Shown here in pieces: positions 1 through 39,656 of a stretch of DNA of 39,656 nt. The position numbers and the translations under genes were made by a program. Source of the DNA: Octopus bimaculoides (lineage: Eukaryota); NCBI RefSeq assembly GCF_001194135.2, contig NC_069001.1, positions 37,183,872-37,223,527 of the forward strand, in the 5' to 3' direction. Below the pieces are notes generated by a model. The model was not told the origin of the DNA, made no database searches, and was given only the letters and a program-made list of their open reading frames with translations. Numbering within the stretch: position 1 is the stretch's first letter; each line of letters opens with the position of its first letter.

Positions 1-1815
1 GTATGGCTTTTCTCCTGTATGAATACGCTTGTGAGTAATTAACTTACTTCTAACAGCAAATGATTTACCACAGATGTTACAGGGATATGGCTTTACTCCT
101 GTATGAATATATTTGTGAGCAGTTAAGTGACTACTAATAGAGAATGATTTACCACAGGTATCACACTGAAATGGCTTCTCCCCAGTATGAAAACGTTTGT
201 GTACTGTTAATTTACTAATCGAAGACATTGATTTACCACAGATGTCACAGTGATATGGCTGTCCTCCTGTATGAATATATTTGTGTATATTCAAGTGACC
301 ACTTCGAGAGAATGATTTACCACAGATATCACAGTGATATGGCTTCTCTCCCGTATGAGAGCGTATATGAGTAGTTAAGATACTACTTTTAGAAAATGAT
401 TTTCCACAGATATCACAATCATATGACCTCTTACTTGTATGAATGCATTTATGTCGAATTAAGGGACCTCTCTGACTAAATGATTTACCACACGTATCGC
501 AGTGATATGGTTTCTCTCCTGTATGAATACGTTTGTGCCTAGTTAACTCACTATTTCTAGAAAAGGATTTACCACAAACATCACAAGGAAACGACTTCTC
601 TACTTTATGGATATGTCTGTGTCTAGAAAGCTCGCTACTTGTAGAGAATGACTTATCACAAATATCACAGTGATAAGTCTTCTCATCTGTATGAATGATT
701 TTGTGTTTATTCAAGTGTCTTTTTGCAGAGAATGATTTATCACAGATATCACAGTGATATGGCTTCTCACCTGTATGAATGCGACCATGGATAGTTAGGG
801 AATTCCTATTAGAGAATGATTTGCTACAGATATCACACTGATATGGTTTCTCACCTGTATGAATACGTACATGAATAGTTAAGTTACTACTTCGAGAAAA
901 TGATTTACCACAGATGTCACAATGATGAGATTTTTCACCTGTAGGAATGCATTTATGTCTAATTAAGTTACCTTTCTGAGTGAATGATTTATCACAGAGA
1001 TCACAGTGATATGGTTTCTCTCCTGTATGAATATGTTTATGTTCAGCTAACTCAGTACTTCCAGAGAATGATTTACCACAGATATCACATAGATGTTGTT
1101 TTTCTTTTGTATGAATATGTTTGTGTCTAGTTAAATCACTACTTCCAGAGAATGATTTACCACAGATATCACAATGATATGGCTTCTCACCTGTATGAAT
1201 GCGTTTGTGCATATTTAAGTCACTACTTGTAGAAGAGGATTTACCACAGATGTCACAATGAAATGGTTTTTCTCCAGTATGAATCCGTTTGTGTTTAGAT
1301 AAATCATCTTTCCGAGAGAATGATTTACCACAGTAATCACAGCAATAAGGTTTTATTCCTGTATGTATGCTTTTGTGAAAAGTCAAGTGAATTCTTTGAG
1401 AGAAGGATTTCCCACAGACTTCACAGTGATATGGCTTCTCTCCTGTGTGAATGATTTTATGTCTAGTTAAGTCACCTCTTGCAGAGAATGATTTGCCACA
1501 GACATCACAGTGATATGGCTTCTCACCAGTATGTATCCGTTTGTGTATAGTCAGTGCATTTTTGTTAGAGATTGCTTTGCCACAGATATCACAATGATGT
1601 GGCTTGTCTCCTGTATGGGTACTACTCTGATCAGTTATGGGACTTGTTTCAGACAGTGATATACCAATGATATCACTGTGTGTAGAATTTCCTCCTTTGT
1701 CTGTTAGCATATCATTAGGAAAATCAATGTCTTCAGACTCTGTTTTTATAGGAATTGGTGTCTCACATAATTCACTTTTAATCACAACTGGTCTCTCACG
1801 TAATTCACATTCCAT
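1..1815 (-). CDS. C2H2 zinc-finger array protein A (3'-partial, at least 19 finger units)
   Basis: Manual translation from ATG at 1815: [28 protein letters not shown]..., then 19 CxxC-x12-HxxxH units with TGEKP-type linkers. 605 codons with no stop down to position 1; unit 8 ends HKCIP (broken). Missing from the ORF track, probably because its stop lies outside the window. Confidence 0.95.
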
Positions 1816-1977
1816 AATTATTCTTCTCACTTTTAACTCTTATTTTCTACTTCTATATTTCCATCAAATGTGATATTGTTGTATCTAATCAATCTTCTTT
1901 CACTCTTTAAAAGATGATAAATACTGACGATGAATCTTGAATAAAATATTCTTTCATGCCAATGTCATCTGATATTT

Positions 1978-3970
1978 CTGAAATAATAGAGAAACAATAA
2001 GACATATAGATGGTACTTAAAACAGAGATTCAACAGCAAAAAATAGTGCTGAATGGCAAATATAAATATTCAGCTCAACAGCTTCACTTTTTAATCTGCT
2101 ACCTTTAATCATAGTGACTACACAAAACCTACATGATCTGCACATATAACACAGACTACAGCTACATCTTTTCATTGTCTAACATTATCTACGTCAAACT
2201 ACAGAATAGTTGGAGATAACATTCAGCTCTCTGACCNNNNNNNNNNNNNNNNNNNNNNNNNNNNNNNNNNNNNNNNNNNNNNNNNNNNNNNNNNNNNNNN
2301 NNNNNNNNNNNNNNNNNNNNNNNNNNNNNNNNNNNNNNNNNNNNNNNNNNNNNNNNNNNNNNNNNNNNNNNNNNNNNNNNNNNNNNNNNNNNNNNNNNNN
2401 NNNNNNNNNNNNNNNNNNNNNNNNNNNNNNNNNNNNNNNNNNNNNNNNNNNNNNNNNNNNNNNNNNNNNNNNNNNNNNNNNNNNNNNNNNNNNNNNNNNN
2501 NNNNNNNNNNNNNNNNNNNNNNNNNNNNNNNNNNNNNNNNNNNNNNNNNNNNNNNNNNNNNNNNNNNNNNNNNNNNNNNNNNNNNNNNNNNNNNNNNNNN
2601 NNNNNNNNNNNNNNNNNNNNNNNNNNNNNNNNNNNNNNNNNNNNNNNNNNNNNNNNNNNNNNNNNNNNNNNNNNNNNNNNNNNNNNNNNNNNNNNNNNNN
2701 NNNNNNNNNNNNNNNNNNNNNNNNNNNNNNNNNNNNNNNNNNNNNNNNNNNNNNNNNNNNNNNNNNNNNNNNNNNNNNNNNNNNNNNNNNNNNNNNNNNN
2801 NNNNNNNNNNNNNNNNNNNNNNNNNNNNNNNNNNNNNNNNNNNNNNNNNNNNNNNNNNNNNNNNNNNNNNNNNNNNNNNNNNNNNNNNNNNNNNNNNNNN
2901 NNNNNNNNNNNNNNNNNNNNNNNNNNNNNNNNNNNNNNNNNNNNNNNNNNNTATAGATGTGAGAACTATGATCCATTACACCTTGATTTTTTGTTGCCGG
3001 GGTGATGCTCTCCCGTTCCACAAGTTCCTATTTAGTCTCGCTTTAGAGTCTGACATTTGTCTTGTAATCAATGACATCGCTGGACAGTTTGCTCACAATG
3101 TATGTGAACGTACCCACTGTATTCAGTCGTTGCCCATTGATAGTAATGGAAGGTTTAGTGTAGAGCTTTCGAGTTAACTGATGCGATTGGCAAGCTGCTC
3201 TTGTCACGAGCATACAGACTTGAGAAGCCAAAAAGACTGCTGCAGCTGAGCAACATATGCATGCCAAGAAAATGAGTCCCATCAGATCCCCAACTACCTC
3301 CATAATTCTCTGTCCACACTGCCAGACAACTTTCTGGATGCGTCTTGTCCTGATCAGTTACCAAAGCGCCCACAAAACCCAACTCCAATCCCACTATGGG
3401 TAGATGGTACTCGTCGATCAGAGGGGCGACTAAAATGAAAATTTAATCCCAGGTCATTTCTGAGTGAGCACACAATATCAAAGGCACTTGATTTAAGTAG
3501 ACTTAAATACATCGTAACTTCGTCACAAAACGTAATTAGATTGAGAGCCAATAAATATATAGTCATGAAATTTATAATCGTCGTGTTTTTCATTAACACA
3601 TTAAAATAAATAACATCCTTCGCTAATCCAAAATATACATCTGAATAGGTGATTGTCATATTTCAGGAAGCCTGTAGCCGACTGTCCACTTACTAATATT
3701 CTAACTAGTCTGTAGATGCACAAAGGTTGAAAACCGGCATTGGAGTAAATAATACAAAATATTCAATATATTATTTTTAAAACTTAAATAGGAATAATTT
3801 ACAGTAACAACAATACCAAACAAATATTAATTGTATTAAAAATATCACCCAATTATAAACAAAGTGGACCCTGCATAGGAACAACACAACAAAAATATGC
3901 AAGTGATATGTTAAATACAAAGATCACCAACAATTATATTGATAGAAGAAAAGATGAAGAAAAAAATACC
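1978..3970 (-). other. predicted 5'-UTR intron of ZNF gene A
   Basis: Minus-strand donor GAG|GTATTT at 3970 and acceptor ttattgtttctctattatttCAG| at 1978, both at equivalent positions in all four paralogs. Confidence 0.65.
2951..3430. mobile_element. RTE-clade LINE 3' remnant with inverted 5' part, inside intron of gene A
   Basis: Minus 3178-2951 reads PSITINGQRLNTVGTFTY..SKLS...KIKV..IVLTS (late RT region). Plus 3182-3430 reads KTAAAEQH...CPHCQTTF..L..LIS (RTE C-terminal end). Confidence 0.7.
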
Positions 3971-4179
3971 TCATAAAAATGACATGTATTAAGAAGTCAG
4001 TTTTGTTATGTGGGTTGATCGTTGGAAAAGTTTTTACTGCTACATGTATACACACACACACATATATATGTATGTATATATAGTAGGTAAATATAACTAA
4101 TTTTTTTTCAAGCTAAATAAATGTTTGTTTAGTAAGATTTAAAAACCTTAGTTTGTTTGTCAATGGCAGTATAAAGCTG

Positions 4180-4200
4180 ATATCCGGTTGAGCATGCGCA
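4180..4200 (-). promoter_or_regulatory. conserved ETS-like + NRF1-like promoter motif, gene A
   Basis: atatccggttgagcatgcgca; equivalent motif upstream of all four genes. GCATGCGCA resembles the NRF1 consensus TGCGCATGCGCA; ACCGGATAT (minus) resembles an ETS site. Confidence 0.6.
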
Positions 4201-4693
4201 GGAAATTATGTCATCTGAAAAATGCATGCATGCATACGTAAGTTGTGGTGGGGGCGTGAGGACAGGACTTCTGAGAGAGGAGGGGCACAGTATCTTGAAA
4301 TAAGGAACATGGTCCGAATCCTTGCAACAGAATGATCTCCAAAGAAGGAACCGAAAAAGCCTTAAACTTAATGTCCAGTTAAGTTACTCACCCAAACACA
4401 TGATGTTGCAATGTGAATACAGAACTCGAAAGAATCCGACGTTCTAAAATACGATGTTATCCCAACCCCCACCTTTTTTTTTTCCTCCCAAAATCCCCTT
4501 GGATTTCTGATTTCAAAAACGAAAGTCATTTTGCATCCCCACAAAAGACAATCTTTTACCGGTGGAACTGCCTCTTCGAAATTCTTTATCTGTTTTCCTT
4601 GAAAACTTCGGAAAGTTTCGGTTTCGCACATCAGATACGCTCTTGTGTTTTATCTTATAGTTTTTCATGTCGCTTACAAAAATTATAACTGTT

Positions 4694-5322
4694 GGTACTA
4701 TTCAAGAAGAGTGGTCTCGGTGCGCGCACTCGCGAACTCGCGCATCCTAAGACTGCCTAGCGCGTCATGCGCAAAACATGAATGAGGGTTTTTTTTCTAA
4801 ACAAAGTAGATAATTTTTTTTAAACAAAGTAAATAAATTATACACTACCTGTTTTTTGGTAAAGAGTCCATTAAAAAGTCGGTCTTTCAAAATCTACTGT
4901 TGTACAATGGTATCAGTACAAGTAATTATCTTTTGCGTAACCCCTACCAAATTGATGGACTTGGGCACATCGTAGAAATAGATGAATCTATGATGTGCAA
5001 GCGCAAATACAACGGAGGATGGGATAGAGAGGATAAAAATAGGTTTTTAGTCTTTGTACCTGACCGTTCTTCTGAAACTCTTCTTCCACTTATTAAAAAA
5101 TTTATGAAACCAGGGATGACTATATATTCTGATTGTTGGAGTGCGTACAATGGGATTACTGAAATAGATGCGACACCAAAATACACTCTGGAAGAACGTA
5201 AAACGACGTTTTAAGAGTAAGATGGGGAAGATTCAACAAAAAAAAAATTGATGGAGTAGTCACGACTCGCTAGCGCGGATGCGCGAGTGCGCGCACCGGG
5301 ACCACTCTTCTTGAATAGTACC
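4694..5322 (+). mobile_element. Merlin (IS1016/IS1595-like) DNA transposon, internally deleted
   Basis: 41-bp TIRs GGTACTATTCAAGAAGAGTGGTC(T/C)CGGTGCGCGCACTCGCG with 1 mismatch. 9-bp TSD ataactgtt/ataactttt (4685-4693, 5323-5331). Internal ORF 4900-5214 has VEIDES..KRKYN and VPDRSSETLLPLIKK..PGMTIYSDCWSAY, typical of Merlin DDE transposases. Confidence 0.9.
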
Positions 5323-5398
5323 ATAACTTTTTTATTAACAAATTGAATTAAAGATATGGCAAGCCTTGAAAGACTGGAATCAATTTTAAGCTATTGTA

Positions 5399-5579
5399 TG
5401 ATAATGGTTTCAAATTTTGGCACTCGACCAGCAATTTTAGGGGAGTAAATTGATTACACCAAGTGCTCAACTGGTACTTGTTTTGTCGTCCCAATTGGCA
5501 AAGTTAACTAAGACTGCATTAGGATACAGAGCGTAAAGCAGGAAGAAATGCCACTAAGTTTTTTTTTGTCCGGCGTGCT
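5399..5579 (-). mobile_element. SINE fragment (same family as 15393 and 24337)
   Basis: Reverse complement contains aagtaccagttgagcact...aaaattgctgg..gtgccaaaatttgaaacc, shared with the other two copies. Confidence 0.6.
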
Positions 5580-6043
5580 NNNNNNNNNNNNNNNNNNNNN
5601 NNNNNNNNNNNNNNNNNNNNNNNNNNNNNNNNNNNNNNNNNNNNNNNNNNNNNNNNNNNNNNNNNNNNNNNNNNNNNNNNNNNNNNNNNNNNNNNNNNNN
5701 NNNNNNNNNNNNNNNNNNNNNNNNNNNNNNNNNNNNNNNNNNNNNNNNNNNNNNNNNNNNNNNNNNNNNNNNNNNNNNNNNNNNNNNNNNNNNNNNNNNN
5801 NNNNNNNNNNNNNNNNNNNNNNNNNNNNNNNNNNNNNNNNNNNNNNNNNNNNNNNNNNNNNNNNNNNNNNNNNNNNNNNNNNNNNNNNNNNNNNNNNNNN
5901 NNNNNNNNNNNNNNNNNNNNNNNNNNNNNNNNNNNNNNNNNNNNNNNNNNNNNNNNNNNNNNNNNNNNNNNNNNNNNNNNNNNNNNNNNNNNNNNNNNNN
6001 NNNNNNNNNNNNNNNNNNNNNNNNNNNNNNNNNNNNNNNNNNT

Positions 6044-6236
6044 AAAATTTTGGGTAATTTTTCAGATTAAAACCCGCACGATCTTCAACGGGGTGTTAGG
6101 GTTAGGGTCAGGGTTAGGGTTTTAGGGTTAGGTTTAGTGTTTAGGGTTACAGTTACAGTTAGGGACGGAATTCTAACTAAAGCCCTAACCCTAGTGAAGA
6201 TCGTGCGGGTGTTAATCTGAAAAATTACCAAATTTT
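6044..6236. mobile_element. fold-back/MITE-like element with internal TTAGGG-like repeats
   Basis: ~43-bp inverted arms (aaaattttgggtaatttttcagattaaaacccgcacgatcttca / tgaagatcgtgcgggtgttaatctgaaaaattaccaaatttt) around degenerate (TTAGGG)n at 6090-6164. Left end abuts a gap. Confidence 0.75.
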
Positions 6237-6494
6237 GTGACAGGGCACGCATACATACAGATGCATATAACAGAGAGACAGACAGAGAAAGAAAGAGAGA
6301 GAGAAGGAGAACGTGTTTAGTGCAAGGAAAATCTTATAGTTGAAAGGAGAAGACAAAAGTGCGAGAGCAGGGGAAAGTGGTGTTGCTGAAAGAGTAGGCA
6401 AAGGAAAAGAAAGAAAACGTGTTTATTGCAGTGGTGGTGAGGTTAAAAAAAAAGAAGAGAGAGAGGGTGCATATATGTTTTACTTCAGGGAGCG

Positions 6495-7365
6495 CTGATT
6501 AATGGTAGTGGCGGCGGCTGTAGGTATATTGGTTGAAGAGGGTGGTGATGGTGTCAGTTGGGATTTGGATTAAAGAAGGTGGGAGTGGTGGTGGTTGCAC
6601 AACGTTATTCGTAGTTTTTATTTGTTTTGTTATTTTACTTAGGCCATCACTTGACGCATGCGCATTGGTGAATTAATTGTCGTCTGCTCAGTGAAAGCTT
6701 TTCGTTGTGAAGAAAGCCTGAATAGACGATGTTAGCAAACAAGAGGATTCCGGGTAAGTTCTTGTCATAATTTTTATTGGCTTAGTGCATAATTATTGCA
6801 GCTTTTTTTCTTTCAATAAATTTTATTTAATAAAACAATATTTAACAAAAACATCTTTAATTATGCACCAACCCGATGTTTTCTAATGACCGTATTAAGA
6901 TTTGTTAAAAACTTTACCAACGTATTTCAGCAATTATTATAAAATAACTCCATTGTCCCACCTTTTCACGGTTAAAATTAAACCATCTCATTTTCTCCTC
7001 TGTCTACCATAGTAATAGTTTGTTCTGAGTAAAACAGTTTATTTCGGTTTCTTTCTGTGTTGTGTGAGTGATGTAAAACATAAGATTAAATTTGTTGCAA
7101 ATTATTATACAGGCTACTTAGATCAAGTAAGTGCAAAGGCATTCTTGCTTTTTTTTCTTCTTGATTTTTATATTGTATCGAAAAATGGTTTTATAGAGTG
7201 AGAAAAGTATGAAAAATCGTAGAAAATAATGAAAAAAAGAATAAACTAAAACAATGAATAAATTTTAATTGTGAAAAAGTACGATGAAGAAAGATTGGAA
7301 GGTTTAGAACATTCTCTTTAAATAACACGAATTGCAATTGTTGCAAAATCTAGAATACAATAAAA
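6495..7365 (+). repeat. segmental duplicate, copy 1 (partner 8074-9090)
   Basis: Collinear with 8074-9090 apart from scattered substitutions and indels. Confidence 0.9.
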
Positions 7366-7409
7366 GATACATCGACAGAAAGAAAAGTAGACAAGATGTT
7401 GGATGGGTG

Positions 7410-7552
7410 GGTGGGGCCTACCACCTTGAGAAGGAAAAATTGTTTTACAGTTAGGCCTTTTACCGTCCCCTCGGTCTAGGTTCGAGCTGGGAAGGGAGGC
7501 CTGTGACTCCTAGGTCATGCTTTATGATCTCGTTAAGGGCAGCATGGCGTAG
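7410..7552 (-). mobile_element. restriction-like-endonuclease (RLE) non-LTR retrotransposon fragment, CRE-like
   Basis: Minus translation with one frameshift: RHAALNEIIKHDLGVTGLPSQLEP / LDRGDGKRPN..TIFP, resembling the RH..EP..DGKRPDG region of RLE endonucleases. Runs into a gap. Confidence 0.55.
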
Positions 7553-8073
7553 ANNNNNNNNNNNNNNNNNNNNNNNNNNNNNNNNNNNNNNNNNNNNNNN
7601 NNNNNNNNNNNNNNNNNNNNNNNNNNNNNNNNNNNNNNNNNNNNNNNNNNNNNNNNNNNNNNNNNNNNNNNNNNNNNNNNNNNNNNNNNNNNNNNNNNNN
7701 NNNNNNNNNNNNNNNNNNNNNNNNNNNNNNNNNNNNNNNNNNNNNNNNNNNNNNNNNNNNNNNNNNNNNNNNNNNNNNNNNNNNNNNNNNNNNNNNNNNN
7801 NNNNNNNNNNNNNNNNNNNNNNNNNNNNNNNNNNNNNNNNNNNNNNNNNNNNNNNNNNNNNNNNNNNNNNNNNNNNNNNNNNNNNNNNNNNNNNNNNNNN
7901 NNNNNNNNNNNNNNNNNNNNNNNNNNNNNNNNNNNNNNNNNNNNNNNNNNNNNNNNNNNNNNNNNNNNNNNNNNNNNNNNNNNNNNNNNNNNNNNNNNNN
8001 NNNNNNNNNNNNNNNNNNNNNNNNNNNNNNNNNNNNNNNNNNNNNNNNNNNNNNNNNNNNNNTGCTATTAATA

Positions 8074-9090
8074 CTGATTAATGGCGGCGGTGGCTGTAGG
8101 TATATTGGCTGAAGAGGGTGGTGATGGTGTCAGTTGGGATTTGGATTAAAGAAGGTGGGAGTGGTGGTGGTTGCACAACGTTATTCGTAGTTTTTTTATT
8201 TTTTGTTATTTTACTTTGGCCATCAGTTGACGCATGCGCCTTGGTGAATGAATTGTCGTCTGCTCAGTGAAAGCTTAGAGTTGAGAAGAAAGCCTGAATA
8301 GACGATGTTAGCAAACAAGAGAAGGATTCAAGGTAAGTTTTTATTGGGTTGGTGCATAATTATTGCAACTTTTTTTCAATAAATTTTATTCAACGAAAAC
8401 AATAACTATGTTTAACAAAAACATCGTTAATTATGCACCAACCCAATGTTTTCTAATGACCGTATTAAGATTTGTTAAAACTTCACCAACGTATTTCAGC
8501 AATTATTATAAAATAACTCCATTGTCCCACCTTTTCACGGTTAAAATTAAACACTCTCCACAAATGGATCGGTGAAAAAGAATATTAGAATTTTGAAAGA
8601 TATAGTGATAAAACATTAATTTCAGTCCTTTCAAATGTTGAAAAGAATATATTTTTTTTAATAGAAGTATAATGGGACGAAAAAAGATCTCATTTTCTCC
8701 TCTGTCTACCATAGTAACAGTTTGTTCTGAGTAAAACAGTTTATTTCGGTGTCTTTTTGTGTTGTGTGAGTGATGTAAAACATAAGATTAAATTTGTTGG
8801 AACATAAGATTAAATTTGTTGGAAATTATTATCCAGGTTACTTAAATCAGGTAAGTGCTAATGCATTCTTGTTTTTTTTTTCTTCTTGATTTTAATATTG
8901 TATCGAAAAATGGTTTTATAGAGTGGCAAAAGTATGAAAAATCGTAGAAAATAATGAAAAAAAGAATAAACTAAAACAATGAATAAATTTTAATTGTGAA
9001 AAAGTACGATGAAGAAAGATTGGAAGGTTTAGAACATTCTCTTTAAATAACACGAATTGCAATTGTTGCAAGATCTAGAATACAATAAAA
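8074..9090 (+). repeat. segmental duplicate, copy 2 (partner 6495-7365)
   Basis: Same sequence plus a ~135-bp insertion (about 8552-8690) and a short internal tandem duplication (acataagattaaatttgttgga x2). Confidence 0.9.
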
Positions 9091-9135
9091 TAACTACAAA
9101 TAAAGAAGAAAAAAAATTATACAAATCTGCCTCCA

Positions 9136-9452
9136 ACTTTGTTTCCTCATAACTTTCAGAAAACTTAACTTTTTTGCTGAAATTTTCTGCAAATGCCTCT
9201 CAGGTATAGATTACGATTATAACGGAATTCACTGTGATAAAAAGAAATTGTTGGGTGTACACACATACATAGACACATTACATAATTTTTATCAACATTT
9301 CATGTTTCATTCTTTGTGTACGCGCCTCCCAATTAATTTTTTATTAACATTAAATTCCGACATGATCGTAATCAACACCACCTGTAAGGTATTTCTAGTA
9401 AGTTTCATTTCAAGCATATCAATTTTTCCTTGAAGTTATGAGGAAACAAAGT
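9136..9452. mobile_element. palindromic MITE-like element
   Basis: Termini actttgtttcctcataactt / aagttatgaggaaacaaagt are reverse complements; internal pairs gattacgattat/atgatcgtaatc and cggaatt/aattccg extend the hairpin. Confidence 0.75.
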
Positions 9453-9710
9453 CTAGTGAGACAAGGTACATTTGTGTGTGGTATACCGAGAAAATATCAT
9501 TTTAATGGTTGATTGCCGTTCCAGCGGCACAAGAATGGTGAAGGTGAGGAGACAATCGTTTTAAAACAAGGATTTAAATTTTTTTCAAGGGCTTCACCCT
9601 GTTGTTTTGAAATGTGCGGTGAAGAAAAATTGACAGCTACTCCGTAAAGTTTATATTTTAAAATATAGACCTTTTGATTCTGAAACACCCTACCTCCCTC
9701 GCCTTTTCGC

Positions 9711-9730
9711 TTACGTCACTTGCGCATGCG
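9711..9730. promoter_or_regulatory. CRE-like + NRF1-like motif pair
   Basis: ttacgtca (TGACGTAA on minus) 2 bp from tgcgcatgcg, in a locally CpG-rich patch within AT-rich DNA. Confidence 0.4.
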
Positions 9731-10973
9731 TAGATACATGCTAAGCAATTAGCAGACGATCCTTTATTAAAATCTTTTATTCTTTAAGAATTATCTCGAA
9801 ATTTAAGTCTCATTTCCAATATCACAACCTTTTAAAAATTTTTGATTATTATTATTATTTTTTTAATTACAGATATAAAGGTAATCTTTGCTTTTATCAG
9901 CACATATTGTAAAGCTGAGTTTGTGAGTGTGTGTGTTGCATCTATAGAAATCCACACCCTACAAGATAGCAATCTGGGAGTCCAATGGATTCCTCATGGT
10001 CGAAAATGCCCGGAATCGGCCATTTATTATTATTATTTTTTGCTCCCTAAGACGTGAATTTTTGTATTAAAAATTATTTAAAATCATAACTTCTAACAAT
10101 TAACAAGTTGGAGAAATACACCAGCACTTGCAAACATGAGTTAAGTCTCCTTCTATCAACGAGAGAGAGAGAGAGATAGAGAACCGATTTTTAAAATTTC
10201 GTCTAGATAATTTTATGTTCACAAGACATACTAATGAAATGGTAATAGTCCAACCAAGTGTAATTTTTTTTTACAAAATACAAAATATTTCAGTTATAAT
10301 CATTAAAAAAATGAAGACATCAAAAATACTTTGATTCGTCCAAAAATTATCTGATAGAAATTCTGTGTTGAAGGCCCATTACTTTTATTGTTTATTAACT
10401 TAATTTTAATTTTTTTTTAGTACTGTATGACAAATATTTTTACAAAAGAAAAAAACAATGATTTAATTAAGTAGCTGTACTTTATTATCTGAAAGAGGAA
10501 TCATTCTGTTGTTGAGATACATTGCATAGCATTTAACCCAGTATATACATTAGATACAAGAATAACGTAGAGAAGGGAGATTATAAGACATATGTTTATC
10601 ATGGTATGGAGGAACTTCAAAATTACTTTGAATTATGTACATCTGATTTCTTGTGGGAGCTCAAAACATCTCATGGAGTGAGCACAAGAGCAAAGAGGGG
10701 ATTTATGAACTGATTCTAGCCACCTCTGCTGTTGTTCAACAGAGTAGTTTTTGCTATCAAGCTGCATAATAAACCATATCAGATGTTATATTTTGCAAAT
10801 TTTTGCATCCTACAAGAAGACAATGAACTATAGATACATCATCATGTGCAGTGGCACATGGCATGAAACTGAGAAATCACCAAAGGTAAGAAGGGACAGA
10901 TATATTTGGTGTGGTATGATGGTACCTGATGTGTAATGAAATATTCAATTATTTCTCACTTATCAATTCGTGC

Positions 10974-11135
10974 AGGCAGAGCTGTATGGCAACCACATAC
11001 ATTCAGGTTCAGTCCCACTGCATGGCACCTCAGGCAATTATCTACAATCTCCCCAGGCCAACCAAAGCCTTATGAGTAAATATGGTAGAGGAAAATTCTG
11101 TGGAAGTCTATCGTATACTTGTGTGTATGTGTGTG
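10974..11135 (+). mobile_element. tRNA-derived SINE (same family as 33855-34218)
   Basis: ggttcagtcccactgcatggcacc (B-box-like GGTTCAGTCC), body similar to the 33855-34218 copy, (GT)-rich end. Confidence 0.65.
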
Positions 11136-11515
11136 AGACTATGTACTACAGTCGCCATGCCTTGACATCATGTGATAATTTTAAATGAGTGACACTGTTG
11201 TGCAAGCAGTGTCCTTTGTTTCCAAAATGCAAAAACATTTCTGGCCATGGGAAAATATTACCCTACTTGAAAATAGGAGAATGTTGGTGACGGGAAGGGT
11301 ATCCAGCTATAGAAAATCTGCCTCAACAAATTTTATCCAAATTATGTGCGCATGTAAAAGTGAATGTTATAACAACAATGATAACTGTACAGTGAAGTAA
11401 TCCTTGATATCTGATGAATACATTAATCAGTCATTTAACCATAATGTCACATAACCAACAGTATCTTTTCTCCTTTCTGGAAATACATTACATTGAATAT
11501 ATACAAATAAATACT

Positions 11516-11521
11516 TTTATT
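11516..11521 (-). terminator. candidate polyadenylation signal, gene B
   Basis: AATAAA on minus ~165 nt past the stop. Context cttttattaacaatatcacact is matched by cttttattgacaatttatctcact below gene C. Confidence 0.45.
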
Positions 11522-11685
11522 AACAATATCACACTGGTAACTTATGGCACCAATATTGTTATTATCGGAGTTATACAAAATGTAGCATTGCCATATTTTA
11601 ACACAGTTGTGTCGTTATTACTGCATTCATAAATTTATGTTTAGATATCTTTTCATAGGAAATGTTCATACATTTTCATGCAAAA

Positions 11686-13864
<2,179 letters not shown>

Positions 13865-14171
13865 TTAATTAGTTTATTTTTATTTTCTACCAAGAAACTT
13901 TTTTCAGCTTCGATCTTTGTTGATATATGAAGATGATAGAAACTAGTTTAGTAAAATCGTCGAAATTTCATTCGAATGCTAATCACTCTTGAATATAATC
14001 CAGACAGTGAAACAGAAAATTTCGCTGATAATTTCAGCTCACAAGAAGTATTTCACAGAAATTCCATCATGCATTTCTATTTCGAATATGGTCCTTTTGT
14101 CTTTAAACGATATATATTTATGACGAATCTGAATTAAAAAAAAAAAATTTCTGCCAAAACCATTCGATATT

Positions 14172-15086
14172 CTGAAACAGTAAAGAAACAGTATAAGATG
14201 TAGGGGAATACTTAAAAGTAGGAACTTTATATTTCTATATAATTTTTAATACAATTAACGTTTATTTTTAGTGTTGTAATTTGATTCCACTTTCTTTTCA
14301 ATTTGCTATTACAAATTACATCATTTAACATTCTGTGATGTTTATATACTGGCATAAGCTATGCCTAAACATTTACAAACTACAGCTACACATTCAAATT
14401 GTCAAACAAATATATTACACTACAACAATAAGGGATGATAAAATTTGGTTCTCCGTCCAGAAAAGTCATTCAGCATCAATCATTTATAGTTTAGCTCCAG
14501 GTCATTTCTAAGTAGATGTAAAGATAGCTTATTTAAGCTGACTGTAAATTCATCACAAACATATCAAGATTTCATTCTTATGAATTATAATTACATCGCC
14601 AGTCAATATATCGTCGACAAATTTATTATCGTCGTGTTTTTCATCCGCAGGTTAAGAGACATTGCAAAACATTGCCTATATCATTATCAAAGTAAAATAA
14701 CATCCATCGCTAACCAAAATATGCATCTGAAACGATAATTCTCTTCTATTCCATCGAGTTTGTGGCCATCTGTCAACTTGTGTAGATGTACAAAGGTTGA
14801 CGACTCCCGGGGATAGAAACTCCATGATTGGGTGGACATAATACAAATTATTCAATCAATCTAATTTTGAAGCTTAAATCAGAAGATAGTTAACAGCAAC
14901 AACACTAAAAATAAACGTTAATTGTATTAAAAATATCCCGAATTATAAACAAGGTGGACACTGCATAGTATTAAAACAAAAAAAAAATGGAATTGACGTG
15001 TTAAATATACAAATCACTAAACATTATACTGATGGAAGACGAAAAAAAGACGATTGAATGAAGAAAACAACATGAACAAAAAATAC
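14172..15086 (-). other. predicted 5'-UTR intron of ZNF gene B
   Basis: Donor GAG|GTATTT at 15086, acceptor ttatactgtttctttactgtttCAG| at 14172; paralog-conserved. Confidence 0.65.
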
Positions 15087-15249
15087 CTCATAAATCACAA
15101 CTGTTGTTCGGAATTAGTGGTGGTGGTAATGTGTGTTAAACAAAGAAATAAATATATATATATATATATATATAGTATGTAAATATAACTAACTGCCGTT
15201 TGAAATTAAATATTCTTCGATTTTCATTGTTAATGGAAACCTGATGTCG

Positions 15250-15270
15250 ATATCCGGTTGAACATGCGCA
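15250..15270 (-). promoter_or_regulatory. conserved ETS-like + NRF1-like promoter motif, gene B
   Basis: atatccggttgaacatgcgca, one mismatch to the gene A motif. Confidence 0.6.
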
Positions 15271-15392
15271 TAGCGATGTTATGATAAAGCTTAGAATAGA
15301 GATACTCGATTTATATTTTTAAAATTTTTCTTCGCATTTTTGTTGCCAGCGAAAAAAATTACAATTTTGTCTCGAAAAGTGCTTTTTCACAC

Positions 15393-15497
15393 TCTGAATT
15401 CACATTCCGCTGAAATCAACTTTACCTTTCATCCTTTCGGGGTCGATAAATAAGTACCAGTTGAGCACTGGAGTCGATGTAATCGACGAGACCCCTC
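15393..15497 (+). mobile_element. SINE fragment
   Basis: tttcatcctttcggggtcgataaataagtaccagttgagcactggagtcgatgtaatcgac, shared with 24337-24467. Confidence 0.65.
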
Positions 15498-16309
15498 TAT
15501 TATTATTGTTGTTGTTACATATTTTTTCTTCTTTTTCCTCGTTCCTTTCTGTAGAAGAGCGTTAGCTAGACTAAAAAAAAAAAACAGGAGTTACATAATC
15601 ACCGTAGTCACTTATATATTCATTCACAGCTGAGTGTTTGTACCATATTTTATAACTTCTTCAGAAGCTCTGTGTGTGTGTGTTGTTATTTTGTCTCCTA
15701 GTCTTGACATAGCATAATAGCTGTTCTATCATACAAGCAGCATAATTTGTTTCCAGTCTTACATAAAAATATTTGTGGATAATAAAAACTATAATTTGCT
15801 TAGAAATTGGTTAAGTGCTGCAATCTGTAAAAATTTTTTAATGGGTAACATCAAATTCATGCACATGTGGAAAAGTGAATATCAAAACTGATTATTATGA
15901 TGATAGCTAGGGCATACGCTCTTTCAGGTGCAAAGACAGGAAAAATTTTGCTCCTCTATTACACGTTAGGTGGAGGTTTCTGGATCTATGAATTATTCTG
16001 TCAAATATAACCTGATGAATTTCTGACAAAGCCACCTCTAAGTGAGAAATTATCCATACTAACAGAATTCCTTCAAGCACTAGTAAAGCGCTCTATAGTC
16101 ACCAGTCCCAGCATCAACAGTAGTTAGGAATCTAACCCTGTGAACTGAACCAGCCAATTAGAATGAGTCAAATTCAATAACAACCAAAATATGTGTGCTT
16201 GTATATTTCTTCATACATATATGTACAAATGTTTGTGTGTATCAGAGGACAATTTTCTCATCCTTCAGAGAAATTGCCAGCACTATTTAAATCAAACATA
16301 ACTTAGCTG

Positions 16310-16960
16310 TAATCATCATCATCATTTAATGCCCATTTTCCATGAGCTGGATGGTTTGACAGGAGCTCTCCACACTCCAAATACTCTGTTCTGGCATGGT
16401 TTCTACAACTGGATGCCCTTCCTAATGCCAACCACTTTGTGGGGTGTGCTAATTGACTTTCATGTGCCACCAGCACAGGTGCTTTTATGCAGCACCAGCA
16501 CAACTGCATTTTATGTGGCACTGGCACCTGTAAAGGACAAGCCTGTATGTATGGATGACAGCAATTTTACTTGGCTTGATGCCTCTTCTCAAGTACAGTA
16601 AATCACCATAACCACCCCCGGTCCCTTATCATTTCCCCAGTGAGGCTCAGTGTCTGAAGATCCTTTCTCAGCACTTTGTTCCACATCTTCCTTGTCTACC
16701 CCTCCCACAGGTTCCCTCCACAATTAGAGCTCAGCACTTCCTTATGCAGCTGTCCCTATCCACATGCATCATGTGACCAAACCAACTGAGTCTTCTCTCT
16801 TACACACATTTGATGCCTCTTATACCATTTACACTTTGTCATGTGTGCACACTGACATTACCCAATCAGTGGAACATGCTAGCTTCATTTCTTTCAAGTC
16901 TTCACTGCCATATGAACACAGGCATCAGACAAAGTTGCATACCATACATTTGTCAGTAGT
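16310..16960 (-). mobile_element. RTE-clade LINE 3' end
   Basis: (ATC)n tail at ~16312. Minus translation RLSWFGHMMHVDRDSCIRKC..VEGTCGRGR; 3' UTR shared with 38300-38739. Confidence 0.75.
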
Positions 16961-17989
16961 GTTATTAGATAGTTAATAAATATTTATGTACAATCATCAT
17001 ATATTAGAAAAACTAAGTGTATAGGCCTGTTAATGAAAATGTTCCAGGTTATGTTATGTGGAGTAATTATATCCAAACAAAACAAGTATGAAAGTACCTT
17101 CAGGTGTCTCATGCAAACAAGGCCACCTGTCCAAACAATGTCCCTATCATTCACCTCAAACATTGGGCCTCAGAACTAGCCCCTGTACTTACCGCTCTTT
17201 AAATTCTCTACAGGGACCTAAATTAGTCTTAGGAAACACACCACACTATCTCATTCCCCAAAATGGCAATTTTTCTAACCCTGTCAACAATTGCCCTATT
17301 GCACTCACCTTTAGGTAATGGAGACAGCCATTAACAAAGGCATCTTCTAACACTTTGTATATCTCTTTCTCCCTCAGACTTCAAGTATAGTTTCTGTAAA
17401 GCTAAATCCACTGGTGACCCATGACTAGTTTCTTGCCTTGGAGAAATTTGGTGGAAGCAATGTTGTCATCCTTCACATCAGTAAAGTTTTTCAAAGTATT
17501 TGGCATGCAAGTCTATTGAAGTCGTTCACCTATTAGCTCCACCTGTCCCTCACCACTTGAATCAATAACTTCCTGTCAGATTGTCATATCAGTATATATG
17601 TTCATGAAGCTCTTTCAGTTTCTCATTTTATCAACACTATCTTCCTTCTATGCATCAATAACTTACTTGTCACCACATTCAGCTGCCACTCTCACAAAGA
17701 TCACACAACCCTTCATCCTTCTCTAACATTCTCCAACCATGCCTCATCCTAGGCACCACACTGACACTATGAACATGTCTTTTTCAATGGCAAGAAATAA
17801 AATCTGTACTTGTGTCAAGAAACCATCATCACATTTCCCTTAAATATGAGAAGTACTGAACTGGAGACATCACAATCACTCCAATGGTGTCTCACAACCA
17901 CTGACGATCATCCTTGCAAAACCATACCTTTAACAATGCAAGGAACACATCCCAACATCTAGCCTACTGATGCTATATTCTTGGTAAGG

Positions 17990-18255
17990 CAGCTACAGGA
18001 GAAGTACTTAGCCAAAAATAAACCTCTGTACTTGGCTTTGACAGGGCCCCCCACTCCCTTATCTGGTGGGCAATGAGGAAGCTAGAGATAGACAAGTAGT
18101 TGGTAAGAGCTGTAAAAGGCATGTATAGGGATACTGTTAGTAAGGTGAAAGTCAGCAATGAATATAGCAATAAATTCAGTGTACAGGTAGGAGTAGACCA
18201 ATGTTCAGTTTTCAGCTTCCTTTTTTTTCATCATAGTCCTCCAGGCTATAACAGT
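17990..18255 (+). mobile_element. degenerate LINE reverse-transcriptase fragment (RTE-like)
   Basis: KPLYLA..D..P..IWWAMRKLEIDK.LVRAVKGMYRDTVSKVKV..EYS.KFSVQVGV..., with stops and frameshifts. Confidence 0.7.
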
Positions 18256-19120
18256 TTATTTTGACTTGGTTTCTACAGTTGGGTACCTTTATCTACTAAA
18301 CTCTTTTTCTTTGTATCATGTCAGCATATGAAATCTCATTTACAGTCACATTTAACAAGATGGCTGAGTTGCAACTTTAGTGTGGTTGTTAGTCCTATCT
18401 TCTCTTGCTGTTATTAATGCCAGGTAGATTGTTAGGGTGCATGTGTTGACAATAATAATACTAAAATTTGATTGAATTGCCAAATATTTTATTTACCACC
18501 ACACTATGTATGTACATTCAATAAATTAATATTGTGTAAGTGGTACAGGGTATATGAATCATTGCATATAATGAATATTCATTTATTTGACACTCCTTCT
18601 CTAGTTAAGACATATGAATAGGAGAGAAAGATGACTTGAGAGAGTACCATAGAGGAAAAACAGTCAACTTGTACAAGTCCTGGTACAGCTCTATGGTCAG
18701 ATTAAATTTTCCAAAATAGGTGATAAAGTTGAGAGAATATTCATACACAGGGAAAGCTGTATGGTCAGTATAGACATGGGAAATCTCTACCCTAATTTTC
18801 ATTTTCTTTCTATTAAATAACTGTTGGCACAGAAGATTCTAGAATGTATTTGAATAGAAAAGTTCCACACTTCCTTGGCCATAAATCAGCCAGTACTGAT
18901 TCTGCAGGCATTATTACCTTTTATGAAAATATATTAGGTTGTGATTAATATCTTTATAGCATAGCAGTTTGGTAAAAGGTGAGGGATATGTTAAGTAGTA
19001 GGGTGAATTTGTTTGACTCATCCCTCTGAGGCAGTGACCTAGCCTCGTTGCAGTCTAGTGACTGACTGAAACATCTTATAAATAAATAAATAAAAGTATT
19101 TTTGAAGATCCATAACTACA

Positions 19121-19356
19121 GATGATTCTGCTGTGTCAATTACAGCCTGCAGATACTTCGAGTAGCCTTCCACGAGCTTGCTGCACTGGTCTGCTGACAG
19201 TTTTCACCATTCTTCATGGCATAACTTCTTGAGCTGTGTCAGATTGGATGGAGAACGTTGGTGCACAGCCAGCTTTAGATCTCGCCATAGATTTTCTATA
19301 GGATTGAGGTCTGGAGACTGGCTGGGCCACTCCAAAACTGTGATCATCTTTGAGTG
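19121..19356 (-). mobile_element. Tc1-family transposase C-terminal fragment
   Basis: Minus translation [47 protein letters not shown] contains the diagnostic [13 protein letters not shown] motif; one in-frame stop. Confidence 0.9.
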
Positions 19357-19969
19357 AAAAATCTACAGAACGGAATTTTTTAAACCATTTCTGACAAGTG
19401 CATTCTGTTAACCAACACCATAAACTTTACATATCTCTTTGTGAGCCCAAGCAGCTTTCTTGCCTTTACAGAAATAAAAAAGCAAAATATGGTGAAAATG
19501 TTCATTTTTGCACTCCATGTTAAAACTGACACTGAACAGCTGTAAACAAAATTACATGTAATTTGCTTCTATAGTAAGCTAAAAGTAACGGCTATCAAAT
19601 GTCAAAAGGAAAAAATCATAACATTGACAAAATACATTAAAAAAAAAATCGTAACTCTATTTGCAAAAACCAAAATTACTTTCTTGCCAACCCAATATTA
19701 GGGAATATTTTTAATACAATTAACATTTGTTTGTAATGTTGTTGTGGTTAATAATCTCCCTATTGAAAATTAAATGCATATTAAATGGTGTGTTGCCTGT
19801 GTAAATAATTTTGTGAGTAGTTAAGTCACATATAAATATATATGTGTCCTGCACATATGCTAGGACACAATAACCTCCTAAGCAGACATAGTGTAGATAT
19901 AAATATAATATGGGAACCAGTATTAAGAAAAGATAAAATAATCCCTAAAATTCACTCTATAATTGCCCA

Positions 19970-20040
19970 AAGGCATATAGCATAGTGGATAAGGGTGTGG
20001 GCTACTAACCCTCAGATTCTAAGTTCAATCCCAGGCAGAA
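19970..20040 (+). mobile_element. tRNA-like SINE head remnant
   Basis: tagcatagtggataag...aagttcaatcccagg resembles degenerate Pol III A and B boxes. Confidence 0.4.
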
Positions 20041-20271
20041 AACAGAAAAATAACATCAGAAACATAGGAAAGAAAACAATTTAACCCATTAGTCAAATAA
20101 AGGGTTGGGTTTGAAATTTAACCAAAGCACCTGATGAAGCTTGCAGTGTACATCAGCCGAAACGTTTGTGATAAACAAAATGAGGACACTTATCCTTCCA
20201 TTGTAAATAATGTATCTTTACTCACTTCTGGAATTATTCCACATGCAATATAAATATTTTCAAAGAATGCT

Positions 20272-20277
20272 TTTATT
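20272..20277 (-). terminator. candidate polyadenylation signal, gene C
   Basis: AATAAA on minus in a context homologous to the gene B signal. Confidence 0.45.
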
Positions 20278-20558
20278 GACAATTTATCTCACTAACATAC
20301 TTATTTCTTGTTATGTATCGCATAATTTTGGTGGTTATCACACTACTGTACTTTTTTACATGTTCCAATACATTTATAGTTACATATTTCAAAACATTTT
20401 ACATCAAAATATTAGTCTTTCATATGAGTAATTCAGTGATACTTTTGAGAGAATGATTTGCCATACATTGCACAGGGTTAAAGCTGGTCTCCTATATGAA
20501 TATATTTATGAGTTATGTCACAAATTCAAGAGAATGATTCCCCACAGAGAACACAGTC

Positions 20559-23509
<2,951 letters not shown>

Positions 23510-23755
23510 AATTCTTCTCTCACCACTACTTATATTGAGTTATTCTTAACTCTCACTTCTATATTTCCATGAATTTGGATTTTTGTTGATATCTGAAGAT
23601 GATTAATTTCAGAGAAAATATTTCCCAGATATTCCACTAAAGATTATATCAACAGGATCATATCTGTTTGGTATCACAACTTTCTTTAGTCTTTAAATGA
23701 TAAATATTGATGATGCATCTAAAGAAATTCTTTTATGACAATGACATCTAGTATT

Positions 23756-25065
23756 CTGAAATAATAAAGAAATAGTATAAGCTATCAGAGAAAGTCAAAA
23801 ATAGAGATTCAACAGAGGAAAATACACATTTCTAAATTGATATATCGTAAATATATGCATTCATCTTTACTTCTTAACATGCTTTACAAAATACACCCCA
23901 CAACATTCTATGAAGTTTACATATTTACAATAGTAAACAATAACATTCAGTTCTCTGCCAAAAAAATCATTTTGCAACACAAAAGACTTTGCAGAGTTCA
24001 ATAAAAATACGAAGTGTGTGTAAAGTAACAGGAAACTGTTATATAACCATTAATGTAACTTTGAGCATACGTGCACCTCATTATGGACCCTGATCGAAGC
24101 ACACCATATAACACCCGACTATCAGGTAGCCTTGGTCGATAGTAAATTCATCATAGGTAAAATCCAGAAAGTTATCGGAAACAGTCGGAAGTGGGGTCCC
24201 AAAACTTTTTTTTTTTAGCAGGTAACAATTCATTTATTTGATGTAAAAATGTGACTAAATGTATCTGAATAAGATAATCCTCATATTTCACGTATTTTGT
24301 GGCCCACTGTTCACTCATCAGTATTCTATCTTGTCTCCGTTGAGGTCGACTTTGTCTTTCATCCTTTCGAGGTCGATAAATTAAGTACCAGCTGCGTACG
24401 AGGGTCGATCTAATCGACTGGTCTCCTCCCCCAAAATTTCGGGCCTTGTGCCTAAAGCCGAAAAGAATATTCTATCTTGTCTATAGATGCAGAAAGATTG
24501 TCAAACTCTGGTCTAAAAACTCAATACGCGAGGGAAAATAATGTAAATTATTCAATCAATATGATCATACGTATAACACTTTAATGTTTTTGTAATACGA
24601 TCTCTTGAAAGTAAACAAAATCAAAAATTTTAATGGGGGAGGGGGGTGAAATTAAAATTTCTTTTTGCATATTCGTAATCTCCTACATCTAAAACGTAAT
24701 CTTGTGAAAAAAAATGCATTTTTCAAGGAGAGGTGCGAAACTGCATCAGCCCCCGTGTTATATATGTAACAAAATCTAATAGACATAATTATGAAAGTGA
24801 ATGCTAATATGAAAATAAAATTCAAGATAATGAGAAACAAAAATCTATTATGTTTAAAGCTTAAATCAGAAGATAGTTAACAGCAACAACACTAAAAATA
24901 AAAGTCAATAGTATTAAAAAATATCTCCGGAGGATAAACAAGGTGGACACAGTATAGTGTCAAAACAACAACAAAAATATAGAAGTGACATGTTAAAGAT
25001 CACCAAACATATTCTATTGATATTAGAAAAGGCGATACAGGGAAGAAAACATGAAAAAAAAATAC
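23756..25065 (-). other. predicted 5'-UTR intron of ZNF gene C
   Basis: Donor AAG|GTATTT at 25065, acceptor ttatactatttctttattatttCAG| at 23756. Confidence 0.65.
24337..24467 (+). mobile_element. 5'-truncated SINE with 15-bp TSD in intron of gene C
   Basis: Direct repeat tattctatcttgtct at 24322-24336 and 24468-24482. The gene A intron shows the empty site (tattctaactagtctgtagatgca). Confidence 0.85.
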
Positions 25066-25276
25066 CTTATTAGAAAGTCAGTGGTGGTGGTCATGTTTGT
25101 TCATCAGTGGAGAAAGGTTTCTGTTAGAAGTATATTTACATCATGTGTATATAGTAGGTAAATATTACAGCATTTTAATCATTTTATATTTTATGCTAAA
25201 TAAATTATTCTTTAGAAAGACTTGATTCGAGCTAAGTATAAATTAAATTTCCTTTATCGATGGCCGTCCGAAATTA

Positions 25277-25297
25277 ATATCCGGCTGAGCATGCGCA
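25277..25297 (-). promoter_or_regulatory. conserved ETS-like + NRF1-like promoter motif, gene C
   Basis: atatccggctgagcatgcgca. Confidence 0.6.
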
Positions 25298-25984
25298 TAA
25301 CGATGTAACAATGTATTAGTGAAGATCGTCATTTTTACTGTCATGTAAAGCTGCGTCTGAATGTATAGGCATTCCTTCGATATAACTCGACGACTTCGGG
25401 TATTTCCGTGCCAAAGGACAGTTGCCGGAATGGGAGGAGGAGAAGAAAGCTAATGGGTTGTGTGTGCATGCTTGTTCTTGTCTGTGTCTGTGTGAAAGAC
25501 AGTGGTGATGGTGGTAACGTCAGAAGTCTGAATGCTGTGTGTATGGCAAATGTAGTGGTGATGGTGGTGGTACTGTTGCTTATCATGCAGCTTGGCAATA
25601 AGCTCCAAGTCAACAAATTATATCATTGTTTTTATGAAAATTGTTCATTGCTTGAAAAATATTGTCCAAGTTTAAGTACTCAATGCATGAAGTTTCATTC
25701 TTGGGCCCAAGGCCAGTTACATATATATATATGCCCCACTGGGCAGCTTTTAAGCTAGTATATATATATATAATTGGCATTCTGTTGATTACGACAACTG
25801 CAGTTAATCCAATCAATGGAACAGCCTGCTAGTGAAATTAACCTGCATTCCAGACATGTGTACCCTTAACATAGTTCTCAGGGAGAATCAGCATGACAGA
25901 AAATGTAACAAGGTGGGCCCTTTGAAATATACGGGTACAACAGCACCATCCGAGAGGGATCACTGCCAGAGCAGAGGTCTCGCT

Positions 25985-26165
25985 TCTGTGCCGGTGGCAC
26001 GTAAAAAGCGCCCGCTACACTCTCGGAATGGTTGGCGTTAGGAAGGGCATCCAGCTGTAGAAACTCTGCCAGATCAGATTGGAGTCTGGTGTAGCCAGTC
26101 CCCAGTCAAATTGTCCAACCCATGCTAGCATGGAAAGCGGACATTAAATGATGATGATGATGATA
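25985..26165 (+). mobile_element. RTE 3'-UTR-derived repeat with (GAT)n tail
   Basis: gtggcacgtaaaaagc..aagggcatccagctgtagaaac..cccatgctagcatggaaagcggacattaaatgatgatgatgat, same as 38550-38739. Confidence 0.75.
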
Positions 26166-26201
26166 TATATATATACACACACACACATATATATATATAT
26201 A

Positions 26202-26940
26202 ATCATCATTTAACATCCATTTTCCATACTGGTTTGGGTTGGACAGTTTGATTGAAAACCGGTAAGCTGGGGAGCTGCACCAGGTTCCAGTTCTGATTTG
26301 GTATGGTTTCTACAGCTGGATACTGTTCCTAACACCAAACACTCCAAGAGTTAGTAGGTGATTTTATGTGCCACTGGTATGAGTGCCAGTTACAAAACAC
26401 CGGCATCGGCCATGACTGCAATTTCACTTGGCTTCACAGGTCTTCTCAAGCATGGTATATTGCCAAAAGTCTTGGTCATTTGTCACTGCTTCCATGAAGC
26501 CTAAAGTTTGAAGGGTGCTTTTTATGTGCCACCAGCATTAGCCATGACTACAATTTCACTTGCTTTGACAGGCCTTCTCAAGGATGGCATATCGCCAAAG
26601 GTCTCGGTCACTTGTCATCACCTCTGTGAGGCCCAATGTTCAAAGATCATGCTCCACCACCTTGTCCCATGTCTTTCTGGGTCTACCCCTTCCACAGGTT
26701 CCCTCCACTGTTAGAGATCGGCACTTCTTCACCCAACTGTCTTCATCCATATGTATTGCATGACCATACCAGCGTAGTCATCTCTCTTGCGCAGCACATC
26801 TGATGCCTCTTCTGTCCAACTTTTCCCTCAATATGCTTACATTCTGTTGTGCATGCACACTGACATTGCATATCCAGCAAAGCATACTAGATCCATTTCT
26901 TTCAAGCCTATGCATGTCCTCAGCCCATGTTTCACCAGTA
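26202..26940 (-). mobile_element. RTE-clade LINE 3' end
   Basis: Minus translation RLRWYGHAIHMDEDSWVKKCRSLTVEGTCGRGRPRKTWDKVV; (ATC)n tail near 26202. Confidence 0.8.
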
Positions 26941-28116
26941 GAAAATGAAGGAGTATTGATTTTTACATGTGTGATTTGTAGGAGGAAATGTTCAAGTCAT
27001 GCAGGCCTGTTTAGCCATCAAAAAGCCATGGGAATCAACTCCTTATAAATTATGATGCGGCTATTGTTGATAACAGAACACATGCAACTTGTGGAAAGGT
27101 GTGTTGTTCAGTTGGAGGATGAAAAAGACATGTCAAGAGACTTCATACTGTGGCACCAGTTCCTTCTGCCAGCCAGCACAACTGTGCATTATGCAATAAA
27201 ATGAGCAAGCCTATGGTAGTGCTGAAGAGTCATATAAGGGCCTCACTTTGCATTATCAATGACTCATTTCAATGATTCTTTCCAGCAATGGCTTTGCTTG
27301 TACATGATAAAGCAGCCACTGTATGTGTGTGGGTATTACACACACAAATATACTATTTATTAAAGCTGCAAAAAAGATGTTTTCCAGCTTTAATAAACAA
27401 TATATTACCTTTGGTATTTGAGTACTATTTTTTTCCACCCTGTTTTGCATCTATGTGCTTACTTGTGTGTGTATATAAATCAAATAGCATTGCATTTTGC
27501 TTGAAGTGTTATAGTACAGAGGTAGGAAAAGAAAACAAAAATAAAGTGTCTAACAATGCAGAAAGTTTTTTAAAAAAAACTTTTTATTTCAGGTGCAAAG
27601 GCCTATCTTCAGAAGGAAGCAGTCCAAGAAATGCCTAGTTACATTGATTTTGTTATTTTATTTAAACTGCCTGGCAATTGGGTTGGCAGCAACTCTTCAA
27701 CTGTTAGTCATTGTAATGTATTTTCACATAGTAGCGGTGGAAGATGGTGTTAGTGGAATGTTTTATGAAGTCACTATGATGTATTCACAGGAGTCACTGG
27801 CCCATCTGTGATCAACTGTTAATTTTCAAGTTGAGGCAGTGGGTCAATATAGCTTCATTCACACAAGGATTTCCTGTGTTCCTCTCTAAGGGTAGCATGG
27901 ATGCTTCTATCTCTCTAGTGGTGTTGCTGCATTTGGTTAAGTGTTTGCAGAAGGAAGACACATCAGTGGTGAGATGCCCTATTTGCAACTCTAACACATG
28001 CCTACATCTATATGTAGTATACCAAATATGATGCTCCAAATGCAACAACTGTTACAACACTAGCACAGTCCAACCACTCCACATCTGAATGAAGAATGAA
28101 CTTCCATTCCTTTATA

Positions 28117-28119
<3 letters not shown>

Positions 28120-28188
<69 letters not shown>

Positions 28189-28214
28189 TATGTATATATA
28201 TATATATATATATA
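28120..28214. repeat. (TA)n microsatellite
   Basis: ~95-bp nearly pure TA run. Confidence 0.95.
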
Positions 28215-29639
28215 AGTATATACTCACACACATAATGCTCCAACCCATGCCAGCATAGAACATACGTTAAATGATGATTAATATTAAGATGATAAATAGT
28301 ATATACAAACTAAGTTAAAAAATGATACAGTATACATAAGTGTACGCATAAAATTACACACTCACAACGCTATAGAAAATAGTGATGTAGAGACATGTAC
28401 ACCTGTTTATGGATGGCAGCATCACTAAGGAAATTCAATTATGTTAGTAAACCGATTAGATGTTCTGTATTAAAAATTTACATTTATCAGTTTGCCTTGC
28501 AAGATTCCTCATGTGAAATCATGTGTTGAAGCAGATATTGTTTTATTTCGGGATGATCATTTTTTGTTTTTGCTAAATAAATACATGCACTATGTATTTG
28601 CTCTTTACTCGTTTGTAAATGTTCTTATTTTTTTTTAACTCATGTCTATTGTTTGGAAAGCTTTCGTCACACATCTGTGACCTCTTCAGCGATACTTTTC
28701 ATTTTTGTGTGTGCTCTTGCTCCACTTACTCCATTCTGTTCTTCTAAGATGTGTATCCTTATCTGCGCAGGCATTTGCATCCATGTTTGTGTGTGTGTCA
28801 TTGTTCTTAGCAGCAGTATGGCCTTCCCCTGACACAAAAACAGAAAGTGTCACTGAAGAGGTTACAGATGTGTGACATAAGTTTTCTGGACAATGGACAG
28901 AAGTTAAAAATAAAACTAATAAACGAGTGAGGAATAAATATATAGTGCGTGTGTTTATTTGGCAAAAAATAAAAGAAATAACCATCCTGAAATACAACAA
29001 TATTAAAAATTTATTTATCCAGTTGTTTCCTAATTTTCCTTTATTCTTTTCATTCACCTCATTTCCTGAAAGATCAGTTTATATAGTGGTTTACAATGTA
29101 CTCTTGTTTATTGTTTTGTTTTGACTATTATATACTAATGAAATAATTATAACATTATCAATGTGAGGCATATATTCTGTGGAATGAGGTTTGGTTTAGC
29201 GAACAGCAAATTGTTTGTTGATACACCTGAAGAACTGTCACTTGCCAGTATCGCTGGAATAATATTGATATGATGCATTATTTCATTTATGGTGCGTGGA
29301 AACCTGACAAGATCTGGTGTCACGAAAATAGCACTCAGTATATTCTGTAAAGTGTATGGCATTAAGAAGACAATCCAGCAGAAAAAATCATGCTATAGCA
29401 AACATTGGTGCATGATGCTCTCCCAAACTGATCAAATTCTCTCAAACTCTTCAATCCATGCCAGCATGGAAAGGATGTTCATGATGATGATGATGATAGT
29501 GTTGCCAGCTTATCACACTGCTTCATTTTCTTTCTTATGAATACACTTATGGTTAGATACTTTTTACATTAATATTATTTTTTTGCATGAAGAAATACAG
29601 GTGTAAGAGATGATGACAAGAGAATGATACACTATAGAA

Positions 29640-32600
29640 TTATGGTTTCTCTCCTGTATGAATTTGCTTATGAGTAGTTAAGCTACTTCCCTGAGAGAAT
29701 GATTTACCGCAGATATCACAGGCATATGGTTTCTCTCCAGTATGAATGCGTTTATGTGTTATCAAGTAACAACTTCGAGAGAATGATTTACCACAAATAT
29801 CACAGTGGTACGGCTTTTCTCCTGTATGAGTACGCATATGTTTAGCTAACTCACTACTTAGGGCAAATGATTTACCACATATATCACAGAGATATGGTTT
29901 CCCTCCAGTATGAATATATTTGTGAGTAGTTAAGTGACCCCTTCTAGAGAATGATTTACCACAGACGTCACAGTGATATGGTGTGTCACCTGTATGAATA
30001 AATTTGTGAGTAGTTAAGTCACTGCTTTGAGAGAATGATTTCCCGCAGATATCACAGTGATATGGTTTCTCTCCTGTATGAATGCGTTTGTGTACAGTTA
30101 ATTTACTCTTTGAAGTGAATGATTTACTACAAATATCACAAGGATATGGTTTCTCCCCTGTGTGCATACGTTTGTGTATGGTTAGGGCATTACTATGAGA
30201 GAATGATTTACCACAGATATCACAGTGATGTGGTTTCTCTCCTGTATGAATACGTTTATGTTTAGTTAAATCTCCTGTTCGAGAGAATGGTTTACCACAG
30301 ATATTACAATCATATGGTTTCTTCCCTGTATGAATATTTTTATGCATAGTTAAGATATGTTTACGAGTGAATGATTTACTACAAATATCACATTGAAATG
30401 GTTTCTCTCCAGTATGAATACGTATATGACTACTCAAGTCATTGCCTCCAGAGAAGGATTTACCACAGATGTCACAAGGATATGGTTTATCTCCTGTGTG
30501 AATATACTTGTGTCTTGTTAAACTACTACTTCTAGAAAATGATTTACTGCAGATATCACAGTGATATGGCTTCTCTCCTGTATGAATCCGCTTGTGTCTA
30601 CTTAAGTCGTTTCTATGAGAGAATGATTTACCACAAATAGCACATGAAAACGGTTTCTCCCCAGTATGAATGCGTTTATGAGAAATTAAGTAACTACTTC
30701 TATGAAATGATTTACCACAAATATCACATTGATATTTTTCTTGTTCTGTATGAGTATGGTTCTGAGTAGTTAAGGTTTCTGTTTGAGAGAATGATCTACC
30801 ACTGATATTACAGCTATATGGTATCTCTGTTGCATGAATATGCTTGTGATTATTTAAGACATTTCTATGAGAGAATGATTTACCACAGATATCGCAATGA
30901 TATGGCTTCTCTCCAGTATGAATTCGTTCATGTGTAGTTAAGACATCACTTCGAGCAAACTTGTCACCACAAACATCACAGCGATATGGCTTTTCACCTG
31001 TATGTATTCTTTTGTGAGTAGTTAAGTTACTCCTTCCAGAAAATGATTTACCACAAATATCACAGTGATATGGCTTCTCCCTTGTACGAGTACATATATG
31101 GGTAGTTAAGTTATGGTTTTCTAAAAATAATTTACCACAGATATCACAACAATATGGCTTCTCATACCTATGAATGACTTTGTGTATAGTTAAGGCATTT
31201 CTATCAGTGAATGATTTACTACAGTTATCACATGGATAATGCTTCTCTTCGGAATGAATATGTTTGTGACTAGTTAAGGTTCCTGCATGACAGAATGATT
31301 TACCACAGATGTCACATCTATATGACTTCTGTCCTGCATGAATACGTTTGTGTGAAGATAAGACATTTCGATGAGAGAATGATTTACCACAGATATCACA
31401 ATGATATGGCTTCTCCCCTGTATGTATTCGTTCATGTGTAGTTAAGACATCTCTACGGGAGAATGAATTTCCACAAATATCACAGCGATATGGCTTTTCA
31501 CCTGTATGTATTCTTTTGTGAGTAGTTAAGTTACTTCTTCCAGAAAATGATTTACCACAGATATCACAGTGGTATGGCTTTTCTCCTGTATGTGTACGTA
31601 TATGGGTAGTTAAGTTCCGACTTTCCAAAAAAAATTTACCACAGATATCACAATGATACAGCTTCTCATATCTATGTGTGCCTTTGTGTATAGTAAAAGC
31701 AGTTTTATCAGTGAATGATTTGCTACAAAGATCACATGAATATTGCTTTTCTCCTGCATGAATAAATTTGTGTTCAGTTAGGTTATCATCTCCAGAAAAT
31801 GATTTACCACAGATATCACAGTGGTATTGCTTCTCTCCTGTATGAATCTGTTTGTGTTTATTTAATGCATTTCTATCAGAGAAGGATTTACTGCAAATAG
31901 TACATGAATAAGGCTTCTCACCTGTATGAATACGTTTGTGAGTAGTTAATGTTCTTCTTTCAGAGAATGATTTACCACAGATATCACAGTGATATGGTTT
32001 CTCTCCTGTATGTGTACGTTTGTGAGTAATTAAGTGACTACTTCCAGAAAATGACTTACCACAGATATTACAGTGATATGGCTTCTCACCTGTATGAATG
32101 CGCTTGTGTTTATTTAAATCACTCCTTGTAAAGAATGATTTACCACAGATTTCACAGGGAAATGGTTTTTCTCCAGTATGAATGCGTTTATGCTTAGTTA
32201 AGTCTTGATTTCGAGAAAATGATTTACCACAGAAACTACAAGAATATGGTCTTAGTCCCGTATGTATGCTTTTGTGAAAAGTTAAGTGAATTCTTTGAGA
32301 GAATGATTTCCCACAGATTTCACAGTGATAAGGTTTTTCTCCTGTATGAACAATTTTGTGTGTAGTTAAGTGAGCTAGTGCAGAGAATGGTTTACCACAG
32401 ATTTCACAGTGGTATGGTTTTTCTCTTGTATGAACAATCTTGTGTGTAGTTAAGTGAGCTATTGCAGAGAATGATTTTCCACAGACATCACAAGAATATG
32501 GCTTCTCACCTGTATGAATGCTTTTATGTAAAGTTAGATGAATTCTTTGAGAGAAAGATTTACCACAGATATCGCAATATGGTTTCTCACCTGTATGAAT

Positions 32601-33077
32601 GCTTTTATGTATAGTTAAATTATTTCTTTGAGAGAAAGATTTACCACAGATATCACAGTGATATGGCCTTTCCCCTGTATGAGTCCGTTTGTGTACAGTT
32701 AGGGCACTATTTTGAGAGAATGATTTACCACAGATATCACAGTGATATGGCTTTTCTCCAGTATGTATGCGTTTGTGTGTAGTGAGAGCATTTTTGTTAG
32801 AGAATGATTTACCACAGATATCACAATGTGGTTTGTTTTCTGCATGAATAGAACTGTGAGCTGTTTTAGGACTTGTTTCAGAGATTGATATACCAATAAT
32901 ACTACTGTGTGTAGAGGTTTTTTCTGTCTCTTGCTGCAATTCATTATGAAAACCAATCCTTTCAGACTCTGTTTTAATCTTAACTGATGTCTCATATAAT
33001 TCATTTTTAATTATAATTGGTGTCTTGCATAATTCATTTTCAATTTTAATTGGTGTTTCATAGAATTCTTTTTCCAT
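29640..33077 (-). CDS. C2H2 zinc-finger array protein D (38 units, 2 degenerate; 1145 aa)
   Basis: Uninterrupted gap-free ORF. Units 21 (HICTR) and 25 (CNISG..QNHTH) lack zinc ligands. Confidence 0.97.
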
Positions 33078-33854
33078 AATTCTTTTCCTCTCACCAATTC
33101 TTATATTTTATTCTTAACTGTTTCTTCGATATTTCCACCAACTTTGATCTTTGTTTATACCTGAAGACGTTTCGCACTTTGTTCACTTCTCCAAGTACAG
33201 CGAAAATGCAAATCTCTGTATATATTCTAAGCTACTAATCTCACTTTGGAAAATACATTTCCCAGATATTCCAACACAGATTTATCCAAACAGAACCATA
33301 TTAATTTGGTATCACAACTTCCTTCAGTCTTTAAATGATAAATAAATATTGGTGATGCATCTAAACAAATTCTTTCAGACCAATGACTTTTGATAATCTG
33401 TAATATAGAAATAGTATAAGATACACAAGTTACTTGAATGTAGAGATTCACCAACATAAAATATTGATATATTGTAAATACAATCTTTTACATGATCCAA
33501 TTAATATTTACTTTTTAATTTTCTATTAAAATTACATCATACAACCCTGTGTGAAGTCTATAGATTATGGATCTTTTGTTTGGCTTTCACTTTTCAATTT
33601 ATTCAAGTTTGTTCCAACAAATTTCAATTTGGTGTATTGATGTAGTTTTGTCTGCTAATTATGGAAATGAAATTCAGTCTTGCAATTAATTAATAAATAA
33701 ATAAGAAGTTAATAGCTTTTAAAGTTTGCAAATTTTGGGTTAATTTTTTATCAATCGTAGACTACAGACAGATTGATGCCTGTTTCAATAATAACAAGCC
33801 AGGCTGTTGTCTTCTTAATACTACAACAATCACTACATAACTATATTCTTTTAT

Positions 33855-34218
33855 GTTTCAGTCATTTTTTTGACTGCAGCTATGCTGGAGCACCGCTTTT
33901 AGTCGAACAAATCGACCCCAGGACTTATTCTCTGTAAGCCTAGTACTTATTCTATCGGTCTTTTTGCCAAACTGCTAAGTTGAGAGGACATAAACACACC
34001 CGCATCGGTTGTCAAGTGGTGGTGGGGGAAACACACACACACACACACACACATATATATGATGGGCTTCATTCAGTTACCGCCTACCAAATCCACTCAG
34101 AACGCTCTGGTCGGCCTGAGGCTATAGTAGAAGACACTTGCCCAAGGTGCCATGCAGTGGGACTGAACCTGGAACCATGTGGTTGATAAGTAAGCTACTT
34201 ACCACATAGCCACTCCTG
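33855..34218 (-). mobile_element. near full-length tRNA-derived SINE
   Basis: Minus strand starts caggagtggctatgtggtaag (A-box-like) ... ggttcagtcc (B-box-like), then ccttgggcaagtg, an internal (TG)n, and an AT-rich tail. Confidence 0.85.
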
Positions 34219-34429
34219 AATTTTCAGTACAAAAATGTATTAATGTTTTTTTTTCTCTAAGTTTCTTGTATTGATGTAATCTTTTATGCTGAATCTGATT
34301 TTGTTATTCACTTGTTTTAGAAAAATTTCAGATAAATGTTCACTAAATATATGTTACTAATTAATTGTCTACATGACATACTGGGTTGCTTTCCATTGTT
34401 TTTGTTTTTTCTGCAATTTAAAGTACAGT

Positions 34430-35380
34430 CTGTACGCGTTTTTTTTTTTCATATTCGTTTACGGCAAGTTGTTTTACACCTATTACACTATTTTTCTTTT
34501 GTTTCCGGGCTCTGGTGAGGCGACTCGTAACATTCACATTGTCAATGTTCCGAGTCCTCTCCCCNNNNNNNNNNNNNNNNNNNNNNNNNNNNNNNNNNNN
34601 NNNNNNNNNNNNNNNNNNNNNNNNNNNNNNNNNNNNNNNNNNNNNNNNNNNNNNNNNNNNNNNNNNNNNNNNNNNNNNNNNNNNNNNNNNNNNNNNNNNN
34701 NNNNNNNNNNNNNNNNNNNNNNNNNNNNNNNNNNNNNNNNNNNNNNNNNNNNNNNNNNNNNNNNNNNNNNNNNNNNNNNNNNNNNNNNNNNNNNNNNNNN
34801 NNNNNNNNNNNNNNNNNNNNNNNNNNNNNNNNNNNNNNNNNNNNNNNNNNNNNNNNNNNNNNNNNNNNNNNNNNNNNNNNNNNNNNNNNNNNNTTTTTTT
34901 TTTTCATATTCGTTTACGGCAAGTTGTTTTACACCTATTACACTATTTTTCTTTTGTTTTTGTGCTCGGGTCAAACGCTTTAGTTTAACCCCTTTTTTTT
35001 CCGAACAAAAATAAGGGGCTTACTACACATTAGGCATCCGTAATGCATGTCGTTTGAAAGTTTCCTGAAAGTTAAGGGCGAAAACCTCGGATCTTGTGAA
35101 TTTTCCGAAGTCCTCTCCCTACCCCCTCGGAAAAGATTTTACCAACAAATTTCTCTATAACTGTAATGTATGTCGTTTGAAAGGTATTTATATAAAATTC
35201 ATTAAAAAAAAAAAACCATTTTCCTAAAAGTTATGAGGGAAAAACTCGGATCTTGTGAATTTTTCGAAGTCCTCTCCTCATCTCATTGCTTTCCGCGCAT
35301 TTTTGTTTTCATATTTGTTTCCTACAAATTGTTTTGCACCCGTTGCACTACATTTTTAAAAATTTCGTTTCCGGGTAATA
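34430..35380. repeat. tandemly repeated modules, probably a non-autonomous DNA transposon interior
   Basis: ttttcatattcgtttacggcaagttgttttacacctattacac occurs at ~34441 and ~34895, with a diverged copy at ~35300. ctcggatcttgtgaatttt(c/t)cgaagtcctctcc occurs twice (about 35088 and 35246). Confidence 0.55.
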
Positions 35381-35823
35381 TTGTAAACATTAATCGAAAA
35401 TAGTACAAATTATTTAAATCGGAAGATAAGTTAACAGCAACAACACCAAAAATAAATGTTAACTGAATTAAAATATCCCCTAAATTATAACAAAGTGAAT
35501 ACTACATAGTAACAAAACAAAACCAAAACATCACAGACCATTATAGTAAGAGGTCGAGAAACCTCGATTGAATGAAGAAAACATGAAAGATACCTCGTAT
35601 AAATCAGTTATTACGAATCAGTTGTGGTGGTCATTGATAGGTAGATAATGGAGTTGACCAATAGAGAAGTTTTACCGTTATTTATATATCTGAGTGTGTG
35701 TGTATGAATATATGATAGTTAAATATTCCTTTTTCTTTTTCGATAATTATTTCAAACTAATATATTATTCTTAAGACTTTATTCGATTGAAATATCGACT
35801 GTCTTTGACAATGGCAGGCTGAA

Positions 35824-35838
35824 GTCGGAGCATGCGCA
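35824..35838 (-). promoter_or_regulatory. NRF1-like promoter motif, gene D (ETS-like half eroded)
   Basis: gtcggagcatgcgca preceded by caatggcag, as in gene A. Confidence 0.55.
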
Positions 35839-36338
35839 TAGAGACGTGTTCGTTAGCAAATGTCCTGAAACACCTTCACGTAAACATATATGTAAACATG
35901 CATATATATACACACACGTATATAGATTTGCATTCCATAATAATGTCAGCCATTTTACTGGAACACGTGAATATTTTATAAAGCTGAAAATGCTAATTAC
36001 CTTTCTGTGTTAATTTTGATTATTATTTTAATAATCACACGCAAAACACAAATATATAAATACATATACACGTTGTTTCCTTAGTGATGATAGCACTCAC
36101 AAGGGAGGTAATCATTTCTTCATAATATTGAGATGGAATAAGGTATTTGGAGTTTAATTTTGAGATAGAAGATTTCGAGGAAAAAGATCCGTCGAATGCG
36201 TACACTTTTCTTCTTTCCATATTACAAAATTTACAGTTAAGCGGAGGTAAAGATCATGGACAGTACCTCCTTTGCGACTCTTTTGGTTTTTCTTTTTTTT
36301 ACAGGAACACACTATATGGAGGGCCAAAAAAAATCTGC

Positions 36339-36747
36339 ATTTCAAGATTTAAATCCACCCCTTTTAACCCCTCAGCGATAAATTTCTTACATTTTCACTG
36401 AAATTTAAAAAAAAATTTTTTTGCGAAATACGTAGCAAAATACGGAGATTGTGATTCTGAAAAATAAAATAAATACTCCCACCTCTCCGCCCTATGACAA
36501 GATTTGAAATCAAGGTGTTTTCTCTACTAATGTTTCATAACGAACATAACGCAACATGTGGTTGAGGGTTTTGGGAATTAAGTGAGGTATGGAAAAATGA
36601 GATTTTTTGCGCGCACTCACAACAAAATGACATTAAAAATTTTTTTTTGTCTCTTTTGGTAATTCGTATTTAGAAAGTTGATCCTCTGTTTGGTTGTTGT
36701 TTCTAGCTTGTCAGATTTCCGGTTGGGGCGGATTTAAATTTTGAAAT
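36339..36747. mobile_element. inverted-repeat-bounded element (MITE-like)
   Basis: atttcaagatttaaatccacccc (36339-36361) vs ggggcggatttaaattttgaaat (36725-36747): 21/23 complementary. Confidence 0.5.
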
Positions 36748-36797
36748 TTTTTTCTTCTTTGGTAATTCGTATTAGAATTTTGAAAACGCGTTTCTGG

Positions 36798-36948
36798 CTA
36801 TCTTTCGATTTGATGTAAAGAAACGTGGGTTTTGTTTACATCTAATCCGCCTGTTAGAGTTAGGTTTAGGGTTAGGGTAAGCCGATTAGATGTAAACAAA
36901 ACCCATGTGCTTTTACTTGACGTTTCTTCACATCAAATCGAAAGATAG
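36798..36948. mobile_element. fold-back MITE with TTAGGG-like loop
   Basis: Arms ctatctttcgatttgatgtaaagaaacgt..gggttttgtttacatctaatc / gattagatgtaaacaaaaccc..acgtttcttcacatcaaatcgaaagatag; loop gttagagttaggtttagggttagggt; TA near both ends. Confidence 0.75.
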
Positions 36949-36955
36949 ACACTTG

Positions 36956-37146
36956 GGCTATGACCCTCTCTCTGTAACTTTCTTCACCTGATCCTATAAT
37001 TTGATACCCCTATAGTTATTTCTATCTAAAGCATCACGGAAGGTCATTTCAAGGCTATGACCCTCTCTGTAACTTTCTTCACCTGATCAAATAATTTGAT
37101 ACCCCTAGAGTTATTTCTACCTAAATCACCCGGGAGATCATTTTAA
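36956..37146. repeat. ~97-bp tandem repeat, 2 copies
   Basis: ggctatgaccctctc(tc)tgtaactttcttcacctgatc...aatttgatacccct starts at 36956 and 37053. Confidence 0.85.
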
Positions 37147-37295
37147 GGGGTAGAACAAACAAGGAAGAATTATTTTAGAGAAAAGTACGAAATATGTATA
37201 GCCAAGAAACAAGGTTAGTCATTGTAAGGTTGGAACAAACAAGAAACAATTATTTTAGAGAATAGATGAGTTTCAACGAATTGAAATAAAAACCC

Positions 37296-38739
37296 CTTCA
37301 GGTAGATGGCCCTGCTCGATCTGTAGAAAAGGCGTAGGTAGCAACTCTATAAGATGTACCCAGTGTAAGCTATAACACTTAAGAAGTGCAGCAATATCAA
37401 AGGAAGGCTAACTAGGAAGTTAGTTTTTGTATGTGGCAGATGTTCAGGAGCAATAAACACTGAAAATGTGGAGAAAACAACTTCTGCCACATTCCAGGAA
37501 GAAACACTAGACGTAGTTGATAGCTTCTGTTATCTAGGTGACCAAGTTAGCAGTAGGGGAGCGTGCGCTGAAAGTGTAGCTGCTAGAAGAAGAATAGCCT
37601 GGGCAAAGTTCAGAGTGCTCTCACTTCTGCTGGTGACAAAGGGCCTCTCGCTCAGAGTAAAAGGGAGAGTGTATGACACATGTGTACAAACAGCCATGGT
37701 GCATGGCAGTGAAACATGTGCTGTGACTGACGAGGACATGCGTAGGCTCGCAAGGAATGATGCCAGTATGCTCCGATGGATGTGTAATGACAGTGTGCAT
37801 ACTCGGCAGAGTGTAAGTACCTTGGGAGAAGAAGCATCAGTTGCCGTGTTCAACAGAGACGATTATGCTAGTTGGGTCATGTGGCAAGAATGGATGAGGA
37901 TAGCTGTGTGAAAATGTGCCACACACTAGCGGTTGAGGGAACCTGTGGAAGAGGTAGACCCAGGAAGAACTGGGATGAGGTGTTGAAGCATGACCTTCAA
38001 ACATTAGGCCTCACCGAGGCAATGTCTTATGAGCAAGACCTTTGGAAATATGATGTGTGTGAGAAGACCTGGCAAGCCACCTTAGACCATAATCCGAGGC
38101 CTCTGCCAGAAGTGTAGCCAGCCAACTTGTTCGTACCTTTCCTTCATGGGAGACTAAACTCGGCTTGCGAAAACCTGTTTGGGCAAGTGAATTCAAAATC
38201 GTGTTGTCACCTGTACCAGTGGTGCGCTAANNNNNNNNNNCGAAAACCTGTTTGGGCAAGTGAATTCAAAATCGTGTTGTCACCTGTACCAGTGGTGCGC
38301 TAAGAGCACTGTCCGAGCGTGATCATTGCCAGAGCAGCTGTCTGGCTTCCGTGCCAGTGGCACGTAAATAGCAACATTTGAGCGTCATTGTAACCAGCGT
38401 CGCCAAACTGGCACGTGTGCCGGTTGCAAGTGAAAGAAACATTCGAGCGAGTTCGTTGCCAGTGCCGCATGATTGGCTCCTGTGCAGGTGGCATGTAGAA
38501 TACACCATTTTGAGTATGGCCATTCCCAGTACCACCTGACTGGCCTTCGTGCCGTTGCCACGTAAAAGCACCCACTACACTCTCGGAGTGGTTGGCATTA
38601 GAAAGGGCATCCAGCTGTAGAAACACTGCCAAATCAGATTGGATCCTTGTGTAGCCATCTGGTTCGCCAGTCCTCAGTCAAATCGTCCTACCCATGCTAG
38701 CATGGAAGGCGGATGTTAAACGATGATGATGATGATGAT
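37296..38739 (+). mobile_element. 5'-truncated RTE-clade LINE (Cys-rich insert, late RT region, 3' UTR, (GAT)n tail)
   Basis: WPCSICRKGVGSNSIRCTQC; LDVVDSFCYLGDQVS..AWAKFR..HGSET..RMLRWMC-like; GHVARMDEDSCVK..GRGRPRKNW; tail gatgatgat at 38722-38739. Contains stops and frameshifts. Confidence 0.88.
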
Positions 38740-38856
38740 ATATATATATAGACAAATATATAAATATACACACANNNNNNNNNNNNNNNNNNNNNNNNNN
38801 NNNNNNNNNNNNNNNNNNNNNNNNNNNNNNNNNNNNNNNNNNNNNNNNNNNNNNNN

Positions 38857-39247
38857 TAGGTGTTTTTTACGTGCCACTGGCACAGAAGCCAGTCAGGGAG
38901 CACTGGCCACAGCTACGATATTAGCTTTACTTGACTCAACAGGTCTTCTTAAGCATATCATATTGCACCATAAATCAGGTCTACTCTCAGCTGGGCCAGA
39001 CATGTGTGGCTGTGATCTCACTTTAGTTGCTGGATCTTCTCAATCAAAGCACATCTCCAAAGGTCTCAGTCTCCTGTCACTGCATGTGTGAGGTCTAAAG
39101 TTCGAAGGTCATGCTTCACCACCTTATTCCATGTCATCCTGCGTCTACCTATTCTACGTGTTCCTTCCACAATTATGGAGTGGCACTTCCTCACGCAACT
39201 GTCCTCCTCCATACGTAACACATGATCATACCAGCATAGTTGTCTCT
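38857..39247 (-). mobile_element. RTE 3' fragment, minus strand
   Basis: Minus translation RLCWYDHVLRMEEDSCVRKCHSIIVEGTRRIGRRRMTW. Confidence 0.7.
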
Positions 39248-39407
39248 ATAGCACACCACATTTCATGCGCTAGTATGGTCATGTGGCAAGAATGGATGAG
39301 GATAGCTGNNNNNNNNNNAGTGGCACTTCCTCACGCAACTGTCCTCCTCCATACGTAACACATGATCATACCAGCATAGTTGTCTCTATAGCACACCACA
39401 TTTCATG

Positions 39408-39656
39408 CGCTAGTATGGTCATGTGGCAAGAATGGATGAGGATAGCTGTGTGAAAAAGTGCCACATCCTACCGGTTCTGGGAACCTGTGGAAGAGGTAGA
39501 CCCAGGAAGAACTGGGATGAGGTGGTGAAGCACAACCTTCAAACATTAGACCTCACCGAGGCAATGTCTTGTGACCGAGACCTTTGGAAATATGATGTGC
39601 GTGAGAAGACCTGGCAAGCCACGTCAGACCATAATCTGAAGCCTCTGCCAGGAGTA
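39408..39656 (+). mobile_element. RTE 3' fragment, plus strand (continues beyond window)
   Basis: GHVARMDEDSCVKKCH..GTCGRGRPRKNWDEVVKH; highly similar to 37872-38113. Confidence 0.8.

What the first reader, a model, noticed from the sequence alone, without database searches (positions are those of the whole stretch)
1615..1680. In-register dead zinc finger ('finger 0') converted to a SIM-like hydrophobic motif next to the SUMO sites
Seen: 23 residues from the Lys of KTE, genes A, C and D carry [44 protein letters not shown] (23276-23341) and [22 protein letters not shown] (32844-32909). These align without gaps to [22 protein letters not shown], and the DNA still resembles a finger (cacagtgatatcattggtatatca vs cactgtgatatctgtggtaaatca). 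Both Cys and the Lys are replaced, giving IIGI / IFSI flanked by Ser and acidic residues. Established: SUMO-interacting motifs have a [VI]-[VI]-x-[VIL] core with acidic or phospho-Ser flanks; IIGI fits. Inference: a finger was exapted as a SIM, giving a SUMO-site + SIM pair that could drive oligomerisation. Gene B has an intact finger in exactly this register, most similar to finger 1 of the others, consistent with a clean 84-bp deletion and making it a natural control.
Basis: partly seen in the sequence, partly recalled or inferred. Interest (0 to 1): 0.75.

Follow-up and report, generated by a model that had tools for sequence, protein, structure and literature searches.

The report
Decayed first zinc finger, octopus ZNFs
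Three of four neighbouring octopus zinc-finger genes carry a dead copy of their first zinc finger, which drifts at about the neutral rate; its resemblance to a SUMO-binding motif is no more than chance decay would give, so this is an ordinary relic.

Summary
The window is Octopus bimaculoides chromosomal DNA (GCA_001194135.2). It holds four tandem single-exon C2H2 zinc-finger genes on the minus strand.

At 1615-1680, 23276-23341 and 32844-32909, genes A, C and D encode a 22-residue stretch that aligns gap-free and in register with a C2H2 finger. It matches the local finger consensus at 43-46 of 66 nt (z about 7), and hhalign gives 97.5%, E 6e-12. Both Cys are lost in all three genes, and one His in A and C. 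Pfam does not call it, and AlphaFold predicts it disordered.

Octopus relatives show that this slot is the family's canonical first-finger position. It lies directly after a ~34-aa N-terminal motif. Gene B simply has the family-typical layout.

The SIM reading is not supported:
- omega is 0.61, not different from 1 (p=0.36) but above real fingers (0.20, p=0.02).
- Nucleotide divergence equals that of the non-coding flanks.
- Neutral simulation reproduces both the 9 invariant columns and the '2 of 3 copies keep the core' outcome.
- Gene C (IFSI) fails the V/I/L SIM pattern used here.
- The Ser flanks are inherited finger residues.
- A SIM-like core arises in about 15% of simulated decayed fingers.

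Verdict: a near-neutrally drifting degenerate finger serving as linker. SIM exaptation remains untested biochemically and is unlikely.

The parts
1615..1680 (-). Gene A finger 0: decayed C2H2 finger ([22 protein letters not shown]). Both Cys and His-1 are lost.
1660..1671 (-). Gene A I-I-G-I (ATC ATT GGT ATA), the proposed SIM core. It derives from the I-C-G-K of the finger.
1597..1614 (-). Gene A relic linker TGDKPH between finger 0 and finger 1 (canonical TGEKPY).
1681..1815 (-). Gene A N-terminal motif. Two 11-aa units (V-I-K-S-E, P-I-K-T-E) followed by IDFPND...GNST.
1..1596 (-). Gene A array of intact fingers (84-bp period). The 3' end is cut by the window start.
23276..23341 (-). Gene C finger 0 ([22 protein letters not shown]). 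Both Cys and His-2 are lost. The core is I-F-S-I.
23342..23509 (-). Gene C N-terminal motif with three 33-bp/11-aa units.
32844..32909 (-). Gene D finger 0 ([22 protein letters not shown]). Both Cys are lost and both His are kept.
32829..32843 (-). Gene D relic linker AENKP, one codon shorter than in A and C.
32910..33077 (-). Gene D N-terminal motif with three 11-aa units. The annotated product equals this ORF (1145 aa).
13673..13738 (-). Gene B intact first finger ([22 protein letters not shown]) in the same register as finger 0.
13739..13840 (-). Gene B N-terminal motif with a single unit, which is the family-typical form.

Best explanation
Finger 0 is the decayed first zinc finger of a lineage-specific octopus C2H2-ZNF subfamily.

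Shown:
- The family layout is a ~34-residue N-terminal motif (ME[ND]ELCE...[VI]K.E...IDFPD...KTSY) followed immediately by the finger array.
- Finger 0 occupies the first-finger slot.
- It has lost both zinc-binding Cys in all three copies, plus one His in A and C.
- It is not recognised by Pfam finger models and is predicted to be unstructured.

Inferred:
- The finger died once, in the common ancestor of genes A, C and D. This was after, or at, their split from gene B, which keeps the standard layout.
- It has since drifted at about the neutral rate.
- It stays open only because a stop or frameshift would cut off the downstream DNA-binding array.
- Functionally it is a flexible Ser/Thr/Ile-rich linker between the N-terminal motif and the first working finger.
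- The I-I-G-I string is a by-product of decay: TGT (Cys) to ATT or TTT, and AAA (Lys) to ATA, beside the pre-existing Ile of D-I-C-G-K. The neighbouring Ser residues are the S-x-S of the original G-K-S-F-S.
For: - Source and gene model: O. bimaculoides CM046621.1. The annotated product of D equals the single-exon ORF.
- Relic finger: 43-46 of 66 nt match the finger consensus, z about 7. hhalign gives 97.5%, E 6e-12, gap-free over 28 columns.
- Dead: there is no Pfam finger hit for A, C or D, while B's finger scores above the PF00096 cut-off. In the AlphaFold model of A 1-241, residues 1-69 have pLDDT <50 and no secondary structure, while the real fingers score 81-89 as beta-beta-alpha.
- First-finger slot: 14 O. 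bimaculoides / O. sinensis relatives have the first finger directly after ...KTSY. This is in the same register as [12 protein letters not shown] in D.
- Near-neutral drift: Nei-Gojobori omega is 0.46-0.86 for finger 0 against 0.10-0.23 for real fingers. ML omega is 0.61, with p=0.36 against 1 and p=0.023 (0.006 with linker) against the real-finger value of 0.20. Finger-0 nucleotide divergence is 14-15 of 66, the same as the upstream non-coding DNA at 0.21-0.27.
- Neutral simulation reproduces the 9 invariant columns, a 20% chance that all four hydrophobic positions stay hydrophobic, and '2 of 3 keep the core' as the modal outcome.
- Recurrence: the first finger is non-canonical in 8 of 13 scorable relatives, each broken differently.
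- Degenerate non-functional fingers inside ZNF ORFs are documented for KRAB-ZNFs (PMC2865497).
Against: - Only three copies of 22 codons were available, so the tests have little power. The point estimate of omega (0.61) is below 1, and weak constraint cannot be excluded.
- The four hydrophobic positions are hydrophobic in all three copies, and there are no indels within the 22 codons.
- No orthologues or further paralogues carrying finger 0 could be retrieved.
- The retrieved relatives are cluster representatives and automated gene models. They are probably enriched for divergent or decaying genes: 15 of 44 of their later fingers are also non-canonical.
- SUMO binding was not and could not be tested here.
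Confidence: 0.8

Rival explanations
1. The dead finger was exapted as a SUMO-interacting motif (I-I-G-I with Ser/acidic flanks). Together with the I-K-x-E sites 22 residues upstream, it would drive SUMO-dependent self-association or cofactor recruitment.
For: - A and D match [VI][VI]x[VIL], followed by S-[LI]-S-E-T-S.
- The region is predicted disordered, as most SIMs are (PMC12751080).
- SIMs are defined loosely, as at least 3 hydrophobic residues out of a 4-residue core. I-F-S-I in C could qualify under the loosest definition.
- The hydrophobic positions are kept in all three copies.
- Strong SUMO-consensus sites lie upstream and have been multiplied by 33-bp tandem duplication.
Against: - omega is not different from 1, and divergence equals that of non-coding DNA.
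- Neutral simulation reproduces the conservation seen.
- C fails the V/I/L pattern.
- Gly at the variable position disfavours the beta-strand that a SIM must form. This rests on my own knowledge and was not tested.
- The Ser flanks are inherited from GKSFS.
- The motif arises by chance in 15-17% of decayed fingers (about 3% with flanks) and in 32% (5%) of stop-free intergenic 22-mers.
- It is absent from B and from every other family member retrieved.
- The octopus genome has on the order of a thousand or more ZNF genes (PMC10547256), so such coincidences are expected.
Confidence: 0.07
2. Finger 0 is weakly constrained for a role other than SUMO binding. It could be a spacer of fixed length, or a Ser/Thr-rich phospho-regulated linker, between the N-terminal motif and the array.
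For: - The omega point estimate is 0.61-0.68, below 1.
- There are no indels within the 22 codons in three copies, while the upstream non-coding alignment is full of gaps.
- T-x-P-x-T and S positions are invariant.
Against: - The deviation from omega = 1 is not significant.
- D has lost a codon in the relic linker, so length is not strictly kept.
- B functions, presumably, without it.
- The in-frame requirement alone removes most indels.
Confidence: 0.12
3. History variant. Finger 0 was already dead in the common ancestor of all four genes, and gene B later lost it by a clean 84-bp (one-unit) deletion.
For: - B's first finger shares the x-K-x-A-L-T-x-H helix type with F1 (and F2) of A, C and D.
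- Unit-wise gain and loss is evidently frequent. The number of fingers between the N-terminus and the QRIHLTFH finger is 2, 5 and 6 in A, C and D.
Against: - B is the outgroup by non-coding flank divergence (0.30-0.34 against 0.21-0.27).
- B has the layout of all more distant relatives: one N-terminal unit, with the finger directly after KTxx. No deletion needs to be invoked.
- B's F1 is closest in DNA to D's F2 and F3, not to the F1s.
- Finger 0 is equidistant from all fingers, at 19-31 differences.
Confidence: 0.3

Closest known systems
Degenerate (non-zinc-binding) fingers inside tandem C2H2/KRAB-ZNF open reading frames
   Same: A finger unit that keeps the 28-codon register and linker remnants but has lost zinc ligands. 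It sits inside an otherwise intact array-bearing ORF in a tandemly duplicated gene cluster. Such degenerate non-functional fingers are described for mammalian KRAB-ZNF clusters (PMC2865497).
   Different: This one is in an octopus-specific family with a different N-terminal motif. It is the first unit of the array, and all three copies descend from one decay event.
SUMO-interacting motifs, e.g. the tandem N-terminal SIMs of the zinc-finger protein ZNF451 (PDB 5D2M; PMC12751080)
   Same: A short Ile-rich stretch with Ser/acidic neighbours, in a predicted disordered N-terminal region of a zinc-finger protein.
   Different: - There is no evidence of binding.
- Gly is at the variable position.
- One of three copies lacks the V/I/L core.
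- Evolution is near-neutral.
- The flanking Ser residues are inherited finger residues rather than an acquired acidic or phospho stretch.
Lineage-specific N-terminal ZNF-associated motifs (FiNZ in cyprinid fish, KRAB in tetrapods; PMC10547256)
   Same: A short, Glu-rich, lineage-restricted N-terminal motif preceding a long finger array, in a massively expanded, tandemly clustered family.
   Different: - There is no sequence similarity to FiNZ or KRAB (no Pfam hit).
- The motif and the array are in one exon here.
- The function is untested.

Membership tests
C2H2 zinc finger (Pfam PF00096) | Four zinc ligands C-x2-4-C-x12-H-x3-5-H | tested here: not met
   Both Cys are replaced in A, C and D. 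His-1 is lost in A and His-2 in C.
C2H2 zinc finger (Pfam PF00096) | Match to the curated family HMM | tested here: not met
   No Pfam hit at E<=10 for the A, C or D N-termini including finger 0. B's finger scores 27.2 bits against a cut-off of 25.2.
C2H2 zinc finger (Pfam PF00096) | Descent from a finger (homology in register with the array) | tested here: met
   43-46 of 66 nt match the consensus, z about 7. hhalign gives 97.5%, E 6e-12, 28/28 columns. So it is a relic of the family, not a working member.
C2H2 zinc finger (Pfam PF00096) | beta-beta-alpha fold | tested here: not met
   In the AlphaFold2 model, residues 1-69 have pLDDT <50 and no secondary structure. The neighbouring fingers are confidently folded. 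This is a prediction only.
SUMO-interacting motif (SIM) | Four-residue core with at least three V/I/L-type hydrophobic residues | tested here: inconclusive
   A and D have I-I-G-I, which fits [VI][VI]x[VIL]. C has I-F-S-I, which fails the V/I/L patterns and fits only the loosest definition (definition from PMC12751080).
SUMO-interacting motif (SIM) | Adjacent acidic or phosphorylatable stretch | tested here: inconclusive
   S-[LI]-S-[EQ]-T-[SN] follows the core. These are the inherited S-F-S-x-x-S positions of the finger, interrupted by a hydrophobic residue.
SUMO-interacting motif (SIM) | Conservation above the neutral expectation | tested here: not met
   omega is 0.61 with p=0.36 against 1. 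Divergence equals that of the non-coding flanks. Neutral simulation matches the observed conservation. Power is low (3 x 22 codons).
SUMO-interacting motif (SIM) | Non-covalent binding to the SUMO groove | not testable with these tools
   This needs a complex prediction with octopus SUMO, or a binding assay.
Octopus ZNF family with the ME[ND]ELCE...IDFPD...KTSY N-terminal motif (unnamed) | ~34-aa N-terminal motif directly followed by the finger array | tested here: met
   The profile of the A-D N-termini retrieves O. bimaculoides and O. sinensis ZNFs aligned from residue 1 (E 1e-14 to 1e-6). All have the first finger in the finger-0 register.
SUMOylation consensus site (psi-K-x-E) | Hydrophobic residue - Lys - any - Glu | tested here: met
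   The sites are V-I-K-S-E and P-I-K-T-E (A), I-I-K-T-E (B), three in C and two in D. The motif is present in only about 5 of 14 more distant relatives. Modification itself was not tested.

The most novel reading that the evidence does not exclude
The decayed first finger has been co-opted as a short linear motif, either a SIM or another beta-strand-forming Ile/Ser stretch. It would work together with the tandemly multiplied I-K-x-E SUMO-consensus units of the N-terminal motif. Genes A, C and D would then gain SUMO-dependent self-association or cofactor recruitment that gene B lacks. That would be an example of a DNA-binding module recycled into a protein-interaction motif within a young gene cluster.
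Probability: 0.07. Interest if true: 0.5.

Novelty: new member of a known kind. Interest (0 to 1): 0.15.

Why it matters
If the SIM idea were true, it would show a zinc finger being recycled into a SUMO-binding peptide. It would also give a first mechanistic handle on how the huge, uncharacterised octopus ZNF expansion recruits cofactors.

As the evidence stands, the feature is a routine by-product of birth-and-death evolution in tandem finger arrays, so it matters little in itself.

The more useful by-product is the family context: a conserved, unannotated ~34-residue N-terminal motif shared by many octopus ZNFs. In this cluster its SUMO-consensus unit has been multiplied by 33-bp tandem duplication. 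That motif, not finger 0, is the better candidate for an effector element.

Tried and rejected
- Word-index protein searches with the A N-terminus and with the A-D N-terminal alignment found nothing. Gene D's protein is not in that collection.
- A longer profile (N-terminus to seven fingers) was swamped by generic ZNFs from vertebrates and insects and gave no finger-0-bearing relatives.
- The locus fetched around gene D extends past the window only as masked N, so no further paralogues could be reached.
- No other finger-0-like DNA exists in the window at up to 18 mismatches.
- Attempts to tie finger 0 to a particular parent finger failed. It is 19-31 differences from all of them.
- An engrailed-homology-1 (F-x-I-x-x-I-L) reading of C's F-S-I-S-I-S was considered and rejected by inspection, because positions 6 and 7 do not fit.
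- tRNA, Rfam and intergenic ORF scans found nothing relevant.
- The two papers on cephalopod and metazoan ZNF expansions do not describe the N-terminal motif, degenerate fingers or SUMO in octopus.

Full report
**What the window is**

A look-up of the complete 1145-aa ORF at 29640-33077(-) places it in Octopus bimaculoides assembly GCA_001194135.2, chromosome record CM046621.1, at about 37.2 Mb. The annotated product there is identical to the single-exon ORF.

The window holds four tandem C2H2 zinc-finger genes on the minus strand:
- A: 1-1815, with its 3' end cut by the window.
- B: 11686-13840, with a 10-N gap.
- C: 20849-23509, with an N gap near the 3' end.
- D: 29640-33077.

There are 107 canonical fingers in all. 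Tandem Repeats Finder sees the 84-bp arrays stop just where finger 0 begins.

**Checking the observation**

In all four genes the first His of the unit lies 22 residues after the Lys of I-K-T-E.

Several tests show the stretch is a relic finger:
- Against the consensus DNA of 103 real fingers, finger 0 matches 46 (A), 43 (C) and 43 (D) of 66 positions without gaps. Real fingers match 47-59.
- Intergenic 66-mers of the same window average 18.1 (sd 3.7, max 41, n=53,008). Shuffles never exceed 35.
- A profile of finger 0 plus its linker aligns to a profile of 22 real fingers over all 28 columns, with 97.5% probability and E 6e-12.
- In the exhaustive profile search, the finger-0 columns repeatedly aligned to real fingers of octopus ZNF arrays.

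So the unit is a relic finger, in register, with a relic linker (TGDKPH, RGDKPY, AENKP).

It is dead:
- Both Cys are gone in all three copies. His-1 is gone in A and His-2 in C.
- Pfam finds no finger there, although it finds B's.
- An AlphaFold2 model of A 1-241 leaves residues 1-69 at pLDDT <50 with no secondary structure. The six real fingers fold at pLDDT 81-89.

**Family context**

A profile of the four N-termini, searched against 1.84 billion representatives, retrieved O. bimaculoides and O. sinensis ZNFs. Their first ~34 residues read ME[ND]ELCE...[VI]K.E...[ID]F[PS]D...K[TI]SY and are followed at once by the first finger.

Lined up on that finger, [13 protein letters not shown] in the relatives corresponds to [13 protein letters not shown] in [15 protein letters not shown] in D and [14 protein letters not shown] in A. 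Finger 0 is therefore the family's first finger, decayed in place, or a decayed duplicate in that slot. Gene B simply has the standard layout: one N-terminal unit and an intact first finger.

Among the 13 relatives whose first finger can be scored, 8 have a non-canonical one, each broken differently: ligand substitutions in P0009, and internal deletions or insertions in P0002, P0003, P0012, P0014, P0026, P0027 and P0048. Later fingers in these gene models are also non-canonical in 15 of 44 cases. The sample is made of divergent cluster representatives, so I take this only as evidence that finger decay is common in the family.

**History**

The non-coding DNA upstream of the four start codons is alignable. 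Divergence is 0.21-0.27 among A, C and D (C-D closest) and 0.30-0.34 to B, so B is the outgroup.

A, C and D share derived states: the dead finger, and extra 33-bp/11-aa N-terminal units (2, 3 and 3 copies against 1 in B and in the wider family). The simplest history is one decay event in the A/C/D ancestor.

The number of fingers before the QRIHLTFH finger is 2, 5 and 6 in A, C and D. But it is not needed. Its supporting claim is also weak: B's first finger is closest in DNA to D's finger 2 (9 differences) and finger 3 (11), not to the F1s (15-17). Finger 0 is equidistant from all fingers, at 19-31 differences.

**Is finger 0 under selection?**

- Pairwise Nei-Gojobori omega is 0.46-0.86 for finger 0, 0.10-0.23 for real fingers and 1.0-1.7 for the N-terminal segment just upstream.
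- A three-taxon maximum-likelihood codon model gives omega 0.61 for finger 0. The LRT against omega = 1 gives p=0.36.
- Finger 1 gives 0.15 and four orthologous fingers give 0.21, both p<0.001 against 1.
- Finger 0 rejects the real-finger value of 0.20 (p=0.023, or 0.006 with the linker).
- Its raw nucleotide divergence (14-15 of 66, or 0.21-0.23) equals that of the non-coding flanks.

I simulated strictly neutral codon evolution from the majority-rule ancestor along those branch lengths. The lengths agree with the independent flank divergence. The results were:
- 9.0+-2.3 invariant columns expected, 9 observed.
- A 20% chance that all four hydrophobic positions stay hydrophobic in all three copies. 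Ile is mutationally robust: by my own count, 6 of the 9 single-base neighbours of ATT are hydrophobic.
- '2 of 3 copies keep a V/I/L core' as the single most likely outcome (41%), which is exactly what is seen.

Power is low with 3 x 22 codons. Weak constraint cannot be excluded, but nothing needs it.

**Is it a SIM?**

A current review defines the SIM as a loose motif: a four-residue core with at least three hydrophobic residues, preferably V/L/I, helped by acidic or phosphorylatable neighbours, and usually in disordered regions (PMC12751080).
- A and D (I-I-G-I) fit [VI][VI]x[VIL]. C (I-F-S-I) does not.
- The flanking Ser residues are the S-x-S of the finger's G-K-S-F-S.
- The Ile residues come from the original D-I plus TGT to ATT or TTT and AAA to ATA.
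- When real fingers are decayed in silico to the observed 20-23 differences with the local base composition, 15-17% acquire a loose SIM core and about 3% a core with a Ser/acid-rich flank.
- Among stop-free intergenic 22-mers the figures are 32% and 5%.
- The pattern was found post hoc in a genome with on the order of a thousand or more ZNF genes (PMC10547256).
- By the Pro-tolerant SIM pattern that I recall from the literature, the N-terminal units themselves (P-V-V-I, P-I-I-I, P-I-V-I) would also score. This illustrates how little the match means.
- Gly at the variable position is, to my knowledge, unfavourable for the beta-strand a SIM must form.

**Conclusion**

The best explanation is an ordinary degenerate finger, of the kind documented inside mammalian KRAB-ZNF ORFs (PMC2865497). 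It persists as a disordered linker because it lies in frame upstream of a working array.

I rate SIM function at about 7%, some other weak constraint at about 12%, and neutral relic at about 80%.

**What could not be done**

No orthologues or further finger-0 paralogues could be retrieved. No SUMO complex could be modelled. These are the decisive next steps.

Noticed in passing
window 23404-23505 and 32972-33073 (- strand coding); also 1750-1815 in gene A: A 33-bp tandem repeat (3.1 copies in C and D, 2 units in A, 1 in B) encodes the 11-aa unit N-E-L-C-E-T-P-I-x-I-K. Each unit junction creates an I-K-x-E SUMO-consensus site preceded by a hydrophobic cluster. The site number has therefore grown by tandem duplication in this cluster.
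   Followed up: partly
window 13739-13840, 1681-1815, 23342-23509, 32910-33077 (-); relatives P0001-P0051: A ~34-aa N-terminal motif, ME[ND]ELCE...[VI]K.E...IDFPD...KTSY, is shared by ZNFs of O. bimaculoides and O. sinensis. It has no Pfam match and is not mentioned in the two cephalopod/metazoan ZNF papers checked. It is a candidate lineage-specific effector motif, analogous in position to KRAB or FiNZ.
   Followed up: partly
window about 1940-1995 (gene A) and the equivalent positions upstream of B, C and D (alignment A3, columns 183-300): A conserved non-coding block containing TTATTTCAG lies about 130-180 nt upstream of gene A's ATG, at homologous positions upstream of B, C and D (farther, because of indels). 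It is probably a splice acceptor at the start of the coding exon or 5'UTR, or a regulatory element.
   Followed up: no
window 20511-20920: The 84-bp finger array of gene C continues beyond the N gap (20929-21056) in another frame, down to about 20511. The stop at 20849 and the odd C-terminal tail are therefore probably artefacts of the assembly gap.
   Followed up: no
gene D aa 79-84 (32826-32843) and aa 163-168; gene C near '...[14 protein letters not shown]': Several inter-finger linkers are one codon short ([22 protein letters not shown]). These in-frame deletions break the canonical 7-residue linker and may split the arrays into sub-arrays.
   Followed up: no
window about 3300-3395 (+) and 26803-27048 (+): Short ORF tails carry a CxxC...H...H motif (LCPHCQTTF...HKTQLQSHYG, and CVICRRKCSSHAGLFSHQKA). 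They resemble the C-terminal zinc knuckle of LINE ORF2 proteins and are probably retroelement fragments between the ZNF genes. This is judged from memory and was not tested.
   Followed up: no
relatives P0016 (HCDIYGISFS, HCDICGISFS): The Lys-to-Ile change of G-K-S to G-I-S, seen in finger 0, also occurs in otherwise intact fingers of another octopus ZNF. That substitution alone is not peculiar to the dead finger.
   Followed up: no
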